The notes under the pieces are model-generated. The model was not told the DNA's origin. It did no database searches and worked only from the letters and a program-made list of their open reading frames with translations. Source: Clostridium aceticum (GTDB taxonomy: Bacteria; Bacillota; Clostridia; Peptostreptococcales; Natronincolaceae). From it: DNA of 64,000 nucleotides. The position numbers and the translations under genes are program-made. Positions 1 through 64,000 of the stretch are shown here, piece after piece. Within the stretch, counting starts at the first letter, position 1. Every line of letters starts with the position of its first letter. The stretch is from assembly GCF_001042715.1 (NCBI RefSeq), contig NZ_CP009687.1, positions 733,418 through 797,417 on the forward strand, read 5' to 3'.

Positions 1-546
1 TTTAAGACACCATCCATATAAATACCATTGCTGTCCTTTAAAAACAAGAGAGTAGGGTTCTATACTTCGATTTGTTTTTATTCCTTTAGAATCAGTATAT
101 AAAAAGGTGACTTCTCTACATTGCTCTATTGCCTGATAAAGATCCTGCTTCTTTTTCTTAGAATGTTTATCTTCTCTCCAGGGAGAGATATCAATAAAAA
201 ATTGATTTGTTTTATAATCAAGAAATTGGAACTGAGAAGTTGAGAGGGTGTTTTTGAACTTTTCCATTAAAGTTTCATGTTTTGAGTTAGAAAAGTTGGC
301 AGTTAAGCTTTTTAAAGCCGTAAGAATAGTAACCATCTCTTCTCCAGTAAGAAGATTTCTATCTAAGCGATAACCTTCTACAATCCCAATTCCTCCATTT
401 GCACCTTGATAAGTGACAATAGGTATTCCTGCTGAATTTAAGGCATCTATATCTCGCAGTATTGTCCTAACAGAAACCTCAAACATTTCAGCTAATTCTT
501 TTGCTTGAACACGCTCTCTCCTAAGTAGTGTTACTAAAATAGCCAT
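1..546 (-). CDS. HTH + WYL-domain transcriptional regulator (YafY-like), partial; C-terminus runs off the window start
   Basis: Minus-strand ORF with ATG at 546 (MAILVTLLRRERVQAKELAEMFEVSVRTILRDIDALNSAGIPIV..., a winged-HTH N-terminus). It reads in frame to position 1, ending ...EPYSLVFKGQQWYLYGWCLK, the W-Y-L signature region. Not in the ORF track because it is truncated. Confidence 0.6.
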   Translation of the reverse strand, partial: MAILVTLLRRERVQAKELAEMFEVSVRTILRDIDALNSAGIPIVTYQGANGGIGIVEGYRLDRNLLTGEEMVTILTALKSLTANFSNSKHETLMEKFKNTLSTSQFQFLDYKTNQFFIDISPWREDKHSKKKKQDLYQAIEQCREVTFLYTDSKGIKTNRSIEPYSLVFKGQQWYLYGWCLK

Positions 547-877
547 TAATCTATCAATTTTCAAACCAATCACCACCATTGAATTTAGGTATATTCTGTT
601 TAAATGACTTTATCCATATTATACCATAATTCCTTGTTCACTAAATCCCACAAGTCGAGTTATTTATACTTTTTGAAACCATTTCTTTGAGGGTTAGACC
701 TCCACCTCTAGGTATTAGCGTAGGTGGGCTTTTCAAATCAGGTGGACTAGACTCTCCACCTGATTTGACGATGTTTCAATTTATTGAAACAAGTTCATGT
801 ACTTTTAAATGATCTATATTAAAAGCAAAACAAGAAGGATACATAAGTTTTGGAAAGAGTATGTTGATACTTAATTC

Positions 878-2890
878 CTAGTATTTAAACTTGGATACAC
901 TATTTTGCATATCTAGTGCTACTTCTGCCAATTCCTCGCTTGCGTTTGCAATTTCAATCATTGATGCTGTTTGTTCCTCCACTGATGCAGAAACCTCTTC
1001 AGTACTGGCTGCATTTTCCTGAGAAATCGCCGCAAGGCTAGTGATGATTGTTATGATTTCTTCTTTTTTCTTATTCATTTCATGATCTGATGCATTGAGG
1101 TCTACTAACGTTTTTTTGACTTGGTCGATGGCATTAGCAATACCATCAAATTTTTCACTGGTTTTTTCTACACTTTCTTTTTGATCATTAAATATTTTAC
1201 CTACACTAGTCATTCTAGTTACTGCATTTTCGGTTTTTAACAATAAATCATGAATGATACTAGTAATATCACTGGCAAAATTATTGGATTCTTCTGCTAA
1301 TTTTCTAATTTCTTCAGCAACAACGGCAAAACCTCTTCCACTTTCCCCAGCTCTGGCTGCCTCTATAGCTGCATTGAGGGCTAATAGATTTGTTTGGTCT
1401 GCTATACTTTTAATCATTAAGCTTGCCTCTTCTATTTTTTCTACGTTGTCGTTGGTAGCAACAATAACTTCGTTAATTTGATTTGATGCTTCGTTACTTT
1501 CTTTTGTTCTTTCAGTTAAAAGTGCTAGCATGCTAAAGCCTTCATCCTTCAATTGATTGACTGTAGCAGTAAGGGCATTGAGCTTATTCATGCAGTCTCG
1601 GTTCTTGTCTATCAAAGTTCCAAAATCACCAATATAGGTGCTGCCGTTGCTAGTATCCATAGCTTGCTGTGTAACGCCTTTTGCAATTTCTTCTATAGCA
1701 TTTGCTACTTCATCGGATGCTAAGGCAGACTGTTGAATAGTACAAGTCAGTTCTTCTGAAGAGGCGGCTAATTGATGAGAAGTATCGTTTATTTTTTGGA
1801 TTAAATCAATAAAACTATTCCTCATAAAAACCAACGAATTAGCCATTTTTCCTATTTCATCTTTTCTATTCAAGTACTTATACATTTTTTCATTTTTATC
1901 AGAGCTTAAATCATAATTCGATAGCTTTTCTATGATTTGAGTTACAGCTGTAATAGGTTTTGTGACATAGACGCTTGCAATATATATACCAACAGAGGAT
2001 AGAACTATAACGATAAGTCCAATAGTTACAAGAAGGCTTCTTAAATTATTAACATTGTGGAAAACCTCATCCTTATCGATAGATACTATAAGAATCCAAT
2101 CGCTGCCTTCAATAGGTCTATAAGCAGATATCTTTTCTTTACCTTCTAATGTAAATTCCCCTATACCTATATTCCCTAAAAGAATTTCATTTTCCAGAAG
2201 TTGTTGTAATTGAAATGTCTCTGGGTTATTTCTCGCATCCTCCAGCATATTTGTTTCATCTAAGACTTTTTGCAAATCTTCATTGGCCATGATTTGCCCC
2301 TGACGATTAATAATATAAGCAGAACTTGTCTTACCATAGGAAAAATCACTGATTATTTTATTGATTTCCTCTTGGCTTCGAACACCATACAATACCCCTA
2401 TTATTTCATTATTTCTTTTTATGGGTGTTGCTGCTATCATGACCGGTTCATGGGTGGCACGACTAATTAAAATATCTGACACTACACTTTTCCCCAATTT
2501 CGCTTCTTGAAAATAACTTCGATCAAAGACATCTCCTGAAGTTTTTTCTATATCAAACCGTGTAAAATTTCCATCTAAATCTGCTATTGATATAGCTTGG
2601 TATCCAGCTCTTTCAGCTTCCTTTTGCAAAATAGCTACCTTTTCCTCCCAAGGAGTATCGTCATCAATAATCCTTCTGTTTGAAAGGGTTTCTATAAACA
2701 TAAGCTCTTGGTCTATTTTAGCTTTTATAGTGGTGGAATTTCCATCTAAAGCCGCAGAAAGCCCCTGTACTGCTTCCTGACGTAAAAATTCAGAAGAATT
2801 GTAAATAGATATGTAGGTTACGATAAAAAAAGAAATAGTGAATATAAAACCAAAAATTAAAATTAATTTACTTCTTAAAGATTTCTGCAT
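878..2890 (-). CDS. Methyl-accepting chemotaxis protein with N-terminal TM, periplasmic double-Cache-like sensor, HAMP and MCP signalling domain
   Basis: 670 aa. Two TM segments flank a ~270-aa extracytoplasmic domain. The C-terminus has the highly conserved MCP signalling core ([40 protein letters not shown]) and methylation-region heptads. Confidence 0.9.
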
Positions 2891-3085
2891 GTTTTTTCAT
2901 CCTTTCAAAATTTATTCAATTTTTCAACCTAAGTTGCCAAGAAGTCTCCTGCTTCTGTAAGTGGTGAGACGAATTGGTATGGTTGCCAGCAATTTTGAAT
3001 TCTACGATTTCTAATTCATTTGTACCACTCTCTAATAATACTTTAGAACGATTATCATAAAAACGCTCCTTTCTTTCTATGAGTT

Positions 3086-3733
3086 TTAGCTGTATTTACT
3101 ATAATAACTTTCACTGCCGGCCAATCTTCTACTCATGAACACACTTCTATCAGAGTAAAGCTTATTTTCAAACCAATCAGGAAGATTAAAAGATGTATGA
3201 AGATAACCTTTTATTAAATCTATTCTAGCCTGTAGTGCATTCCATTTTTCAGGGTGTTCCTTTAAAAATAAAACAAAATGCTTTGGTCTAATTTGAAATA
3301 CTTTCTTTTCTCCAAACCTTCGTCCCTTTATATAACCATCTCTAACCCATCTATAGATTAGATTAGGATCTTTGTTCAATAAATAGCCGATATCGCCTGT
3401 GGTTAAAAATTCTCCGTTACCAATTCTTGAAGGACCTAACTGCAACTCAAAAGCTTTCTTTTTAATAGAAGCGTGACTTCTATTTAATGTTTTTGCTATT
3501 GTCTTTATAGAATGCAATCCCCACTTCTCTATTAAATACTCCTCTTCCTTTACAGACCACTTCTTCATAGGGGTAGTCAAGTTTAAGCGTTTTGCTTTTT
3601 TAACGATAGAATCGGGGGTTCGCTGTAGTTCTTCTGATATTTCACATATCTGTTTAACGCCATAGTACTTTTGTAAAAATTGTATTTCTGAAACTGTCCA
3701 TTTTGTATAAGGCATTTTTTTCTTCCTCCCCAA
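3086..3733 (-). CDS. DNA-binding protein with two Myb/SANT-like repeats and a C-terminal excisionase/MerR-type HTH (HTH_17-like)
   Basis: 215 aa. It has repeated W..SE...L / WSVKEEEYLIEKWG motifs, then LTTGDIGYLLNKDPNLIYRWVRDGYIKGRRFG, which resembles HTH_17 excisionase-family DNA-binding domains. Start may be the internal Met (MPYTKW). Confidence 0.45.
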   Translation of the reverse strand: MGRKKKMPYTKWTVSEIQFLQKYYGVKQICEISEELQRTPDSIVKKAKRLNLTTPMKKWSVKEEEYLIEKWGLHSIKTIAKTLNRSHASIKKKAFELQLGPSRIGNGEFLTTGDIGYLLNKDPNLIYRWVRDGYIKGRRFGEKKVFQIRPKHFVLFLKEHPEKWNALQARIDLIKGYLHTSFNLPDWFENKLYSDRSVFMSRRLAGSESYYSKYS

Positions 3734-3776
3734 GTAGATATTATATTTAACAAGTCAGTTTAAATAAAAACAAAAA

Positions 3777-3827
3777 AGTCCATAATAAAAGGTTCTTTCA
3801 AACCTTTTATTATGGACTACTTAAATT
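3777..3827 (-). terminator. Long perfect hairpin, candidate rho-independent terminator for the upstream minus-strand RR/HK operon
   Basis: AGTCCATAATAAAAGGTT-CTTTCAA-ACCTTTTATTATGGACT inverted repeat. On the minus strand it is followed by TTTTTTGTTTTTATTT. Confidence 0.5.
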
Positions 3828-4126
3828 ACAAATACTATATTTGATTTAGATAGTTACTCCATAACTATAAGAATATGTAATTTTTTTGTGAATAAATGAT
3901 AAAAATCCACGCTACAGGTAGATAGAGAATTACTTGTATAGAGGGCAGGTAGTCTTCCAACTGCTGAAAGGAAACACTGCTGTACAAACCTTAATATAAA
4001 GACGGCTTATACCAAAGGATATCCGCTTTATTTATTAAGAAAAATATACATATATATACAAGTATATATAATGTAACATAAATACTATATTTTGTCAAAT
4101 AGTATCTTATTCATGTATTATGTATT

Positions 4127-4900
4127 TTATAAAACCTGAAATAATATCCGTTCAAACCTTTCCTTTGGATAGACGTCAATTTTTTTTATGGTTACTTTTC
4201 TTTTGATTAAAACACTAATCTGTTGTTCAACCTCACTTATGGTATTTTCATAAATTGCTTTCCTAAGAAACTCTACATTTTTATAGTGCTGACCTATAGC
4301 TAGAAAGCTTTCTTCTAAAACAGTAAGGGTTTCCTTTAAAACAATTTCGATCTCTTTTCCTTTAATAAAAACATTGATAAGTTGTGCGCCTTTTCCAGTC
4401 ACTTTTTTTAGATATTTTGAATACAAGTTTCTAATTTCAAGTTCCAACTGGGTTTTCATATCTTCTGTTAGAATGAGATCATGGTTTATGACCAGTAGAT
4501 TTCCTCTTTTTTCTAAAATTTCAGTAGCTATTTCTGTTAAATTATTCATCAATACATCTGCATCAATAGGCTTAATTAGGTACTTTTCTATCTTTAAATC
4601 TACCGTTTCCAGGATTGTTTTTGTATCTGATAAGGCAGATGTAATGATAAAAGGACATCGAAAACCATCGGTCCTTAGCTTTTTCATCATTTCTATACCA
4701 TTTATATCTGGCATAATTAAATCTGTTATAATAATGTCTGGTTGAAATTCAAGAAATTTGTTGATACCATCTTCGCCATTTTCAGCAGCAATTACTTTGC
4801 CAACCCTTTTTTTTAAGAATCTATAAACTTGATTCCTAGTAATGGCTTCATCTTCTACATAAAGGACCTTTATCTGTGATAATGCATTGATTTCTTCCAT
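4127..4900 (-). CDS. Response regulator: CheY-like receiver fused to a C-terminal DUF2294-like domain (no DNA-binding domain recognised)
   Basis: 257 aa. N-terminus IKVLYVEDEAITRNQV...IITDLIMPDINGIEMMKKLR is a receiver with a phospho-acceptor Asp context. C-terminal ~120 aa (TQLELEIRNLYSKYLKKVTGKGAQLINVFIKGKEIEIVLKETLTVLEE) matches my memory of DUF2294 (MpsC-like) proteins. Confidence 0.65.
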   Translation of the reverse strand: MEEINALSQIKVLYVEDEAITRNQVYRFLKKRVGKVIAAENGEDGINKFLEFQPDIIITDLIMPDINGIEMMKKLRTDGFRCPFIITSALSDTKTILETVDLKIEKYLIKPIDADVLMNNLTEIATEILEKRGNLLVINHDLILTEDMKTQLELEIRNLYSKYLKKVTGKGAQLINVFIKGKEIEIVLKETLTVLEESFLAIGQHYKNVEFLRKAIYENTISEVEQQISVLIKRKVTIKKIDVYPKERFERILFQVL

Positions 4901-4910
4901 AGTACCCCTC

Positions 4911-6044
4911 CTATATATCTAAAGGAAAACTGATTGATACTTTATTTTCTTTCTTAGTATTGATTAGATCAATAGAACCTTTCATCTTTTTACACAGTAT
5001 ATTATTAAACATAGATAAATGAGCTAACTGCAATTGAAAGTGCTTGTGTTCCTCTTTGTTATAGACAACTTTGATATCGAAGCAGACATTGTCTTTATTT
5101 CTATAGATAGCAATAATTAGTTTTCTGTTGTTGCTATCTAATCTATCTTTACAGCATTCTATAATATCAAAGAAAATACAATACATGATCTGTACAAATT
5201 CTTTAGGAGATCCATACTTATCAATTTTTTCCTGGATAGTTACATCGATTTGTATGTGTTCCTTGCTGATTTTTTCCTCCATAACTTCAAAAACCAGATC
5301 AAGATATTTCTCCACATTGAAGACTTCTTTTTCATAATCTACTTCAAAAAAAGCTTTGAAGTTTTCTATTTTTTTAGATAGATTATTTATGATTTCCCAG
5401 ATTTCCTTATAGTACTCTTCTAATAGGACGAGGTCTCTTTCCTCACTATGAATTTCATCGATAAGATTAATAATGGAGAAATTCAAGGCGTTAAGAGGCT
5501 GCCTCCAAGCATGAGATAAATTTGAAACCATATCTGACAAGTTGATAATTTTGTCATAATAGTTTTTTATATCTTCTACACTATATTTTTCTCTCACTCG
5601 GTATAATTCTTTACTAGTATCCTTAGTACAAATAAATACTTTGAAATGATTCGTGCTCTGTCTAAAGGAATAGGCTGTAATCTGCCAAAGTTCACAGTTT
5701 TCATCGTTGAGTGCTTCTACGTCAGCGATCTGGAAATGCTGGTTATTTTTCTTTAAATAAATATGAATATGATCTTTGGTAGGGTTTTGAAAAAAATATC
5801 CCATGATTGTATAGTATATATTTGTAAAGTCATCTTTGATACTAGAAATCTTCTTACCTAGAACTTGGTTTTTTTCAATATTTAAATACTTACAGTAATG
5901 ATCGTTTATACTATTTATGTAGCATTCAAGTTTGTTCTTTGCTACTCTGCCCTCTATCTCCAGCATGAAATTTAAAGATTGGTTTATGGAGTCAGCTAAA
6001 CTTTGATTGAGATTAATATGCTGTAATTCAAAGCCTTGATTCAA
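4911..6044 (-). CDS. Cytoplasmic histidine-kinase-like protein with H-box but degenerate ATP-binding domain
   Basis: 377 aa with no TM. It has a PAS-like N-terminal half and a HisKA-type H-box, NLSHAWRQPLNALNF. The C-terminal HATPase-like region lacks recognisable N, G1 (DxGxG) and G2 (GxGxG) boxes but keeps the terminal ...KGSIDL...ISFPL motif. Located 10 nt upstream of the response-regulator gene. Confidence 0.6.
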   Translation of the reverse strand: MNQGFELQHINLNQSLADSINQSLNFMLEIEGRVAKNKLECYINSINDHYCKYLNIEKNQVLGKKISSIKDDFTNIYYTIMGYFFQNPTKDHIHIYLKKNNQHFQIADVEALNDENCELWQITAYSFRQSTNHFKVFICTKDTSKELYRVREKYSVEDIKNYYDKIINLSDMVSNLSHAWRQPLNALNFSIINLIDEIHSEERDLVLLEEYYKEIWEIINNLSKKIENFKAFFEVDYEKEVFNVEKYLDLVFEVMEEKISKEHIQIDVTIQEKIDKYGSPKEFVQIMYCIFFDIIECCKDRLDSNNRKLIIAIYRNKDNVCFDIKVVYNKEEHKHFQLQLAHLSMFNNILCKKMKGSIDLINTKKENKVSISFPLDI

Positions 6045-6300
6045 ATGGCTCCCTCCTAACTTAGCTTAACTAAAAGTTATATAATATTTTCTGCATATCC
6101 AAACTTGACACCTTGATGAAATATAGAACTTATAGGTAGGGATAAAGTGGTAGTATAAAAATTTCTATAAGTCAATTGTAAAGAATGCAGAAGCTTGTCT
6201 ATTTCTAGTTTACTAGATTTTTATAGGATTGTCCAAAAAATTAAATTTCTAAGGGAACTTTTGTAAAACAATTTTTCTCTATTTTTTTATTGCATCTATA

Positions 6301-6314
6301 CGAACGTATGTTTG
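6301..6314 (+). promoter_or_regulatory. Candidate LexA/DinR (Cheo-type) SOS box overlapping a TTGACA -35 element, upstream of the radical-SAM/DUF4130 pair
   Basis: CGAACGTATGTTTG matches the Gram-positive SOS-box consensus CGAAC-N4-GTTCG at 12 of 14 positions. TTGACA follows at 6311-6316, ~85 nt upstream of the ORF start. Confidence 0.45.
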
Positions 6315-6393
6315 ACAAATTTTATCTATTGAGATAGAATGAATTTAGAAAATATTTGAAATACTTCTAAGCCAAATATTCACTGATAATGGA

Positions 6394-7671
6394 GTGTGGG
6401 AAGACGTGAATCTATTAGAAAAGTTAGAGATTTTAGCGGATGCGGCAAAGTATGACGTTTCGTGTTCCTCTAGTGGTAGTAATAGAAAAAACACAGGCAA
6501 AGGTCTGGGCAATGGACATATGGCGGGTATCTGTCATAGTTGGGCGGATGACGGTAGATGTATATCTCTATTGAAGATTCTTTTAACCAACGAATGTGTC
6601 TACGACTGTGCCTATTGTGTCAATAGAAGCAGCAACGATGTTCCAAGGGCCTCCTTTACTGCTGAAGAGGTGGCAGAGCTTACGATTAATTTTTACCGAA
6701 GAAATTACATAGAAGGCTTGTTCTTATCGGCAGCAGTACATAAGAGTCCTGATTATACAATGGAACTGATGGTAAAAACTGCTAGATTACTTCGCAAAGA
6801 ACATTGCTTTCATGGATATATTCATATGAAGGCCATACCTGGAGCGGATATGGCTTTAATCCATGAGGCTGGACAACTGGTGGATAGAATGAGTGTTAAT
6901 ATAGAGCTTCCTTCTAATGCAGGTCTCAAACTGCTGGCCCCACAGAAGAAAAAGGAAGCCATCATCAAGCCAATGGGGTTTATCTCATCCCAAATTATTC
7001 AAAAAGTGGAGGAAAAGAAGCTTTATAAAAAGGCAGAAACCTTTGTGCCAGCAGGTCAAAGTACCCAGTTGATTATAGGGGCTACGCCAGATGCAGATTT
7101 AAATATCTTAAGACTATCAGAGGGCTTATATAATACTTTTGGACTAAAGAGAGTTTATTATTCCGCTTATGTTCCAGTATCCAGTGATCCTAAGTTGCCG
7201 GTGATTGCTAATCCGCCATTATTACGGGAGCATCGGCTATATCAAGCAGATTGGCTTTTAAGATTCTATGGATTTACTTCAAAAGAATTGCTACAAGAGG
7301 AGGCACCTAACTTTGACGTATTCTTAGATCCAAAGTGCAATTGGGCCTTGAAAAATCTTCATTTGTTCCCTATGGAAATTAATCGAACCCCCTATGAAAT
7401 GTTGCTAAGGATCCCTGGTGTAGGGGTAAAATCTGCTATGCGCATTGCTGCCGCTAGAAGAATGCATTCTCTTAGTTATGATGATTTAAAGAAAATAGGT
7501 GTGGTATTGAAAAGGGCTAAGTACTTTATCACCTGCAATGGAAAGTATTATGGGGCGTTTGATTTCAAGGAAAATCTATTACGGCAAGCACTTATAGGAG
7601 ATTTGCCGAGAAATCTTCAACCTATAAAGGAGGAAGGGCAACAGTTATCTCTATTTTCTATGTTGCAGTAA
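6394..7671 (+). CDS. Putative DNA modification/repair radical SAM protein (TIGR03916-like)
   Basis: 425 aa. It has the CxxxCxxC radical-SAM motif (ECVYDCAYCVNR) and a C-terminal helix-hairpin-helix-like region. It is followed by the DUF4130 partner that characterises this family pair. The true start may be the GTG at 6406 (MNLLEKLEILADAAKYDVSC). Confidence 0.8.
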   Translation: MWEDVNLLEKLEILADAAKYDVSCSSSGSNRKNTGKGLGNGHMAGICHSWADDGRCISLLKILLTNECVYDCAYCVNRSSNDVPRASFTAEEVAELTINFYRRNYIEGLFLSAAVHKSPDYTMELMVKTARLLRKEHCFHGYIHMKAIPGADMALIHEAGQLVDRMSVNIELPSNAGLKLLAPQKKKEAIIKPMGFISSQIIQKVEEKKLYKKAETFVPAGQSTQLIIGATPDADLNILRLSEGLYNTFGLKRVYYSAYVPVSSDPKLPVIANPPLLREHRLYQADWLLRFYGFTSKELLQEEAPNFDVFLDPKCNWALKNLHLFPMEINRTPYEMLLRIPGVGVKSAMRIAAARRMHSLSYDDLKKIGVVLKRAKYFITCNGKYYGAFDFKENLLRQALIGDLPRNLQPIKEEGQQLSLFSMLQ

Positions 7672-7702
7672 AGTCTGAGAAAATAGTAAGGGAGAGTATA
7701 AG

Positions 7703-8446
7703 ATGCATTATTTTGTTTATGATGGAAGTTTCGAAGGTATGCTGACGGCCATCTACGAGGCGTATTACCTTCCTGAAAAACCTGAAAGAATTGTGAGGGA
7801 GGATACGCTACAAGAGAATATTTTTGTTTCTTTAATACCTATTATTACTGACAAAGACAAAGCGGAGAAGGTTTACAACGCTATTAAAGATAAGATATCC
7901 TATAGAGCCTTAAAAAATGTATTTTATGCCTTTTTATCAGAGGAGGAGGAAGCTGCTACAAAGGTATATCAATATCTAAGGCTGGGATGGAGAATTGGTG
8001 CCAAAATAGATGATTGTCACGGGGAGGATCGTGTCTTAGATCTCCATAAGCTAAGTCAGAAGGTTAGTAAGGAAGCCCATCGGATGACGGGGCTCCTTAG
8101 GTTCCAAAAACTAGAGAGCGATGTCTACTATGCTGAAATAGAACCAGATCATAATATCACTGCTTTGTTGGCACCTCATTTTGCTAGAAGGATGGCGGAT
8201 CAAAACTGGATCATCCACGATATCAAGAGGGGTTTAGCAGCTTTTTATAATAAAGAAAAATGGATGATGACGGAGGGGAAGCTACAGGGAGAGATAGCTT
8301 TGGATGAAGAAGAAATGCAGTATCAGGATTTATGGAGAAAATATTTTAAGGCGATAGCTATTAAAAACAGAAAAAACCCTAAACTACAAAAAGCTTATAT
8401 GCCAAAACGTTACTGGAAACACTTAATAGAACTAAAAGGAAAATAA
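7703..8446 (+). CDS. TIGR03915/DUF4130 family putative DNA metabolism protein (uracil-DNA-glycosylase-like partner of the radical SAM protein)
   Basis: 247 aa starting MHYFVYDGSFEGMLTAIYEAYY. It is co-directional and 31 nt downstream of the radical SAM gene, the conserved two-gene arrangement. Confidence 0.75.
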   Translation: MHYFVYDGSFEGMLTAIYEAYYLPEKPERIVREDTLQENIFVSLIPIITDKDKAEKVYNAIKDKISYRALKNVFYAFLSEEEEAATKVYQYLRLGWRIGAKIDDCHGEDRVLDLHKLSQKVSKEAHRMTGLLRFQKLESDVYYAEIEPDHNITALLAPHFARRMADQNWIIHDIKRGLAAFYNKEKWMMTEGKLQGEIALDEEEMQYQDLWRKYFKAIAIKNRKNPKLQKAYMPKRYWKHLIELKGK

Positions 8447-8559
8447 GAAAGAATAGGTTTAAAAGGAGATTAGACGAAAAAAAGCATCTAATATTCTTAT
8501 AAACCTATTCTTTTTAATTTTTCTATAACACAAGCTAATTATTTTTTAAAGCCCTCTCA

Positions 8560-8645
8560 AATTGCCATCCTGAGCATAGCGAAGGATCTTGAAATAACGA
8601 AGAATTTGCTTAATTCTATTTGCTTTCATATCCTCAGGATGATAA
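8560..8645. repeat. Copy of dispersed GTCATCCTGAGC / GAAGGATC repeat family (family 1)
   Basis: CCATCCTGAGCATAGCGAAGGATCTTG ... ATATCCTCAGGATGA. Core and inverted partner match the copies at 27.1, 27.3, 37.4, 40.9 and 49.9 kb. Confidence 0.65.
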
Positions 8646-8851
8646 ATCATGGCTTGAGTTAATACTAATTATTTTTCTATTAAAATTCAGTAAAAATGCT
8701 ACAAAATGGAAAAAGACAAATGGCATCATATATTTTTAAAGAATAAAAAATTATTGTTTTTCGATAAAAATATATTGAATAATAAAAAATATAATGATAT
8801 TATAGATTTGTAAATGCATAGGTATAAAGTACTCATATAGGAGGTTAGATC

Positions 8852-9346
8852 ATGAAATATTACGGAAAAAAATCTTTATCAAGTTTTCTCAAAATAGTAT
8901 TAGATGTTTTACTATTAATAGGAGTAGTTTTATTTGTATCAGTATCTAAAAACACATTATTTACAGGTGCATTTAAAGAAGCTACATCAATCATGACTTT
9001 TGTCTATTTCTTATTTCTCATTGGCAGCACATCATTGATCGCTATTGTTTATAGTCTGAGGAAAATAACAAAGACACTTGTAACCAGAGATCCTTTTGTT
9101 TGGGAGAATGTCAAGAGTTTAAAAAACATATGGATAGGAAGTTTCATTATAGCTGTCTGTTATTTTATAAATTTTTTTATTAATCCTAATTACAAAGACC
9201 TTCAGATCATTTACATAGATGCAAAGGGGATTCATACAGATTTTGAGTTTTTTATATTCTTTTTTGCGGGATTGTTTATTTTAGTATTGGAAAAAGTTTT
9301 TAAAATGGCGGTTCAATTTAAGGAAGAAAACGACTTAACAATATAA
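8852..9346 (+). CDS. DUF2975-like small multi-pass membrane protein
   Basis: 164 aa with 4 predicted TM helices. Immediately followed (2-nt gap) by a small XRE-family HTH gene, the typical DUF2975 + Cro/C1 pairing. Confidence 0.55.
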   Translation: MKYYGKKSLSSFLKIVLDVLLLIGVVLFVSVSKNTLFTGAFKEATSIMTFVYFLFLIGSTSLIAIVYSLRKITKTLVTRDPFVWENVKSLKNIWIGSFIIAVCYFINFFINPNYKDLQIIYIDAKGIHTDFEFFIFFFAGLFILVLEKVFKMAVQFKEENDLTI

Positions 9347-9348
9347 GG

Positions 9349-9570
9349 GTGAATATTATGGGTATAATTGTAAATTTAGATGTTATGATGGCTAAGAGAA
9401 AAATTTCATTGCAGGAATTAGCAGAACGGGTTGGTATAACAAATGCAAACCTTTCAATATTGAAAAATAATAAGGCAAAGGCTATAAGATTTAATACACT
9501 AGAAGCTATATGCAGAGAGTTAAACTGTCAGCCTGGAGATATATTGGAATATGTTTCTGATGAAGATTAA
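9349..9570 (+). CDS. XRE-family helix-turn-helix transcriptional regulator
   Basis: 73 aa. ISLQELAERVGITNANLSILKNNKAKAIRFNTLEAICRELNCQPGDILEY is a canonical Cro/C1 HTH. Confidence 0.8.
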   Translation: MNIMGIIVNLDVMMAKRKISLQELAERVGITNANLSILKNNKAKAIRFNTLEAICRELNCQPGDILEYVSDED

Positions 9571-9593
9571 TTTTATTTAAAGGGGGAGGGATA

Positions 9594-11567
9594 ATGGCTA
9601 AAAAAGTACAGGGAATCATTATAAAAAATGGCAAAGTTCTAACAGTAGAGGGGATGAATCAAGTTGGTAGAATGGAGCATTTTTTTATTTGGGGAGAGGT
9701 GAAGGACAGCGAGAAGGAAATAGAGGCTATGCAAAGAGTATTAGAGGAACAATTAAACTTAAAGCAGGGGATCGCCTTCCAGTTTGAAGAAGAGATAAAT
9801 AAAGGTACAAAAACATTTGTTGTTGATGTGCAGGAGGAAGAGATAGATTTAGAAAATTCTCTAGAAAAGGTGAACTGTTTTAGAAACTATTTTAAGCCGA
9901 TGGCATTAAGCTGGATAGAGTTAAGTGATCTATGGGCTTTTAGAGAACTTGAAATAAGTTACATAAAGCTTTTATTAAAAGAAGCTATTAAAAAGGAGTA
10001 TGAAGCCCCATGGATAGACATCATTAAAAATACCTACTTTAACCATCCAAGAGGGAAAGCCTATTTAAAAAAGTTGTATGTAGAAAATAAAAGAAACAAA
10101 ACTGACGCTGAAGAAAGCCTGGCAAATAAAGGCATCGTTATGGCGATGGCACTAGGTTTGGGGATCTTATTTGACTACTTTTTTGTAGGGGCACCTATAG
10201 GAATATCAGGATTAATTTTTAGTATGGCGATTCTTATTGTATCAATATGTGGGATGAATCAACCTAGGCGATTAAATAAAAAGCTAGGCTTTATCTTTTT
10301 AATACCTATTATTCTTTTATCCTTAAGTTTCGGGATATATAACAATGATGTACTAAAGACCATCAATGTGATAGCTATTCCTTTTTTAATAGCAAGTTAT
10401 TTAATAACCATAAGATATGAAAACGTAAAGGAAATAAACTTAAGCTTTGGGAGAAATGTTTTAGATAGGGTTTTTGTTAAAGTACATGGTATTCTTCCAA
10501 GATTTTTCATTTTTGGTAAAGAGATAAAAAGAGACAGAAAAAAATTAAAAGAAAATCCAAACCAGAAAAATATTATAAGAGGACTTTTGATATCTATACC
10601 CTTATTGGTGGTGGTACTCCTATTACTGACTTCTGCTGATATGATGTTTAAATACTATATTGATAACATTGCTAGGCTATTTAGCAAACTAAATACCATG
10701 AGTATGCTAAGACATACTTTTGTTATCAGTATAATTACACTGTATCTATTTGGCTTTCTATGGAGTTTTAAATACGATGAGATATCTTATAAAAGTAAAG
10801 GTACTTCTCTAATAAAAGCTTCATGGGAACCAGTAACCATAATAACAATTATATTTGTTATAAATATTGCTTATTTACTGTTTACGATTATACAATTTTC
10901 TTACTTATATGGGGGAGGGTTACAGGCTTTGCCGGAGGGACTTTCCTATGCTGAATATGCTAGAAAAGGATTTTTTGAACTTGTTTTAGTGACCCTTATC
11001 AACTTTAGCATATTGCTATTAAGTATAAATCTAACAAAGAAAGATTACAAAAAAGTCAACACAATAGCTAACTTCTCTTATAGTCTTTTAATTTTATTTA
11101 CCTTAAATATGGTAGTTTCTGCAAACTACAAAATGTATTTATATGAGAAGGCTTTTGGTTTTACTAGGCTGAGAATATTTGTTCAGGCATTTATGTTTTT
11201 AATTGGTATTCTGCTAATAATCCTGTTATTAGGAATATGGATCAATAAAACTCCTATCTTTCAATATGCAGTTATCGCTACATTGGTAGTTTATATAGGA
11301 CTAAATTTCATTAATGTAGACGGACTCATAGCAAAGGGAAATATCTTGAGGTATGAGGAAACGGGTATCATAGATATAAATTATATTAAACAATTATCCT
11401 ATGATGCAATACCACAGATGGCAAAGCTTTTAGAGGTGGAAGACCCCTTTATTAGAAATAACATAAAGGATCATATACAAGATGAAAAAGAAAGATTAGA
11501 CAAAAATGATGTGCATTGGTACGGATTTAATTATTATAAAAGCAAGTTATTAAGGAGTAATTTCTAA
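9594..11567 (+). CDS. Large polytopic membrane protein (DUF4153/DUF4173-like) with a ~170-aa soluble N-terminal domain
   Basis: 657 aa. The N-terminal region (GIIIKNGKVLTVEG...FIWGEV) is weakly NUDIX-like. At least 10 predicted TM helices follow. Confidence 0.45.
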   Translation: MAKKVQGIIIKNGKVLTVEGMNQVGRMEHFFIWGEVKDSEKEIEAMQRVLEEQLNLKQGIAFQFEEEINKGTKTFVVDVQEEEIDLENSLEKVNCFRNYFKPMALSWIELSDLWAFRELEISYIKLLLKEAIKKEYEAPWIDIIKNTYFNHPRGKAYLKKLYVENKRNKTDAEESLANKGIVMAMALGLGILFDYFFVGAPIGISGLIFSMAILIVSICGMNQPRRLNKKLGFIFLIPIILLSLSFGIYNNDVLKTINVIAIPFLIASYLITIRYENVKEINLSFGRNVLDRVFVKVHGILPRFFIFGKEIKRDRKKLKENPNQKNIIRGLLISIPLLVVVLLLLTSADMMFKYYIDNIARLFSKLNTMSMLRHTFVISIITLYLFGFLWSFKYDEISYKSKGTSLIKASWEPVTIITIIFVINIAYLLFTIIQFSYLYGGGLQALPEGLSYAEYARKGFFELVLVTLINFSILLLSINLTKKDYKKVNTIANFSYSLLILFTLNMVVSANYKMYLYEKAFGFTRLRIFVQAFMFLIGILLIILLLGIWINKTPIFQYAVIATLVVYIGLNFINVDGLIAKGNILRYEETGIIDINYIKQLSYDAIPQMAKLLEVEDPFIRNNIKDHIQDEKERLDKNDVHWYGFNYYKSKLLRSNF

Positions 11568-11652
11568 TCAAATTTTAATCTTTTCCTAAGGATCTTCTAA
11601 TCTTCATCTTTTATAATAAGTGTAGAAAAAGAATAATGGAGGGATATAAGCT

Positions 11653-12132
11653 ATGAGTATTGATTTAGAAACCGTTGATTTATTAAGAAAAAGAGCAAAT
11701 GTCAGCTATGAGGAAGCAAAAAAAGCATTAGAGGAAAGTAATGGCGATTTAGTGGAAGCTTTGATTTTTTTAGAGAAGGCAAATAAAACGAAACCTGAAA
11801 AAAACTGCGAAGCAGAAACCATGCTTAAAGGTATCAGCAACTTTGCAAAAAGTACGATAAAAAAAGGCAACGATACAAGACTAATTGTTAGTAAGAAGGA
11901 TAACAATATTTTAAATCTATCTATGACAGTAACGGTAATTGCCAGCATTATTGCTCCTGTCATTCCGCTGGCGGGTCTACCTTTAGCATTTCTTACAAAT
12001 CATAAAATAAGGATAAAGAAAAAAGATGGAGAAGATATGAAAGTCAATGTGGTTCTTGACAAAGTATCCTCTACTGTAAACGCTATGGTAAATCAAACAA
12101 CGAAAGAAACTATAGAAAAAGAAAAAATTTAG
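11653..12132 (+). CDS. DUF4342-like protein with N-terminal UBA/NAC-like helical domain
   Basis: 159 aa. N-terminus MSIDLETVDLLRKRANVSYEEAKKALEESNGDLVEALIFLE matches the conserved start of DUF4342 proteins. Confidence 0.5.
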   Translation: MSIDLETVDLLRKRANVSYEEAKKALEESNGDLVEALIFLEKANKTKPEKNCEAETMLKGISNFAKSTIKKGNDTRLIVSKKDNNILNLSMTVTVIASIIAPVIPLAGLPLAFLTNHKIRIKKKDGEDMKVNVVLDKVSSTVNAMVNQTTKETIEKEKI

Positions 12133-12136
12133 CAGA

Positions 12137-12168
12137 TAGCCTACATCTTAACATGTAGGCTATACTTT
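12137..12168 (+). terminator. Hairpin downstream of the DUF4342 gene (weak T-tract)
   Basis: TAGCCTACATCTTAACATGTAGGCTA palindrome followed by TACTTTAT. Confidence 0.4.
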
Positions 12169-12279
12169 ATCCTATCAATATCATATATAATGAAAGAGGA
12201 GTGGAAGTAAAAATTTTTCCGAGATAAATAAAGTATGATCAATTCTGATTTTATTTTTTAAAAAAGTAGGTGAAGGTAG

Positions 12280-12957
12280 ATGCAAAAGATATTGATTATT
12301 GAAGATGAAGTGAAAATTGCACGTTTTCTTGAGTTAGAATTAAAGTACGAAGGATATGAGGTATTAAAAGCCTATGATGGCAGAGAAGGACTAGAAAAAG
12401 CTTTAAAGGAAGAAGTACACTTGATTTTACTGGACATTATGCTGCCGGGTTTGAGTGGGATGGAGGTCTGTCGTAGAATTCGCATCACTTCGGACGTACC
12501 CGTTATCATGTTGACGGCAAAAGATCAAACGACAGATAAAGTGATGGGACTTGATCTTGGAGCAGATGATTATATGACAAAACCCTTTGCTATTGAGGAA
12601 TTATTGGCACGGATTAGGACTGTATTAAAAAGAAATAGGGTGACTACTGAATCTTTCGAAGGTTTGAGGTTAGGCAAACTCCAGATAGATATAGAAAAGC
12701 ATTTGGTTACTTATGATGGACATGTCATTGAGCTAACAAAACGAGAGTTTGATTTATTGCTTTACTTAATGGAAAATAAAAATATCGTTTTAACGAGGGA
12801 AAAGATATTGCAAAAGGTTTGGGGATATGATTATCTAGGAGATACCAATGTAGTGGATGTGTATATTCGATATTTAAGAGGTAAAATCGATGAAAAATAC
12901 AATGACAAACTTATTCATACCATCAGAGGGGTGGGATATCTTTTAAAAAATGAATAA
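12280..12957 (+). CDS. OmpR-family response regulator (receiver + winged-helix)
   Basis: 225 aa. MQKILIIEDE...LLDIMLPGLSGMEVCRRIR receiver, and C-terminal trans_reg_C (LTKREFDLLLYLMENKNIVLTREKILQKVWG). Confidence 0.9.
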   Translation: MQKILIIEDEVKIARFLELELKYEGYEVLKAYDGREGLEKALKEEVHLILLDIMLPGLSGMEVCRRIRITSDVPVIMLTAKDQTTDKVMGLDLGADDYMTKPFAIEELLARIRTVLKRNRVTTESFEGLRLGKLQIDIEKHLVTYDGHVIELTKREFDLLLYLMENKNIVLTREKILQKVWGYDYLGDTNVVDVYIRYLRGKIDEKYNDKLIHTIRGVGYLLKNE

Positions 12958-14380
12958 ACTTCAACAGGCACTAACCATAATAAAAAAGGTTTTTGTATTG
13001 CTTTTTCAAATGATAAAGTTACTGCTTCGAGGAGTTAGCTATGGATTTAAAAGGGTGAAGAAACTATTTCGTTTTTCTATTACCTTCAAGATCACTGTTG
13101 TCTATGCTTTTATCTTTTCTTTGCTACTATTCTTCATTAGTGCTAGTGTTCTAGGGATTTCTAGCTATTTTCTAAAACAGCAAGCAAACAAAAATTTAAA
13201 AGGGAGCTTAGGAAATATCTTCGAGATTTTGGAAATTCAAAATGGTTCCTATGAGAACTATTTACAGGAGGCAGCAGTAAGAGAAAACATGGATATAACG
13301 GTTTTAAATAGCGAGGGGAAACAGTTATTTTCTACTGACGGTACTATGATAGTAGAGGATACTGTGTTTTTTGCACGACCATTAATCGTGAAGGAAACAA
13401 TCATGATGGGCAACGAAGAATATACCATAAGGGGAACAAAATATTTAAAGTCAGAGGATCTATATATGAAGGTCCTATTTATTGCTCTATTTATGATGCA
13501 GGGAATTGCTATTCTTATCACTCTTGTCTTCGGTTCAAAAGCCAGTAGAAGAATGCTAAAACCTATTGAAAAAATGACGAAAACAGTGAAGCATATTTCT
13601 ATCCATGAGTTAGATACAAGATTGGATGTGGGCGATTCTCAAGATGAGTTAAAGGATTTAGCAGAAACTTTTAATGAGATGCTGGATCGTATTGAAGCTT
13701 CCTATCAACAACAAAATCAATTTGTTTCTGATGCCTCTCATGAACTAAGAACTCCTATTTCTGTTCTTCAAGGATATGCTAATTTATTAGATAGATGGGG
13801 GAAGGAAGACAAAGAAGTATTGCAAGAGGCTATTGAGGCAATAAAAAGTGAATCAGAAAACATGAAGGACTTAATTGAAAAACTACTGTTTTTAGCAAGA
13901 ACAGATAAAAATCTTCAAAAACTGGAAAAAGCAGAATTTCAAATAAAAGAGTTAATTCTTGAGGTAGTGAAGGATGCGAAACTGATCGATACAAAACATG
14001 AATTTCATTGGGATATAAAGGAAGACTGTATTTTTCATGGAGACAGAAAATCTATTAAGCAATTATTGAGGATATTAATAGATAATAGTATGAAATTTAC
14101 CCCAGAGGGAGGGAAGATTTCTATTTATCAAAGAGTGTGGAAAAATTTTATTGTTATCGAGGTAGAGGATACTGGTATAGGCATAGCTAAAGAAGACATT
14201 CCTCATATATTTGAGCGATTCTACTGTGGAGATAAGTCTAGAACAAAATCTAGCGGAGGACAAGGTTTAGGACTATCTATTGCAAAGTGGATTGTAGACA
14301 GCCATGATGGAAAAATTGAAGTAAAAAGTAACTCAGGCTTAGGTACTAAGTTTGTCATCATGCTACCGTACGCAGAATAG
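12950..14380 (+). CDS. Sensor histidine kinase (2 TM, HAMP, HisKA, HATPase_c), partner of the preceding RR
   Basis: 476 aa. H-box SDASHELRTPISVLQGY, N box LIDNSMKFT, G boxes EDTGIGI and GGQGLGLSIAK. Overlaps the RR gene by 8 nt. Confidence 0.9.
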   Translation: MNKLQQALTIIKKVFVLLFQMIKLLLRGVSYGFKRVKKLFRFSITFKITVVYAFIFSLLLFFISASVLGISSYFLKQQANKNLKGSLGNIFEILEIQNGSYENYLQEAAVRENMDITVLNSEGKQLFSTDGTMIVEDTVFFARPLIVKETIMMGNEEYTIRGTKYLKSEDLYMKVLFIALFMMQGIAILITLVFGSKASRRMLKPIEKMTKTVKHISIHELDTRLDVGDSQDELKDLAETFNEMLDRIEASYQQQNQFVSDASHELRTPISVLQGYANLLDRWGKEDKEVLQEAIEAIKSESENMKDLIEKLLFLARTDKNLQKLEKAEFQIKELILEVVKDAKLIDTKHEFHWDIKEDCIFHGDRKSIKQLLRILIDNSMKFTPEGGKISIYQRVWKNFIVIEVEDTGIGIAKEDIPHIFERFYCGDKSRTKSSGGQGLGLSIAKWIVDSHDGKIEVKSNSGLGTKFVIMLPYAE

Positions 14381-14435
14381 CATGATGACAAAAAAATTCT
14401 AGCTTCAAAGACGGATTGATTCAAGCTGCTGTTCA

Positions 14436-15527
14436 TTAGAAGGATTCAAGGTCCTTTATAAAACTATCCACTGCGTACTCCTCAGTTGCCCAAGAGGTCA
14501 CAAGTCGAATCGCAGACATTTCACCATCTATTTTAGACCAAATATAAAACAAATATTTTTTGCTTAGCTGCTCTATAACTTTATTTGGGAGTATGGGAAA
14601 AATTTGATTTGTTGAAGAGTGAGTTAAAAACTTATAACCCAGTCCTTCGATAGTTTCACTTAATTTAAATGCCATTAGATTAGCATGTTTAGCTAAATTG
14701 AAATATAAATTTTCTTTAAACAGTTCAATAAATTGCAGTCCTAGTAATCTTCCCTTAGCCAGTAATGCTCCTTTTTGCTTTAAATGAAACCTAAAATTTA
14801 ATTTTAATGCATCATTATTAATAACAATGGCTTCTCCTAGCAATGCTCCATTTTTAGTTCCTCCAATATAAAAAACATCCACTAGTTTTGATAAGTCTGG
14901 CAAACTCAAATCACTTTCTTGGGAAGACAGAGCTGAGGCTAGCCGAGCACCATCTAAATATAATAGTAGACCATTTGATTTGCAAAAGCAAAAGAGTTCT
15001 TCTAGTTCCTTCTTTTTATAGATGGTACCTATTTCTGTTGAGTTTGAGATGAAAACCATTCTTGGCTTAACCATATGCTCATCCGTATGTTCTTCCAATA
15101 CCCTCTGTATATTTTTAGGTGTAAGCTTGCCGTCTTTGCTATCAACAACATTGATCTTATGACCAGTAGCTTCGACGGCTCCTGTTTCATGAACATGAAT
15201 ATGCCCTGTATTTGCTGCTATTACTGACTCATAAGGTCTTAATATAGAAGATATGACCACTAAGTTAGCCTGCGTACCTCCAGAGACAAAATGTATATCT
15301 GCATTTGCATTCTGAAGCTTATGACGTAGCAGTTCGATTGCTTTTTGAGAGTAATCATCTGTCCCATAACCGTTTTGCTGCTTGAAATTTGTTTGCAGCA
15401 GTGCATTTAGAATATTAGGGTGTGCCCCTTCACTATAATCATTCCTAAAGCTGTAGAATTCTTGTGTTTCCAAGTAGTTGTTCAAAGAATTTTTTTCTGT
15501 AGAATCTGACATAATTCTCTCCTCCAT
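14436..15527 (-). CDS. ltaE: Threonine aldolase family PLP-dependent enzyme (low-specificity L-threonine aldolase-like)
   Basis: 363 aa. GGTQANLVVISS, HxHETGA and YLDGARLASAL motifs align with LtaE/GLY1-family aldolases. Confidence 0.7.
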   Translation of the reverse strand: MEERIMSDSTEKNSLNNYLETQEFYSFRNDYSEGAHPNILNALLQTNFKQQNGYGTDDYSQKAIELLRHKLQNANADIHFVSGGTQANLVVISSILRPYESVIAANTGHIHVHETGAVEATGHKINVVDSKDGKLTPKNIQRVLEEHTDEHMVKPRMVFISNSTEIGTIYKKKELEELFCFCKSNGLLLYLDGARLASALSSQESDLSLPDLSKLVDVFYIGGTKNGALLGEAIVINNDALKLNFRFHLKQKGALLAKGRLLGLQFIELFKENLYFNLAKHANLMAFKLSETIEGLGYKFLTHSSTNQIFPILPNKVIEQLSKKYLFYIWSKIDGEMSAIRLVTSWATEEYAVDSFIKDLESF

Positions 15528-15953
15528 AAACTATCATTATTTTATATATAAATTGTAATAGGTATGTTACATCCCTTACGTCACACTGAGTAAAAACTAA
15601 CCTTATTGGTGTGTGGTGACAATTCTCACGCAGCCTGCCGTCCTTATGACTCTGCTATCTCTATCTATTCTTTCCGACTTCACCTTTTTCCTTCAGTAGG
15701 GGTAGAGAAAATTTAACTTTGGTATGCTGTAGTTTCCTTAGAAATTTTGTAAAAATAACTTCCAAAAATAAAATAACTTTTAAAAAACATTGCATATCTT
15801 ACAAAAACATGATAAAGTTTTTTTTAAATTATTTGAAAATTTTTAAAAATAAACTTAAACTTATTCTATGAACTTCTAAATTTCCTGGAAAATAATTTTA
15901 ACAGGCAAAGGATAAATGTTCAAAATATTTCGAACAAAATAGATTGGTATCAG

Positions 15954-18900
15954 ATGAAAGAAAGCGAGGGAGCTGGAATGGGACAATATGGATTGCCTGT
16001 AAAGCAAGGTTTATACGATCCTATGATGGAAAAAGATAATTGTGGTGTAGGGTTTATTGTTAATGCCAAAGGAAAAAAGAGCAATGATATTTTAGTTAAG
16101 GGCTTACAAATTTTAAAGAAGCTAAAGCATAGAGGAGCCGTGGGGGCAGACCCCAGTACTGGAGATGGTGCAGGGATACTCATACAAATTCCTCATGAGT
16201 TTCTAAAGGAAGAAACCCATAAATTAGGGATACAGCTGCCTAAGCCTGGAGATTACGCAGTAGGGATGGTGTTTTTACCAAGAGAACCTAATGCAAGACT
16301 TTTTTGTGAAGGTCTTTGTGAAAAAATTTTAAGAGAAGAGGGTCAAGAGCTTATAGGATGGCGTGAAGTACCTGTCAACGAGAAGGAATGTGGTGAATCT
16401 GCTAGAGCAACACGACCTGTTGTGAGTCAAGTCATGATTGCAAGGGGAAACCAAACCTTAGAGGTATTCAAGAGAAAGCTGTTGATTGTCCGTAAATGTA
16501 TACAAAATACAATAAACGCCATGAAACGTCCCTATACGGATGCTTTTTACATTTGTAGTTTATCATCGGAGACCATCGTATATAAGGGACAAATTTTAGG
16601 TTATAAATTAGAGGATTTTTATATCGATTTACAGAGTAAATTGGTAGAAACGGCTATCGCAGTAGTGCATGAGCGCTATAGTACCAATACTTTTCCCTCA
16701 TGGAAACTGGCACATCCCTATAGATACATTGCTCATAATGGGGAAATTAACACGATACGAGGAAATATCAACTGGATGCATGCAAGAGAAGGCGTTATGC
16801 GCTCACAAGTATTTGGAGAAGATTTTAAGAAGGTGTTACCAGTGATTGAGGCTGAAGGCAGTGACTCATCGAGTCTGGACAACACTGTTGAGATGTTTGT
16901 TGCCAACGGTCATCCGATAGAGCATGTCATGATGATGTTAATACCAGAAGCATGGCAGAGGGATGCCAAAATGGATAAGGATAAGAGAGGTTTTTATGAA
17001 TACCATGCTAGAATCATGGAATCATGGGATGGACCAGCGGCGCTTGTTTTTACAGACGGTCATAAAATCGGCGCGACAGTAGACAGGAATGGCTTGCGTC
17101 CTATTCGTTATACTATTACCAAAAATGATTTGGTCATTATGGCTTCAGAAACCGGTGTAATAGAAGTAGAACCAGACAATGTGGTAAAGAAGGGCAGTCT
17201 ACAACCCAGTGAAATGATTGTGATTGACACAAAGAAAAGAAATATTCTTCTAGATGAAGAAATCAAAAAAGAGATATGTACCCAAGAAAACTATGGGGAA
17301 TGGATAGAGAAAAATAAGCTGACTTTGGAAGACTTTGAACCTTCTAATGAAGTAAGAAAAATGAATAAAGAAGTTTTGCTGCAGAATCAAAAGATATTTG
17401 GTTATACAGAGGAAGAGATTAAAGATGTTCTTAGTGTTATGGCTAAAAATAAAGAAGAGCCAATAAGTGCTATGGGTATAGATATGCCTTTGGCAATTTT
17501 ATCAAAGCGACCTCAGCTTTTATTTAATTACTTCAAACAAAAATTTGCTCAAGTTACCAATCCTCCTATTGATCCTATTAGAGAAAAGATGGTGATGTCT
17601 CTTTTACAATATATTGGGCAGCATGGGCAATTCATAGATGAAATAGAGATCGAAAAGAAACAGCCTTTTATAGAATTAGAACAACCGATCTTGACCAATG
17701 CAGAACTTGAAAAATTACGCCATGTATATACAGAGGATTTTAAGGCTATTACATTACCTATGACCTTCCCTATAGATAGTGGAGAATCTGGACTTAAAAC
17801 AGCACTGGATAATTTATGCAAAAGGGCTGTTGAAAATATAAAAAGAGGATATAATATTTTGGTTTTAAGTGATACCAATATAGATTTATACAATGCACCT
17901 ATTCCGAGTTTATTGGCATTAGGCGCAGTACATCATCACTTAATAAGAGAGAAGCTGAGGACACAGGCAGATATTATTATTGAATGTGGTGATGCAAGAG
18001 ATGTAATGCATATGGCATTGTTAGTAGGCTATGGAGCAAAAGCCATCAATCCCTACTTGGCTTTTGAATCCATACGACATATGATAAATAATAAACAGAT
18101 GCTAAAGGATATTGAGGTAGAAGAAGGTTATGAGAATTATCGTTATGCTATTGCTCAAGGGTTATTAAAAGTTATTTCAAAAATGGGAATATCTACCTTG
18201 CAAAGTTATCATGGAGCACAAATTTTTGAAGTGCTGGGTCTGCACCAAAATGTAGTGGAGGAATATTTTGCAGGAACGCCTTCTAAACTATCTGGCTTAG
18301 ACTTAGATGGTATAGCCCAAGAAGTTATTACACGACATACCAGTGCAAATGATATGTTTCAAACAGGAGATAAGAAGCTGGATGAGGGTGGAGAGTTTGT
18401 ATGGAGACCTGAAGGGGAATATCATATGTTTACCCCTAAAAGGGTAAAACAGCTGCAAATGGCTTGCAAAAACAACAACTACGAGATGTACAAAGAATAC
18501 GCTGAGAATATTAACAATAGTAAAGAAGCTACAGCTACTCTAAGAGGCTTACTAAAGTTTAAAAGGGGAAAAAGTATAGCTATTCAAGAAGTGGAGTCAA
18601 TTGATAATATTGTAAAGCGCTTCACAACCGGGGCTATATCTTTTGGTTCCATCAGTAAAGAATGTCATGAAGCTCTAGCGATTGCTATGAATGCAATTGG
18701 GGGCAAAAGCAATAGTGGTGAAGGGGGGGAAGATGCCAAGCGTTATTTCTCTGATATCAATGGCAATATTAGAAAAAGTGCAGTGAAACAGATTGCATCA
18801 GGAAGGTTTGGTGTAACCATCGACTATTTAGTAAATTGTGATGAGATTCAGATTAAAATGGCTCAAGGCGCAAAGCCTGGTGAAGGAGGACATTTACCTG

Positions 18901-20504
18901 GTAACAAAGTAACAGATGAAATTGCCAAAGTGCGACATTCTCTGCCGGGTATTGATTTGATTTCTCCTCCGCCACATCATGACATTTATTCAATAGAAGA
19001 TTTAGCACAGTTGATCTATGACTTAAAAAATGCTAATCCTAAGGCACGTATTAACATAAAGTTAGCCGCCAGCACTGGTATCGGAACTGTTGCAGCTGGT
19101 GTAGCAAAGGGGCATGGAGAAATTATTACCATTAGTGGGCATGATGGGGGGACAGGGGCAGCTCCTATTAGTTCTATGAAATATGCAGGGCTTCCTTGGG
19201 AGCTGGGCTTAGCGGAAACACAACAAACCTTACTTCTTAATAACCTTAGAAGTCGTATTACCCTACAGGTAGATGGTAAGATGAGTACTGGAAGAGATGT
19301 GGTTATTGCGGCTTTATTAGGAGCAGAGGAGTATGGATTTTCTACAGCAGCTTTAATTGTCAACGGATGTATTATGTGTAGACGTTGTAACCTGAACAAG
19401 TGTCCTGTGGGCATTGCTACCCAAGAAAAAAATTTAAGAGAAAGGTTTAAAGGAAATCCTCAATATACAATAAATTATTTCACCTTTATCGCTCAGGAAA
19501 TAAGAGAAATTATGGCAGAACTAGGTTTTAGAGCCATTGACGATATGATAGGCAGGGTAGATTTGCTGGAGGCAAAAGAGCTTAAAGAGAGCAAGATAAA
19601 AAATCTGGATCTTGCATCTATCTTATACAGACCAGAGCTGCCTTCTAGGATTATTGGAAGATGTACGGTGCCTCAAGAACATAAAATAGAGGATGTATTA
19701 GATCGACAGCTGATAAAAACAGCAGCACAAGCATTAGATAGCCAGAAAAAAGTACAAAAAACCTTTAAGATTACAAATACGGATCGGACTATTGGTACTA
19801 TGTTAAGTGGGGTTATTGCAAAACAATTTGGTGAAAAGGGATTGCCAGAAGATACCATTCAGTACACCTTTAAGGGTTCTGCTGGTCAGAGTTTCGGTGC
19901 TTTTTGTGCTAAAGGAATTACGCTAAGATTAGAGGGAGATGCCAATGATTATCTAGGAAAAGGACTATCCGGAGGTAAGATTATCGTAACCCCTGCTAAG
20001 GAAGCCACCTTTGATACTAGAGAGAATATTATCGCCGGCAACACACTTCTCTATGGAGCTACCTCTGGTGAAGTATATATTAGTGGTGCTGTAGGGGGAA
20101 GGTTTGCTGTTAGAAATAGTGGTGCATTAGCAGTTGTAGAGGGAATTGGAAATCATGGATGTCAATATATGACGGGGGGTGTAGTTGTTGTATTAGGCAG
20201 TGTCGGTAGAAACTTTGGAGCAGGGATGAGTGGAGGTACTGCTTATATAATAGATGAAAATGATTTAGAAGAGAAAGTAAATCAAGAAATTGTTGATGTG
20301 GAAGTGCTACAGGATACACAAGACATAGCTTTAGTGAAAAGTATGATAGAAAATCATTTGAACTATACCAATAGTTCTAGAGCAAAAGAGATATTAGATC
20401 ATTGGGAGATCTATGGGAAACAATTTGTGAAAGTTAGTTCACCCTTATATAGAGATATCCTCAAAAATAAAGAGCATACTTTACTGCAAGCAGCTACAAT
20501 ATAA
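15954..20504 (+). CDS. gltB: Glutamate synthase large subunit (GltB): N-terminal class-II glutamine amidotransferase, central, FMN/Fe-S and GXGXG C-terminal domains
   Basis: 1516 aa. It has the Cys1-type GATase start (DNCGVGFIVN), an FMN-binding TIM barrel and 3Fe-4S cysteines, and a C-terminal GXGXG domain (GNHGCQYMTGGVVVVLG). No gltD small-subunit gene follows. Confidence 0.95.
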   Translation: MKESEGAGMGQYGLPVKQGLYDPMMEKDNCGVGFIVNAKGKKSNDILVKGLQILKKLKHRGAVGADPSTGDGAGILIQIPHEFLKEETHKLGIQLPKPGDYAVGMVFLPREPNARLFCEGLCEKILREEGQELIGWREVPVNEKECGESARATRPVVSQVMIARGNQTLEVFKRKLLIVRKCIQNTINAMKRPYTDAFYICSLSSETIVYKGQILGYKLEDFYIDLQSKLVETAIAVVHERYSTNTFPSWKLAHPYRYIAHNGEINTIRGNINWMHAREGVMRSQVFGEDFKKVLPVIEAEGSDSSSLDNTVEMFVANGHPIEHVMMMLIPEAWQRDAKMDKDKRGFYEYHARIMESWDGPAALVFTDGHKIGATVDRNGLRPIRYTITKNDLVIMASETGVIEVEPDNVVKKGSLQPSEMIVIDTKKRNILLDEEIKKEICTQENYGEWIEKNKLTLEDFEPSNEVRKMNKEVLLQNQKIFGYTEEEIKDVLSVMAKNKEEPISAMGIDMPLAILSKRPQLLFNYFKQKFAQVTNPPIDPIREKMVMSLLQYIGQHGQFIDEIEIEKKQPFIELEQPILTNAELEKLRHVYTEDFKAITLPMTFPIDSGESGLKTALDNLCKRAVENIKRGYNILVLSDTNIDLYNAPIPSLLALGAVHHHLIREKLRTQADIIIECGDARDVMHMALLVGYGAKAINPYLAFESIRHMINNKQMLKDIEVEEGYENYRYAIAQGLLKVISKMGISTLQSYHGAQIFEVLGLHQNVVEEYFAGTPSKLSGLDLDGIAQEVITRHTSANDMFQTGDKKLDEGGEFVWRPEGEYHMFTPKRVKQLQMACKNNNYEMYKEYAENINNSKEATATLRGLLKFKRGKSIAIQEVESIDNIVKRFTTGAISFGSISKECHEALAIAMNAIGGKSNSGEGGEDAKRYFSDINGNIRKSAVKQIASGRFGVTIDYLVNCDEIQIKMAQGAKPGEGGHLPGNKVTDEIAKVRHSLPGIDLISPPPHHDIYSIEDLAQLIYDLKNANPKARINIKLAASTGIGTVAAGVAKGHGEIITISGHDGGTGAAPISSMKYAGLPWELGLAETQQTLLLNNLRSRITLQVDGKMSTGRDVVIAALLGAEEYGFSTAALIVNGCIMCRRCNLNKCPVGIATQEKNLRERFKGNPQYTINYFTFIAQEIREIMAELGFRAIDDMIGRVDLLEAKELKESKIKNLDLASILYRPELPSRIIGRCTVPQEHKIEDVLDRQLIKTAAQALDSQKKVQKTFKITNTDRTIGTMLSGVIAKQFGEKGLPEDTIQYTFKGSAGQSFGAFCAKGITLRLEGDANDYLGKGLSGGKIIVTPAKEATFDTRENIIAGNTLLYGATSGEVYISGAVGGRFAVRNSGALAVVEGIGNHGCQYMTGGVVVVLGSVGRNFGAGMSGGTAYIIDENDLEEKVNQEIVDVEVLQDTQDIALVKSMIENHLNYTNSSRAKEILDHWEIYGKQFVKVSSPLYRDILKNKEHTLLQAATI

Positions 20505-20564
20505 CTACGCAGCTTAGGTAATTGCTGCTTTATAAAGGTTTGTAAGAAAACCATTGCTATAAAA

Positions 20565-20600
20565 GCATCCTTACTTTACTATGAAGAAGGATGTTTTTAT
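20565..20600 (+). terminator. Rho-independent terminator after gltB
   Basis: CATCCTT-N14-AAGGATG followed by TTTTTAT. Confidence 0.5.
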
Positions 20601-20774
20601 ATGAAAAAAGTGTTTTATGTACAATAGTGAGGGTATACAGTAATTGGGATTGTTACATAGAATCAAGATGCTGATGTTAATTTTATTGAGATATGTCTTA
20701 AAAATAAAACAACTGAGTTTTTCATATAGAGTTAGTATTTTTTAGTTAGTAGAATATACAAGGGGGAAAAGAAG

Positions 20775-21218
20775 ATGAGTATTACTATTAATTTTGAACA
20801 TTTGATTAAGGAAGTTACTAAATGTTGCTTAGGTGAAGAACAATGCAGTTCTTGTGAAAAAGATACTTGTTTAATCGGGTATTGCAAAAAAAGCCTTACA
20901 ACTTCTCTAAAGCAACATAATGAATTTATAGATGGTGGTATGGAGGAAATACCTTATAATGATACAAAAATTTACGATGATGAAATGATTGTAGACACCA
21001 TTGGTTTTCTTTTGAATCAGTGTAAAAATTGCAATCTCTATCATGATGAGGAATGTATTATTAATATTGTAAGAAGTGCCTTAGAAATTATACTGTTAGG
21101 AGAAGCCCAGGATTATAAAGGAAGTACATTATTTTATTTAGGAGATATTAAAAACGTTAATGAAGAAATAGCAGACAAAATATTCCAAGCTTTTCAGTGT
21201 AAAAAAAGTGCTTCATAA
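20775..21218 (+). CDS. Cysteine-rich hypothetical protein (multiple CxxC pairs, probable metal-binding)
   Basis: 147 aa. CCLGEEQCSSCEKDTCLIGYC and CKNCNLYHDEEC clusters. No recognisable family. Good RBS (AGGGGGAAAAGAAG ATG). Confidence 0.4.
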   Translation: MSITINFEHLIKEVTKCCLGEEQCSSCEKDTCLIGYCKKSLTTSLKQHNEFIDGGMEEIPYNDTKIYDDEMIVDTIGFLLNQCKNCNLYHDEECIINIVRSALEIILLGEAQDYKGSTLFYLGDIKNVNEEIADKIFQAFQCKKSAS

Positions 21219-21252
21219 CAATTTGAAACTTTAAAATATAGGAGGAGAAAGA

Positions 21253-21678
21253 ATGGAGAAGAAAAGTTTAACAGTAGAAAATGTAATCGGTGAAACAAAA
21301 GGAACAGAGCTAGAAAGAATTGTAAAGCAAAACTTTACCGGTGAAACTAGCGAAGTAGGGGTTTATCTCGCTATGGCTAGGTTAGCTCAGTGTCAAGGAT
21401 ATCCTGAAATTGCTGAAGTTCTAAAAACCATTGCATGGGAGGAAGCAGAACATGCGGCAAGATTTGCTGAATTTAACAGCATGATTCAAGAAGATTTGTT
21501 TGATAATATCAGACAGATGCTGGAAGGAGAAATCTTTGCAAATGAAGGTAAAAAACAAGCTGCAGATAAGGCTGCGGCATTAGGGCTAGATACAATAAGG
21601 GATTACTTCAATGAATCCGCAAAAGACGAGGCAAGGCATGCTAGAATGTTGGAGGGAATCTTAAACCGTTATAAATAA
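21253..21678 (+). CDS. Rubrerythrin-family / ferritin-like diiron protein (no rubredoxin domain)
   Basis: 141 aa. Two E...ExxH diiron motifs (EEAEHAARF and DEARHARML). Confidence 0.65.
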
Positions 21679-21715
21679 TATAAACAGGGACAGGGCTTTG
21701 TATGGTTATCTACGT

Positions 21716-21740
21716 ACAAGGTTCTGTCCTTGGTTTTCCT
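21716..21740 (+). terminator. Short hairpin + T-tract after the rubrerythrin-like gene
   Basis: CAAGG-TTCTGTC-CTTGG TTTTCC, nested in a larger GGGACAG/CTGTCCT inverted repeat. Confidence 0.45.
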
Positions 21741-21901
21741 TGCCTTACTTCCTATCTTTCTCTTTGACTGTGCATATGCTTAAAGCTTACGGGTAATAAT
21801 ACGAAAAAGTTGGTAGACAAATGAATATATACCTTTACGCTAATAGAATTTCTATGATAGAATAGTAGCAATATACTTATACAAGAGGGAAGGAAAACAC
21901 A

Positions 21902-22885
21902 ATGTCACTAATCAAAGAGAAAAAGGGAACATGGATTACATATCGACCTGATATTAAAGTTTTAGACTGTACCATTCGAGATGGCGGATTGATTAACAAT
22001 TATCAATTTGGAGAAGACTTTGTTCGTGCTGTTTATGATACTTGTGTAGAAATTGGTGTAGATTACATGGAAATAGGAAAAATTGCTTCTCCGAAGGTAA
22101 TGTCTACTAAAGAGTTTGGTCCTTGGAACTTTTGTCTAGAAGAAGACCTTAGAAGTGTTGTAGGCAGTAATGAAACACCGCTTAAATTAGCAGTGATGGC
22201 AGATATAGGAAGAACTTTTAAAGAAAATATTCGCCCAAGAGAAGACAGCGTCGTGGATATGGTGCGAGTTGCAGCCTATATTCATCAAATTCCAGCTGCT
22301 ATTGAATTAATTGAAGATGCGCATAGTAAAGGATATGAAACAACGATTAATTTAATGGCTATTTCAAAGGTATCAGAAACTGATTTAGACGAAGCACTTG
22401 ATATTTTTGCAAATACTAACGTGGATGTAATCTACTTAGTGGATAGTTTTGGTACTTATTATTCAGAACAAATTCATAGGTTGGTAAAAAAATATTTAAA
22501 TATAACAGAACAAGTGGGGAAAAAGGTGGGTATACACGCCCATAATAATCAGCAATTGGCCTACGCCAATACCATTGAATCTTTAATCATGGGTACAAGT
22601 TATCTAGATGCCACCGTTTATGGTTTAGGGAGAGGAGCTGGAAACTGCCCTTTGGAATTATTGATGGGGTTCTTGAAAAATCCAAAATACAACATTGTTC
22701 CGCTGCTTAAACTAATTGAAAAGTACGTAAAGCCGCTTCATTTAGAGATGAACTGGGGATATGATATTCCCTATATGCTGGTGGGCCAACTAAATGAACA
22801 TCCTAGAACAGCAATAGAGTTCATAAAAAATGATGAAAGAGACTTTGTGAAACTTCACAATACTTTGTTAGATATGCAACCTTGA
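21902..22885 (+). CDS. DRE-TIM metallolyase / HMGL-like (pyruvate carboxyltransferase fold) aldolase-family protein
   Basis: 327 aa. The N-terminal LDCTIRDGG motif is characteristic of HMGL-like enzymes (homocitrate synthase, 4-hydroxy-2-oxovalerate aldolase). HAHNNQQLAYAN is the metal-binding motif. Confidence 0.6.
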   Translation: MSLIKEKKGTWITYRPDIKVLDCTIRDGGLINNYQFGEDFVRAVYDTCVEIGVDYMEIGKIASPKVMSTKEFGPWNFCLEEDLRSVVGSNETPLKLAVMADIGRTFKENIRPREDSVVDMVRVAAYIHQIPAAIELIEDAHSKGYETTINLMAISKVSETDLDEALDIFANTNVDVIYLVDSFGTYYSEQIHRLVKKYLNITEQVGKKVGIHAHNNQQLAYANTIESLIMGTSYLDATVYGLGRGAGNCPLELLMGFLKNPKYNIVPLLKLIEKYVKPLHLEMNWGYDIPYMLVGQLNEHPRTAIEFIKNDERDFVKLHNTLLDMQP

Positions 22886-22937
22886 AGAGAATGGAAAGCC
22901 AAATACTATAGAAAGTTACCGAGATCTATTAAGACAA

Positions 22938-22990
22938 CAAAAAATCCAACAAAGCACACGATAATTTAGTGTTTTTGTTGGATTTTTTTA
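22938..22990. terminator. Bidirectional terminator between convergent genes
   Basis: AAAAAATCCAACAAA ... TTTGTTGGATTTTTTT. Confidence 0.6.
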
Positions 22991-23003
22991 TTTACTAAAG
23001 GGA

Positions 23004-23834
23004 TTATTGTCTTCCTCTTAAAAACTTAGCTTCCAGCCATACGATAAGCTGATACATTAAAGCTGTAGCAATTGCCAAAACAATAACTCCCGCCATCACG
23101 ATATCTAATCTAAATACTTGACCGCCATAGACAATTAAGTAACCTAATCCAGCCTTAGAAACAAGAAACTCTCCAACGATTACTCCTACCCAGGACATAC
23201 CAATATTAATTTTCATGGTATTTAGCATAGTAGGGATACTGGCAGGAAAAACAACCTTTTGTAGTATTTGAAATTTTGTAGCACCGAAGGTCATAAGCAT
23301 TTTTATTTTTTCTTCATCTACTTCTTTAAAACCATTGTAGGTGGCTAAAATCGTTACAACGAGAGAAATTGCTAGGGCAGTTACGATGATACCCCGCATG
23401 CCGGCTCCAGCCCATATGATAATAATAGGTCCCAGAGCAATTTTAGGTAAAGCATTTAAGACCACCAGATAAGGGTCTAGTACTTTAGCTGCAAAATCTG
23501 ACCACCATAACATAATGGCAGCAATTGTTCCTAAAATAGTACCTATAACAAAACCCATGACAACTTCAAAAACAGAGATAGCTGTATGTTTAAAAAGTGA
23601 GCCGTCTCGTGATAGGTTAATAATCAATTTAAAAACTTCAGAAGGTTTACTGGTGAAAAAAGAATCAATCCAATTTAGGGTAGCGGCGACTTCCCATAAT
23701 AGTAGAAAACCTAATAAAACACATACTTGAGACAACTTAATTTTTAAGCGATGCTGCTTAAGGGCTTTAAGATATTCCATATGACTGGAGGAGTGCAAAG
23801 TATTTCCAAAAGTTTTATTATTTGACATACACAT
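23004..23834 (-). CDS. ABC transporter permease, NitT/TauT (nitrate/sulfonate/bicarbonate) family
   Basis: 276 aa, 6 TM. EAA-like loop (ALPKIALGPIIIIWAG). Overlaps the ATPase gene by 17 nt. Confidence 0.8.
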   Translation of the reverse strand: MCMSNNKTFGNTLHSSSHMEYLKALKQHRLKIKLSQVCVLLGFLLLWEVAATLNWIDSFFTSKPSEVFKLIINLSRDGSLFKHTAISVFEVVMGFVIGTILGTIAAIMLWWSDFAAKVLDPYLVVLNALPKIALGPIIIIWAGAGMRGIIVTALAISLVVTILATYNGFKEVDEEKIKMLMTFGATKFQILQKVVFPASIPTMLNTMKINIGMSWVGVIVGEFLVSKAGLGYLIVYGGQVFRLDIVMAGVIVLAIATALMYQLIVWLEAKFLRGRQ

Positions 23835-24603
23835 CTAACTCCTTCCATATTTCATTAAAGTAATGTCTAAATTCCGGAGCTTCACGACACTTTAAGGGGG
23901 TACGCTCAGCACTGCAGGTTAATTTAATTTCGTGGATACTTTTGATGCTGGCAGGTCGTTTAGAAAGTACTAAAACTCTATTTGCCATGGATATGGCTTC
24001 TGCTATGTCATGTGTGACCATAATAGCGGTTTTTTTCTCCCTCTTTAAAATCCCTGCAATATCATCACTAACCGCTAAACGACTCTGATAATCTAGAGCA
24101 GAAAAGGGTTCGTCTAACAATAGTAACTCTGGTTCAATAGCAAGGGTTCGAATAAGAGCAACTCTTTGGCGCATTCCACCAGATAATTGATTAGGATAAT
24201 GGTTTTTGAAATCCTTTAAACCGTAAGTATCTAACAGCTTTGTAACCCTTTCAATACTCTCCTGATTTACTTTATTTTGGATCTCCAATCCAATTAATAC
24301 ATTTTCCATAATTGTGCGCCATTGAAATAAGTGATCACTTTGAAACATATATCCAATACTTCTATTAGGCCCCTCTGTTTGCTGACCATTTATAAAAACT
24401 TCTCCAGAGCTAGGCTTGACTAGTCCCGCAATAATTGATAATATGGTGGATTTACCGCAACCACTAGGTCCTACAATGGTAATAATTTCTCCTCTATCAA
24501 CATCAAAAGAAAGATGATCCAAAGCCTTTGTCTCACCATCTAGCGTATGGTAAGTTTTTAAAATATTTTTTATCTCTATGAATTTAGTTTCTTCCACAAC
24601 CAT
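23818..24603 (-). CDS. ABC transporter ATP-binding protein, NitT/TauT family
   Basis: 261 aa. Walker A GPSGCGKST, signature LSGGMRQRVALIR, Walker B LLLLDEPFSALD. Confidence 0.9.
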   Translation of the reverse strand: MVVEETKFIEIKNILKTYHTLDGETKALDHLSFDVDRGEIITIVGPSGCGKSTILSIIAGLVKPSSGEVFINGQQTEGPNRSIGYMFQSDHLFQWRTIMENVLIGLEIQNKVNQESIERVTKLLDTYGLKDFKNHYPNQLSGGMRQRVALIRTLAIEPELLLLDEPFSALDYQSRLAVSDDIAGILKREKKTAIMVTHDIAEAISMANRVLVLSKRPASIKSIHEIKLTCSAERTPLKCREAPEFRHYFNEIWKELDVYVK

Positions 24604-24939
24604 CCCTCCTTTAAAAATAAACCATAATAATAAATGTCATGTTATTATAGTATGACAGAAGAGAAATTGTGTTACTGAAAAGGGAACAAACTATTCTTTT
24701 TCTTAATTAAGGAGGTATTTTACAAGAAAATGTAGAAAAAGTAGTGCAGGGTAAAAAGTATTGTTATGTTGTTAAAGTAGTTGATGCTTATATAAAAGAG
24801 GGTAGTAGAGTGTTATATATAAAAAAACATAGATGACATAGAAAGGTATCCTTTAGGTTAGTGTGTTAATTATTTGTTCATAAGCAATGAAGATTTACTT
24901 TAGTAAAGAGATTTGAGAAAAGACAAGGAGGAAGCAAAA

Positions 24940-27003
24940 GTGTTTAAGAGTTTAACTGGTAAGTCAATCATATCCTTTGGCATTATCATAAGTATCATTT
25001 GTGGATTGTTTGGTATGGTGACTTATAGGATTGCTAAAAGTATTGTTGAGGAAGAAATAGAAAGTAAGTTACAACATCAAATGGCAGAGACGGTTTATGA
25101 AATAGAAAACTACTTAACTGCTCATAAAAAAACAGTTTATGGCCTGTCAAAAACCATTGCAGCTATAGGCAACAGCTTAACAAGGGAAGAGTATATTGAG
25201 CTTTTAACAAATTATCCTTTAGTTAATGAGCAGACTTTGGGCACAGGTGTGTGGTATGAACCCTATCAATACCGTGAAACAATAAAGTATTTTGGACCCT
25301 ATGCCTATAAAGATAATAACAATGTGATTTTTACCGAAGAATATGCTACAGAAGCATATGATTATGTTAGCTGGGACTGGTACACTATGGCCAAGGAGGT
25401 TGTAAATGATGTGGCATGGACAACACCCTATTATGATGAGCTATCAGGAATCATTATGATTACTGCTGCTGCCCCCTTCTATAATAAAAATAATGAGATT
25501 CAAGGCGTTGTGACTAGTGACATGGATTTAAATGTATTGTATGAGATTATCGATAATGTTAAAGTGGGCTATACTGGTAGAGCACATCTTATCGATGCTA
25601 CAGGGGTATATATTGTAACAGATGATGCTAAGAAGAGTATGGAGGTTTCCATTTTCCAAGATGAAAACCCTAGTTTTGCTGCAGAAAGTGAAGTGATTTT
25701 AGAGCAAATGGAGGGGAAGTTCCAGTTTGAAGATAAAGAGGGTACATACTACGCTTACTTTGCGAAAATACCTGAAACAGGATGGGACATTGTATTAACT
25801 ATTTCTCAAGAGGAAGCTGCTTTATCACTACTAAACCTTAAAAGAGGAATTTTATTAACCAGCCTCCTTATTTTAATTCTTGGTATCTTAGCTACGGTGA
25901 TGATAAGCAGATCTATCTCTAAACCAATGATCGATCTATCAAAGGATATTGAAAAACTGTCTAACTATGATTTAACTTGTGATGAAAAAGATGCAACAAT
26001 AAAGTATTTAAAAAGAGAAGATGAGATAGGAAGGATTGCAAAAGCCCTAACAACGATGCAAAATAGCTTTGTTGATTTAATCAGACATGTTTCTGATACT
26101 TCTCACCATGTAGCTGCTTCTTCACAAGAGTTGACTGCCACTAGCCAACAATCTGCACTTGCAGCAGATGAGGTAGCTAAAACCATTGAAGAGATAGCAA
26201 AAGGGGCGAATGAGCAGGCGAAGGATACAGAAAAAGGAGCAATATATATTAATAAACTAGGTAAATTAATTGAGAATAGTCATCTAGACATCAAAGAGTT
26301 AAATATCTCTACCGAAGAAGTAAATAGGTTAAAAGACGAAGGCTTTGATATTCTAAAAGATTTAGTGGAAAAGACAAAACTCAGTAATCATGCAACAAAA
26401 GAAGTACATCAAATTATTATGAATACAAACGAAAGTGCTGAAAAAATAGGAACTGCCAGTGAAATGATTAGGAGTATTGCAGAACAGACAAACCTGTTGG
26501 CGTTAAATGCAGCCATAGAAGCAGCTCGTGCTGGAGAAGCTGGGAGGGGATTTGCAGTGGTAGCAGAGGAAATAAGAAAGCTAGCAGAGCAATCTAATAG
26601 ATTTACAGAAGAAATTACTACAATTATTCAAGAGTTGGTAGATAAGACAGAATACGCTGTTGATATGATGGTAAATACTGAAAATATCGTTATATCCCAA
26701 ACAAATAGTGTTGCGTCGACACATGCAAAGTTTCAGGGAATTAATAGTGCAATTGAAAAGATTAACAAAATCATAATGGCTATTAATCAATCAAGTAAAG
26801 AAATGGAAAACAAAAAGAATGAGATGATAGAGATTATTGAAAATTTATCAGCGATCTCAGAGGAAAATGCAGCTGGTACAGAAGAAGCTTCTGCAGCAGT
26901 AGAAGAACAAACTGCTTCTATGCAACAAATCGCCAGTGCCAGTGAAGCCTTATCAAAGCTATCAGAGGAAATGCAGAACAGTATTTATAGATTCAAGTAC
27001 TAA
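24940..27003 (+). CDS. Methyl-accepting chemotaxis protein (dCache-like sensor, HAMP, MCP signalling domain); paralogue of the 878-2890 MCP
   Basis: The MCP core [44 protein letters not shown] is near-identical to the first MCP. The ORF track starts at TTG 24913, but the GTG at 24940 is preceded by AAGGAGG and is the more likely start. Confidence 0.9.
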
Positions 27004-27059
27004 GCCCATAGTTACTTTTGTAAAGCTTTAGATCTTTCTTGAAATATCCATGAGTTTTA

Positions 27060-27235
27060 AAAAAACAGCCCTGTGGTATAGGAGACCACTGAAAAAGTTA
27101 TTTTTGTCATCCTGAGCGTTAGTGAAGGATCTTAATTATATTGAAAACATAAGATTCTTCAACTTTGTTTCAGAATGACAAACAAAAAACTATAGTTTTT
27201 CAGTGGTCTTGTGCTATAGAGGGCTGTTTATATGT
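27060..27235. repeat. Composite palindromic element containing a family-1 core (nested inverted repeats)
   Basis: Outer imperfect IR AAACAGCCCT..GACCACTGAAAAAG / CTTTTTCAGTGGTC..AGGGCTGTTT. Inner IR TTTGTCAT.../...ATGACAAA. Core TTTGTCATCCTGAGCGTTAGTGAAGGATCTT. Confidence 0.65.
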
Positions 27236-27274
27236 ATTTTCAATGTGATAACAAGTATAACGTTATATAATATT

Positions 27275-27392
27275 CATTAGCGTTAACTTAAACCATAATT
27301 TGGCGGCCTTCGTTATCCCAAGATCCTTCGCTACCCTCAGGATGACAGTTCGAGAAAATTTTGGTAATAACTGTGTTAAGTTAACGCCTATG
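27275..27392. repeat. Full-length family-1 MITE-like element with 17-bp terminal inverted repeats
   Basis: CATTAGCGTTAACTTAA ... CAAGATCCTTCGCTACCCTCAGGATGACAG ... TTAAGTTAACGCCTATG. Near-identical in sequence and arrangement to 49903-50011. Confidence 0.7.
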
Positions 27393-28078
27393 ATATAATA
27401 ATATTTTGGCAATAGGTATAATTTTCAATTTTCTTACTTAGTTCCATATCAAAAATTTGTAGCAGCAGGCTGCTTTCTTCACAGATTTTAGTCTGCTTTA
27501 CTTCGTTTATTTTTCTTTTTAGATCTTGTATCTCTTTTATTTCTCTTAAGACTTCCTTTTCTAGGTTATTTTGTACTAAACTCAGCACCATTCCAATTCC
27601 CCCTCATACGAATTAAAAAGAAATTATTTATAAGCTAAATATAGTACCCAAGTACTATATTTTTACATTATACCTCTTTTTTTGACAAATTTGTACATTT
27701 TTTTTCAAAATTCTTCTATAATTAAGTAGAAATATTCCCATTATCGTATTTTAAAATTGAAACTTTTTCAATAAAATATAGCCTATGAGGTTGGAAAAAC
27801 AGCAACTTTCTTGAAGAAAGTACCAATTCATGATATGATTTTAGATAATAGCAAACTAGTTGAAAGGCAAGGATACAAAGCAATGAGACTAAGGGAAAAC
27901 ACTTTTCTATGATTGCCAGGCTGCTAAACAGGTTATAGTATTGTAACCGTTTATTGGGACCTAAGAGAAAGTTTTTTTGCTTTCATGAAGAATATTTTTG
28001 ATAAAGAATATAAGCAACTTTAAAAATAGATACACTGATTTAGATAGAGTAAATTCACAAACAAGGTAGGTTTTATTA

Positions 28079-29428
28079 ATGGGCAGCAGCTATATTCATG
28101 AATTTGATATCCACGAAATGTTTAGCAGCACTGATATGCAAAAAATTTTTATTGGTGCTTCTAAGAAAAATGCGGAGGAGTTTGTTGTAATCAATATTGT
28201 AAATGATGAAAGATTTTTACAGGAAGAGACAAAGAAACAACTTCAGTGCTTAGATAACTTGATTTACTTTGAAGACCTAGATGAAGCAATTGTTCTTGTT
28301 ACTAGATTTAATAAGGCAATATATTTAACAGAATATATGGATCAAAATGTAGTCAGCATAAAAGAACGTTTAGACTTAGCTTATCAATATCTAAAAAAAA
28401 TAGCCATGTACGAGGACCTTCCAAATGATATTAAAGGAATGTTAATAGAAGAGGCTCAGGTCATTATAAAAGACGGAAATATAGCATTGAATGATTTGTT
28501 GATTATAGGTAAGAACTCAATAAGTAGAGAAGATAATTTTCAAAGAGTAAGTAAGCTTGTGGGCAGTGTCCTTAATACAATTATCTTTTCAAATACCTCA
28601 TCAAATAATAAACAGTCTCAAGACTTAAGCAAAGTATTAGAACTTATAAATAGTTTACAATATGCTACACATCAATATGAAAGTTTAAGTGGAATATTAA
28701 AGGCCTTTAACCAGTTGGATAATACTAGCACAAATCATAAAGAGGATGAAGAAGCAGAAGAACTTCCCCAACAAGATCATAAATATGCTGGAAGATCACG
28801 AAAAGAAAAACAAGGATATACGCTTAAAAAGGTAAGTGTGGGTATCTTGTTGGCTGGACTAATTATTGTGGTATTAGTACTGGTAGGAGGCGATAAGTTT
28901 ACATCCGTTGATAATAAAGTAGAAATATATTATGATTCGGAAGACAGTGATGACAATACTGTGGATCATGGAGATGAAGGCAATAGTGAAGGTCAGAATC
29001 CTTTTGCTGAGGGCAGTCATAGTTCAGAGAGGCTTGAAGAATATAAAATATCCAATTTAAATCCCGACTTTATTAAAGTGGATAAAAGTATATTTCGAAG
29101 TGGAGAATATTCTTTGAAATTTATAAACAGCACATATGATGTATCTAAGAGCATTTACTTGAATCATGTAAATCTATATAAAAACACTACTTTTTCTTTG
29201 TGGATTATGGCAGATACTTTAGAAGAAATCAGACTGAACTTTAAAGGCTATAATAACAGTCATTTAATATCTGAGAAGTTTATTTATCATAGACCTAAGG
29301 TAGCAGGAGTATGGGAAATGATTTACTTCGATGTGCCTGATGGAGAATACAATAAAATAAAATTGACGTTGTTTAATACAGATGCTACAGTTTGGATTGA
29401 TGATATAAAAATTAATTCTTATAAATAA
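28079..29428 (+). CDS. Single-pass membrane protein: ~245-aa cytoplasmic domain of unknown function, TM helix, acidic linker, C-terminal beta-sandwich (CBM/lectin-like) extracellular domain
   Basis: 449 aa. TM VSVGILLAGLIIVVLVLVGG. C-terminal ~150 aa (KVDKSIFRSGEYSLKFIN...VWIDDIKINSYK) resembles CBM_4_9-type carbohydrate-binding modules. Preceded by a ~480-nt untranslated leader. Confidence 0.5.
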   Translation: MGSSYIHEFDIHEMFSSTDMQKIFIGASKKNAEEFVVINIVNDERFLQEETKKQLQCLDNLIYFEDLDEAIVLVTRFNKAIYLTEYMDQNVVSIKERLDLAYQYLKKIAMYEDLPNDIKGMLIEEAQVIIKDGNIALNDLLIIGKNSISREDNFQRVSKLVGSVLNTIIFSNTSSNNKQSQDLSKVLELINSLQYATHQYESLSGILKAFNQLDNTSTNHKEDEEAEELPQQDHKYAGRSRKEKQGYTLKKVSVGILLAGLIIVVLVLVGGDKFTSVDNKVEIYYDSEDSDDNTVDHGDEGNSEGQNPFAEGSHSSERLEEYKISNLNPDFIKVDKSIFRSGEYSLKFINSTYDVSKSIYLNHVNLYKNTTFSLWIMADTLEEIRLNFKGYNNSHLISEKFIYHRPKVAGVWEMIYFDVPDGEYNKIKLTLFNTDATVWIDDIKINSYK

Positions 29429-29599
29429 ACATATATCAGTACACTGTAAGAACAAAAACATAATGCATAATAAATAAAAGGAAAGAATTTGTAAAAAGTT
29501 TACATCAAACTACAGGACACTTCTAAAAAAGACTTGACAAGGAATGGTTTTCTTATTATTATATTAATAATATACTTAATATGTAGCAAAACGTTGAGT

Positions 29600-29865
29600 A
29601 AGAGGAGTAATTATGCTAGAAGATCACAGAGAGCCGGCGTTGGTGGGAGTCCGGCATTGGAAAGCGTAGTGAATGGGCTTATGAGTGGGAACTGAAGGAT
29701 TTAGTAGGTGACCCGGGTTTCTCCCGTTATAGAGATAGGATATCGGCTATGATACCTGTATCTGAAAAAGTGGGTTTAATTTATGACCAATTGAGGTGGC
29801 ACCGCGATGATTCGTCCTCTATACATTCTAAAGAATGTATAGAGGACTTTTTATTTGCAATGCTT
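29600..29865 (+). promoter_or_regulatory. T-box riboswitch leader (probable Trp specifier) with terminator/antiterminator, controlling trpB
   Basis: AGAGAG box near 29616. Conserved T-box sequence CAATTGAGGTGGCACCGCGATG at ~29789-29810. Terminator hairpin CCTCTATACATTCTAAAGAATGTATAGAGG + CTTTTTATTT at 29818-29862, overlapping the T-box to allow antitermination. UGGG present in the candidate specifier region. Confidence 0.85.
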
Positions 29866-29912
29866 TCTATAAGAATAAATACTTTGTGAAAAATAAGAGG
29901 AGGATATTTAAC

Positions 29913-31094
29913 ATGGAAAAGATGAATGGATATTTTGGTGAATTTGGTGGGGCATTTGTTCCTGAAGCATTAAAAAATGTTTTATCAGAGGTAGCAGAAA
30001 AATTTTATCAATATATTGAAGATCCAGAATTTCTACAGGAATTACAATATTATCAAAAACAGTATATAGGTAGAGAAAACCCTCTCTACTATGCTGAAGG
30101 ATTAACCCAGAAGGTGGGAGGCGCTAAAATATATCTAAAGCGTGAAGATCTAAACCACACAGGGGCACACAAAATTAATAATGCCATCGGACAGGCATTA
30201 TTAGCAAAAAAAATGAATAAGAAAAGAATTATCGCAGAAACAGGAGCTGGGCAGCATGGTGTGGCAACAGCTACAGTATGTGCTTTGATGGGATTGGATT
30301 GTACTATATATATGGGGGAAATTGATACAAAAAGACAAGAGTTAAATGTCTTTAGAATGGAGATGTTAGGTGCAAAAGTTGTGCCAGTAACCAGTGGCAC
30401 AGCTACTTTAAAAGATGCTGTTGATGCAGCTTTAGAAGATTTTGTCACTAACGCTGACGATACTTTCTATTTATTGGGATCAGCGGTAGGCCCTCATCCT
30501 TATCCTACTATGGTGCGGGAATTTCAAAGTATTATTGGTATAGAAGCCAGAAGACAAATACTGGAGGCAGAGGGAAAACTTCCAGATTATTTAGTGGCTT
30601 GTGTCGGGGGAGGCAGTAATGCTATCGGTTTATTTCATCCATTTGTAAAAGATGAAGAAGTAAAAATCATTGGTGTAGAACCTGCTGGGAAAGGGTTAGA
30701 GACAGAAGAACATGCTGCTTCCATTTCGAAAGGAACAGTTGGTGTCATTCACGGGTTTAAGTGCTATACGCTGCAGGACGAAAATGGCGAACCTCTGCCA
30801 GTACATTCTATAGCGGCAGGTTTAGACTACCCAGGTGTGGGACCGGAGCATAGTTACTACAAGTCAATAGGTAGAGGAGAATATGTAGCTGTTACAGATG
30901 ATGAAGCATTGGAAGCTTTTTTTCTACTATCTAAAACAGAAGGAATCATTCCAGCTATTGAAAGTGCTCACGCCATTGCTTATACAGTTAAGTTGGCAGA
31001 GACATTAGCACCTAATAAAATTATCATTGTCAATTTATCTGGTAGGGGAGACAAGGATGTTAAGCAGGTAAAAGAAATGATAGAAAAGAAGTAA
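29913..31094 (+). CDS. trpB: Tryptophan synthase beta subunit (stand-alone)
   Basis: N-terminus [21 protein letters not shown]-lysine region [11 protein letters not shown], and GGGSNAIG. The start is chosen after the T-box terminator with RBS AAGAGGAGG. The track's 29835 start lies inside the leader. No trpA or other trp genes are adjacent. Confidence 0.9.
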
Positions 31095-31184
31095 GTTTTT
31101 TCGATCAGAGCCATTGAAAAGCCTACCTACGCTAATACTTATTAACTCTAAAAGAAAGAAATTAGATAAAGCTAAATAATACGA

Positions 31185-31225
31185 AAGAACCCCAAGAGTA
31201 GCCTATTATTGGGGTTCTTCTGTAT
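31185..31225. terminator. Bidirectional terminator between trpB and the convergent flotillin operon
   Basis: GAACCCCAAGAGTAGCCTATTATTGGGGTTC flanked by A/T runs on both sides. Confidence 0.6.
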
Positions 31226-31271
31226 TATCTCATCAACTTAAATTAACTTTAATAATTTATAACCATAAATC

Positions 31272-32729
31272 CTAACTTTCAGCTTCCTGGGGTTTTAAGT
31301 CCTCTTCTTCAATATCTACATAGTCCTCTTCTTTATGATCTTTGGAAAGAGATACTGACTGAGGGGTACTCTGTTTTTTAAGTAGATACTCTGGCAGCTG
31401 AAGTCCTGCGCTGTTGAATACATCTTGAAGTGGTGGAAGAGATTGCATCATACCAGATAAAAAGTTTGCCGTAGCTGTTTTTCCCCCTTCTTTTCCTCCA
31501 GTATTATCCCATACAGTAACCTTATCGATGTTGATTCCTTTGATAGCTTCTACCTGAATTTTGATTAATTCTGGCAGTTTATCTACAATCATCAATGTTA
31601 CTGCTTTTTCAGCGTCTCCTCCCGCAGCTTCTACGATTTTACTAAAACCTTCTGCTTGTTTTACAAGCATTTCCTTGGTACCTCTAGCTTCTGCATCCAT
31701 TTTGGCAAAGATAGCATCAGCTTCCCCTCTAGCTTTTCTTCTAAATTCCTCTGCTTGAGCCTCTGCTTCAATTTCAAGCTTTTGTTTTTCAATTTCGGCA
31801 CGAACAATAACATCTGCTTCTTTCGTGGCCTTTTCTCTTTTTGCCCTGGCTTTTTCAGCCTCTTCCTCAGCAAAATAGGCTTCTTCCAAAGCTTTTGCAG
31901 CTTGAATCTTTTCAGCAGCTGTAGCTTTTCTTTCCGCCTCTGCTGCTTTCTCTCTTCTTTCTGCCTCGGAGTTTGCAACGGTGATCTTAGACCTATTTTC
32001 ACCCTCTACTGCAGTAGCATTGGCTTCCGCAACCTGTACCCTTTGATCCCTGTGGGCTTTAGCTTCACCAATGGCACCATCTCTATCTTTTTCTGCAACA
32101 CTTTTTTTGGCATCATTGACAGCTTTTGCGGCAGCTTCTTTACCTAAAGCATCTATATAGCCTGATTCATCATTAATATCCGTTACGTTTACATTAATCA
32201 GTCTTAAACCGATTTTCTTTAATTCGGTTTCAACATTACTAGATACCGCCTCTAGAAACTTATCTCTGTCGGTATTGATTTCTTCGATATCCATTGTAGC
32301 GATTACTAGTCTCAACTGACCAAATATAATATCTTTGGCTAGTTCTTGTATTTCCGCCAGCTTTAATCCTAGTAACCTTTCTGCTGCATTCTGCATCACT
32401 CCTGGTTCAGTGGAAACACCAACGGTAAATCTTGAAGGAACATCTACCCTAATATTTTGCTTACTAAGAGCCTTTTGAAGATTTACTTCTATGGATATTG
32501 GTGTAAGGTCTAAAAATTCATAGTGTTGAATGACTGGCCATATAAAAGCAGCTCCCCCATGAATACACTTTGAAGAATTGTTGCCTGCCTCTCCTTTCCC
32601 AACTTTACCATACACAACTAAAACTTTGTCCGATGGACATTTTTTATATCTAGCAAAAAGTGCTGCGATGGTACCAAAAATAATAACAACAATAACGGTT
32701 ACAAGTATCACACCATAAGCCTGACCCAT
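31272..32729 (-). CDS. floT: Flotillin-like SPFH/band-7 protein (FloT/YqiK family)
   Basis: 485 aa. It has an N-terminal TM, SPFH domain, and a long Ala/Glu-rich coiled-coil (EA repeats) typical of flotillins. The low-complexity EA-repeat region explains the spurious overlapping ORFs in the track. Confidence 0.85.
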   Translation of the reverse strand: MGQAYGVILVTVIVVIIFGTIAALFARYKKCPSDKVLVVYGKVGKGEAGNNSSKCIHGGAAFIWPVIQHYEFLDLTPISIEVNLQKALSKQNIRVDVPSRFTVGVSTEPGVMQNAAERLLGLKLAEIQELAKDIIFGQLRLVIATMDIEEINTDRDKFLEAVSSNVETELKKIGLRLINVNVTDINDESGYIDALGKEAAAKAVNDAKKSVAEKDRDGAIGEAKAHRDQRVQVAEANATAVEGENRSKITVANSEAERREKAAEAERKATAAEKIQAAKALEEAYFAEEEAEKARAKREKATKEADVIVRAEIEKQKLEIEAEAQAEEFRRKARGEADAIFAKMDAEARGTKEMLVKQAEGFSKIVEAAGGDAEKAVTLMIVDKLPELIKIQVEAIKGINIDKVTVWDNTGGKEGGKTATANFLSGMMQSLPPLQDVFNSAGLQLPEYLLKKQSTPQSVSLSKDHKEEDYVDIEEEDLKPQEAES

Positions 32730-33329
32730 TTATTCATCCCCCCTAGTTATTTTTTCAACTAATAAAATGCTATTGCTTAATACATCCTTCACTTGAACAA
32801 CAGTACCTGTAGGAATAGCCTCTTCTTCATCTGTCATAGCATCCAATTCCCTAAAAGTATCTTGTAAGGTAATACTTACCTTACCTGTACCATTCCTTTT
32901 TGCAGGAATACGTATATATACTTGACAAGTAGCTCCTTTAGCGTATTCTATTTGCATATTACCATTGTGAGTTAGTTTCATTGTGAAGTAAAAAAGGACT
33001 GATACAATAAGCATTACTATAATGCCAAGTATAGTAGAGAGCAGTAAAGTGGAAAATGTACCCATTCCTGCATTTGAAAAAGTGATTCCTGACCAACCAA
33101 AGACAGTAAAAAAAGTAATAAAGTTTCTAATGGTGAATAAATTTAGCGATGATTCAAACTCTAGATCGCTGTCTAAATCTAATCCCTCTTCAACACCCTC
33201 TATGCCATCTCCATCACCGAGACCTAAAAAGGTAGCTACTAACTGTATAATAAATAAGACTGTAAAGGGAATAGCTAAATACCAATAAATCTGCTCCAAA
33301 ACAAGTACTTCTGAAAGCCAAGCTATCAA
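32730..33329 (-). CDS. NfeD-like membrane protein (YuaF/YqiJ family) partner of flotillin
   Basis: 199 aa. N-terminal TM helices plus C-terminal OB-fold-like domain. Stop abuts the floT start, the conserved nfeD-floT operon. Confidence 0.75.
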   Translation of the reverse strand: MIAWLSEVLVLEQIYWYLAIPFTVLFIIQLVATFLGLGDGDGIEGVEEGLDLDSDLEFESSLNLFTIRNFITFFTVFGWSGITFSNAGMGTFSTLLLSTILGIIVMLIVSVLFYFTMKLTHNGNMQIEYAKGATCQVYIRIPAKRNGTGKVSITLQDTFRELDAMTDEEEAIPTGTVVQVKDVLSNSILLVEKITRGDE

Positions 33330-33805
33330 CTAGTTTACCCCCTTTCTTAAATATTTCCTACCTAACCAACTTCGACACTTCTTCCTAAAAACCTTTTAAA
33401 ATGAACATATTTCTCTCTGAATTTCTTGATTGAGTAGAATATCGGAGGATGTAGAAAAAAGATTCAATTTGTCTAAGAAGTGCTTTTACTATAACTCGTG
33501 TATTTTTCAGTGCTAGTCATAAAAAGTACAATGAAGAAAGTTCTTTAAGCATACTTATATTTTTATGCAACTAAGTAGAAATAGTTGCATAATGTAAGGC
33601 AAAAATTCGAAATTACAGGCGTATATCTATTGATGATAATATACTAAAAGCTCAACCATAGAAATTGCAAAGTATAAAAGTAAATCCTTATAAGCTACAG
33701 GATGATTTTCAATCCTATGGAGATATTATTTCACAGAGGGAATTTTAATCTAATGTAGAATAAGTAATAGAGAAAAAATATTAAGTAGTACTGAAGGAGG
33801 GTAAA

Positions 33806-34453
33806 ATGAAAGTGATTGACTTATCCCATACAATGCACCCAGAAATGCCAGTTTTTCCTGGTACAGAACCTCCTGTTTTTCAGCAGGCAAACACGCTAGA
33901 GAAGGATGGCTTTGCAGAAGTAAAGATGACTCTGTATTCCCATACAGGTACCCACATGGATGCCCCAGCTCATATGGAAAAAAATGGACTTACCTTAGAT
34001 CAATACAATATAGATTATTTTATAGGTAAAGCTCTGATTATTGATTTTGCAAATACCAATATTGCTGAGGTGGATGTAAAGGATTTAGAAGTCTACGAAA
34101 ATAAAATATTAAGAAGCAATTTTCTTATTTTAAAAACTGGATGGAGTAAATATTGGGGAAGCGAGAACTACTTTCACGGTTTTCCTGTATTGACAGAAAA
34201 GGCTACAAAATGGCTTACAACTCTTGATTTAAGGGGAATAGGTATAGATGCTATTTCAGTAGACCATATTGAATCTACAACTTTTCCTGTGCATCATATC
34301 TTGTTTGAAAAAAACATGGTAATTATAGAAAATATAACGAATTTAGATGCTGTCTATAAAGAAGAGTTTGTTTTTTCCTGTATGCCATTAAAAACTAAAG
34401 ACGCTGATGGTTCTCCAGTTAGGGCAATAGCAATAGAGTATGAGAGTATATAA
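33806..34453 (+). CDS. Cyclase-family protein (kynurenine formamidase / arylformamidase-like, PF04199)
   Basis: 215 aa. HxGTHxDxPxH motif (HTGTHMDAPAHM). Confidence 0.8.
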   Translation: MKVIDLSHTMHPEMPVFPGTEPPVFQQANTLEKDGFAEVKMTLYSHTGTHMDAPAHMEKNGLTLDQYNIDYFIGKALIIDFANTNIAEVDVKDLEVYENKILRSNFLILKTGWSKYWGSENYFHGFPVLTEKATKWLTTLDLRGIGIDAISVDHIESTTFPVHHILFEKNMVIIENITNLDAVYKEEFVFSCMPLKTKDADGSPVRAIAIEYESI

Positions 34454-34557
34454 ATTTTACAATTTCCCATAATTCTTTGATACTGATGCCATATTTTTTC
34501 TCCATACTATTGATGGAGAGGTATTTAAGTAAAAAATCAATGGGAAGGAGAATTTTT

Positions 34558-35214
34558 ATGGATTGGAAAAAGAAAATTATACCTGCGACACTGGCTGTAG
34601 CACTTTTAGTACCAGTAGGAGTCTTTGCAAACAATAATGCAGATGCTGAGGAAAACTTAAAGGATATGGATAAGTCTCCAATAGCTATTACTAAATCCAT
34701 AGGATTTAGGGGAGAGGGATCAGGTAAAAACCTAGAACTTACAGAGGAAATTAAAGAGAAGTGTCAGGAACTTAAAGAGAAGTTCGAAAAAGGAGAAATT
34801 ACAAAAGAAGAATTTCTAAAAGAGATGAAGGAAGCAATGCCAGAAGGACGTAGGTTTAGAGAAAAAGCCTTCGTCAAGCAAGAGGAACTTCCAGAAGAAA
34901 TAAAAATAAAACTGCAAGAACTTAGAGAGAAGCTACAAGATGACGAAATTACGAAAGAAGTATTTCAAGAAAAAATGAAGGAAATACTACCAGAAGGATT
35001 TCAGTTTAGAGTAAGAGGTTTTGATGGTCAAAAGGAGCTGTCTGAAGAGGTAAAGGCAAAACTACAAGAATTTAGGGATAAGCTGGAAAGTGGCGAAATT
35101 ACTAAAGAAGAACTTCATGAGGAAATGAAGGCTGTGATGCCGGAAAGACTTCAGCTTAGGGAAAGAAAATTTGGTAATGAAGAAGCAAGACAGTTAAAGG
35201 TAGAGAATCTTTAA
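34558..35214 (+). CDS. Secreted protein with signal peptide and three tandem ~50-aa SHOCT-like repeats
   Basis: Start chosen at ATG 34558 after RBS GGAAGGAG. The signal peptide KKIIPATLAVALLVPVGVFA is followed by 3 repeats of L.EEIK.K.QEL+EK...GEITKEEF..EMK...PEG..FR. Confidence 0.5.
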   Translation: MDWKKKIIPATLAVALLVPVGVFANNNADAEENLKDMDKSPIAITKSIGFRGEGSGKNLELTEEIKEKCQELKEKFEKGEITKEEFLKEMKEAMPEGRRFREKAFVKQEELPEEIKIKLQELREKLQDDEITKEVFQEKMKEILPEGFQFRVRGFDGQKELSEEVKAKLQEFRDKLESGEITKEELHEEMKAVMPERLQLRERKFGNEEARQLKVENL

Positions 35215-35328
35215 TTTTAGAGAATAAAGTAGTAACGAACTACCTCTCTGCAAGGATGAAAATATAGTTAAGAAGACGTGTTAAGGCACGTCTTTTTTGG
35301 CATAATTTAAAATAAGGAGGTGTAGGAT

Positions 35329-35991
35329 TTGTCATTTCAAATCTATTTAGTAGAGGATGATCATAATTTAAATTTAGTTTTAACCTCTTACCTACAGAAG
35401 GAAGGCTGGAGGGTTTCTTCTTTTTCAACAGGAGAGGCAGCAAGACAAGCCATTGAACAGCCGCCGGATCTGTGGGTATTAGATATTATGCTTCCTGATA
35501 TAGATGGTTATCAACTTATCCGAGAAATTAAGGCGAAAAATCTTCAAACACCTGTTATTTTTATCTCTGCAAGAGATGCTGATATAGATCGGGTAGTAGG
35601 TTTAGAGTTGGGAAGTGACGACTATTTACCTAAACCATTTCTTCCAAGGGAGCTAGTGATTCGCACCCGCAAATTGTTGGAACGGATACACTCTAGTAGC
35701 ACATCAGTTCAAATAATTCCTCCTTATAACATTGATGAAGCAAGCAGAAGTGCTAAATTAGGGGATACGATGATTGACTTAACTTCCAAGGAGTTTGACC
35801 TTCTCATTCTTTTTATAAAAAATCAGGGACTGGCTTTTTCCAGGGAACAGATTCTTATAAATATTTGGGGAGATAATTATTTTGGAAGTGATCGTGTAGT
35901 AGATGATCTTATTAGACGGCTGAGAAAAAAGATGCCATCTTTGAGTATAGAAACCATGTACGGTTATGGATATAGGATGGTTAAATCATGA
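35329..35991 (+). CDS. OmpR-family response regulator (TTG start)
   Basis: 220 aa. Receiver (IYLVEDD...VLDIMLPDIDGYQLIREIK) plus winged helix. RBS AAGGAGG. Confidence 0.9.
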   Translation: MSFQIYLVEDDHNLNLVLTSYLQKEGWRVSSFSTGEAARQAIEQPPDLWVLDIMLPDIDGYQLIREIKAKNLQTPVIFISARDADIDRVVGLELGSDDYLPKPFLPRELVIRTRKLLERIHSSSTSVQIIPPYNIDEASRSAKLGDTMIDLTSKEFDLLILFIKNQGLAFSREQILINIWGDNYFGSDRVVDDLIRRLRKKMPSLSIETMYGYGYRMVKS

Positions 35992-37358
35992 AGAATCTAC
36001 CCTTATCTTTGCAAATTTGGCTGGTTTTTGCGGGCATTATGCTGGCCATCTGTATTTTATTAACGGCTTTATTCCCATGGACATTGAGGGACTTTTTCAC
36101 AAAAGAAGTATATGCAACCATTGAAAGTGCTCAAAACATGACGTTAAATCGTCTCAATAGAGAAGCTCCTTCTCAAGATTGGGAAGCTGATTTTTTGCCC
36201 AGAGAAAGACAACATTCGCTACAAGATATACGTACCGTGAATCATTTTATTATATTAAATGAAAACCAAGATATTATTGTTCCAAGGCTTCCAATGAAAT
36301 TTATAAATAAAGTAAGGCTAGAGGCAAAGAATCAAGGAGCAGAACGGCAGCGCTATAGTGGAGAAATTGATGATAGGAAAGTCTTTTATGTAATAAGTAG
36401 AGGAGAATTGCTGGGCCATGAGTTTTTTCTTGTGTCTTACATGTGGGATGCTTATCGTGAGGACTTGGTACAGACGCTATTTACAAGATTGATATTGATT
36501 ATGAGTTTGGTATTTTTGCTTAGTTGGATACCTTCTCTTTGGCTTGCAAGATACTTATCTAACCCTCTAGTAATCTTAGAAAAGCGGGTTAAGAAGCTGA
36601 CAAATCGTGACTGGTATGAAACCATTCAGCTGCAGAGACAGGATGAGATTGGTAGATTAGGGCAATCCATAGAACAGTTAAGGAATCAATTAGTTCGCCA
36701 AGATGAGGCACAACAGTCTTTTTTACAACACACATCCCATGAATTAAAGACACCAGTAATGATTATACGCAGTTATGTTCAGGCAATTGGAGATGGGATT
36801 TATCCTAAAGGGGATTTAACAAATAGCCTGCAAGTCATTGAAGAGGAAGGCGAAAGGTTGGAAAAACGAATTCATAGTCTCCTTTATCTAACAAAGCTTG
36901 ATTATTTAACTACCCATAAACCCTCTTGGGGAAGGATGGATATGTACCAATTAATCATGGATGTTGTAGAAAGATTTCGATGGAAACAAAGACAATTGGA
37001 TTGGTCTATGGATTTATCACCTATACAAGTTGAGGGAGATCTTGAACAATGGCGTGTGGTACTAGAAAATTTATTGGATAATCAAATACGGTATGCTAGG
37101 CATCAAATACGTATCTCTCTGAGCAAATCAGAGGAAAATGAAGAAAAGATGGCTCTTCTTTGTATTTGGAATGATGGACCCAATATTGAAGGTGATACAT
37201 TAGATATTCTTTTTAACAAATTCCATAAAGGAAACAAGGGAGAATTTGGGCTTGGTTTAGCCATTAGTCACCGTATTGTTTCTCTGCATGGTGGAAGAAT
37301 TTGGGCAAAAAATGAAGAAAAAGGGGTATCCTTTTATGTAGAAATTCCTTTTGTGTAG
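35988..37358 (+). CDS. Sensor histidine kinase with ~150-aa extracytoplasmic sensor domain between two TM helices
   Basis: 456 aa. H-box TSHELKTPVMIIRSY. HATPase N/G boxes (LLDNQIRYA, GLGLAISHRIV). 4-nt overlap with the RR gene. Confidence 0.9.
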   Translation: MKNLPLSLQIWLVFAGIMLAICILLTALFPWTLRDFFTKEVYATIESAQNMTLNRLNREAPSQDWEADFLPRERQHSLQDIRTVNHFIILNENQDIIVPRLPMKFINKVRLEAKNQGAERQRYSGEIDDRKVFYVISRGELLGHEFFLVSYMWDAYREDLVQTLFTRLILIMSLVFLLSWIPSLWLARYLSNPLVILEKRVKKLTNRDWYETIQLQRQDEIGRLGQSIEQLRNQLVRQDEAQQSFLQHTSHELKTPVMIIRSYVQAIGDGIYPKGDLTNSLQVIEEEGERLEKRIHSLLYLTKLDYLTTHKPSWGRMDMYQLIMDVVERFRWKQRQLDWSMDLSPIQVEGDLEQWRVVLENLLDNQIRYARHQIRISLSKSEENEEKMALLCIWNDGPNIEGDTLDILFNKFHKGNKGEFGLGLAISHRIVSLHGGRIWAKNEEKGVSFYVEIPFV

Positions 37359-37419
37359 GCTTTGTTAAATACTACTGTTGATTTTTGGTTAGATAATTGA
37401 TAGTAACAACTGATGGAGG

Positions 37420-37500
37420 CTTTGTCATCCTGAAGGAGTTGAAGGATATTGATTGATAGCGCTGATTATAGGATCCTTCGCTATTGCTCAGGATGACACT
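37420..37500. repeat. Family-1 repeat copy (palindromic pair of cores)
   Basis: TTTGTCATCCTGAAGGAGTTGAAGGATAT ... ATAGGATCCTTCGCTATTGCTCAGGATGACACT. Confidence 0.65.
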
Positions 37501-37563
37501 GACTGCAACCCTCAGAACTTTTTCAATAGCAACATCTATCTTTAATAGAATAGAGCTTAATTT

Positions 37564-37684
37564 TTATAGATGTGCGCCCCTAAATTTAAATATACTAAGG
37601 GCTACATTTGCAGCCTGCGGTTTTGAGGCGAAACCGTAGACCGTGTATATTAAAATTTAACTTTAGAAGCGCACATCTATAGAT
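37564..37684. repeat. Family-2 conserved ~70-nt structured element (copy 1) embedded in a 14-bp flanking inverted repeat
   Basis: Core ATATACTAAGGGCTACATTTGCAGCCTGCGGTTTTGAGGCGAAACCGTAGACCGTGTATATTAAAA is the reverse complement (with a few substitutions) of 58842-58913. Flanks TTATAGATGTGCGC / GCGCACATCTATAGA. Confidence 0.65.
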
Positions 37685-37711
37685 ATTAATTTTACGACTG
37701 AATAGATAAGG

Positions 37712-38536
37712 CTATAGATCTTTAAACTTTTCAATTTTTTCCTCCTCTAAACAAAAGGTTTTATGGAAATCCCTCCAATTAATATTGCTTCTTCTATGAT
37801 GTTGCCACTGATAGAGATCCACATAATTTCTGATAAACTGGATGCAACGTCCTGTATAATGCCTAGATATAAAGACCAGTTCTCCAGCTTCTACATCGGT
37901 ACCTATAACTGAAATTCTTATTAGAACGCTTTCATTGTCAAAAAGGCTTGATTTCAAATAGTTGAGAAGTTGAAGATTTTTTTCTTCTTGTAAGTCAATA
38001 TTCCAGTATAAGAGTTTTTCAAAATAATAATATTCTTGAGATAAATGGAGCTTTCTTTTCCTAATATTATCTTCATAAACAAACACCTCTAACACTCTAT
38101 TAACATTTACTAAAGCCCTTCCTTTGTTGCCCACTCTTACAGACAAATAAAACTTATCTTCATCCTCTTCATACTTTATATATACTTTATTGGTGATAAT
38201 AATATTTTTAGGTCTTTTCACTAAATAGTACAAGAACATACCAGTAAATAAAGAATTGATCAGTACTCCTGAAAAACCTTGAAGCACTGTAAGTAGTTTC
38301 CCTACTTTATTGACAGCGGTAATATCTCCATAGCCAATAGTGAGATAGGTAACGCCGCTAAAATAAATGGCATCGCTTAAGGAAGGTTTTTTATAGTTTT
38401 GAGAATGTGTAATGATACCATTTGTATCAACGAGGGAATCGTGTTCTATATATAAATAAGCGAAGGACAATATATTTAAAATGACAATAACTACGTAGAT
38501 TACTAACAAAACAAGAACTCTTTTTAATATATCCAT
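37712..38536 (-). CDS. Two-TM potassium channel family protein with ~170-aa C-terminal cytoplasmic domain of unknown function
   Basis: 274 aa. K+ selectivity filter TIGYGD (VTYLTIGYGDITAV) between two TM helices. Confidence 0.75.
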   Translation of the reverse strand: MDILKRVLVLLVIYVVIVILNILSFAYLYIEHDSLVDTNGIITHSQNYKKPSLSDAIYFSGVTYLTIGYGDITAVNKVGKLLTVLQGFSGVLINSLFTGMFLYYLVKRPKNIIITNKVYIKYEEDEDKFYLSVRVGNKGRALVNVNRVLEVFVYEDNIRKRKLHLSQEYYYFEKLLYWNIDLQEEKNLQLLNYLKSSLFDNESVLIRISVIGTDVEAGELVFISRHYTGRCIQFIRNYVDLYQWQHHRRSNINWRDFHKTFCLEEEKIEKFKDL

Positions 38537-38763
38537 TTTTTTACTCCTCAGGTGTGGTATAAATGTATGCCTTAAAGTTCATAGATGTATTATGTAACAC
38601 ACAAAATAAGTTTAAATTTCAATGAAAACTAGTATTAGCGTTCCCAAACCCATAAATTTTATTGCTACAGGGAAGAACTTCTATAAAACATTTCATTATA
38701 AAATATAAAAGATTCCATAAAATAAAGATTATAACCAAAAGTACCTAAAGGATGTGAAGGCAT

Positions 38764-40008
38764 TTGGATATACATAATATAGGACAAACATTAATACTAT
38801 TCATACTGTTAATCTTATCTGCTTTTTTTTCAACTTCTGAAACAGCACTAATGGCACTAAGTAGGATCAGAGTACGTCATATGGTAGAGGAAAACATTAA
38901 AGGGGCAGACTTAATTAATAAATATATAGCAGAGCCTAATAAACTCCTAGGTACAATTCTTGTAGGAAATAATATCGTAAATATAGGTGCTTCTGCCTTG
39001 GCAACAGCTATAGCTATTGATTTCTATGGTGATAAGGGGGTTTTGATTGCTACCATCGCTATGACGGTATTGGTATTGGTATTTGCAGAAATAACTCCTA
39101 AATCTCTTGCTGCTCAAAACGCTGAAAAAATATCCTTAAGGATCATAAAACCTATAGCGCTTGTAATTGTTTTACTTCATCCTATTGTGATCGTCTTTAC
39201 CTTCATTACTGGCAGATTAATGAAAATACTAGGTGCTAATACAAATAAGGTTCGCCCCTTCATTACTGAAGATGAATTGAGAACTGTTGTCAATGTTAGT
39301 CAAGAAGAAGGGGTTTTAGAAGTCCACGAAAAAGAAATGATTTATAATGTTTTTGAATTTGGTGATCAACAAATAAGAGATGTAATGGTTCAAAGAACCG
39401 ATATTATCGCAATAGATATAGAAGACACCTATGAAGAAGTTATTGAAATCATAAAAAACGAAAAATTTTCTCGCTATCCTATTTATGAAGAAGGAATTGA
39501 TAATATCGTAGGGATAATAAATGTAAGGGATTTACTTTTTGTAGATAATTTACAAGACAATTTTAATATCAAAGAATATATTAGAAAGCCGTATTATACT
39601 TTTGAGTATAAGAAAATTGCCGATTTATTTAAAGAAATGAAAAAAAACAAAGTGCATATTGCTATTGCACTAGATGAATATGGAGGAACTGCGGGGATTG
39701 TGACATTAGAGGACTTAATTGAAGAAATCGTCGGAGACATTCAAGATGAGTACGATGAATATGAAAAGGAAATCGAGGTTATTCGACAAAATGAATATAG
39801 GGTTAAAGGAAATACCAAAATCGAACTGGTGAATGAAATGATCGGTACTGCCATAGAATCAGAGGATTTTGACTCTATTGGAGGATTTATTATAGGTGAG
39901 CTAGGAAGATTTCCTAAACTGGGTGAAACCATTAATTTTAATCATATAAAATTGGTGGTAGAGGATATAGAAGGAAATAAGATTAAAAAAATAAGGATTT
40001 TCACTTGA
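38764..40008 (+). CDS. CNNM/HlyC-CorC family transporter (DUF21 TM domain + CBS pair + CorC_HlyC)
   Basis: 414 aa. 4 N-terminal TM helices, tandem CBS domains, and a C-terminal transporter-associated domain (..RVKGNTKIELVNEM..). Confidence 0.85.
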   Translation: MDIHNIGQTLILFILLILSAFFSTSETALMALSRIRVRHMVEENIKGADLINKYIAEPNKLLGTILVGNNIVNIGASALATAIAIDFYGDKGVLIATIAMTVLVLVFAEITPKSLAAQNAEKISLRIIKPIALVIVLLHPIVIVFTFITGRLMKILGANTNKVRPFITEDELRTVVNVSQEEGVLEVHEKEMIYNVFEFGDQQIRDVMVQRTDIIAIDIEDTYEEVIEIIKNEKFSRYPIYEEGIDNIVGIINVRDLLFVDNLQDNFNIKEYIRKPYYTFEYKKIADLFKEMKKNKVHIAIALDEYGGTAGIVTLEDLIEEIVGDIQDEYDEYEKEIEVIRQNEYRVKGNTKIELVNEMIGTAIESEDFDSIGGFIIGELGRFPKLGETINFNHIKLVVEDIEGNKIKKIRIFT

Positions 40009-40021
40009 AAATCCTTATTTT

Positions 40022-40693
40022 TTATAAAGCCTCTTCCAACCTTTTCATCAACGCAGTTCTTCTTTCTCTAATCATATTCATGTAGAAGGTTTCCGTTTCT
40101 TGAACCACATCTGTAGGCAATTGATTTGCTCGAAGTTCAGCTTCCATCTCTTTTAGAATGTCTTGTAGTGCAACCTTCATAGAGTCTTCTAACATATTGG
40201 CAGCTTGAAGATACTTTCTAACCACCAGTGCTTGATTTAGTGGACCTTGTGATTTTTCTGCCATATATTCTTCATAGGCCTTTCTATACAAACTATTGGC
40301 CCTTTCTACTACCAAAGCCTCTAATCTTTCAAATTTGATTTGATACTTATTTAATATAGTTTCTACTGTGACAACTTTTTTCTCTTCAGATTGTGCAGCG
40401 GGGTTATTTGAATTATTATCCTCGATTAATGAATGATCCTCTGAATTATTTTCTATATCACTTTTTAATCCATCTTCTAAATCACCTTTTAAATCATTCT
40501 CTAAACCATTCTCTACGTCATAGAAGTCCAAACTTCCAAAATCAAAAAAACCTTCGCTAAGTTCTTGTTGTAGTTGGGATCTTAATGAGTCGTCTGCACC
40601 GAAAAAATAACTGTAGCCCCACACGCCAAGACCTGCAATAATCACTAAAAAAGAAATGAAAAAAATCAATAATTTTTTCTTCATGCAATTCAC
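40022..40693 (-). CDS. Membrane-anchored hypothetical protein with acidic low-complexity linker and helical C-terminal domain
   Basis: 223 aa. N-terminal TM (LLIFFISFLVIIAGLGVWGY), D/E/G/L-rich linker, and a predicted coiled-coil C-terminus. Confidence 0.4.
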   Translation of the reverse strand: MNCMKKKLLIFFISFLVIIAGLGVWGYSYFFGADDSLRSQLQQELSEGFFDFGSLDFYDVENGLENDLKGDLEDGLKSDIENNSEDHSLIEDNNSNNPAAQSEEKKVVTVETILNKYQIKFERLEALVVERANSLYRKAYEEYMAEKSQGPLNQALVVRKYLQAANMLEDSMKVALQDILKEMEAELRANQLPTDVVQETETFYMNMIRERRTALMKRLEEAL

Positions 40694-40919
40694 TCCTTGT
40701 CGATACGTTTATAAATTTTTATTTGCCAACATGTTTGTAGGCAAGGCACAGGACCATGGGCTTTATTATACTAACGATTTTATACTGACCTTGCTTTTAG
40801 ACTATAGGCTTCATCTTAGCATGGGCGGGATCTTTAACTGTATTATACCACACTTTATCTACTGCAATAGCAGTTTAGCTTTGCCAAATTATAGGCTAGG
40901 GGTGTAGCTTCTGGCTTTG

Positions 40920-40965
40920 CTCCCCTCAGGATGACAAACTATGGTTTAGGTTAACGCTAATGATT
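40920..40965. repeat. Partial family-1 element (one core + one TIR, inverted orientation)
   Basis: CCTCAGGATGACAAACTATGGTTTAGGTTAACGCTAATGAT. Its reverse complement matches the left end of the 27275 copy (CATTAGCGTTAAC.TAAACCATA.TTTG(TCATCCTGAGG)). Confidence 0.6.
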
Positions 40966-41120
40966 TTGTATTTAAAAATTCTATAGGTCTGATCTGCATC
41001 ATCAAACATTAAAATATAGACATTATTTAGTTGATTTTTGCATTATACTTCTATAAAATAAAGCTTGTAATTTGAAAGATGTTTATAATATAATCGTGTA
41101 ATTTAGAGAGGAGCTATAAA

Positions 41121-42023
41121 ATGAAAAAAATATTTTTACTTATCTTAGCAGGACTACTTGTATTTTCTTTACTAGGCTGTAGCAATAATAGTGCCCCTAC
41201 AAATGTGGAGGAGCAAGAGGAAGGTTTTATTCCAGAAAAAATGGTTATTGGTGCAATTCCTACTCAAAATCAAGGTGATATGAGGGGAGCTATGGATAAA
41301 CTAGGTGTTCATTTGTCTGAAAAACTAGGTACAGAAGTTGAAATAGAGGTTTATCCTGATTATAACGGTGTAGTAGAGGCTATGAACTATGGTCAAGTGG
41401 ATATGGCCTATTTCGGTCCTTTGACCTATATCATTGCTAATGAAACCGGTGGAGCAGAAGCTATTATGACTCTATTAGTAAATGGAGAGCCTTATTACTA
41501 TTCTTATATGGTGACTCATGTAGATTCTCCTCTTGATAGCTTAGAGGATGTTATAGAGAATGTAGGCAATTTACAGTTTGCCTTTGGTGACGTCAACTCA
41601 ACGTCAGGCTCTCTTATCCCTACCTTAGAGTTAAAGGAAAAAGGTGTTTTTAGAGATCAAATGGATACAGACTTTAAAGAAATTTTCTATACAGGTGGTC
41701 ATGATGCGGCTGCTTTAGCAGTGCAGGAAAAAAAGGTGGAAGTAGGAGCGGTTGACAGCGCTATCTTTGAAGTAATGAAAAGAAATGGTGTCATCGATGG
41801 AGAACAGTTTAAAATTATATGGCAATCAGAGCCATTATTTCAATACCCATGGGCTGTAAAAAGAGGAACTTCGGATGAATTAAAAGAAGCTTTAAGAAAT
41901 GCATTTTTAACAGTAGAAGATCAAGAAATACTAGATGTATTTGGAGCCAGTGGATTTGCACTAGCTGAAGACAAAGATTATGAACCAGTAAGGCAAGCGG
42001 CAAAAGCTGACGGAAGGTTGTAG
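41121..42023 (+). CDS. phnD: Phosphonate/phosphite ABC transporter substrate-binding lipoprotein (PhnD family)
   Basis: 300 aa. Lipoprotein signal LLGC. PhnD-like periplasmic binding fold, followed by phnE and phnC. Confidence 0.8.
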   Translation: MKKIFLLILAGLLVFSLLGCSNNSAPTNVEEQEEGFIPEKMVIGAIPTQNQGDMRGAMDKLGVHLSEKLGTEVEIEVYPDYNGVVEAMNYGQVDMAYFGPLTYIIANETGGAEAIMTLLVNGEPYYYSYMVTHVDSPLDSLEDVIENVGNLQFAFGDVNSTSGSLIPTLELKEKGVFRDQMDTDFKEIFYTGGHDAAALAVQEKKVEVGAVDSAIFEVMKRNGVIDGEQFKIIWQSEPLFQYPWAVKRGTSDELKEALRNAFLTVEDQEILDVFGASGFALAEDKDYEPVRQAAKADGRL

Positions 42024-42029
42024 TATAAA

Positions 42030-42836
42030 ATGTTGAAGGAAATCACAGTAAAAAGCAATAAAAACTTAAAATTTCCTCCTAGTATACAAAGCAAAAAGGT
42101 CTATCTGTGGATAGGCCTTCTTGCACTCATTGTTTGGAGTGCCAATGGAACCAACTTTAACCCTTTGTTATTCAGGGATTTTGGTAATACCTTGGACTTC
42201 ATAAAAAGAAGTTTTCTTAACCCTGACTGGAGCGTTTTACCCTTGGCCTTGAAGGAGTCGATTATTACTATACAAATAGCTATCATGGGCACCGCAACAG
42301 CATTTCTCTTGGCAGTTCCTCTTGGTTTTTTAGGTGCAAAAAACACTTCACCCCACTGGAGTATTTATAGTCTTTTGAGAACTTTTCTAAGCTTTTTGCG
42401 TTCTATTCCTGAAATCGTATTTGCACTGATTTTTGTTCCTACTGTAAGCCTTGGACCCTTCGCAGGAGTGTTGGCACTGGCTCTTCATAATATAGGTGTA
42501 ATGGGAAAACTCTTTTCAGAAATCATTGAATCTGCTGATATAGGTCCTCAGGAAGCTGTTACAGCAACAGGAGCTAAAAAACAAATAATGGTGCTGTACG
42601 GTATTGTTCCTCAGGTAATCCCCCATATTCTATCCAATGCTTTTTATCGCTTAGAGGTGAGTGTTAGAGCTTCCCTTGTCTTAGGTTTAGTAGGGGCTGG
42701 TGGTGTAGGCCAACTTTTAAGTATTCACTTTAAAATGTTTCAGTATAATAAAGTTGCGGTGGACTGTTTGGTTATTATGGCTATGGTAATCATCATCGAC
42801 TATATTGGGGGCATCCTCAGGAGAAAGGTGATATAG
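42030..42836 (+). CDS. phnE: Phosphonate ABC transporter permease (PhnE family)
   Basis: 268 aa, 6 TM. Conserved PhnE C-terminus ..DYIGGILRRKV. Confidence 0.8.
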   Translation: MLKEITVKSNKNLKFPPSIQSKKVYLWIGLLALIVWSANGTNFNPLLFRDFGNTLDFIKRSFLNPDWSVLPLALKESIITIQIAIMGTATAFLLAVPLGFLGAKNTSPHWSIYSLLRTFLSFLRSIPEIVFALIFVPTVSLGPFAGVLALALHNIGVMGKLFSEIIESADIGPQEAVTATGAKKQIMVLYGIVPQVIPHILSNAFYRLEVSVRASLVLGLVGAGGVGQLLSIHFKMFQYNKVAVDCLVIMAMVIIIDYIGGILRRKVI

Positions 42837-42837
42837 T

Positions 42838-43575
42838 ATGCAGCTTATCATTAAAGATTTGAAAAAGCATTATAATAAAAAAGAAACTTTTGCCCTAGAT
42901 CATGTAAACCTCCATATTGATCAAGGAGAATTTATTAGCATCCTAGGCCTAAGTGGTTCTGGTAAATCTACTTTTATTCGTTGCCTCAATAGATTAATTG
43001 ATCCTACAGAAGGAGAGATTTATTTCGAAGGACAGGAAATAACAAAGTTAAGGGGAGAAGCCTTAAGACTCTATAGAAGGAATTTGGCAATGATTTTTCA
43101 ACACTACAATCTTATTCCTAGGATGAAGGTATTAACAAATGTGTTGGTCGGCAGGTTTGGCTATTTATCACCGCTGCAGATTCTTTTAAAACAATTTCCT
43201 AAAGAGGATGTAGAAAAAGCCAATGAGGCATTACAAAAGGTGGGTTTATTATCCTTTGCTGAGAGACCTATAAAAACATTAAGTGGAGGTCAGCAACAGA
43301 GGGTAGGGATTGCTAGGGCCCTTATTCAACAGCCTAAAATTATTCTAGGTGATGAACCAGTATCTAGTTTAGATCCTGTTACGGCTAAAGAGATTATGTT
43401 ATTGCTAAAAGAAATTAACGAAAATAGAAAAATTACTATGATGATTAATCTCCATTCAGTAGAGTTGGCTAAAACTTTTTCTACAAGAATTATAGGATTA
43501 AATAATGGAAGTATTGTTTTTGATGGGCCTCCTAGTGCCCTTGATGAAGTTGAAATTAATCGAATTTATAGATAA
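42838..43575 (+). CDS. phnC: Phosphonate ABC transporter ATP-binding protein (PhnC family)
   Basis: 245 aa. Walker A GLSGSGKST, LSGGQQQRVGIARAL, Walker B IILGDEPVSSLD. The D-E-C gene order differs from the common C-D-E. Confidence 0.85.
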   Translation: MQLIIKDLKKHYNKKETFALDHVNLHIDQGEFISILGLSGSGKSTFIRCLNRLIDPTEGEIYFEGQEITKLRGEALRLYRRNLAMIFQHYNLIPRMKVLTNVLVGRFGYLSPLQILLKQFPKEDVEKANEALQKVGLLSFAERPIKTLSGGQQQRVGIARALIQQPKIILGDEPVSSLDPVTAKEIMLLLKEINENRKITMMINLHSVELAKTFSTRIIGLNNGSIVFDGPPSALDEVEINRIYR

Positions 43576-43600
43576 ACGACCTTTTGGTCGTTTTTTTTTG
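43576..43600 (+). terminator. Rho-independent terminator after phnC
   Basis: AAACGACCTTTTGGTCGTTT + TTTTTTT. Confidence 0.7.
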
Positions 43601-43664
43601 TATAGGCTATCACCTTTTGTTGTCTCCTGCATAACTTATAGTGAAAATAGAGAGAGGAGGGAGA

Positions 43665-43949
43665 ATGATGACATTAGTACCAAGAACGCCACAATCAAAT
43701 TGCAGACCAAAACCAACACCTAAGCCAATACCAACGCCTTGTCCACAACTACCGGGAACATTGTTTAGAATTCATATTCCAGCAGGAGCAGTGATTAATT
43801 TGCTTAACCTTATAGAGCTTACTTCACCTAGTGGAATTTGCTTGATCATAAGAATTCCCGCTTTAGGAGGAAGCATAGGCAAAACTTTTTCTGCTGTAAC
43901 AGCTGCTATTGAGCAAGCTGGCGGCCAAGTAGAGATTATAGAAGAGTAG
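43665..43949 (+). CDS. Small Pro/Thr-rich, Cys-containing hypothetical protein, paralogue 1 of a tandem pair
   Basis: RBS GAGAGGAGGGAGA then ATGATG. 94 aa: MMTLVPRTPQSNCRPKPTPKPIPTPCPQLPGTLFRIHIPAGAVINLLNLIELTSPSGICLIIRIPALGGSIGKTFSAVTAAIEQAGGQVEIIEE. Confidence 0.5.
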   Translation: MMTLVPRTPQSNCRPKPTPKPIPTPCPQLPGTLFRIHIPAGAVINLLNLIELTSPSGICLIIRIPALGGSIGKTFSAVTAAIEQAGGQVEIIEE

Positions 43950-43969
43950 TATAAAAAAGAGGAGGGAGA

Positions 43970-44224
43970 ATGATGAGAACACCAGAAACAAACAATTTAG
44001 TTAGACCAACACCAACACGTTGCCCACAATTGCCAGGAACATTGATTAGAATCAATATTCCACCAGGAGCAGTAATTAATTTGCTTAACCTTATAGAAAT
44101 TACCTCCCCTGGCGGAGTTTGTTTAATTTTGAGAATTCCTATTTTAGGAGGAAGTAATCTTTTTTCAACTTTAACAGCTGCTATTGAACAGGCTGGAGGC
44201 AAAATAGAAGTTGTAGAAGAATAG
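43970..44224 (+). CDS. Small Pro/Thr-rich, Cys-containing hypothetical protein, paralogue 2 of the tandem pair
   Basis: Identical RBS/start context (GGAGGGAGAATGATGA). 84 aa, ~75% identical to paralogue 1 over the shared CPQLPGTL...AVINLLNLIE...TAAIEQAGG core, with a shorter Pro-rich N-terminus. Confidence 0.5.
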   Translation: MMRTPETNNLVRPTPTRCPQLPGTLIRINIPPGAVINLLNLIEITSPGGVCLILRIPILGGSNLFSTLTAAIEQAGGKIEVVEE

Positions 44225-44240
44225 CGAAAAAAACACTAAA

Positions 44241-44277
44241 AAAGAAGCATTGATGTATTCAATGCTTCTTTTTTATT
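44241..44277. terminator. Bidirectional terminator between the small-protein pair and the convergent glutaredoxin gene
   Basis: AAAAAAGAAGCATTGATGTATTCAATGCTTCTTTTTT. The right arm overlaps the last codons of the minus-strand grx gene. Confidence 0.65.
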
Positions 44278-44522
44278 CCTAATTTATCATCTAGAACTCC
44301 TCGCTGCTCTAAAGCATACAAGTCATCACAACCCCCGATAAATTCTCCATCAATAAAAATTTGAGGTACAGTGTCCCATCCAGTTTTTGCCTTGATCTCC
44401 TGAAAAATTGTTTCATCATGGGTAACATCAATTTCGTTAAAGGCCACATTTTTACTTTGCAAAAGTGATACAGCTCTTTTGCAATAGGGGCAGTAATCCT
44501 TAGTGTAAAGTGTAACATCCAT
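44259..44522 (-). CDS. Glutaredoxin (CPYC active site)
   Basis: 87 aa. YTKDYCPYCKRA plus TVPQIFIDGEFIGGCDDL are classic Grx motifs. Confidence 0.85.
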   Translation of the reverse strand: MDVTLYTKDYCPYCKRAVSLLQSKNVAFNEIDVTHDETIFQEIKAKTGWDTVPQIFIDGEFIGGCDDLYALEQRGVLDDKLGIKKKH

Positions 44523-44696
44523 TATTCATACCACCTTTCTTTTTATAATGATGATAATTGGTATAGTTATCATACCCAATTTCTATATAAATAAAAGTAT
44601 AACTATAGAAGGAATAAAAATATTTATGTAGAAAGATTTAAATAATAAACACTAACTGATTTTAGCAAAATCAACATAGAGGTATAATAAGGAGAG

Positions 44697-45101
44697 GTGC
44701 GTATAATGAAAAGAAAAACCATTATTTTTGCAATGGGATTATTCATAATCATTGGGAGTATATTTTTTGCTTTGGAATATAGTAGGCTTCGGCCCTATAG
44801 AAATGCCATTAAAGCTATTGAGATTGAGGGGATAGATTTAACACAAGTTTCAGATGGAGTTTATGAAGGATTTACAAATGGGATCCTGGTTTCTGCTAAA
44901 GTAATAGTGGAGGTGGAAGACCATAAAATAGTAGCTATTCAGTTAGAACATAACCATGGCAGAGGAAAAGCAGCAGAAGTGCTGATAGATAAGGTTTTAG
45001 AAATGCAATCTACCAATATAGATTTTATCACTGGGGCAACTTCCAGCAGTAAAGTAATTTTAAAAGCCATAGAAAATGCTTTAACGATAGTGCTTTATTA
45101 A
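44697..45101 (+). CDS. Membrane-anchored FMN-binding-domain protein (FMN_bind; predicted ApbE flavinylation motif)
   Basis: 134 aa. N-terminal TM IIFAMGLFIIIGSIFFAL. C-terminal DFITGATSSSKVILKAIENAL is the conserved FMN_bind motif with the Thr that is covalently flavinylated in RnfG/NqrC/PplA-type proteins. Confidence 0.7.
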   Translation: MRIMKRKTIIFAMGLFIIIGSIFFALEYSRLRPYRNAIKAIEIEGIDLTQVSDGVYEGFTNGILVSAKVIVEVEDHKIVAIQLEHNHGRGKAAEVLIDKVLEMQSTNIDFITGATSSSKVILKAIENALTIVLY

Positions 45102-45103
45102 AC

Positions 45104-45358
45104 ATGGTTAAGGTTAATAGTGATTTAACGGTACCTTCTTTGCTTACCATAAAAAATAAAGAAATAATCCCTATAGGTTTGCTTGAGACTCTCTTACTAG
45201 AAGGTAATGATGGTGAACAAGCTGTATCAATACGATTGATGAGTGAAGTATATCCTAGAAAAGCTAAAGAAAATGTAGAAAACATAATTTCTAATCCAAC
45301 TGCAACAAGTGAGCAAGCATATAACCCGAATATCAAGAAATTGACATTCAGGAAATAG
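45104..45358 (+). CDS. Hypothetical small protein, translationally coupled to the FMN-binding gene
   Basis: 84 aa. Start is 2 nt after the upstream stop. No recognisable domain. Confidence 0.35.
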   Translation: MVKVNSDLTVPSLLTIKNKEIIPIGLLETLLLEGNDGEQAVSIRLMSEVYPRKAKENVENIISNPTATSEQAYNPNIKKLTFRK

Positions 45359-45408
45359 CTCCTCAATCCTTACCAACACAATTAGGCAATGCTATCTATA
45401 GAGATGGA

Positions 45409-45885
45409 GTGGAATTACTAGGGGGAGTTAGGGTTGAATGGCATGCTGGATTAGTGGGACATGCCAGCGGATCACAAACACCAGGAAACTATGTCATTCA
45501 TATAGGCGGACCTGGACAAACAGTTGACTATGTAAGTTATGATACTTTTTTAAGAGACAGAAATGGAAATAGACGGACATTTATGGGACAATATTATCAG
45601 CCGGTAGGTGATAATTTCGTATATTATGATATATTTTATACGGTACATGATTTAACTAATTTGAGAATTGGCTATACAGCTGCTCCTGTCATGAGTACTA
45701 CAACAAGTAGTGGCACTATTCATCCTCAAACGATTACGAGAATGAGATGTGATGCTGTAGTAGAGTATTGCTATGAATACAATGGAGTTAGATTGTTAGG
45801 GCCAGAAGGTGCATGGAACATTTCAACAGCACTTGGTTTGACTATCATCCTGTTTCTTACAGCCCTTCAATGCAGGCAAGTGTAA
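45409..45885 (+). CDS. Hypothetical protein with C-terminal hydrophobic anchor (non-ATG start likely)
   Basis: ~158 aa. ...GNYVIHIGGPGQTVDYVSYDTF... followed by a C-terminal TM-like segment LGLTIILFLTAL. Frame is open from 45360, so the precise start is uncertain. Confidence 0.35.
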   Translation: MELLGGVRVEWHAGLVGHASGSQTPGNYVIHIGGPGQTVDYVSYDTFLRDRNGNRRTFMGQYYQPVGDNFVYYDIFYTVHDLTNLRIGYTAAPVMSTTTSSGTIHPQTITRMRCDAVVEYCYEYNGVRLLGPEGAWNISTALGLTIILFLTALQCRQV

Positions 45886-45994
45886 TGACCCAAAGATAGT
45901 TTAGAACAATTATTCAACTATATATGTTATGGGATATTCCATAACATATATAGTTTTCCCAAATGATTTGACAATAACATTTCGGAGGTTAATT

Positions 45995-46477
45995 ATGAAA
46001 TTATCAAATCTTAATACAATAAATAAAGTTATAATAGTAATTATCTCAGCACTTTTTTTTGTGTTGAATCATTATTTTTTTGCTTATATTTATAACTCCC
46101 AATTAGAACTTGATGATCTTAGATTGATTACTTTTGTATTTATATTTATACCGTACTTGATATTCACTTGTATGATATACAGATATTATTTTGAAAAGTC
46201 GATAGTCAGATATACTATAACAGGATACTTTATATATCTGTCTATCATTAGTTATTATTCTGGATACAACAACCAGTTTTATAATTTTTATTACCAGATG
46301 CTATATAGTGCTCCTACATTGATGTTATATATACCTATTGCATTAACCGGGGATTATATAGGAGAAAAACTAATACCATTAAAGTCTAAATTTAATAAAT
46401 TTTTTTCTATACCTCTTATTATTTGTATTATTTATTTGGTAGTTTTTTTCTTTGCTTTAATAATCAAAAGTTCATAA
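45995..46477 (+). CDS. Polytopic membrane protein, Tyr/Ile/Phe-rich, unknown function
   Basis: Start chosen at ATG 45995 after RBS GGAGG (the track's 45929 start is upstream in frame). 4-5 predicted TM helices. Confidence 0.4.
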   Translation: MKLSNLNTINKVIIVIISALFFVLNHYFFAYIYNSQLELDDLRLITFVFIFIPYLIFTCMIYRYYFEKSIVRYTITGYFIYLSIISYYSGYNNQFYNFYYQMLYSAPTLMLYIPIALTGDYIGEKLIPLKSKFNKFFSIPLIICIIYLVVFFFALIIKSS

Positions 46478-46539
46478 GAATCGAAATAAAATCAGGTAAA
46501 GGTATCCGTCAATTGTACGCTTACGCTTTAACGCAAAAC

Positions 46540-46569
46540 TAAAAAAGCCGCAATTGGCGGCTTTTTTCT
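46540..46569. terminator. Bidirectional terminator between the unknown operon and convergent lysC
   Basis: AAAAAAGCCGCAATTGGCGGCTTTTTTC. Confidence 0.7.
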
Positions 46570-46572
46570 AGT

Positions 46573-47886
46573 TTACACAAATGCACGATAGATTGCCTCT
46601 ACAGATCTCTCAAAATCATCATTTTCAACACCTACAATAATATTAATCTCACTAGATCCTTGATCGATCATGCGAACATTAATATCCTCATTAGATAGAG
46701 CAGTGAAAAGTTTGGCAGAAATCCCAGGGGTATAGGCCATACCATGCCCCACAGTTGCAATTAGGGCCATATTAGGATGAACTTCTATTAAATCAGGATC
46801 ACATTGCTGTTGGATTTCATCTAATAATTTATCCAGTTTGTTTTCTAACTGGCAGTCAGTAACAACTACGGATACGGTATCAATACCACTAGGCAGATGC
46901 TCGAAGGAGATATTATTATTTTCAAATACGGTAAGAAGCTTTCTAACAAAACCTACCTCTGCATTCATACGATTTTTCTCTAAAGAAATAACAGTAAAGT
47001 CTTTTTTTCCTGCAATCCCTGTAATTATACTGGAGTGGGCTACAGGATCTGCATAACTGACAATCATTGTACCAGGACATTCAGGGGCGTTAGTATTTCT
47101 AATATTAATGGGAATACCAGCATCTAACACTGGGAAAATTGTTTCCTCGTGCAGGACGGAGGCCCCCATATAGGAAAGCTCCCTCAACTCACGGTAAGTA
47201 ATCTCTTGAATAGGTTTTGGATCTTTTACTATATTAGGGTCTGTCATTAATAAGCCTGCTACATCTGTCCAGTTTTCATAGACACAGGCACTAACAGCTC
47301 TTGCTACTAGAGCTCCCGTTATATCTGATCCACCTCTTGAAAAAATTTTCACATCACCACTAGGAAGAGAACCATAAAAACCTGGTATGACGGCCCTTTC
47401 ACTTATAGATAAACGTTCCTGTAGCTTCTTTTCTGTTAATTCTAAGTTTAAGGAATGATCTTTATCGAAACAGATAACTTCTCCAGCATCAATAAATTCG
47501 TAATCTAACAAACTAGATAAAATGATGGCATTCAGATACTCTCCACGACTAGCTATGTAATCTAATGATGCACCTTTTTCCATAGTACTTTTTATCTCTA
47601 TAAGATAAGGCTTAAGATCTAGTGAAAGCTCTAAGTCCGTCACAATTTCTAAGTAACGATCGCATATCTTATTAAAAGTATCATCAAAATTCACTTGATG
47701 TTGAAGTTGTGCATGACACAAATAAAGAAGATCTGTAACTTTGGTATCTTCCTTATATCTTTTTCCCGGTGCTGAAGGTATCACATACCTTCTTGTTTCA
47801 TCCCACTGAATAATATTTTGCACTTTTCGAAATTGACCAGCATCCGCCAGTGAAGTTCCACCAAATTTAGCTACTTTTATATCCAT
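46573..47886 (-). CDS. lysC: Aspartate kinase (amino-acid kinase domain + two ACT domains)
   Basis: Start at MDIKVAKFGGTSL (RBS AAAGGGGG), 48 nt inside the track's 47934 start. C-terminal ACT domains. No L-box (lysine riboswitch) recognisable upstream. Confidence 0.9.
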   Translation of the reverse strand: MDIKVAKFGGTSLADAGQFRKVQNIIQWDETRRYVIPSAPGKRYKEDTKVTDLLYLCHAQLQHQVNFDDTFNKICDRYLEIVTDLELSLDLKPYLIEIKSTMEKGASLDYIASRGEYLNAIILSSLLDYEFIDAGEVICFDKDHSLNLELTEKKLQERLSISERAVIPGFYGSLPSGDVKIFSRGGSDITGALVARAVSACVYENWTDVAGLLMTDPNIVKDPKPIQEITYRELRELSYMGASVLHEETIFPVLDAGIPINIRNTNAPECPGTMIVSYADPVAHSSIITGIAGKKDFTVISLEKNRMNAEVGFVRKLLTVFENNNISFEHLPSGIDTVSVVVTDCQLENKLDKLLDEIQQQCDPDLIEVHPNMALIATVGHGMAYTPGISAKLFTALSNEDINVRMIDQGSSEINIIVGVENDDFERSVEAIYRAFV

Positions 47887-48124
47887 ATTATTTACCCCCT
47901 TTAAAACTTTGAACTTTTTGTTGTTCACTGACATTCTATGTCATATGATTGATATTTTTTAGACGCTATTTTACTATTATAAGCATATGGTGGACAAATG
48001 TCAATGAAGGAAAGACAAAAATATAAAACTATCTTAATGCATACAATCCTTTGGGAAACGTCTAATGGACTATAACATAACATATAATTTAGTGTATATA
48101 GTTTTCTATAAGGAGGTTGAGATA

Positions 48125-48934
48125 TTGAAGGAAGCAAACTTTCAAGAAGTAGCTTTATTTGAGCACCGATTTTGGCTCCAAGTATTAGGAGATCATGCAC
48201 GATTTATATTTGATAATCTATCACCCAAGGAAACAAAGGAAATAGAACAGGCCAATCGTTTTATTTGTATTTTTGATAAACTATTGGAGGAAGCTAGAAA
48301 ACCACTGAAGGATACGGAAGTAATGGCTCTTACGAATCAAGCCTATCATTATGCTCATGAAATCCGACTGTTTAAGCTGGACTTAATACGTCAGCACTTA
48401 ATTGGGGACATAGAGTTAGGTTTACCTCCTACTTTTATTAATCATATGGTAAATGAAGTAGAAGAATATTTGAGAGTATTAGCGTATCTGATGACAAGTC
48501 AAATACCTGTATCTACTGCCATTCATAATCATCTTGTGTGGCTTCTAGATGCCGCTGGCCATGCCGCTGGCATTGCTGGTGATTTAGATATGGTAGAGAA
48601 AAGGTTGACAGAGCAAAGTCAACTCTTTACACAGCGTTTCGAAGAGTTTTACATAAAGGCTGTAGAAATGGCAGGGTACATGCGGACCTGTCTTGAGACA
48701 TTCCCTGCCTTTGACCGATTTAATCTACAGGTAGAGGGTGAAATTCAATTATTTAAAGTGTTTTTAAGAGAACTGGAGGAGATGGAGTTAGGCAACAAGG
48801 TTCTGGGCACTTTAAGTGCTCTCATGTTAGATCACATGGCTAGGGAAGAATGTTACTATCTTATAAAATTAGCTGAAGCATCGAATGTAAGGATGCCTGA
48901 TTGTGACCCTACAAAGCCTAGAACCGAAGGATGA
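48125..48934 (+). CDS. DUF2935-like protein (two repeated helical domains)
   Basis: FWLQVLGDHARFI and a second related half (HLVWLLDAAGHAAGI) resemble the FW..IM.EHA.FI signature of DUF2935. TTG start at 48125 follows RBS AAGGAGG. The track's ATG at 48065 has no RBS. Confidence 0.45.
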   Translation: MKEANFQEVALFEHRFWLQVLGDHARFIFDNLSPKETKEIEQANRFICIFDKLLEEARKPLKDTEVMALTNQAYHYAHEIRLFKLDLIRQHLIGDIELGLPPTFINHMVNEVEEYLRVLAYLMTSQIPVSTAIHNHLVWLLDAAGHAAGIAGDLDMVEKRLTEQSQLFTQRFEEFYIKAVEMAGYMRTCLETFPAFDRFNLQVEGEIQLFKVFLRELEEMELGNKVLGTLSALMLDHMAREECYYLIKLAEASNVRMPDCDPTKPRTEG

Positions 48935-48947
48935 TTTTCTATTGGCG

Positions 48948-49850
48948 TTATAAGCCAATTTCCGTAAAAAAGTCATGTAATAATGTATCGTATTCCTCTT
49001 GGTTATGCCAGTAGGCTTTAACATGACCAGCATTAGGAGCTAAATAAAGTTTTTTAGCTCCTTTTTTTGTATGGTACATAGCTGTTGTCATGCTACTGGG
49101 AATGTAGCTATCTTCAGCACCATGAACAAAAAAAATAGGCGTATCTACTTCTTTAATAGCCTTTATAGGGCAAACAGCATGGAAGGAGCTTTTTGTTTTT
49201 AACCTATAAAAAAAATTAGCAATCTGTAGAAAAGGGAAGGGAGGCAAATGATATTCTTTTTTTAGGCGATACTTTAAGATATCAAAAAGGCTAGCGTAGG
49301 GACAGTCTGCAACATAAAAAGACACCCTAGTATCTATCTCAGCATGTTGTAATAATATAGCAGCTCCCATAGATTCTCCGTGGACACCTATTTTACAGTA
49401 ATCACCATGCCTTTGAAAAACCCAGTCGATCCAAGCTTTTAGATCATACTTTTCATAAAAACCATAGGTGGTAGTGCTCCCACCGCTTTTTCCATGGTTT
49501 CTATGGTCATAAAGTAAAACATTGAAGTCTCTTTTTAAGTACAACGCCATATACTTAACACATCCGTAGAGAGTATAGGTGATACCATGGCACAAGATGA
49601 TGGTTTTTTTAGATCCTTCCCTAGGAAAGTAAAGACCGTAGAGATTATATCCATAGGGAGACTTTATAACAACTTCTTCTTTATGTAAACCTTGAAAAGT
49701 AGCTTCATTTATTCTACCAGCCTCTACTTCCGCATGATAGGTTTCTTCTGGAGAGAGGGTCTTGGGATAAAGAACAATGGTAGATAGATAAAAACTAATG
49801 CCTATAATCAGCAGCAGAAGAATAGTTAAAACAGATAACAGAAAAATCAA
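48948..49850 (-). CDS. Alpha/beta hydrolase with N-terminal membrane anchor
   Basis: 300 aa. Nucleophile elbow GESMG and HGxxD motifs. Confidence 0.8.
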   Translation of the reverse strand: MIFLLSVLTILLLLIIGISFYLSTIVLYPKTLSPEETYHAEVEAGRINEATFQGLHKEEVVIKSPYGYNLYGLYFPREGSKKTIILCHGITYTLYGCVKYMALYLKRDFNVLLYDHRNHGKSGGSTTTYGFYEKYDLKAWIDWVFQRHGDYCKIGVHGESMGAAILLQHAEIDTRVSFYVADCPYASLFDILKYRLKKEYHLPPFPFLQIANFFYRLKTKSSFHAVCPIKAIKEVDTPIFFVHGAEDSYIPSSMTTAMYHTKKGAKKLYLAPNAGHVKAYWHNQEEYDTLLHDFFTEIGL

Positions 49851-49902
49851 TAATAAAACCTCCTTAGATTTTTACATAAACTCATAAATAAAATGTTATA
49901 AT

Positions 49903-50011
49903 CATTAGTGTTAACTTAAGTCATGCTTTGTCATTTCAAGATCCTTCGCTATGCTCAGGGTGACAAATTGGGAGGGGTTTTGGAAATAATTAGCTTAAGT
50001 TAATATCTATG
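49903..50011. repeat. Full-length family-1 MITE-like element (second complete copy)
   Basis: CATTAGTGTTAACTTAAG ... CAAGATCCTTCGCTATGCTCAGGGTGACAAA ... TTAAGTTAATATCTATG. Collinear with 27275-27392. Confidence 0.7.
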
Positions 50012-50072
50012 ATATTATAATAAAAAAATAAAAATAACAACTACAATGATACATGTCTTAGGAGGAAAAATA

Positions 50073-50342
50073 ATGCCCTATACTTATATGTTGCGATGTG
50101 CTGATGAAACCTTTTATACTGGATGGACCACAGATTTGTATAAAAGATTAAAGGTTCATAATGAAGGAAAAGGTGCCCGATATACAAGGGGAAGAGGCCC
50201 TGTAAAGCTGGTGTATTGGGAAATCTACAGTAATCGCAGCGATGCACAAAAAAGAGAAGCTAGTTTAAGACGACTTAAGCGACAAGAGAAGGAAGATCTA
50301 GTAAAATCCTTCCAACAAACCAACTGCCTGCAGATACCATAG
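50073..50342 (+). CDS. Stand-alone GIY-YIG nuclease-domain protein (UPF0213/YhbQ-like)
   Basis: 90 aa. YTYMLRC...FYTGWTTDLYKRLKVHNEGKGARYTRGRGP is the GIY-YIG motif set. RBS GGAGG. Confidence 0.75.
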   Translation: MPYTYMLRCADETFYTGWTTDLYKRLKVHNEGKGARYTRGRGPVKLVYWEIYSNRSDAQKREASLRRLKRQEKEDLVKSFQQTNCLQIP

Positions 50343-50443
50343 CCCTATAAAAAAATTCTAAATTTTGTAAGAAGATGTTCACAGAAGGGTATAAATATGA
50401 TACAATAAGCATACGAACATATGTTTTGTGAGGACCATAAAAA

Positions 50444-50635
50444 TTGAAAGGGAATAGGTTGATGAAGAGGAATAAAAGTGAGTTAGAAAGATTAAGAAAA
50501 AAACTAAATGATGCCTTAAGTGCTACTGGAGGAAAGGTAACAAGCGACATTATAAAAACAAGTCAGAAACTAGATACCTTGATAGTTAGAGAGATTAAGT
50601 CACATATATGTGATGAGAAAAAAAGAAAAGCGTAG
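50444..50635 (+). CDS. Spo0E-family sporulation regulatory phosphatase-like protein
   Basis: 63 aa. LERLRKKLNDAL...SQKLDTLI matches the Spo0E helical hairpin signature (SQxLDxLI). Confidence 0.6.
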   Translation: MKGNRLMKRNKSELERLRKKLNDALSATGGKVTSDIIKTSQKLDTLIVREIKSHICDEKKRKA

Positions 50636-50703
50636 AAATACTTTGATATCCTTAGAAAAAATCCTCAAAAGGAGGATTTTTTCTAAGGAGTTTTTAATTT
50701 CTA

Positions 50704-51213
50704 TTATTCACCAGCTGGAGGAGTGAAGGTTCTTTGGGCTAATTCGCTATCTAACATATAGATGGCATGATCATTTTCTCCAATTCGCTTAAGTTTGTTA
50801 ATAATGCCAGTCATAGTAGCTTCTTCCTCTACTTGCTCATCAATAAACCAGTTTAAGAAGCTAACACAAGCATAATTTTTTTCCTGTACAGCTAGGTCCA
50901 TCAAATGGTTAATTCTACTGGTAACAAATTCCTCGTGTTTTAAGGCATCTGTAAATACTTCTAATACAGAAGCAAAATCATTTTTAGGATCTTCAAAACC
51001 ATAAACTAAAGTACGACCACCTAATTCACTGATGAAATTAAAGAACTTCATAGCGTGGAATCTCTCTTCTTCAGCTTGTACAATAAAGAAGTTTGCGAAA
51101 CCGTCTAGATCTAAATCTTTACAGTAAGCCGCCATAGCCAAATAATAGTTAGCAGAGGCAAACTCATATTTTACTTGAAGATTAAATTCTTTTGCTAAGT
51201 TTTCTGATATCAT
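50704..51213 (-). CDS. Ferritin (bacterial non-haem ferritin)
   Basis: Start at MISENLAKE (RBS AGGAGG). Ferroxidase-centre residues are present (EFASANYY..., QAEEERFHAMKF). Confidence 0.85.
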   Translation of the reverse strand: MISENLAKEFNLQVKYEFASANYYLAMAAYCKDLDLDGFANFFIVQAEEERFHAMKFFNFISELGGRTLVYGFEDPKNDFASVLEVFTDALKHEEFVTSRINHLMDLAVQEKNYACVSFLNWFIDEQVEEEATMTGIINKLKRIGENDHAIYMLDSELAQRTFTPPAGE

Positions 51214-51495
51214 AAATAACCCTCCTAAATTTTTGAAAATTTTATTGCTCTTATAAAATATTATAAAAGATTGTTGTAAGAATAACAATAATATTTACCA
51301 ATACATACATTTTTTATTGTAAACATCTTGTAAAGGACTTATTTATTATTTACACCAAATTATATAAAATAAACATTAATTTCATTTTTTGTCTAAACTT
51401 TTCCTCGGTTAATATAAGTTTTGATGGTTTTCAACGGTTTTTTTCCTACGCCAAAAAAGATATAATAGGGACAAGAAGAATTAAGGAGGAGAATC

Positions 51496-52374
51496 ATGGC
51501 TTATAAATTATTAGCAACAGATATGGACGGAACTTTGCTGATGGATAACAAGGTCTTGTCTAAGGAAAATATAGAGGCTTTGAAAAAAGCAAAGGAAGCA
51601 GGTATAGAAATCGTCATTTGTACTGGAAGACCTTATGTTACGGTAAAGCCTTATTTAGATAAACTAGGTTTTGATTGTTGGGTTGTTACAAACAATGGTG
51701 CTGTTATTAGAAACAAAGAAGGCAAAATTATCTCAGTAGTCTATATGAAATCCCAGGCCTTAGATGAAACCATCAAACTTCTGGAAGAAGAGAAAGTATA
51801 TTATCATGTATCGGATGAAAAATATACCTTTATAAAAAGCAGGAGAGATAGAATTCATTTTATTAAGAAGTTTATATTGCAAACGGAAACCTCCTATTGG
51901 AAGGCAACTTTATTAGCACCTTGGATTGTACTATGCAGAGGAAATCATAAAAAAGTTAAGTTCTCTACTTTTGTTAGCCAAGGGGGAAGAGCTGCCAGTA
52001 TTTTTATTCTTTCAGAAGATAAAGAAGAACTACAAAACTTAAAAAAGAAAATACAAAAAATCAAGAGCATTAAAGATATAGATATTACCAGCTCTGGTTG
52101 GAATAATGTAGAAGTGTTAGATGCAGAAGCCACCAAAGGAAAGGCTTTAGAAAAGATTGCTGAAGTAATAAATATAAAGAAAGAGGAAATCATAGCAGTA
52201 GGAGACAATCTGAATGATCTTTCCATGATTCAATATGCAGGTTTAGGTGTAGCTATGAAAAATGGCGAAAAAGAGGTTATAGAAGCCGCCGACTGGGTTA
52301 CGACAACTAATGAAGAACATGGAATAGCTCACCTAGTGAAGCATGTTATAGAAAAAGAAGGTACAACAGCATAA
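51496..52374 (+). CDS. Cof-type HAD-IIB family phosphatase
   Basis: 292 aa. Motif I LLATDMDGTLL. C-terminal GDNLNDLSMIQYAGLGVAMKN is typical of Cof-like hydrolases. Confidence 0.85.
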   Translation: MAYKLLATDMDGTLLMDNKVLSKENIEALKKAKEAGIEIVICTGRPYVTVKPYLDKLGFDCWVVTNNGAVIRNKEGKIISVVYMKSQALDETIKLLEEEKVYYHVSDEKYTFIKSRRDRIHFIKKFILQTETSYWKATLLAPWIVLCRGNHKKVKFSTFVSQGGRAASIFILSEDKEELQNLKKKIQKIKSIKDIDITSSGWNNVEVLDAEATKGKALEKIAEVINIKKEEIIAVGDNLNDLSMIQYAGLGVAMKNGEKEVIEAADWVTTTNEEHGIAHLVKHVIEKEGTTA

Positions 52375-52535
52375 TCATAGAAAAACCTCCCCTTTTAGAA
52401 ATTTATAGATACAATTACTCTTAAAACCCCAGAATCAAAGGAAATGTACCTATAAAAAACAAATTGTATCTAAAATGAATCTATTATATAATGATAAAAA
52501 AGATTTTGTCATTATACTTGTAGTGGGGAGGAAGG

Positions 52536-53096
52536 ATGATGGAAGAAAAAGCAGCTGTAAACAAGGGAAGGGATACCGTACTAAGTCAAAGCAATAAAAC
52601 AAAGGATTTAGTGTTTACGGGATTATTGGTAGCACTAGTATTTATAGCAACAAAGTTTATTAATATTAGATTACCTATTCAGAGTAACGGAGGTTTGATT
52701 CATTTAGGCAATACGATGTTATTTATGATCGCTATTGCTTTTGGTAGTAAAAAGGGTGCTATAGCAGGAGCTTTTGGTATGGGATTATTTGATGTTGTAG
52801 CAGGATGGATGGCATGGGCACCTTTTACTTTTGTCATTAGAGGCGTGATGGGTTACTTGATGGGTACAATTTCTCATGCAGGTGGGAAAAAAGGCAATAA
52901 CACCATATGGAACCTAATTGCTGTTGTGGTTGGCGGGATTTGGATGTTGGTTGGTTATTATATCACAGAAGTAATCCTTTATGGTAACTGGATTGTACCC
53001 ATTGGTTCAATACCAGGAGATATTGTTCAAATTGTGTTAGGGGCTATTATTGGGTTACCGATGGCGGCTACTTTGAAGAAGTCTAAAATAGTATAA
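52536..53096 (+). CDS. Small 5-6-TM membrane protein resembling an ECF-transporter S (substrate-capture) component; substrate unknown
   Basis: 186 aa. Gly-rich TM helices (GAIAGAFGMGLFDVVAGW). Sits upstream of two PLP-dependent enzymes. Confidence 0.45.
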   Translation: MMEEKAAVNKGRDTVLSQSNKTKDLVFTGLLVALVFIATKFINIRLPIQSNGGLIHLGNTMLFMIAIAFGSKKGAIAGAFGMGLFDVVAGWMAWAPFTFVIRGVMGYLMGTISHAGGKKGNNTIWNLIAVVVGGIWMLVGYYITEVILYGNWIVPIGSIPGDIVQIVLGAIIGLPMAATLKKSKIV

Positions 53097-53125
53097 AATT
53101 AGCTTGAATAGGAGTGTGTAATAGG

Positions 53126-54259
53126 ATGAAAACCCCTTTGATTATGACACCAGGACCTACTTATGTCAGTGAAGAAGTAAGGAGAGCTTTATCTAGAGAA
53201 ATTACAAATCCTGATTTAGATCTGGATTTTTATGAATTTTATAAGGAAACCTGTCACCAAATAAAAAAATTATTAAATACTAAAAATGATGTACTAATCC
53301 TCAGTGGAGAAGGCATATTAGGCTTGGAAGCTGCATGTGCCTCCTTAATAGAGGATGGTGATAAAGTATTGGTAATTGATAATGGCATCTTCGGCAAAGG
53401 GTTTGGAGATTTTGCTAAAATGTATGGTGGTGAAGTACAATTCTTTCAATCAGATTATGAAAGTGCCATTGATGTGGATAAACTAGAAAAATTTTTAGAG
53501 GAAAATCATGATTTTAAATTAGCAACCCTAGTGCATTGTGAGACACCATCTGGCATTACAAATCCAATAGAGGTTATTTGCCCTATGTTGAAAAAGTATG
53601 GCATCATCACTGTAGTGGATGCTGTTTCTTCTGTAGGAGGAGAAACACTAAATACAGATGCGTGGAAGATTGATATGGTGTTGGGAGGATCACAAAAGGT
53701 TCTATCAGCACCTCCTGGCTTGACCTTTTTAAGTATTAGTGAAGAAGCATGGGGGGCCATTTCAAATAGAAGGACGCCTATCATAGGATATTACTGTAAT
53801 CTGGCTATCTGGAAAAATTGGTATGAAGATCAGTGGTTTCCTTATACTCAGCCTGTTAGTGATCTATATGCCATAAGAGCAGCAGTAGACATGCTGCTAG
53901 AGGATAAAGAAGCATTAGAAAGACATAGAAAAATTGCTGAAGCCCTCAGAAAAAGCTTAAAGGATGCAGGAATACAACTATATGCAAAGGAGGGCTTTTC
54001 TAATACTGTTACAACCTTCATGGTGCCGGAAGGGATTACATTTCGCCAGGTTTACGAGGATATGTTGAAAAATCATGGGATCATGATTGCTGGTGCCTTT
54101 GACTTCTTAAAGGATCGGGTGATTAGGATTGGACATATGGGAGAAAATTGCTATGAAGAAAAAGTATACAGCACATTAAAGGCATTGGACCAAGTATTTA
54201 GAAAGTATAATATCCCACTAAGGGGTGAATTACATAAACTGTTTGTAGAATATGTATAG
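53126..54259 (+). CDS. Class-V aminotransferase (alanine-glyoxylate / serine-pyruvate aminotransferase family)
   Basis: Start at MKTPLIMTPGPT (canonical AGXT N-terminus). PLP-lysine region SGGSQKVLSAPPG. Confidence 0.85.
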   Translation: MKTPLIMTPGPTYVSEEVRRALSREITNPDLDLDFYEFYKETCHQIKKLLNTKNDVLILSGEGILGLEAACASLIEDGDKVLVIDNGIFGKGFGDFAKMYGGEVQFFQSDYESAIDVDKLEKFLEENHDFKLATLVHCETPSGITNPIEVICPMLKKYGIITVVDAVSSVGGETLNTDAWKIDMVLGGSQKVLSAPPGLTFLSISEEAWGAISNRRTPIIGYYCNLAIWKNWYEDQWFPYTQPVSDLYAIRAAVDMLLEDKEALERHRKIAEALRKSLKDAGIQLYAKEGFSNTVTTFMVPEGITFRQVYEDMLKNHGIMIAGAFDFLKDRVIRIGHMGENCYEEKVYSTLKALDQVFRKYNIPLRGELHKLFVEYV

Positions 54260-54396
54260 TTGAATCAGCTAACTTATTGGCACTTTTATTTAAAGTTTTT
54301 TATGATCTACTGTTTTGTCTACCCTAGTCTTCTTGACTTTTTATGGCATTTCGGTTATTTTGTATAATAAAGCTAAAGAACAAAGGGAGGAATCGG

Positions 54397-55371
54397 GTGG
54401 TGGTAAACTTTCAAGATATCTTAGACGCAAGGAAACGTATTAGAAAATATATATGGGAAACACCACTGGATTTTTCCATGAACTTAAGCACAAAGGAGCG
54501 AAATGTTTTTTTAAAACTAGAATGTCAACAAAAACTAAAGAGTTTTAAGATAAGAGGTGCTTTGAATAAACTCATTAGCTTGACACCGGAAGAAAGGCGA
54601 AGGGGTGTTATGACGGTTTCTTCTGGAAATCATGGGGCTGGGGTAAGCTATGGTACAAGCTTGTTAAAGGATATGAAGGCTACGGTATTTGTACCTGTTA
54701 CTACCCCTGAAGTTAAAATAGAAAAAATTAAATATTATGGTGCAGAGATTCAACTACAGGGGCAAAATTATGATGAAACCTATAAAATTGCTATGAACTA
54801 TGCTAAGGAAAGACAGCTGACTTTTATCGATTCATCTTCAGATAGAGAGGTAATTGCAGGACAGGGTACAATTGCCATGGAAATTTTAGAGAAGAGTCCA
54901 GAGATAGACACAATTCTTGTGCCTATAGGTGGAGGAGGAATGATTACTGGCATAGGTATAGCCGCCAAAGCCATCAAGCCCTCCATCAAGGTAATCGGGG
55001 TACAAACCGCTGCTTGTCCTGCTATGGTACAATCTCTAAAAAACAAGGTATGCTACATAGAATTTCCTACCAAAGCTTCCATATGTGAAGCCTTGGTGGG
55101 TGGTGTTGGAGAGATTCCTTATCATATGGCAGGGAATTGTATTGATGATATTCTTCTAGTGGAGGAAGCGTCGATAAGAAAAGCGGTTTTGGATTTGATG
55201 TATAAAGAAAAAGTTGTGGCAGAACCTTCGGGGGCTATAGGGTATGCTGCTTATATGACGAAACAGCACTTATTTAAAGGCAAAAATACGGCTATTATTA
55301 TATCTGGTGGTAATATAAATTTTCAATTAGCAGAAGAAATATTTGTTGACACTGTAAGTGAGGCGTTATAG
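54397..55371 (+). CDS. PLP-dependent serine/threonine dehydratase-family enzyme
   Basis: GTG start after RBS AAGGGAGG. FLKLECQQKLKSFKIRGA (PLP-lysine motif), GNHG and GGGG(M)ITG are the beta-family PLP signatures. Confidence 0.8.
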   Translation: MVVNFQDILDARKRIRKYIWETPLDFSMNLSTKERNVFLKLECQQKLKSFKIRGALNKLISLTPEERRRGVMTVSSGNHGAGVSYGTSLLKDMKATVFVPVTTPEVKIEKIKYYGAEIQLQGQNYDETYKIAMNYAKERQLTFIDSSSDREVIAGQGTIAMEILEKSPEIDTILVPIGGGGMITGIGIAAKAIKPSIKVIGVQTAACPAMVQSLKNKVCYIEFPTKASICEALVGGVGEIPYHMAGNCIDDILLVEEASIRKAVLDLMYKEKVVAEPSGAIGYAAYMTKQHLFKGKNTAIIISGGNINFQLAEEIFVDTVSEAL

Positions 55372-55454
55372 CAGATTACCTTTAAAAGGAATTTTTTTAA
55401 AAGCATTGACAGGGTAAAAAATATGGATTATAATGAATGAAAATTGCAAGTATA

Positions 55455-55745
55455 AATATTAAAAAAGACTATGAAGAGAAGAGTAGGTATAGGAAGTAAT
55501 TATAGCGAGTTGGTGGCGGTGGAAGACCAACATGAAGCCTGTATTGAAGAACATCTCTGAGTCCCTAATCGAAATACCTTGTGTAGAGTAGGCTTAGGCG
55601 GAACCAAACCGTTATCTATTGGACAGTATCGAATTTTTTTCCGTACTGATAAGAGAGCTAGAGTATTTAGCTAACCAAGGTGGTACCGCGGAGACAATTA
55701 TGTCCTTCGTCCTTATATAAGGATGAAGGACTTTTTATTTTGAAA
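55455..55745 (+). promoter_or_regulatory. T-box riboswitch leader (probable Asn specifier AAC) controlling asnA
   Basis: Conserved T-box AACCAAGGTGGTACCGCGGAG at ~55673-55693. Terminator GTCCTTCGTCCTTATATAAGGATGAAGGAC + TTTTTATTTT at 55700-55742. GAAGAACAUC in the candidate specifier region. Confidence 0.85.
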
Positions 55746-55770
55746 AAATTTAATTCTAGGGGGTTTTTTT

Positions 55771-56793
55771 ATGAAGGATGTACAGGAATTATTAATTATA
55801 CCTAAGGGATATAAATCTAATTTAAATGTTCGTGAAACAGCGGTTGCTATTAAAAAAATTAAAGATTATTTTGAAACAAAATTAGCAGAAGCATTAAGTT
55901 TGACTAGGGTATCAGCACCTTTATTTGTCCGCCCAGAAACCGGCTTGAATGATAATCTAAACGGTGTTGAACGTCCTGTTGCCTTCGATGTAAAGGGAAT
56001 CCATGGCAAAAAAGTAGAAATTGTTCATTCTTTAGCGAAATGGAAGCGAATGGCTTTATACCGATATGATTTCAATGTGGGTGAAGGTTTATATACTGAT
56101 ATGAACGCTATACGTCGTGATGAAGATCTTGATAATCTCCATTCTGTTTATGTAGATCAATGGGATTGGGAAAAAATCATAGGCAAGGAAGACAGAAATA
56201 TTGATACATTGAAGATGGTTGTAAAAAGTATTTACAAGGTATTTAAAGATACAGAAAAATACTTAGCTGCTTGCTACCCGGAATTTGAGACTTTCCTCCC
56301 AGAAGAAATTACCTTTATTACAACACAGCAATTAGAGGATATGTATCCAGACTTTACGGGGAAGGAAAGAGAAAATGCTATTACAAAAGAAAAAGGAGCC
56401 GTTTTTATCATGGAAATTGGCGACACCCTAAGGTCAGGTATGAAGCATGATGGACGTTCTCCTGACTATGATGATTGGCATCTGAACGGAGATATTTTAT
56501 TTTGGTACCCTGTCTTAGAAATGGCTTTGGAGTTATCTTCAATGGGTATTCGTGTAGATGAAGAAGCTTTAGAAAGACAGCTAAAGCTAGCGGAGTGCGA
56601 GGAACGAAAAGAATTAAACTATCATCAGTTAATCTTAAATAAAAAACTGCCTTATACCATTGGGGGAGGCATAGGACAATCAAGAATATGTATGTTCTTC
56701 TTAAGAAAAGCTCATATTGGAGAAGTGCAGGCAGCAATATGGTCTGAGGACATGATTGAAGCCTGTGAAGCTGCAGATATTCACCTGCTATAA
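55771..56793 (+). CDS. asnA: Aspartate--ammonia ligase (asparagine synthetase A)
   Basis: 340 aa. [17 protein letters not shown] and GGGIGQSR motifs match E. coli AsnA. Confidence 0.9.
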
Positions 56794-56803
56794 ACTTATA
56801 ATG

Positions 56804-56832
56804 AAAAAAAGACTCTTTATCGAGTCTTTTTT
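56804..56832. terminator. Bidirectional terminator between asnA and convergent typA
   Basis: AAAAAAAGACTCTTTATCGAGTCTTTTTTT. Confidence 0.7.
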
Positions 56833-56839
56833 TGATTCA

Positions 56840-58660
56840 CTATAAGTTTTGATTTCTACGTTGTGTTCTTTCACGGGTCAATTTATCTAAGATTCTCTTG
56901 CGTAGACGTATGCTCTTTGGTGTTACTTCTACTAACTCATCGTCTGCAATAAACTCTAAGGATTGTTCAAGGGAGAAAACCACTGGAGGTACAAGTTTAA
57001 GGGCATCATCAGCACCTGAGGACCTGATGTTTGTTAATTGTTTTTTCTTACAAACATTTACTGCAATATCTTCTAAACGGGAGCTCTCTCCAACCAACAT
57101 GCCTTCATAAACCTCTGTGCCAGGGTGTATAAAAATTCTTCCTCTTTCTTGAGCGTGATAAATCCCATAGGCAACAGCAGGACCACTTTCAAAAGCAATA
57201 AGAGAGCCTCTGGTTCGTACCCGTATATCTCCTCTATGATGATCATAACCATCAAACAAGTGATGAAAAATACCATAACCCTTTGTATCTGTTAAAAATT
57301 CTGAACGATAACCGATTAAACCACGGGCAGGAATTCTAAACTCTAGCTTCATCATACCTGTCCCCGTTGGAACCATATTTAACATTTCTCCTTTTCGCTG
57401 TCCAATTTTTTCGATAACTGAACTGGCACTTTCTTCAGGAGCTTCTACAAATAGTTTTTCCATTGGTTCCATGAGACCTTCTTCAGTTTTTTTGAGAATA
57501 ACTTGAGGCTTAGAAACAGCAAATTCATAACCTTCTCGACGCATGGTTTCAATAAGAATAGAAAGGTGGAGCTCTCCTCTTCCTAATACTCTAAAGGAAT
57601 CTGCTGATATTTCCTCCATACGCATAGCCACATTCGATAACACTTCTTTTTCAAGGCGATCCTTAAGATGCCTGCTGGTTACAAAGGTTCCTTCACGACC
57701 TGCAAAGGGACTATCATTTACCATGAAGTTCATAGAAATTGTAGGAGCATCGATTTTCATAAAGGGTAGAGGCTCTACTTTATCCATAGAACAAATCGTA
57801 TCTCCTATATTAATATCAGGTATACCCGATATGGCTACAAGCTCTCCTACTGTTGCATTTTCTAGTTCTACACGATTTAACCCTTGAAAGTTATAGAGAT
57901 TGCTTACTTTCACATTAACAAAGTCTCCATTTGTAGTTGCAAGAACAGCAGTTTGACCCTTTGTGATTTTACCACGAACTATTTTTCCTATACCGATTCT
58001 ACCAATATATTTATCGTAGTCTATAGAAGAAATTAGCAATTGAAGGCCATCTTCAGCATCACCTTCAGGACAGGGAATATATTCTGATATTATTTCAAAT
58101 AAAGGAACTAGATTAACACCTTTTTCATCTAACGCTACATGTGCATAGCCAGCTTTAGCAGAAGCATAAATAACTGGAAAATCTAATTGAGCATCACTAG
58201 CACCTAAATCGATAAACAAGTCTAAAACTTCATCGATAACTTCTTCAGCTCTAGCCTCCGGACGGTCAATTTTATTAACAACAACGATAGGTGTGAAACC
58301 TTCTTTTAAAGCTTTCTGAAGAACAAAACGAGTTTGTGGCATAGGTCCTTCAAAGGCATCTACCAATAATAGTACACCATCTACCATCTTCATAATCCGT
58401 TCTACTTCACCACCAAAATCTGCATGTCCCGGAGTATCAATAATATTAATTTTTACTTCATTATAAGAAACTGCAGTGTTTTTGGATAAAATAGTGATAC
58501 CTCTTTCTTTTTCTAAAGAGTTAGAATCCATAACTCTTTCTGCTACTACTTCATTTTCACGAAAGGTACCGCTTTGTTTTAACATTTGATCTACCAAAGT
58601 TGTTTTCCCATGATCAACGTGGGCAATGATGGCAACATTTCTAATATCTTGTCTTTGCAT
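56840..58660 (-). CDS. typA: Translational GTPase BipA/TypA
   Basis: 606 aa. [30 protein letters not shown]-motifs, and the BipA-specific C-terminal domain. Confidence 0.95.
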
Positions 58661-58841
58661 GTATTCTTCTCAACTTCTTTCTTTAAAATTTATTATAAAT
58701 TATAGGAAATTTATCTATCTTAAGGCAAATATAAAACCACAAAGAAGATTTTATCATAAACAGCGGCTTCCTACAATTATTATATGTTAAATATGCACTT
58801 TTTTTAAGTGAAGCCTATAGATAAGCAAGTTCAAACTTTAA

Positions 58842-58913
58842 TTTTGATATACACGGTCTACGGTTTCGCCCCAAAACCGTGGGCTGCAAATGTAGCCCTT
58901 AGTATATCAAAAT
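58842..58913. repeat. Family-2 conserved ~70-nt structured element (copy 2, inverted relative to copy 1)
   Basis: TTTTGATATACACGGTCTACGGTTTCGCCCCAAAACCGTGGGCTGCAAATGTAGCCCTTAGTATATCAAAATT. Two internal hairpins (CGGTTT.../...AAACCG and GGGCT-GCAAATGT-AGCCC). Confidence 0.65.
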
Positions 58914-59486
58914 TAAGTACTGATGTTGTTTATCTATACCTATGAAAGTAGAGCATGAGTATAGTATTTGATAAAAGCTATATAGTATGTTATTGTTTTA
59001 TTGACAAGTTTAGCGTTTTCTATTACATAAATAGCAAGTAAACTTCCTTTAGTAAAGAGAAATGTGAGAAAACTTTATCTAAAGGGTGGGAGAATAAAAG
59101 AAGTACATGAGGAAAAAGAAATTGTTAAATAAATATCAATATTAAACATGTTTTAAAATTAACCGTATATAAAATTATATACCCGTTAGTTAGAAAGGTA
59201 AATATTACAAAAATAACTGGCTTATTTTTAAGTTTAATTAAAAAAATTCATAAAAATTAAAATAAATTCTTGAAAAAGAACAAAAACATGATATAATAAT
59301 AACAATTGAAAAAAATCCAAAAATATTAAAAGTTTTAGCAAGAGATAAAAAATTGATAATTATTTAACAATCAAATATCGAGTGATTTACTTCATGCCGT
59401 AAATGTTGTAAAATTTGTATGAGGGGTTAGCTGTATAATGACAAAACGAGTATTTATCTCAATAGGATAGAAAGGAGTGTAAGTAA

Positions 59487-60014
59487 ATGGGATGTTGTGG
59501 AGGTAGTCAGTCTATTGAAACAAATTTACAAAATACCCAGTTTGACTTTCAAGGTCTTCAGTCAATCGTTAAAAAATATAAAGGTGTGGAGGGTAGTTTA
59601 ATTAGTATACTTCAGGAGGTACAAGAGGTGTACAACTACCTACCAATGGAGGCATTAAACTATATTGCTCAGGAAACTGGTATTAAACCTACTAAAATTC
59701 ATGGCGTAGCTACATTCTATACCCAGTTCCGACTGAAGCCAATAGGGAAACACCTGATTATGTTATGTCAAGGTACTGCCTGTCATGTAAATGGCTCGAA
59801 GCTAATAGAGCAGGCTATTTGTGAAGAATTAAACATAAAAGAAGGAGAAACAACTACAGATAATTTATTTACGCTAAACAATGTGGCATGTCTTGGTTGT
59901 TGTAGTTTATCTCCTGTAATGATGATTAATGGAGAAACTTATGGTAAGCTTACACCAGAAATGACAAAAAACATTTTGAGAGACATCAAGAATAACGCAG
60001 AGAAAGGAGCTTAG
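59487..60014 (+). CDS. NuoE-like [2Fe-2S] thioredoxin-fold subunit of NAD(P)-linked hydrogenase/formate dehydrogenase complex (HndA/HydC/HylC-like)
   Basis: 175 aa. Four-Cys 2Fe-2S pattern (CQGTACH...CLGCC). Confidence 0.85.
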   Translation: MGCCGGSQSIETNLQNTQFDFQGLQSIVKKYKGVEGSLISILQEVQEVYNYLPMEALNYIAQETGIKPTKIHGVATFYTQFRLKPIGKHLIMLCQGTACHVNGSKLIEQAICEELNIKEGETTTDNLFTLNNVACLGCCSLSPVMMINGETYGKLTPEMTKNILRDIKNNAEKGA

Positions 60015-60017
60015 TTA

Positions 60018-61766
60018 ATGAAAATTATTGTGGGACAAGGGAGCTGTGGTATTGCTGCTGGAGCAAACAAGGTCTATGCAGCAATAGAAGGCGAACTGAA
60101 AAAAAGAAATTTAGAAGCACAGCTAACATTAACTGGTTGTATAGGTATGTGTTATTTAGAGCCTATCATAGATGTAATCAATGATGAGGGAAAAAAGACT
60201 ACCTATGTCATGGTAACACCAGAAATGGTAGAAGAAATTATTGAAGCTAGTACAACAAATAGTACGGTAGAAAAATATAACATTTCAGAAAACGACCAGC
60301 GTATTTTAGAAAAACAACAGAGAATTGCTCTGAGAAACTGCGGAATGATGAATCCAGAAAATATAGATGAGTATATTGATAGAGGTGGATACAAGGCTGC
60401 AGAGGAGTGTATTACAAACAAAACACCTCAAGAAGTTATTGAAGAAATAAAAGTTTCAGGACTTAGAGGTAGAGGTGGAGCAGGATTTCCTACTTGGTTT
60501 AAATGGAACGCTGCACAACAGTCCCCAGGGAATACAAAATACATTATTTGTAATGCCGATGAGGGTGACCCTGGAGCCTTTATGGATAGAAGTATCCTAG
60601 AGGGAGATCCCCATAGTATTATTGAAGGTATGTTAATAGGTGGTTATGCGATGGGAGCCACTGAGGGTGTAATCTACGTAAGAGCTGAGTACCCCCTTGC
60701 AATTGTACGCCTAAAGAAGGCGATAGAGCAGGCAAGGGAAAGAGGTTATTTGGGCAAAAATATTTTTGGTGAAAAACGTTTTCAGTTTGATATGAGAATT
60801 AAGGCGGGAGCTGGAGCCTTCGTATGTGGTGAAGAAACTGCTTTGATTGCTTCATTAGAAGGGGAAAGAGGGATGCCAAGATTAAAACCACCATTCCCTG
60901 CACAAAAAGGTTACTGGGACAAACCTTCTAATATCAATAACGTAGAAACTTTAGCAAATGTACCTTGGATATTAGCTAATGGAGGAAAGGCCTTTGCTGC
61001 TATGGGAACAGAACAAAGCAAGGGAACAAAAGTTTTTGCCTTAACAGGAAAAATCAAAAAAGGTGGTCTAGTAGAAGTACCAATGGGTATTCCTCTAAAG
61101 GAAGTTATTTTTGATATAGGCGGAGGAATTATCAATGATAAGACCTTTAAGGCTGTGCAAATGGGCGGACCCTCTGGAGGATGTATTCCTCATTATCTTT
61201 TGGATACACCAGTAGACTACGATTCTATCATGAAAACAGGAGCTATCATGGGTTCTGGAGGAATGGTAGTTATGGATGAAACTACCTGTATGGTAGATAT
61301 GGCACGATTCTTCTTAGATTTTACTCGTAAAGAGTCCTGTGGAAAGTGTATTCATTGTAGAATTGGAACAAAAAGAATGTTAGAAATATTAACGCGTCTT
61401 TGTGAAGGTGAAGGAAAAGACGGAGATATTGAACTTTTAGAGGAACTAGGAATAAAGATCAAAGAAGGATCTTTATGTGGGTTAGGTCAGACTGCACCAA
61501 ATCCTGTTTTAAGTACGATTCAGTATTTTAGAGAAGAATACGAAAAACACATCTATGATAAAAAGTGTCCTGCGAAACAATGTTCTAACTTACTGACTTT
61601 TACCATATTAGAAAACTGCATCGGATGTGGACTTTGTGCAAGAAATTGTCCAGCTGATGCAATTATTGGAGAAAGAAAAGAAGTCCACAATATTATTCAA
61701 GAGAAGTGCGTTAAGTGTGGTAAGTGTGAAGAAGTCTGCAAATTTGGCGCAGTAGAAATACAGTAG
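60018..61766 (+). CDS. NuoF-like NAD(P)H-binding flavoprotein subunit with N-terminal thioredoxin-like [2Fe-2S] and C-terminal 2x[4Fe-4S] (HndC/HydB/HylB-like)
   Basis: 582 aa. NADH-binding GRGGAGFPT, FMN site, CxxCxxCxxxC N3 cluster, and C-terminal CIGCGLCARNCP / CVKCGKCEEVC ferredoxin motifs. Confidence 0.9.
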   Translation: MKIIVGQGSCGIAAGANKVYAAIEGELKKRNLEAQLTLTGCIGMCYLEPIIDVINDEGKKTTYVMVTPEMVEEIIEASTTNSTVEKYNISENDQRILEKQQRIALRNCGMMNPENIDEYIDRGGYKAAEECITNKTPQEVIEEIKVSGLRGRGGAGFPTWFKWNAAQQSPGNTKYIICNADEGDPGAFMDRSILEGDPHSIIEGMLIGGYAMGATEGVIYVRAEYPLAIVRLKKAIEQARERGYLGKNIFGEKRFQFDMRIKAGAGAFVCGEETALIASLEGERGMPRLKPPFPAQKGYWDKPSNINNVETLANVPWILANGGKAFAAMGTEQSKGTKVFALTGKIKKGGLVEVPMGIPLKEVIFDIGGGIINDKTFKAVQMGGPSGGCIPHYLLDTPVDYDSIMKTGAIMGSGGMVVMDETTCMVDMARFFLDFTRKESCGKCIHCRIGTKRMLEILTRLCEGEGKDGDIELLEELGIKIKEGSLCGLGQTAPNPVLSTIQYFREEYEKHIYDKKCPAKQCSNLLTFTILENCIGCGLCARNCPADAIIGERKEVHNIIQEKCVKCGKCEEVCKFGAVEIQ

Positions 61767-61786
61767 CAGGATAGGGGGGAAAATAT

Positions 61787-64000
61787 ATGACGAAATTAAG
61801 ACTTAACATAAATGGAAAAGAAGTTATGGGATACAAAGGCCAAACAGTTCTAGAAATAGCCAAGGCAAATGGAATAGATATTCCTACCCTTTGTCATGAT
61901 GAAAGAGTAAAGGCCTATGGGTCCTGTGGACTTTGTGTTGTTGAAGTAGCAGGTGTTCCAAAATTACTAAGATCCTGTGCTACTGAAGCTAGCGATGGGA
62001 TGGTGGTTCAGACCAATACACCAAAAATAAAAGGTTCTAGAAAAATGGCATTAGAGCTTCTATTATCTGACCATGTAGGGGATTGTCGTCCTCCTTGCGT
62101 AACAGCTTGTCCAGCTAAAACCGATTGCCAAGGTTATGTAGGTTTAATTGCCAATGGCCAATATAAAGAAGCAGTAAAACTAATCAAAGAACAATTACCA
62201 CTACCTGCTAGTGTTGGTAGGGTATGTCCTCATCCTTGTGAAGATGCATGTAGAAGAAAATTAGTGGATGAGCCTGTATCTATTATGTGGTTAAAGAGAT
62301 TTGTGGCAGATATTGACCTTAGAGATGAAGAAGAATTTATGCCAGAGATAAAACCAGCTACCGGTAAAAGAATTGCTGTAGTAGGAGGAGGACCTAGTGG
62401 TCTTACTGCTGCTTACTACTTAGCAAAAGAAGGGCATAAAGTTGTTATTTATGAGGCTATGCCAGAGCTAGGAGGCATGCTGCGTTATGGTATTCCTCAA
62501 TACCGTCTTCCAAAAGAAGTGCTGAACAAAGAAATTGCTATCATTGAAAAAATGGGCGTAAAAATGCTGACAGGGATAAAAATTGGTGCAGATATAAAAC
62601 TAGACCATCTTAGAGAAACCTTTGATTCAGTATATCTTTCAATAGGAGCATGGCAAAGTACGAAGTTAAACTGTCCTGGAGAAGATTTAGAGGGTGTTAT
62701 TGGTGGTATCGAATTTTTAACAAAATTTGCCATCAATGAGCCTATCAAAACAGGAAACAGAATAGCCGTAGTAGGTGGCGGAAATACTGCGATGGATGCC
62801 TGTAGAACAGCTATGAGATTAGGTGCTAAAGAGGTATATGCTATCTATCGTAGAACAAAGGTGGAAATGCCGGCGGAGGATGTAGAGGTAGAAGAAGCAG
62901 AAGAGGAAGGCATCACCTTTAAGTTTCTTGTAAATCCAATTGAGATTGTTGGAGAAAACGGAAAAGTATCTAAAATAAGGCTTCAAAAGATGCAATTAGG
63001 AGAGCCTGATGCAAAGGGTAGAAGAAGACCTGTACCTATTGAAGGAGAGGAAGAAATCATAGAAGTAGATTCTGTTATTGCTTCCATAGGACAGGCGGTA
63101 GATATTCAAGGATTTGAAGATGTACAACTGACAAACTGGGGTACTATTTATGCTGATGAAAACAGCTTCCTTACAAACTTACCGGGGGTATTTGCCGGGG
63201 GAGATGGAACAAACAATGGTCCATCTATAGCTATAGAGGCTATTGCTGATGGGAAAAAAGCAGCAGAAGTAATATGCAGATATTTAGAGGGCGAAGTTGT
63301 ACCTTACAAAGAGCCTTACCTTGTAAAGAATGAAGGGCTAACAGAAGCTGATTTTGAAGATAGAGTGAAGGAGCATAGACCTTTTATGCCACATCTTTCT
63401 CCAGAGTTTAGGAAAACAAACTTTGAGGAGATTGTAGCTGGATATACGGAAGAAGATGCTAAGAGGGATGCAAACCGTTGTCTTGAGTGTGGATGTCATG
63501 ATGTGTTTGAATGTAAATTAATTCAATATGCAAATCAATATGATGTAGCACCAGAGAGAGTAGCAGGTGAAGTACACCATCGTCAGGAAGAGGATGACCA
63601 TCCATTTATTCTAAGAAATCCTGATAAATGTATTTTATGTGGACTTTGTTCCAGAGTTTGTGATGAAGTAATGGGACTTTCTGCTATAGGCTTGATGAAC
63701 AGAGGTTTCGATACCATTATTGAGCCAGCCTTTGATTTACCACTAAAGAAAACTGGTTGTATATCCTGTGGTCAATGTATTAGCGTATGTCCAACGGGAG
63801 CACTACAGGAGAGATTAAGTATAGAGAAATCTGTACCAGTTGAGACACAAACAACCCATACAGTTTGTTCGCATTGTAGTGTGGGATGTAACATTGACCT
63901 TAACATTAAGGGAGACATGCTGGTTAGATCCTTACCAAATAGGGAAAATGATGTTACTGATGGATTATTGTGTGTGAAGGGTAGATTTGGCTTTGATATT
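61787..64000 (+). CDS. Catalytic-subunit-like Fe-S protein (partial, runs off window): 2Fe-2S ferredoxin + GltD/SudA-like FAD/NAD(P) oxidoreductase module + 4Fe-4S clusters + start of molybdopterin-oxidoreductase Fe4S4 domain (NAD(P)-dependent formate dehydrogenase alpha-like)
   Basis: MTKLRLNINGKEV...CHDERVKAYGSCGLCVV (2Fe-2S). Then VGGGPSGLTAAYYLAKEGHKVVIYE...GGGNTAMDACRTA (GltD-type Rossmann pair). Then CLECGCHDVFEC / CILCGLCSRVC / CISCGQCISVCP. Then CSHCSVGCNID...LLCVKGRFG (MopB Fe4S4). Confidence 0.75.
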   Translation, partial: MTKLRLNINGKEVMGYKGQTVLEIAKANGIDIPTLCHDERVKAYGSCGLCVVEVAGVPKLLRSCATEASDGMVVQTNTPKIKGSRKMALELLLSDHVGDCRPPCVTACPAKTDCQGYVGLIANGQYKEAVKLIKEQLPLPASVGRVCPHPCEDACRRKLVDEPVSIMWLKRFVADIDLRDEEEFMPEIKPATGKRIAVVGGGPSGLTAAYYLAKEGHKVVIYEAMPELGGMLRYGIPQYRLPKEVLNKEIAIIEKMGVKMLTGIKIGADIKLDHLRETFDSVYLSIGAWQSTKLNCPGEDLEGVIGGIEFLTKFAINEPIKTGNRIAVVGGGNTAMDACRTAMRLGAKEVYAIYRRTKVEMPAEDVEVEEAEEEGITFKFLVNPIEIVGENGKVSKIRLQKMQLGEPDAKGRRRPVPIEGEEEIIEVDSVIASIGQAVDIQGFEDVQLTNWGTIYADENSFLTNLPGVFAGGDGTNNGPSIAIEAIADGKKAAEVICRYLEGEVVPYKEPYLVKNEGLTEADFEDRVKEHRPFMPHLSPEFRKTNFEEIVAGYTEEDAKRDANRCLECGCHDVFECKLIQYANQYDVAPERVAGEVHHRQEEDDHPFILRNPDKCILCGLCSRVCDEVMGLSAIGLMNRGFDTIIEPAFDLPLKKTGCISCGQCISVCPTGALQERLSIEKSVPVETQTTHTVCSHCSVGCNIDLNIKGDMLVRSLPNRENDVTDGLLCVKGRFGFDI

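Follow-up and report, generated by a model that had tools for sequence, protein, structure and literature searches.

Miniature transposon-like elements of Clostridium aceticum that probably carry an Ssn-type single-stranded DNA hairpin

Short intergenic repeats recur across this locus of Clostridium aceticum, which raises the questions of whether they form a single mobile family, what may have moved them, and what the core that they have in common is. We analysed them in the window (the whole stretch of 64,000 nucleotides, which is low-GC Bacillota DNA and also carries two T-box leaders and a c-di-GMP-I riboswitch). An exact protein match puts this DNA on contig JYHU01000002.1 of the draft genome of C. 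aceticum DSM 1496 (assembly GCA_000949285.1). The first-pass annotation, made from the letters alone, had counted at least six copies of a core and had read all of the sites as one family of non-autonomous mobile or REP-like elements. The count proved sound, as a search for the GTCATCCTGAGC core with at most one mismatch returned 6 matches in the window vs 0.09 expected, with none of 100 shuffles reaching 6. A repeat finder recovered the same core loci, and a structure-based definition of the core brought in a seventh arm at 37424-37447 and an eighth, weaker one at 27154-27179. Written as GTCATCCTGAGC...GAAGGATC, the core is thus present in at least 7 copies in the window vs about 0.1 by chance. 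Evaluating the neighbouring genes, we found all core copies to be intergenic, as had been proposed, with flanking gene pairs encoding DUF4130 and DUF2975 proteins, an MCP and an unknown product, a histidine kinase and an ion channel, an unknown product and a phosphonate-binding protein, and a hydrolase and a GIY-YIG protein.

Copies, ends and movement of the A-D elements

Aligning the copies revealed four that are collinear, here called A, B, C and D, while the sites at 27082-27209 and 37420-37498 are palindromic and are here called P1 and P2. The features are as follows.

Copy A, 27274-27393, minus strand: MITE copy of 120 nt with inverted ends at 27274-27291 and 27376-27393
Copy A, about 27322-27346, minus strand: single hairpin arm GTCATCCTGAGGGTAGCGAAGGATC
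Copy A, 27266-27273 (left) and 27394-27401 (right): target-site duplication, TATAATAT and TATAATAA, matching at 7 of 8 positions
Copy B, 49902-50012, minus strand: MITE copy of 111 nt with hairpin arm GTCACCCTGAGCATAGCGAAGGAT at 49941-49964 on the minus strand
Copy B, 49894-49901 and 50013-50020: flanks TGTTATAA and TATTATAA, matching at 7 of 8 positions
Copy C, 8526-8671, plus strand: MITE copy of 146 nt, the longest form, with its right inverted end at 8654-8671
Copy C, 8564-8588 and about 8632-8645: full arm GCCATCCTGAGCATAGCGAAGGATC and a second, inverted half-arm CCTCAGGATGATAA
Copy C, 8518-8525 and 8672-8679: TTTTTCTA lying flush on both sides, matching at 8 of 8 positions
Copy D, about 40914-40963, plus strand: right half of a MITE copy only, with half-arm CCTCAGGATGACAA and an inverted end at 40946-40963
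P1, 27082-27209: palindromic element of 128 nt with inverted ends of its own, AGACCACTGAAAAA, unrelated to the A-D ends
P1, 27106-27130 (plus strand, ATCCT/AGGAT) and 27154-27179 (minus strand, ATTCT/AGAAT): two arms
P1, 27072-27081 and 27210-27219: flanks TGTGGTATAG and TGTGCTATAG, a 10-nt direct repeat
P2, 37420-37498: plain two-arm palindrome with arms at 37424-37447 (plus strand) and 37473-37497 (minus strand)

Copies A and B are the two collinear elements of roughly 110-120 nt on which the family had originally been described, and each extends one base further at either end than first drawn. The core that had been noted at 8560-8645 belongs to a further and longer copy of this element (C), and the core with one inverted end at 40920-40965 is the right half of the element (D). 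The inverted ends of the A-D family (TCATWRGYGTTAACTTAA...) extend over roughly 18-25 nt, the terminal inverted repeat of copy A being TCATTAGCGTTAACTTAA with TCATAGGCGTTAACTTAA as its inverted partner and the same ends recurring in B, C (right end) and D; in A and B together they can be written as TCATTAGYGTTAACTTAA / TTAAGTTAA..CTATGA. Family members are 111-146 nt long and contain no ORF, and at its left end copy C lacks the outermost 10 nt. A and B are internal-deletion derivatives of the longer copy C. Among 204 loci, the outer inverted end of A-D was found in C. aceticum only.

We looked for target-site duplications around these copies and found them at A, B and C, all 8 bp and AT-rich, two of the three with one mismatch, so that a fixed length of 8 bp has three copies in AT-rich DNA as its basis. 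The sister species C. formicaceticum, which is syntenic with the window over 38.4-59.4 kb, offered a comparison at site B: both flanks are conserved there around a single TGTTATAA and the element is absent, the same site in C. aceticum reading TGTTATAA-(111 nt)-TATTATAA, and homology picks up again at 50012, the final base of copy B. A search of 20 kb of the syntenic C. formicaceticum sequence found no core. Relative to that species, the phosphonate ABC operon is inverted (window 38404-40701 is collinear and 40958-43576 inverted), and the left breakpoint of this inversion coincides exactly with copy D, an observation that fits the earlier remark that such elements can drive rearrangements. The flotillin gene served as a guide to the sites orthologous to A, C, P1 and P2, and the relatives that this returned were non-syntenic, with intergenic DNA that could not be aligned.

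Because of the duplications and the empty site B, we conclude that A-D behave as a MITE with 8-bp AT-rich target duplications. The proposal of a non-autonomous mobile family therefore stands for A-D, given their inverted ends, duplications and empty site, but it had missed the identity of the core, which is taken up below. A local segmental duplication, named at the outset as a case that would overturn the proposal, is ruled out by the dispersal of the copies, their occurrence in both orientations, the target duplications and the presence of the core in other phyla. In agreement with the first reading, we found no transposase in the window, nor an autonomous partner with matching ends, and a BLAST search of plasmids and phages with a 136-nt element gave no match. 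An IS with matching inverted ends would account for movement of the A-D shell, but not for the core.

The shared hairpin and its distribution

Reading the six sites as one family did not survive comparison of their ends. The core at 27104-27131 does lie inside a larger palindrome (P1), and 37420-37500 does hold two cores in palindromic arrangement (P2), as had been described; P1 and P2 are nonetheless elements distinct from the A-D family, with different ends, and the hairpin core is the sole part that they have in common with it. The two arms of P1 differ in sequence while pairing is preserved within each, and P1 as a whole occupies the loop of a stem resembling a terminator (27063-27071 / 27220-27229) located 3' of an MCP gene. 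At P2, neither outer inverted ends nor a target duplication was found.

The core itself is a stem-loop of about 25 nt, GTC-ATCCT-GA-GC-GNA-GC-GA-AGGAT-C, in which a 5'-GTC leads into an ATCCT stem, tandem G·A and A·G pairs, GC-GC, a GNA triloop, the closing AGGAT and a 3' C, giving the arm form GTCATCCTGAGCGNAGCGAAGGATC. A hairpin of ATCCT with AGGAT had already been suggested, and covariation bears it out. Across 90 distinct arms, taken from loci picked by protein rather than by motif, 89.5% of cells were paired vs 78.1% in shuffles, and 90 cells had changed on both sides vs 23 in shuffles (slid controls, 8-26). Compensatory changes occurred at 7 of 7 proposed pairs, with the observed score reached by none of 500 shuffles, a signal that would be the same for single-stranded DNA or for RNA. 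The variant arms covary as ATCC/GGAT, ATTC/GAAT, ACCC/GGGT, ATGC/GCAT, TTCC/GGAA and ACTC/GAGT, while positions 9·19 and 10·18 hold G·A and A·G almost without exception, GC-GNA-GC forms the apex, and in the same 90 arms G1, T2 and C25 each reach 90% conservation or more (consensus GTCATnCTGAGCGnAGCGAAGnATC). Predicted energy gave the hairpin no such backing: nearest-neighbour folding returned the expected hairpin as the minimum-energy fold, into which the window arms also fold, but at -2.7 kcal/mol (z about -0.8) it was no better than shuffles. Since the folding energy is weak and at shuffle level, the stem-loop rests on covariation and not on energy. Searching Rfam at gathering and at permissive thresholds, with the window and eight canonical loci, yielded only spurious microRNA-precursor matches to the long palindromes.

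A motif scan with CCTGAGNNTAGCGAAGGATC over one genome per species recovered at least 120 loci, and the roughly 80 among the matches listed come from Chloroflexota, Acidobacteriota, Planctomycetota, Bacteroidota, Pseudomonadota, Verrucomicrobiota, Gemmatimonadota, Bacillota and Patescibacteria. The usual layout is TGTCATCCTGAGCGNAGCGAAGGATCT-loop-AGATCCTTCGCTNCGCTCAGGATGACA, with solo arms and tandem partial arms also seen; in viral contigs the core is rare (5 matches). Between the two arms, 4 of 120 motif-chosen loci (at least 120 in all) hold a GIY-YIG ORF of 95-113 aa, which often runs into the right arm and so acquires the C-terminus ...DPSLRSG. The proteins of this hairpin-flanked family are single-domain and 93-96 aa long (about 95 aa), with Pfam GIY-YIG as their only domain; they are 70-76% identical across phyla among the matches listed, and 8,401 cluster representatives fall within E<=1e-10.

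We evaluated the association reciprocally by choosing 80 metagenome loci by protein alone, 65 of which had at least 200 nt on each side. A structure-defined arm lay within 200 nt of the gene in 63 of these 65, an inverted arm pair bracketed the gene in 36 of the 65, and arm density was 7.4/kb near the gene vs 0.17/kb beyond 600 nt. Around 245 arm pairs in other genomes, we found no consistent target duplications at symmetric offsets, and none above the tandem-arm background; one gene-bearing unit, inserted between bioA and bioD (L212), has no duplication at its TGTCA ends. In Acidobacteriota, the same arms occur in a different backbone with CTAG/CTAA flanks. PADLOC gave no defence-system match for the GIY-YIG family, and full-text searches of the literature found only unrelated primer matches for the core sequence and nothing relevant for COG2827 or for GIY-YIG with REPIN. 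The core is not specific to the C. aceticum genome but recurs across phyla as a DNA hairpin associated with small GIY-YIG (Ssn-type) genes. Because it is such a hairpin and not a feature of this MITE, the sites at 27104 and 37420 are different elements sharing it.

A probable Ssn-type hairpin in a transposon shell, and other readings

Ssn nucleases, described together with their hairpin repeats only in 2025, are single-domain GIY-YIG proteins of about 94 aa (CDD cd10448) whose ssnA genes are flanked in the order SRM-ssnA-SRM, the repeats being known as SRM outside Neisseria and as NTS within it, where dRS3 forms part of them (Chenal et al., Nat Commun 2025, PMC11893778). SsnA of N. meningitidis binds the hairpin as single-stranded DNA only, and on one strand, cuts a few nt upstream and binds neither RNA nor dsDNA; in mutagenesis, the critical positions were the 3 nt leading into the palindrome and the C that follows it, and the system restricts transformation in Neisseria (PMC11893778). 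Its authors also remark on the IS-like NTS-ssnA-NTS layout and on an analogy with REP/RAYT, and they report no mobility (PMC11893778).

The published SRM search string, HGTCWYN(0-2)YYVSBRHN(0-5)WNVSBRGN(0-2)RNCYNB, was derived from 29 genomes (PMC11893778). It matches nothing in the window, nor does it match the canonical core, while it does recognise the NTS; among the 80 protein-chosen GIY-YIG loci it matches 3, one of them an exact Neisseria-type NTS near a member of the GIY-YIG family (L184). The string is a search tool and not a biochemical definition. Compared feature by feature, the core is a hairpin inverted repeat with the oriented flanks of an SRM (GTC on the 5' side, C on the 3' side), its conserved positions corresponding to those critical for SsnA, and repeats of this kind flank GIY-YIG genes in other genomes, though not inside the window. 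From its length, its domain content, the NTS near L184 and the conservation of Tyr17 and Glu64, which coincide with the residues mutated in SsnA, the hairpin-flanked GIY-YIG family probably belongs to the Ssn family.

The reading of A-D that we consider best, and hold with good though not full confidence, is a MITE shell mobilised in trans that carries an Ssn-type single-stranded DNA hairpin. In this reading the shell is a non-autonomous DNA transposon of the C. aceticum lineage, probably moved in trans by a cut-and-paste (DDE-type) transposase whose gene lies at another place in the genome. Its payload would be a stem-loop of about 25 nt of the SRM class, of which inverted pairs bracket a GIY-YIG gene of about 95 aa in many phyla. 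By analogy with SsnA, the hairpin may form only in single-stranded DNA (during replication, transformation or conjugation), where a cognate Ssn-type nuclease would bind it and nick a few nt 5' of the GTC. Around the C. aceticum chromosome the hairpin has been carried within two or more kinds of MITE-like shell, and also in palindromes that have no shell. If the genome encodes no cognate nuclease, the copies would be passive relics, still present as insertions, hairpins and substrates for recombination.

A competing account, which we judge unlikely, holds that what transposes is the hairpin palindromes themselves, as the unit of a GIY-YIG (Ssn-type) mobile element. The outer ends would then be no more than lineage-specific extensions of a long hairpin, and insertion at staggered sites, or at single-stranded ones like the loop of a hairpin, would produce the 8-10-bp duplications without a DDE transposase. 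This account gains from the fact that A-D and P1, whose ends are unrelated, both bear the hairpin together with 8-10-bp flanking direct repeats, from the nesting of P1 in the loop of a terminator-like stem, from other genomes in which the gene occupies the loop that separates the arms, from the recurrence of the same arms in a different Acidobacteriota backbone, and from the IS-like layout remarked on by the Ssn authors (PMC11893778). It sits poorly, however, with the 245 arm pairs, with the gene-bearing unit between bioA and bioD and with P2, none of which gave the expected duplications. GIY-YIG enzymes are not known to have strand-transfer activity, which also counts against it, and CTAG/CTAA flanks such as those of the Acidobacteriota backbone are typical of another type of transposase. 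A broader version, in which the Ssn recognition repeat has the tandem-G·A hairpin, missed by the published motif, as its principal form across bacteria, and the palindromes are genuine transposing units, possibly moving by a structure-directed, GIY-YIG-dependent mechanism that targets hairpin loops with no conventional transposase, strikes us as speculative and rather unlikely; were it true, the C. aceticum copies would be the first evidence of movement, by empty site and target duplication, for this class of repeat.

Less likely than GIY-YIG-dependent transposition are an RNA role for the core and a partnership with the GIY-YIG gene of the window. The core could act as RNA, whether as a cis element, a terminator or a REP-like stabiliser of mRNA, making the link to GIY-YIG genes a regulatory one; we consider this quite improbable. 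Covariation fits a single-strand stem-loop of either chemistry, every copy is intergenic with several after gene ends, and tandem G·A pairs and GNA loops occur in RNA too. Yet no Rfam family matched even permissively, a scan for promoters and terminators around copy A found nothing attributable to the element, and the arms point either way with respect to the genes beside them, usually as inverted pairs, which places the hairpin on both strands. The GCGNAGC apex, moreover, matches d(GCGNAGC), e.g., d(GCGAAGC), an unusually stable DNA mini-hairpin whose stability would favour a role at the DNA level, and SsnA of N. meningitidis, as noted, does not bind RNA. As to the second idea, the sole GIY-YIG gene in the window (50073-50342) encodes a single-domain UPF0213/YazA-type protein of 89 aa, for which the only related solved structure is that of UPF0213 protein BH0048 (1zg2), and no Ssn-type gene was found in the window. 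That the C. aceticum repeats have this protein as their cognate nuclease, which would extend the Ssn paradigm to UPF0213 proteins, is highly improbable: copy B does end 60 nt upstream of the gene, and the protein is a distant relative of the hairpin-flanked family (about 30% identical, E about 1e-5), but C. formicaceticum conserves the gene and its neighbours without the element, the N- and C-terminal tails encoded by the motif are present in 0 of 120 homologues, unlike the hairpin-flanked family, and with about 7 elements in an estimated 60 or so intergenic gaps one chance adjacency is unremarkable. We therefore set UPF0213 aside as an unsupported partner enzyme, its adjacency to copy B being probably coincidental.

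Comparison with Ssn-associated repeats and other systems

Returning to the trans-mobilised shell with an Ssn-type hairpin, its core resembles SRM and NTS repeats in being a hairpin repeat of 20-50 nt with an oriented 5' GTC flank and a C after the palindrome, in reaching hundreds of intergenic copies in some genomes and occurring in many phyla, and in having inverted copies that bracket a single-domain GIY-YIG gene of about 94 aa. Common to the NTS (CGTCATTCCCGCGMAVGCGGGAATC) and the core are the flanking GTC, the A-T pair that closes the stem and the C that follows. They differ in the stem, which in the core consists of 5 bp, the tandem G·A, 2 bp and a GNA triloop, whereas the SRM has a fully paired, GC-rich stem of 8 bp. 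The host differs as well, the core occurring here in a Gram-positive Clostridium and the SRM paper containing no mention of Clostridia, Firmicutes or target duplications (PMC11893778). So does the packaging, the core being carried here in inverted-end elements with target-site duplications, of which that paper describes none (PMC11893778). The core is a structurally distinct, tandem-G·A variant of the SRM class that the published string misses.

The locus thereby adds to this class a G·A/GNA hairpin variant that hardly changes from phylum to phylum and is closely tied to a highly conserved GIY-YIG clade, and it is a Gram-positive example of Ssn-type hairpin repeats. Its empty site and 8-bp duplications are direct evidence that such hairpins spread around a chromosome within miniature transposons. 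How these repeats spread becomes testable in a cultivable acetogen, and new hairpin/enzyme pairs become available for single-stranded DNA tools.

The REP/REPIN-RAYT systems are likewise made of short intergenic palindromes, often inverted doublets that form long hairpins, with one small nuclease gene flanked by repeats and with recognition of the hairpin as single-stranded DNA thought likely. There, the flanked gene is a RAYT (IS200/IS605-like Y1, an HUH transposase), whereas that of the core is GIY-YIG, and the core lacks the fixed GTAG or CGTC terminal tag of REPs, GTAG arising only if the variable loop base is T. REPINs are lineage-specific and vertically inherited, while the core hairpin is near-identical across phyla, and they produce no target duplications, unlike A-D. 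A REP survey paper contained none of five core-derived substrings, nor the term 'GIY'.

Among bacterial MITEs, the Correia elements of Neisseria, RUP of Streptococcus pneumoniae and bcr1 of the Bacillus cereus group share with A-D a length of about 100-150 nt, inverted ends, a target-site duplication, the lack of an ORF, intergenic placement in both orientations and deletion derivatives. What separates A-D from them is the internal core, a cross-phylum hairpin of the nuclease-recognition type instead of IS-derived sequence.

The surroundings of MITE copies A and B

Around copies A and B, two members of the inverted-end MITE family, the window holds the following features:

27063-27229: nested palindromes
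27840-27928: c-di-GMP-I riboswitch, ~450 nt downstream of copy A
28079-29428: ORF downstream of the riboswitch, with no match in Pfam
50073-50342 (+): single-domain GIY-YIG gene of the UPF0213/YazA type, 60 nt downstream of copy B

The nested palindromes consist of three layers: on the outside a terminator-like stem (AAACAGCCC/GGGCTGTTT), inside it an inverted-end element of 128 nt, and within this element a hairpin palindrome with two arms. Such an arrangement suggests insertions one after another into hairpin loops. Because the riboswitch lies between copy A and this ORF, the MITE and the nested palindrome share one long leader or intergenic region. Given the short distance from copy B to the UPF0213 gene, the insertion of this copy falls in the gene's upstream region, and Clostridium formicaceticum keeps the gene and its neighbours without copy B.

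An inverted operon and other repeats in the window

The phosphonate ABC operon (40958-43576) lies in the opposite orientation in C. formicaceticum, and the left breakpoint of this inversion adjoins truncated MITE copy D. The flanks of the inverted block in each species have no counterpart in the other, spanning 40702-40957 and 43577-44270 in the window and 2252-2482 and 5145-6104 in the C. formicaceticum locus (L202). Two small paralogous ORFs stand side by side at 43641-43949 and 43970-44224 (region 43725-44233, DNA identity 79-82%), on a segment that is missing from C. formicaceticum.

A second dispersed repeat of ~103-118 nt occurs at 37565-37682 and 58815-58917, in opposite orientations, with inverted repeats at its limits (TATAGATG.../...CATCTATA) and no match in Rfam. 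The copy at 37565-37682 is 95% identical to a copy in C. formicaceticum (L202 19381-19498), with the flanking coding DNA reaching only ~80-87% identity; the repeat is either a further mobile element or else a constrained RNA. Separately, the far-apart intergenic sites 709-736 and 31114-31141 match each other in inverted orientation over 28 nt (TAGGTATTAGCGTAGGTGGGCTTTTCAA), with 93% complementarity.

Hairpin arms in other genomes

Directly downstream of the flotillin gene of a close relative (flotillin 90% identity), we observed a cluster of three hairpin arms (L206 4270-4389), whereas its C. aceticum counterpart (window ~31095-31271) holds no arm, so close relatives differ in arm content. Farther afield, a GIY-YIG unit from a groundwater metagenome (L212 1453-1990) sits between the biotin-operon genes bioA and bioD, the same locus as in L213-L221; it is bounded by TGTCATTCTGAG... 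and ...CTCAGAATGACA, with several additional partial arms between the GIY-YIG gene and the right end of the unit. Tandem arrays of partial arms, in which GTCATCCTGAGCG and a few further bases recur about every 20 nt, lie upstream of full arms in four other loci (L087, L110, L179 and L090), and these arrays may reflect slippage or recurrent partial copying.

Around the core matches on Acidobacteriota MAG contigs (L004, L007 and L098), the same hairpin arms are set in a palindromic backbone that is different and longer; its ends read CTAGCAGGCTGCTGAAAAACT and its junctions carry CTAG/CTAA. This setting suggests that the hairpin is carried by different miniature elements in different phyla.

What the first reader, a model, noticed from the sequence alone, without database searches (positions are those of the whole stretch)
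37564..37684. Second conserved ~70-nt structured element present twice in inverted orientation, with possible compensatory changes
The core at 37589-37655 (ATATACTAAGGGCTACATTTGCAGCCTGCGGTTTTGAGGCGAAACCGTAGACCGTGTATATTAAAA) is the reverse complement of 58842-58913 with ~6 substitutions. It contains two hairpins: GGGCT-GCAAATGT-AGCCC, and CGGTTT-[TGAGGCG/CCCCAAA]-AAACCG. Substitutions cluster in loops or unpaired segments (CCTGCGG vs CCCACGG; GAGGCG vs GGGGCG), consistent with a conserved RNA fold. Copy 1 is embedded in its own 14-bp flanking inverted repeat (TTATAGATGTGCGC / GCGCACATCTATAGA) at a convergent junction. Copy 2 sits in the divergent region between typA and the NuoE-like operon. 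It could be a small RNA gene, a REP-type element, or a protein-binding structured site. It is unrelated to family 1.
Basis: seen in the sequence. Interest (0 to 1): 0.55.

Follow-up and report, generated by a model that had tools for sequence, protein, structure and literature searches.

The report
Small mobile hairpin repeat (MITE)
The two look-alike 70-base stretches are the centres of two copies of a small non-coding "jumping" DNA element (a MITE, 113 and 119 bases) that has spread through Clostridium aceticum and its relatives; it is a new example of a well-known kind of bacterial repeat, not a new RNA gene.

Summary
Two inverted copies share a 94%-identical centre, and none is expected by chance. 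Each copy is a complete element: W1 at 37567-37679 (+) and W2 at 58818-58936 (-). Each has 29-35-nt terminal inverted arms (TAGAT...ATCTA) and a TA on both sides.

The window is Clostridium aceticum. The same element occurs at least 40 times in Anaerovirgula multivorans, twice in Natronincola peptidivorans and once in C. formicaceticum. All 41 tested copies lie between genes. All 27 copies with both ends recognisable are flanked by TA/TA.

At the typA leader, C. formicaceticum carries a copy where C. aceticum has an empty site. Deleting the element plus one TA restores a gap-free alignment, so there is a TA target-site duplication. Both C. aceticum sites are empty in C. formicaceticum.

No Rfam family matches. 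Covariation is weak and fits three competing folds. [quoted passage not shown]

One feature is unusual. The 49-nt centre is better conserved (92-96%) than the arms (59-75% between subfamilies), and the arms change in a compensated way.

I rate it a new member of a known kind, of modest interest.

The parts
37565..37566 (.). TA flanking W1 on the left (one copy of the duplicated target)
   Evidence: Read from the sequence. TA/TA flanks are found in 27 of 27 copies with both ends recognised. The duplication itself was shown at another copy.
37567..37679 (+). Element copy W1, 113 nt, subfamily B' (TAGATGTGCGC...GCGCACATCTA)
   Evidence: (I7). It is 94.7% identical to the C. formicaceticum copy, which sits at a non-orthologous site.
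37567..37595 (+). W1 left terminal inverted arm (29 nt)
   Evidence: (I7).
37596..37644 (+). W1 conserved 49-nt centre (TAAGGGCTAC...GTAGACCGT)
37645..37679 (+). W1 right terminal inverted arm (35 nt)
   Evidence: (I7).
37680..37681 (.). TA flanking W1 on the right
58816..58817 (.). TA flanking W2 (3' side of the element as oriented on the - strand)
58818..58936 (-). Element copy W2, 119 nt, subfamily A (TAGATAAACAAC...GCTTATCTA)
   Evidence: (I8). It is 92.4% identical to the A. multivorans class A consensus.
58902..58936 (-). W2 left terminal inverted arm (35 nt)
   Evidence: I8.
58853..58901 (-). W2 conserved 49-nt centre
58818..58852 (-). W2 right terminal inverted arm (35 nt)
   Evidence: I8.
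58937..58938 (.). TA flanking W2 (5' side of the element as oriented on the - strand)

Best explanation

Anatomy. An element is 112-119 nt long and non-coding. It has terminal inverted arms that begin TAGA(T/C) and end (A/G)TCTA. Inside these is a 13-bp inverted repeat, AATTTTRATATAC / GTATATYAAAATT. At the middle is a 49-nt imperfectly palindromic centre.

Mechanism. The element inserts at a TA dinucleotide and duplicates it. The most likely way is cut-and-paste by a DDE transposase supplied in trans, probably of the IS630/Tc1-mariner type. That is the IS family I know to duplicate TA, and the one proposed for the pneumococcal RUP element.

Shown here:
- Many dispersed copies, all intergenic.
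- Inverted terminal arms.
- TA on both sides.
- A filled site versus an empty site that differ by exactly the element plus one TA.
- Independent insertions in sister species.
- Longer forms (about 170 and about 220 nt) made by one or two extra 50-nt modules in the arms.

Inferred, not shown:
- The transposase family.
- That the conserved inner repeat and centre are kept because they are needed in cis for mobility, or because spread was recent and partly horizontal.
- That effects on neighbouring genes (hairpins in transcripts at the convergent junction and next to the typA promoter) are by-products.
For: Copy number and spread. An exact 20-mer from the core finds 37 places on 22 contigs of Anaerovirgula multivorans and 2 in Natronincola peptidivorans. 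Three more diverged copies lie in the same loci. One copy lies in C. formicaceticum.

Location and size. All 41 tested copies lie outside ORFs of at least 100 aa. All 27 copies with both ends recognised have TA on both sides. Sizes cluster at 112-113, 118-119, about 170 and about 220 nt.

Empty-site test. The 113-nt copy in the C. formicaceticum typA leader is absent from C. aceticum. Removing the element plus one TA gives a gap-free alignment through the junction. Removing the element alone, or the element plus both TAs, needs a 2-nt gap.

Reciprocal absence. The W1 site in C. formicaceticum is a 59-nt spacer holding only a plain terminator-like hairpin. The W2 site is also empty there. A. 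multivorans and N. ferrireducens have no copy upstream of typA.

Conservation. W2 is 92% identical to the A. multivorans consensus and W1 is 95% identical to the C. formicaceticum copy, at non-orthologous sites. The typA genes themselves are only 79% and 87% identical.

No RNA family. No Rfam family matches at either site, even at E-values up to 10.

Fit to the class. The features match the published description of bacterial MITEs: under 200 bp, TIRs, 5'-TA-3' ends, TSD, A+T-rich, long stem-loop transcripts, and size variants differing by a 50-bp insert in Correia (PMC2229807).
Against: No transposase gene with matching ends was found. The roughly 0.45 Mb of related DNA I held contains no long multi-copy repeat and no long-range inverted pair with these ends. 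The whole genomes could not be searched.

Conservation is the reverse of the usual MITE pattern. The centre is 92-96% identical between subfamilies while the arms are 59-75% identical. The arms of subfamilies B and B' differ by three transitions, each matched in the other arm. That suggests selection on a folded single strand, or co-evolution with different transposases.

Only one clean filled/empty pair was obtained. A weak orientation bias relative to co-directional neighbours (14 versus 4) is unexplained.
Confidence: 0.8

Rival explanations
1. The conserved centre is a functional structured RNA, either a small RNA gene or a cis-acting RNA module. It is carried on, or merely flanked by, inverted repeats, and the family is kept by selection on the RNA fold.
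For: The centre is more conserved than the arms and more conserved than housekeeping genes between genera. A few double changes keep pairing:
- L033: G-C to A-U in hairpin 2.
- L021b: GGACT/AGTCC in hairpin 1.
- L017: ATATGC/GCATAT in the inner stem.
- W1: CCT/AGG versus CCC/GGG in W2.

By my hand tally from the listing, leaving out the three most diverged copies and the chimeras, G.U-type mismatches outnumber A.C-type mismatches on the core strand by about 14 to 6. An extended -10-like TGATATACT lies in the left arm of subfamily A (read from the sequence).
Against: No Rfam match. The fraction of paired cells is barely above shuffled (94.9% versus 94.1%). Three incompatible folds fit about equally well. 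The C. formicaceticum copy breaks hairpin 1.

Copies sit in every orientation relative to neighbours. Most co-directional cases are antisense to the core strand. There is no terminator-like site. The TA duplication and filled/empty sites show that insertion, not gene descent, explains the distribution.
Confidence: 0.1
2. It is a REP/REPIN-like element that moves as a single-stranded DNA hairpin through a HUH (RAYT or IS200/IS605-type) enzyme. Selection on the hairpin then explains the compensated arm changes.
For: The whole element is one long imperfect palindrome with strongly negative folding z-scores on both strands. The arms of subfamilies B and B' differ by three transitions, each compensated in the other arm. 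There is a weak orientation bias. The 50-nt X modules found inside long copies begin with GTAG/GCAG followed by a palindrome, which is REP-like.
Against: A 2-bp TA target duplication was shown and TA/TA flanks are universal. To my knowledge, HUH single-strand transposition leaves no duplication. The ends are true terminal inverted repeats rather than subterminal hairpins. No RAYT or TnpA gene was seen next to any copy in the loci inspected.
Confidence: 0.06
3. The two inverted copies are recombination sites that invert the 21-kb segment between them.
For: The two copies are in inverted orientation, 21,132 nt apart (I1).
Against: Gene order across this interval is colinear with C. formicaceticum, which lacks both copies. 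The same element occurs dozens of times elsewhere in all orientations. The arms are only 59-75% identical between the two copies.
Confidence: 0.01

Closest known systems
Correia / NEMIS elements of Neisseria
   Same: Both are about 100-155-nt non-coding elements with terminal inverted repeats, TA at the termini, a TA target duplication and long stem-loop transcripts. Both have size variants that differ by an internal block of about 50 bp (PMC2229807). As I recall the Correia ends (TATAG...), both families begin TA|TAG once the flanking TA is included; that recollection was not checked here.
   Different: The sequence is unrelated, as far as I can tell from memory (not tested). The host is a Gram-positive anaerobe. 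Here the extra 50-nt blocks sit in the arms, one per arm in direct orientation, rather than in the middle. No IHF site was identified.
RUP (repeat unit of pneumococcus), proposed to be mobilised by IS630-Spn1
   Same: Both are Firmicute MITEs of about 107 nt that insert at TA and occur in the intergenic regions at around 100 copies (PMC2229807). Both tend to cluster with other repeat families (PMC10969869). Here a 'family 1' repeat lies 70 nt from W1.
   Different: For RUP a cognate IS with matching ends is known. Here none was found. The arms here are longer (29-35 nt versus 9 bp of TIR).
ERIC / IRU elements of enterobacteria
   Same: Both are imperfect palindromes of about 127 nt, intergenic, with TA ends and a TSD (PMC2229807). 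From my own knowledge, ERIC also has a highly conserved central part and longer variants made by insertions at fixed internal sites.
   Different: The phylum and the sequence differ. ERIC TIRs are very short (7 bp).
BOX elements of pneumococcus and bcr1-type repeats of the Bacillus cereus group (from my own knowledge)
   Same: All are modular, with variable numbers of internal modules. All are short Firmicute intergenic repeats that fold into stable hairpins and show some compensated changes.
   Different: There is no sequence relation, and module order and target duplications differ. I did not test these here.

Membership tests
Bacterial MITE (as characterised in PMC2229807) | Small (about 100-200 bp) and non-coding | tested here: met
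   Elements are 112-119 nt, with long forms of about 170 and about 220 nt. Only short chance ORFs cross them.
Bacterial MITE (as characterised in PMC2229807) | Terminal inverted repeats | tested here: met
   Arms of 35-37 nt are 81-86% complementary in both window copies (I7 and I8). Terminal pairs are kept across subfamilies.
Bacterial MITE (as characterised in PMC2229807) | Target-site duplication, shown by filled versus empty sites | tested here: met
   The C. formicaceticum filled site minus the element and one TA aligns without a gap to the C. aceticum empty site. TA/TA flanks occur in 27 of 27 copies. Only one clean pair was obtained.
Bacterial MITE (as characterised in PMC2229807) | Many dispersed copies, mainly intergenic | tested here: met
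   At least 40 copies lie on 22 contigs of A. multivorans. None of 41 copies lies inside an ORF of at least 100 aa.
Bacterial MITE (as characterised in PMC2229807) | A+T-rich | tested here: inconclusive
   Elements are 34-40% G+C against 35% for the window. They are A+T-rich in absolute terms but no more so than the genome.
Bacterial MITE (as characterised in PMC2229807) | An autonomous IS in the same genome with matching ends | tested here: inconclusive
   None was found in about 0.45 Mb of loci.
IS630/Tc1-mariner-mobilised MITE | Duplication of a TA dinucleotide | tested here: met
IS630/Tc1-mariner-mobilised MITE | TIR similarity to an IS630-family element | not tested
   No IS630-family sequence from these genomes was available to compare.
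REP / REPIN (RAYT-mobilised) | No target duplication; a short G+C-rich palindrome with a GTAG head; an associated RAYT gene | tested here: not met
   A TA duplication is present. The ends are TAGAT, the element is A+T-rich and 113-119 nt long, and no RAYT-like gene was seen beside the copies inspected.
Any Rfam RNA family | A covariance-model score at or near the gathering threshold | tested here: not met
   There is nothing at either site at gathering scores. At E-values up to 10, only miRNA-precursor and snoRNA chance hits appear, far below threshold.
Small RNA gene / cis-regulatory RNA | One fold supported by covariation; a fixed orientation or context; a promoter and terminator | tested here: inconclusive
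   Four of 23 pairs show double changes, but paired cells are 94.9% against 94.1% after shuffling, and there are competing folds. Copies occur in all four flank orientations. No terminator-like site was found. Transcription cannot be tested with these tools.

The most novel reading that the evidence does not exclude
The 49-nt centre plus the inner 13-bp repeat may be a selected functional module that works as a folded single strand. Either it is an RNA (a mobile regulatory or processing signal dropped next to genes such as typA), or it is a single-stranded DNA structure required for an unusual transposition pathway that still duplicates TA. This would explain two observations: the centre is better conserved than the arms and than housekeeping genes across three genera, and the arms evolve by compensated transitions.
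Probability: 0.15. Interest if true: 0.5.

Novelty: new member of a known kind. Interest (0 to 1): 0.3.

Why it matters
This gives a name and exact boundaries to an unannotated repeat family in the first isolated acetogen and its alkaliphilic relatives. That helps in four ways:
- It prevents the family from being mis-annotated as small RNA genes or small ORFs.
- It marks places where intergenic regions have been remodelled, namely the typA promoter and leader and a convergent terminator region.
- It provides insertion polymorphisms usable as strain or species markers.
- It points to an active or recently active TA-targeting transposase in this clade.

The inverted conservation pattern, with the centre better conserved than the ends and compensated changes in the arms, is a small open question about what is selected in such elements.

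Tried and rejected
- **Rfam.** I scanned at gathering scores over the whole window and at E-values up to 10 at both sites. Nothing relevant turned up. No tRNA or tmRNA was found.
- **Plasmids and phages.** BLAST of W2 against both collections gave no match. A viral-contig scan with the 3' half of the core gave none.
- **Metagenomes.** A scan with a gapped two-anchor pattern gave 41 loci. All were chance hits in coding DNA, with no nhmmer score above 16 bits.
- **Cognate transposase.** An all-against-all megablast of the loci found no long repeat other than overlaps and orthologous synteny. A scan for 13-nt inverted seeds 0.7-3 kb apart gave one hit with the element's end, and that hit lies inside an ordinary gene. 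A solo arm in L021 is a truncated copy next to a terminator, not an IS end. Fetching the C. aceticum plasmid by accession failed.
- **A second clean empty site.** I tried L012 against window about 31.1 kb, but the downstream neighbours differ. The W1 and W2 sites in C. formicaceticum are empty but too diverged to align base by base at the junction.
- **Strand assignment.** Wobble counts lean towards the core strand in the centre but the other way in the class A arms. Folding energies are similar on both strands. I drew no conclusion.
- **Inversion-site idea.** I rejected it because gene order is colinear with C. formicaceticum.

Full report
**1. The observation**

Similarity runs on for 103 nt at 84% (pair I1). 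Two core words of 20 and 23 nt each occur exactly twice in the window, against none in 100 shuffles.

Both copies have one. The arms are 35 nt at 86% complementarity around copy 1 and 37 nt at 81% around copy 2 (I7 and I8). Each copy folds as one long hairpin on either strand, with z-scores of -6.1 to -8.1.

**2. Organism and context**

The window's TypA protein is identical to that of Clostridium aceticum (assembly GCA_000949285.1, contig JYHU01000002.1).
- Copy W1 lies in a 353-nt spacer between a convergent histidine kinase and a K+ channel gene.
- Copy W2 lies between divergent typA and a NuoE/NuoF-like operon, in the same orientation as typA.
- From sequence conserved in four species, the likely typA promoter is TG-A-TAAAAT at about 58748-58756 (-). 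W2 ends about 65 nt upstream of it. This promoter assignment is an inference.

**3. It is a dispersed family**

One scan of species-representative genomes with a 20-nt core word gave the following:
- 37 places on 22 contigs of Anaerovirgula multivorans SCA.
- 2 places in Natronincola peptidivorans.
- 1 chance hit in a Caballeronia genome.

A profile search of those loci added three diverged copies. A profile search of typA loci added one copy in C. formicaceticum, which carries one mismatch in the word. The window holds only the two copies, even at permissive thresholds. Metagenome, viral, plasmid and phage searches found no further members.

**4. Anatomy**

An element reads: TA | arm | 49-nt centre | arm | TA. 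The arms start TAGA(T/C) and end (A/G)TCTA. Next to the centre, all copies share an inner inverted repeat, AATTTTRATATAC / GTATATYAAAATT.

Subfamilies differ in the outer arms:
- A: TAGATAACCAAC..., 118-119 nt. W2 belongs here.
- B: TAGACATACGCC..., 112 nt.
- B': TAGATGTGCGCC..., 113 nt. W1 and the C. formicaceticum copy belong here.
- A further type in Natronincola.

Longer forms also occur. About 11 copies are 220-222 nt and about five are 169-171 nt. These carry a 50-nt module ('X') in both arms or in one arm. The module sits at AA^TT and is in the same orientation in both arms. Chimeras with an A left arm and a B-like right arm also exist (L007, L010, L038).

All 41 tested copies lie outside ORFs of at least 100 aa.

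**5. Evidence for mobility**

All 27 copies whose two ends I could recognise have TA on both sides.

At the typA leader, C. formicaceticum has a 113-nt copy 46 nt upstream of the start codon, and C. aceticum has none there.
- Deleting the element plus one TA from the C. formicaceticum sequence gives a gap-free alignment across the junction with C. aceticum (...TTTCCTATA|ATTTAT...).
- Deleting the element alone needs a 2-nt gap.
- Deleting the element plus both TAs also needs a 2-nt gap.

That is a TA target-site duplication.

The reverse also holds. The W1 site in C. formicaceticum is a 59-nt spacer with a plain terminator-like hairpin. The W2 site is empty there. A. multivorans and N. ferrireducens have no copy upstream of typA. 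So the two sister Clostridium species each carry a copy near typA, but at different positions and from different subfamilies. These were independent insertions.

**6. Is there a conserved RNA fold?**

- 94.9% of cells pair, against 94.1% after shuffling.
- 4 of 23 pairs have a change on both sides, covering 11 cells.
- Eight of those 11 cells are a single subfamily switch (G-C to A-T in the inner repeat).
- An alternative partner for the second hairpin scores about the same.

RNAalifold prefers a third reading, in which the centre simply continues the long imperfect palindrome.

Single copies give support to different folds:
- L033 supports hairpin 2.
- L021b supports hairpin 1.
- W1 (CCT/AGG) supports the long palindrome.
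- The C. formicaceticum copy breaks hairpin 1.

Wobble-versus-A.C counts lean to the core strand in the centre (about 14 to 6 by my tally; not significant) and lean the other way in the class A arms. No Rfam family matches. No terminator-like site is present. I conclude that a specific conserved RNA structure is not demonstrated.

**7. Explanation**

The features match the published description of bacterial MITEs: under 200 bp, non-coding, TIRs, 5'-TA-3' ends, a target duplication, long stem-loop transcripts, and size variants that differ by about 50 bp, as in Correia (PMC2229807).

To my knowledge, duplication of TA is the signature of IS630/Tc1-mariner transposases. RUP is proposed to be moved by IS630-Spn1 (same paper). 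I therefore infer trans-mobilisation by such an enzyme.

I could not find that enzyme in the roughly 0.45 Mb of related DNA I held.

**8. What is unusual**

The centre is 92-96% identical between subfamilies and genera, while the arms are 59-75% identical.

W2 is 92% identical to the A. multivorans consensus although the typA genes are 79% identical. W1 is 95% identical to the C. formicaceticum copy although typA is 87% identical.

Subfamilies B and B' differ in the arm by three transitions, each mirrored in the other arm.

Possible reasons are:
- a cis requirement for the centre in transposition;
- recent horizontal spread;
- co-evolution with transposase variants;
- selection on a folded single strand.

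I cannot separate these. There is also a weak orientation bias between co-directional neighbours: 14 antisense to the core strand against 4 sense.

**9. Novelty**

The family is not mentioned in the C. aceticum genome paper (PMC4600107). A 2024 review of prokaryotic MITEs contains no mention of Clostridia, Firmicutes or Bacillus (PMC10969869). It is not in Rfam.

It is a new member of a known kind. Interest is modest. It is useful for annotation and as a marker, and it leaves a small open question about why the centre is so conserved.

Noticed in passing
One copy sits only about 70 nt upstream of W1 in the same expanded spacer (D3, I2, I3, I11).
   Followed up: partly
window 29585-29822 (+), 55462-55717 (+), 27840-27928 (+): There are two T-box leaders and one c-di-GMP-I riboswitch, all above Rfam gathering scores.
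   Followed up: no
L025 about 6057-6108 and 6212-6262; the same module in about 16 other A. multivorans loci; L010 about 4400-4480: A 50-nt module 'X' reads G(C/T)AGATGAC..AAATC-NNN-GATTT..GTCAGTC.... It is inserted at AA^TT in one or both arms of the element, in direct orientation, which makes the 170- and 220-nt forms. It also occurs on its own as a tandem pair next to L010's copy, and an X-like unit lies upstream of typA in C. formicaceticum (L042 about 9480-9530). Its GTAG head plus palindrome looks REP-like.
   Followed up: partly
L009 about 3170-3290, L012 about 2150-2260, L015 about 7750-7870, L029 about 1870-1990, L038 about 800-920: This is another A. multivorans repeat family, whose units also begin TAGATAAAC (like W2's left end). 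Each has two hairpins and often occurs as a tandem pair. No ORF is nearby that looks like a transposase.
   Followed up: partly
L029 1167-1241 and 1306-1522: One A. multivorans copy sits between a T-box leader (146 bits) and the gene it presumably controls. This shows that insertion into a 5' leader is tolerated, as in the C. formicaceticum typA leader.
   Followed up: partly
L046 about 9700-9990 (N. ferrireducens typA upstream) and the ends of the L009/L038 repeats: The motif TCTGAATTAAGTG(G/T)CATTTTAT occurs twice upstream of typA in N. ferrireducens. A close variant (ATGAATTAAGTCTCATTTTAT) follows the TAGATAAAC-type repeats in A. multivorans.
   Followed up: no
window 37359-37711 versus L089 10826-10884: The convergent spacer is 353 nt in C. 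aceticum but 59 nt in C. formicaceticum. In C. formicaceticum it is a single terminator-like hairpin (TCAAAATCTTCT/AGAAGATTTTGA). That hairpin is missing in C. aceticum, where the two repeat elements occupy the spacer.
   Followed up: partly
window 43725-44233: There are two tandem direct repeats, 149 nt at 82% and 73 nt at 79%, spaced about 280 nt apart. They look like a tandem duplication of a small gene or its 3' end (D1 and D2).
   Followed up: no
L042 about 9590-9840: Between the conserved typA promoter region and its element copy, C. formicaceticum has about 190 nt of extra sequence that C. aceticum lacks. This includes a partial repeat of the AT-rich leader segment.
   Followed up: no

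What the first reader, a model, noticed from the sequence alone, without database searches (positions are those of the whole stretch)
43641..44224. Tandem duplicated pair of small Pro/Thr-rich, two-Cys proteins of no recognisable family
Two adjacent genes (94 and 84 aa) share an identical RBS/start context (GGAGGGAGAATGATGA) and a ~75%-identical core: CPQLPGTL[FI]RI[HN]IP[AP]GAVINLLNLIE[LI]TSP[SG]G[IV]CLI[IL]RIP[AI]LGGS...TAAIEQAGG[QK][VI]E[IV][IV]EE. They differ mainly in the length of a Pro/Thr/Lys-rich N-terminal stretch (RPKPTPKPIPTPCP). Both carry two conserved Cys, one in CPQLPG and one in G[IV]CLI. A CPYC glutaredoxin is encoded convergently right behind them, sharing a terminator. I cannot assign the pair to any family I know. 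The architecture suggests a recently duplicated structural or secreted small protein, for example a spore coat/exosporium component, a surface polymerising subunit, or a modified peptide precursor whose Cys chemistry might relate to the adjacent Grx. It sits between a phosphonate transporter and an uncharacterised FMN-binding-protein operon. This is the most novel-looking coding content in the window.
Basis: seen in the sequence. Interest (0 to 1): 0.75.

Follow-up and report, generated by a model that had tools for sequence, protein, structure and literature searches.

The report
Unannotated clostridial late-sporulation small-protein pair
Two adjacent genes encode members of an unannotated but very strongly conserved small-protein family found in anaerobic spore-forming bacteria, and a late-sporulation (sigma-K type) promoter conserved in front of these genes across many genera suggests a spore-coat building block, not a modified peptide or a glutaredoxin partner.

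Summary
Two tandem genes (94 and 84 aa; Clostridium aceticum CACET_c07040/c07050) share a 75%-identical core with two conserved Cys and match no Pfam, NCBIfam, PHROG or PDB family. They are not an ORFan pair. The family has 267 clusters at 90% identity in Clostridia, Desulfotomaculia-type lineages and Heliobacteria, with 19 invariant core positions in a 40-sequence alignment. It has no conserved gene neighbour, and the glutaredoxin is adjacent in only 2 of 81 loci. The duplication is old (dS 0.64, dN/dS 0.26).

The key new finding is a conserved promoter, tGT(a/c)ACc-N16/17-CATAnnATA, 33-45 nt before the start codon. About 80% of family genes have it against 14% of control genes. Its -35 is 'AC', which distinguishes sigma-K from sigma-E. 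The proteins have no signal peptide. They consist of a variable basic Pro/Lys-rich arm, often with an extra Cys, and an acidic, hydrophobic, beta-rich 67-aa core.

My best reading is a late mother-cell, sigma-K-dependent structural protein of the spore coat or outer layer, possibly disulfide cross-linked. The RiPP-precursor, Grx-linked and recent-duplication readings are rejected. The fold remains unresolved (AF2 pLDDT about 62).

The parts
43574..43599 (+). Intrinsic terminator of the upstream phosphonate ABC ATPase gene (hairpin 43574-43593 plus T-run). It isolates the A-B unit from read-through.
   Evidence: terminator scan; sequence.
43609..43614 (+). -35 element of the predicted sigma-K-type promoter (ATCACC; core AC at 43612-43613).
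   Evidence: Read. The family-wide consensus is tGT(a/c)ACc. AC sits at spacer 16/17 in 72% of family promoters against 14% of controls.
43630..43638 (+). -10 element CATAACTTA (matches CATAnnnTA), 16 nt after the AC. The transcription start is predicted near 43645.
   Evidence: score 15.5, reached by only 2 of 58 scored window genes; a third scores 15.0.
43656..43663 (+). Strong Shine-Dalgarno GGAGGGAG of gene A.
   Evidence: GGAGGT/AGGAGG are enriched upstream of family genes (p about 1e-13).
43665..43949 (+). Gene A (94 aa from ATG 43665, 93 aa from ATG 43668; CACET_c07040). It has a basic Pro/Lys/Thr arm (residues 1-25, with C13) and a conserved core (C26-E94).
43961..43968 (+). Shine-Dalgarno of gene B, inside a 19-nt stretch identical to that of A. 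There is no separate promoter in the 20-nt gap, so B is co-transcribed with A (inferred).
43970..44224 (+). Gene B (84 aa; CACET_c07050), a paralogue with a shorter arm and no extra Cys.
   Evidence: dN/dS 0.26.
44237..44275 (.). Hairpin with a 17-bp stem and U-tracts on both strands. It is a bidirectional terminator shared with the convergent glutaredoxin gene.
   Evidence: One search matches this hairpin only as sub-threshold miRNA look-alikes.

Best explanation
A and B are two paralogues of an unannotated small-protein family that is specific to anaerobic endospore-forming Bacillota.

Proposed mechanism:
- They are transcribed as one bicistronic unit from a sigma-K-type promoter, that is, late in sporulation in the mother cell.
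- They are translated efficiently from strong Shine-Dalgarno sites and stay in the mother-cell cytoplasm, because they have no signal peptide.
- They are deposited on the developing spore as structural components of the coat or outermost layer.
- The compact, acidic, hydrophobic, beta-rich 67-aa core (strands separated by four P-x-G turns, then one helix and a final strand) is the self-associating module.
- The variable basic Pro/Lys-rich N-terminal arm, which carries an extra Cys in about half of the members, acts as a flexible connector.
- The invariant Cys residues form intra- or inter-subunit disulfides once the mother cell lyses.

Shown: the family, its conservation, its taxonomic range, the lack of conserved partners, the conserved sigma-K-like promoter, and the absence of secretion signals.
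Inferred: the timing and compartment of expression, coat localisation, self-assembly and disulfide cross-linking.
For: - The genes are real and constrained. There are 267 clusters at E<=0.01 and 109 clusters at 50% identity among 1.84 billion representatives. The 40-sequence alignment has 19 invariant columns. For A vs B, dN/dS = 0.26.
- The named source genomes are almost all from lineages known to form endospores (that classification is from my own knowledge): Heliobacterium, Alkaliphilus, Desulfosporosinus, Desulfotomaculum, Thermincola, Clostridium, Pseudobacteroides and others. There are no phage or plasmid copies.
- Strict promoter pattern: AC-N16/17-CATANNNTA occurs in 32 of 92 family regions against 37 of 1099 control regions (odds ratio 15, p 6e-20), and in 0 on the reverse strand.
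- Unbiased 6-mer enrichment finds TGT[CA]AC/CTTGTC near -61 and CATAGT/ATAGTA near -40.
- Two-block score >=13: 80% of family genes against 14% of controls.
- Anchoring on the -10 alone puts AC at spacer 16/17 in 72% of family promoters against 14% of controls. ATA, G[TCA]ATA and TTG are at about 0% there, and an unselected -10 position (A at +6) is 82% conserved.
- Saujet et al. 2013 (PMC3789822): sigma-E and sigma-K share the -10 and differ at -35 (ATA vs AC). The sigma-K regulon is dominated by coat and exosporium genes.
- Each gene of loosely spaced tandem pairs, and each member of the Cys-less subfamily, has its own copy of the motif.
- The best-scoring control genes include LysM/PG-binding (x3), YmaF (x3) and DUF2935 (x2) proteins. 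The low-scoring sample is mainly housekeeping genes.
- There is no signal peptide or TM segment. The arm has pI about 11 and the core pI about 5 with GRAVY 0.75.
- No sigma-70 promoter lies upstream of A, and the unit is bracketed by terminators.
Against: - There are no expression or proteomic data for any member, and no paper mentions the family.
- The promoter assignment rests on consensus matching. Single-locus matches occur by chance: an ABC ATPase gene in the same window scores equally well, and 2% of controls reach the top score.
- Sigma-K also drives non-structural genes, so 'coat structural protein' is one step beyond the promoter evidence.
- A Cys-less subfamily exists, so disulfides cannot be essential for the fold.
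- One source genome is labelled Calditrichales, which is not a spore former, although its gene content makes the label doubtful.
Confidence: 0.55

Rival explanations
1. A sporulation protein with a non-structural role. It would be made in the mother cell (sigma-K, or sigma-E with an atypical -35) but act as, for example, a germinant-permeability factor of the GerP type, a morphogenetic adaptor or a small chaperone for coat assembly.
For: It rests on the same promoter and distribution evidence as the main explanation. Spore-related genes occur sporadically next to family members: GerA, DUF421/YetF-like and CotF-like. Extreme sequence conservation is unusual for coat proteins, which usually evolve fast (own knowledge), and could instead reflect a specific binding partner.
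Against: No partner gene is conserved nearby. There is no Pfam hit to GerPA/PF or any other family. The strong Shine-Dalgarno, multiple dispersed or tandem copies per genome, and a hydrophobic beta-rich core fit an abundant building block better. The -35 is AC, not the sigma-E ATA.
Confidence: 0.2
2. Not sporulation-related. It would be a small cytoplasmic protein of anaerobic Firmicutes with some other function, and the promoter resemblance to sigma-K sites would be fortuitous or would reflect another sigma factor with a similar specificity.
For: There are no experimental data. The upstream regions are AT-rich, and CATA-type -10 matches are common (49% of control regions can be anchored). One unrelated ABC ATPase gene in the window scores as high as gene A.
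Against: The AC at spacer 16/17 is enriched fivefold over controls that carry the same -10 anchor. It is conserved across classes while the surrounding upstream sequence is not. No sigma-70-type promoter is present. The family is absent from the non-sporulating majority of Bacillota sampled in a 185,579-species genome scan, which returned only 90 confirmed loci.
Confidence: 0.1
3. A ribosomally synthesised modified-peptide precursor, or a redox peptide whose Cys chemistry is serviced by the adjacent glutaredoxin.
For: The proteins are small, carry conserved Cys and are present in tandem copies. A CPYC glutaredoxin lies immediately downstream in the window and upstream in Natronincola.
Against: Grx is adjacent in 2 of 81 loci, both from close relatives. 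The 148 immediate neighbours fall into 136 Pfam families, none occurs more than 4 times, and none of the recurrent ones listed is a known RiPP-maturation enzyme. The architecture is the reverse of a leader-core precursor: the variable part is N-terminal, can be only 3 residues long, and is followed by a 67-aa invariant domain with predicted secondary structure.
Confidence: 0.03

Closest known systems
S-type endospore appendage subunits Ena1A/Ena1B (DUF3992) of the Bacillus cereus group
   Same: Both are small (about 12-14 kDa vs 9-10 kDa). Both are encoded by adjacent paralogous genes. Both have a flexible N-terminal extension carrying Cys plus single Cys residues in a beta-rich core. Ena subunits are made without a signal peptide during sporulation and self-assemble, with disulfides from the arm to the cores of other subunits (bioRxiv 10.1101/2020.08.21.260141).
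   Different: There is no DUF3992 match at E<=10. The core is about 67 aa with a predicted helix, not a roughly 100-aa eight-stranded jellyroll. There is no Cys-Cys motif, and the arm Cys is present in only about half of members. No ena1C-like third gene is present. Self-assembly is untested.
F-ENA subunits (DUF4183), including C. aceticum F-ENA-3 (CACET_c28680)
   Same: Both are about 10-kDa spore-surface fibre subunits present in Clostridia, with an N-terminal peptide that docks onto the next unit. C. aceticum itself is predicted to make such fibres (PMC12357932).
   Different: It is a different locus and a different family. There is no DUF4183 hit, no M-P-psi-psi-x-P-psi hook (A starts MMTLVPR, B starts MMRTPET), and no adjacent anchor protein with DUF4183 or collagen repeats.
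Cysteine-rich coat/exosporium lattice proteins CotY/CotZ/ExsY (own knowledge, not tested here)
   Same: They are late mother-cell, sigma-K-dependent, self-assembling proteins stabilised by disulfides, and they are often encoded as paralogue pairs.
   Different: They are larger (about 150-160 aa) and much richer in Cys. There is no sequence similarity (no Pfam hit).
GerP proteins (GerPA/GerPF, PF10676; own knowledge)
   Same: They are about 70-aa, paralogous, sigma-K-dependent coat-associated proteins.
   Different: They are encoded in a six-gene operon and belong to a different sequence family (no hit). The family studied here stands alone or in pairs.
Streptomyces chaplins (own knowledge)
   Same: They have a short hydrophobic beta-forming domain with two conserved Cys, occur in multiple paralogues, and coat spores and aerial structures by self-assembly.
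   Different: Chaplins are Sec-secreted actinobacterial proteins. There is no homology, and the family here has no signal peptide.

Membership tests
Sigma-K regulon (late mother-cell sporulation genes) | Promoter with -35 'AC' and -10 'CATA---TA' separated by 16-17 nt | tested here: met
   Window: AC 43612-43613, 16 nt, CATAACTTA 43630-43638. Family-wide: 80% vs 14% of controls. AC at spacer 16/17 in 72% vs 14%, with the sigma-E ATA at 0%. Consensus definition from PMC3789822.
Sigma-K regulon (late mother-cell sporulation genes) | Transcription that depends on sigK and occurs late in sporulation | not testable with these tools
   No expression data are available, and no paper mentions the genes.
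Sigma-K regulon (late mother-cell sporulation genes) | Occurrence restricted to endospore-forming Bacillota | tested here: met
   79 of the 80 fetched loci carry Bacillota, Clostridia-type or unclassified metagenome titles, and every named genus is, to my knowledge, a spore former. The single exception, titled Calditrichales (L031), has Firmicute-like gene content.
Spore coat / exosporium structural proteins | Physical presence in the coat or exosporium of purified spores | not testable with these tools
   This needs proteomics or localisation experiments.
S/L-ENA endospore appendage subunits (DUF3992) | DUF3992 jellyroll domain | tested here: not met
S/L-ENA endospore appendage subunits (DUF3992) | N-terminal connector with conserved Cys that cross-links to Cys in the core | tested here: inconclusive
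   An arm is present (median 18 aa). 62 of 117 members have at least one Cys in it, at variable spacing, and there is no Cys-Cys motif. The core Cys is near-invariant. Bonding is untestable here.
F-ENA endospore appendage subunits (DUF4183) | DUF4183 domain and the M-P-psi-psi-x-P-psi N-terminal hook | tested here: not met
   No Pfam hit. The N-termini are MMTLVPR and MMRTPET. Definition from PMC12357932.
F-ENA endospore appendage subunits (DUF4183) | Adjacent anchor protein (collagen-like or multi-DUF4183) | tested here: not met
   No conserved neighbour in 80 loci.
RiPP precursor peptides | Co-located maturation enzyme(s), and a conserved leader with a variable core | tested here: not met
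   The 148 immediate neighbours fall into 136 Pfam families, none in more than 4 loci. The variable part is N-terminal, 3-50 aa, followed by an invariant 67-aa domain.
Glutaredoxin-coupled redox pair | Conserved adjacency to a glutaredoxin | tested here: not met
   Grx lies within 8 kb in only 2 of 81 loci (the window and L015).
Secreted / sortase-anchored surface proteins | N-terminal signal peptide, and for sortase substrates a C-terminal LPXTG plus a TM segment | tested here: not met
   The longest hydrophobic run in the arm is <=3 residues in 114 of 117 members. The C-terminus is (V/I)E(V/I)(V/I)EE with no LPXTG.

The most novel reading that the evidence does not exclude
The family is the subunit of a previously unrecognised self-assembling spore-surface polymer (a lattice, rodlet layer or fibre) of anaerobic endospore formers. 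It would be unrelated to the DUF3992 and DUF4183 appendage families and to the CotY/ExsY lattices. In this reading the hydrophobic P-x-G-punctuated beta core stacks, and the basic Pro-rich arm with its Cys covalently staples neighbouring subunits. The A/B pair, and the Cys-less 'MTYREALE' paralogues encoded upstream in some genomes, would then be major and minor or terminating subunits.
Probability: 0.2. Interest if true: 0.7.

Novelty: new member of a known kind. Interest (0 to 1): 0.42.

Why it matters
Coat and exosporium proteins of Clostridia are poorly known, and few B. subtilis coat proteins have clostridial counterparts (PMC3789822). This family has no Pfam or NCBIfam model. Yet it is conserved almost residue-for-residue from Clostridium to Heliobacterium and Desulfosporosinus, which to my knowledge is unusual for coat proteins, a class that normally evolves fast.

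If it is a sigma-K-dependent coat building block, it would be:
- a marker gene for late sporulation in anaerobic Firmicutes, including uncultured ones;
- a candidate determinant of spore surface properties such as hydrophobicity, resistance and adhesion;
- a small, easily expressed candidate for self-assembly studies.

The conserved promoter also gives a cross-phylum set of about 70 aligned sigma-K-type promoters outside the model organisms.

Tried and rejected
- Family libraries: Pfam, NCBIfam and PHROGs scans of A, B and divergent members gave nothing significant.
- PDB profile search: it gave only a 29-residue hairpin match to the EXD2 exonuclease (E 1e-3). I judged it a local beta-hairpin resemblance, not homology.
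- Exhaustive profile search: the long multi-stretch hits (P0183, P0198, P0214, P0226) are unrelated repeat proteins or junk translations.
- Subfamily search: a word-indexed homologue search with the Cys-less member P0193 returned only itself. Cluster look-up of divergent members gave no organism names.
- Context: neighbourhood clustering and a batch Pfam scan of 148 flanking genes found no conserved partner.
- First k-mer test: it was contaminated by coding sequence (TGTCCACAA encodes CPQ) and was redone with RBS-based start selection.
- Promoter control: the within-dataset positive control for the sigma-K score is only suggestive, because the LysM, YmaF and DUF2935 genes it picks out are not proven sigma-K targets.
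- RNA elements: the Rfam scan shows no structured RNA apart from the terminator.
- Mobile elements: phage and plasmid tblastn searches found no match.

Full report
**1. Observation**

- ORF A ends at 43949. Its longest form starts at GTG 43641, but the starts preceded by the Shine-Dalgarno GGAGGGAG (43656-43663) are ATG 43665 (94 aa) and ATG 43668 (93 aa, the NCBI call).
- ORF B is 43970..44224 (84 aa).
- Both genes sit behind the identical 19-nt AGAGGAGGGAGAATGATGA.
- BLASTP of A against B gives 67% identity, E 5e-39. The core is 75% identical.
- The flanks are as stated: a phosphonate-binding protein, a permease and an ABC ATPase upstream, then a convergent glutaredoxin (PF00462, 7e-26) and an FMN_bind protein downstream.
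- Neither protein matches any Pfam or NCBIfam model, even at E<=10.

**2. The pair belongs to a widespread, highly constrained family**

- The window is Clostridium aceticum (CACET_c07040 and c07050).
- The word-indexed search found 267 clusters at E<=0.01, all named 'hypothetical' and none with a Pfam domain.
- An exhaustive HMM search of 1.84 billion representatives found only 109 clusters at 50% identity and no distant annotated relatives. The long multi-stretch hits are unrelated repeat proteins.
- A 40-sequence alignment shows 19 invariant positions in a 67-aa core, C-P-Q-L-P-G-T-x-x-R-I-x-I-P-A-G-A-V-I-N-L-L-N-L-I-E-x-T-S-P-S-G-I-C-L-I-x-R-x-P-x-L-G-G ... A-G-G-x-V-E. It is preceded by an arm that varies in length and sequence.
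- Across 117 members the arm is 3-50 aa (median 18), rich in Pro (15%) and Lys (11%), basic, and without any signal-peptide-like hydrophobic run. The core is acidic and very hydrophobic (Ile+Leu 29%, Gly 12%). 62 of 117 members carry at least one extra Cys in the arm.
- A divergent subfamily with an 'MTYREALE' N-terminus lacks both Cys. It is encoded immediately upstream of a canonical member in several genomes.

**3. Distribution and context**

- A scan of one genome per species (185,579 species) returned 90 confirmed loci, and I fetched 80. They come from Heliobacterium, Alkaliphilus, Serpentinicella, Natronincola, Desulfosporosinus, Desulfotomaculum, Desulforamulus, Thermincola, Clostridium (tunisiense, punense, aciditolerans), Pseudobacteroides, Acetivibrio, Petroclostridium, Syntrophomonadaceae, Tissierellia and related MAGs. 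To my knowledge these are all endospore-forming anaerobic Bacillota.
- One contig is titled Calditrichales, but its corrinoid-methyltransferase genes and DUF2935-like neighbour make that label doubtful.
- No copy occurs in 50,697 phage or 72,556 plasmid records.
- Most loci carry one copy and 12 of 80 carry two. Several genomes have dispersed copies.
- Clustering all neighbours within 8 kb found no conserved partner. The most frequent non-self cluster is a generic ABC ATPase, in 21 of 80 loci at a median distance of 3.6 kb.
- A Pfam scan of the 148 immediately flanking genes gave 136 different families, none in more than 4 loci.
- The glutaredoxin is adjacent only in the window and in Natronincola (2 of 81 loci). 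The Grx link is therefore local synteny, not a functional module.

**4. The duplication is old**

- Between A and B, dS = 0.64 and dN/dS = 0.26.
- Each copy is about as similar to orthologues in other genera (70-74%) as to its neighbour (75%).
- Tandem pairs exist in other genera.
- Both copies are under purifying selection. The identical 19-nt translation-initiation context, set against this much synonymous divergence, points to selection on that region or to local gene conversion.

**5. The informative feature is the promoter**

- The unit is insulated by a terminator after the ABC ATPase gene (43574-43599) and by a bidirectional hairpin (44237-44275). No sigma-70-type promoter lies upstream of A.
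- Instead, tcAC (AC at 43612-43613), 16 nt, then CATAACTTA (43630-43638) lies 26 nt before ATG 43665.
- The strict pattern AC-N16/17-CATANNNTA occurs in 32 of 92 family regions against 37 of 1099 regions of other genes in the same loci (odds ratio 15, p 6e-20). It never occurs on the reverse strand of the family regions.
- I then selected start codons by RBS and used strictly upstream sequence. Besides the Shine-Dalgarno, the most enriched 6-mers are TGT[CA]AC/CTTGTC/GTAACC centred near -61 and CATAGT/ATAGTA/TATGTA near -40.
- A two-block score reaches >=13 in 69 of 86 family genes (80%) against 156 of 1117 controls (14%). It reaches >=15 in 33% against 2.2%.
- Anchoring only on the -10 element puts 'AC' at a spacer of 16 or 17 nt in 72% of family promoters against 14% of equally anchored controls. 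The sigma-E-type ATA, the sigma-F/G-type G[TCA]ATA and the sigma-A TTG are at about 0% there. A -10 position that my score did not select (A at +6) is 82% conserved.
- Saujet et al. [quoted passage not shown] They also show that the sigma-K regulon is dominated by coat and exosporium genes (PMC3789822).
- The members of loosely spaced tandem pairs, and the Cys-less paralogues, each carry their own copy of the motif. In the window, B follows A by 20 nt and must be co-transcribed.

Caveats on the promoter evidence:
- Within the window only 3 of 58 scored genes reach >=15: gene A, a DUF2935 gene, and an ABC ATPase gene that is presumably a chance match. Single-locus matches therefore prove little. 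The weight lies in the cross-genus conservation.
- As a soft positive control, the 23 best-scoring control genes include three LysM/PG-binding, three YmaF and two DUF2935 proteins. A matched low-scoring sample is mostly housekeeping genes plus CotJA and YabP. From memory, those two are sigma-E-class genes in B. subtilis.

**6. Structure**

- AlphaFold2 gave low-confidence monomers twice (pLDDT 63.6 and 61.3). The two models agree on secondary structure: four short strands, one helix and a final strand.
- In the sequence, the strands are separated by four P-x-G turns: LPG, PAG, PSG and PxLGG.
- A profile search of PDB sequences gave only a 29-residue match to a beta-hairpin of the EXD2 exonuclease. 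I read that as local resemblance.
- The fold is therefore unassigned. Persistent low confidence despite a deep alignment is compatible with an obligate oligomer, but it does not prove one.

**7. Interpretation**

- The best-supported reading is a late mother-cell, sigma-K-dependent product that stays in the mother-cell cytoplasm and is laid down on the spore as a coat or outer-layer structural component.
- That reading rests on five observations: a sigma-K-class promoter conserved across classes, restriction to endospore formers, no secretion signal, a strong ribosome-binding site, and multiple paralogues of a small hydrophobic beta-rich domain.
- The arm-plus-core layout, with Cys in both parts, resembles by analogy only the disulfide-stapled Ena1A/Ena1B subunits. 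Those are also encoded by adjacent paralogues.
- Membership of the known spore-fibre families fails. There is no DUF3992 or DUF4183 match and no F-ENA hook motif. C. aceticum's own F-ENA-3 is at a different locus, CACET_c28680.
- The RiPP and Grx-coupled readings are rejected on context and architecture.

**8. Verdict**

This is a real, previously unannotated family. It is most likely a new family of clostridial spore-coat or outer-layer proteins, which is a known kind of thing. Interest is moderate. The unusual degree of conservation and the possibility of a new self-assembling spore-surface polymer are what would make it worth an experiment. No paper in the searchable library mentions the family.

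Noticed in passing
window 48065..48934 (+); also L015:4176-4994, L030:4798-5559, L031:8327-9271: A DUF2935 gene (PF11155, 1.5e-59) carries a sigma-K-like promoter (AC-N16-CATAACATA, 49 nt before the start). DUF2935 genes recur within 8 kb of family members in 6 loci, and 2 are among the 23 best sigma-K-scoring control genes. DUF2935 may be an uncharacterised late-sporulation family.
   Followed up: partly
L051:1885-2322, L066:7489-7905, L068:7476-7889, L058:6780-7049, L080:7456-7815; proteins P0193, P0196, P0209, P0212: A divergent, Cys-less subfamily (90-150 aa, N-terminus MTYREALE..., GISL in place of GICL) is encoded immediately upstream of a canonical family member. Each gene has its own sigma-K-like promoter. 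It might be a minor or partner subunit.
   Followed up: partly
L051:2826-3155(-), L066:8416-8736(-), L068:8355-8678(-): YmaF-family genes (PF12788) lie just downstream of, and convergent with, the family genes in three related genomes. They carry strict sigma-K-like promoters.
   Followed up: partly
L004:6898-7479(-), L006:6554-7135(-), L009:7090-7809(-), L035:8289-9002(-) and 4 more loci: DUF421/YetF-like membrane protein genes lie within about 0.5 kb of family genes in 8 of 80 loci. A DUF421 protein is listed as sigma-G-controlled in C. difficile (PMC3789822). CotF-like and DUF1657-like small proteins also occur nearby in L009 and L006; I recognised those two by eye and did not scan them.
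   Followed up: partly
window 43650-43670 and 43955-43975: Genes A and B share an identical 19-nt Shine-Dalgarno and start context (AGAGGAGGGAGAATGATGA, with a double ATG), although synonymous divergence in the coding region is high (dS 0.64). This suggests selection on translation initiation or local gene conversion.
   Followed up: partly
protein P0223 (829 aa, from the representative library): It has four to five tandem repeats of 'RIVVPAGxTIRxGNxELSCPSGGxACVVV'. These resemble the family core motif RIxIPAGAVINLLNLIExTSPSGICLIV (E 3e-4). This may be a remote relative or a convergent beta-hairpin repeat in a large high-GC protein.
   Followed up: no
PDB 6k17_A residues 46-74 vs family profile positions 40-68: The EXD2 3'-5' exonuclease segment LSLLQMASPSGLCVLVRLPKL matches LNLIEvTSPSGICLIVRLPLL (E 1e-3). 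It is only a 29-residue stretch and probably a chance or local resemblance, so I did not treat it as homology.
   Followed up: partly
L031 (JAJGRE010000002.1, 'Calditrichales bacterium MX18-03'): This is the only family locus with a non-Bacillota title. The 16-kb locus has 48.5% GC, carries MtaA-like and corrinoid-protein-like genes (judged from their N-terminal sequences, not scanned) and has a DUF2935-like neighbour. The taxonomic label looks doubtful.
   Followed up: partly
window 23818..24603 (-): An ordinary ABC-transporter ATPase gene has a perfect-scoring sigma-K-like match (AC-N16-CATACTATA, 57 nt before the start). It is a reminder that single-locus consensus matches occur by chance.
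   Followed up: yes
window 45409..45885 (+), 45929..46477 (+), 40022..40693 (-): Three further ORFs near the finding have no Pfam family. 45929..46477 looks like a multi-pass membrane protein. 45409..45885 has no recognisable features.
   Followed up: no
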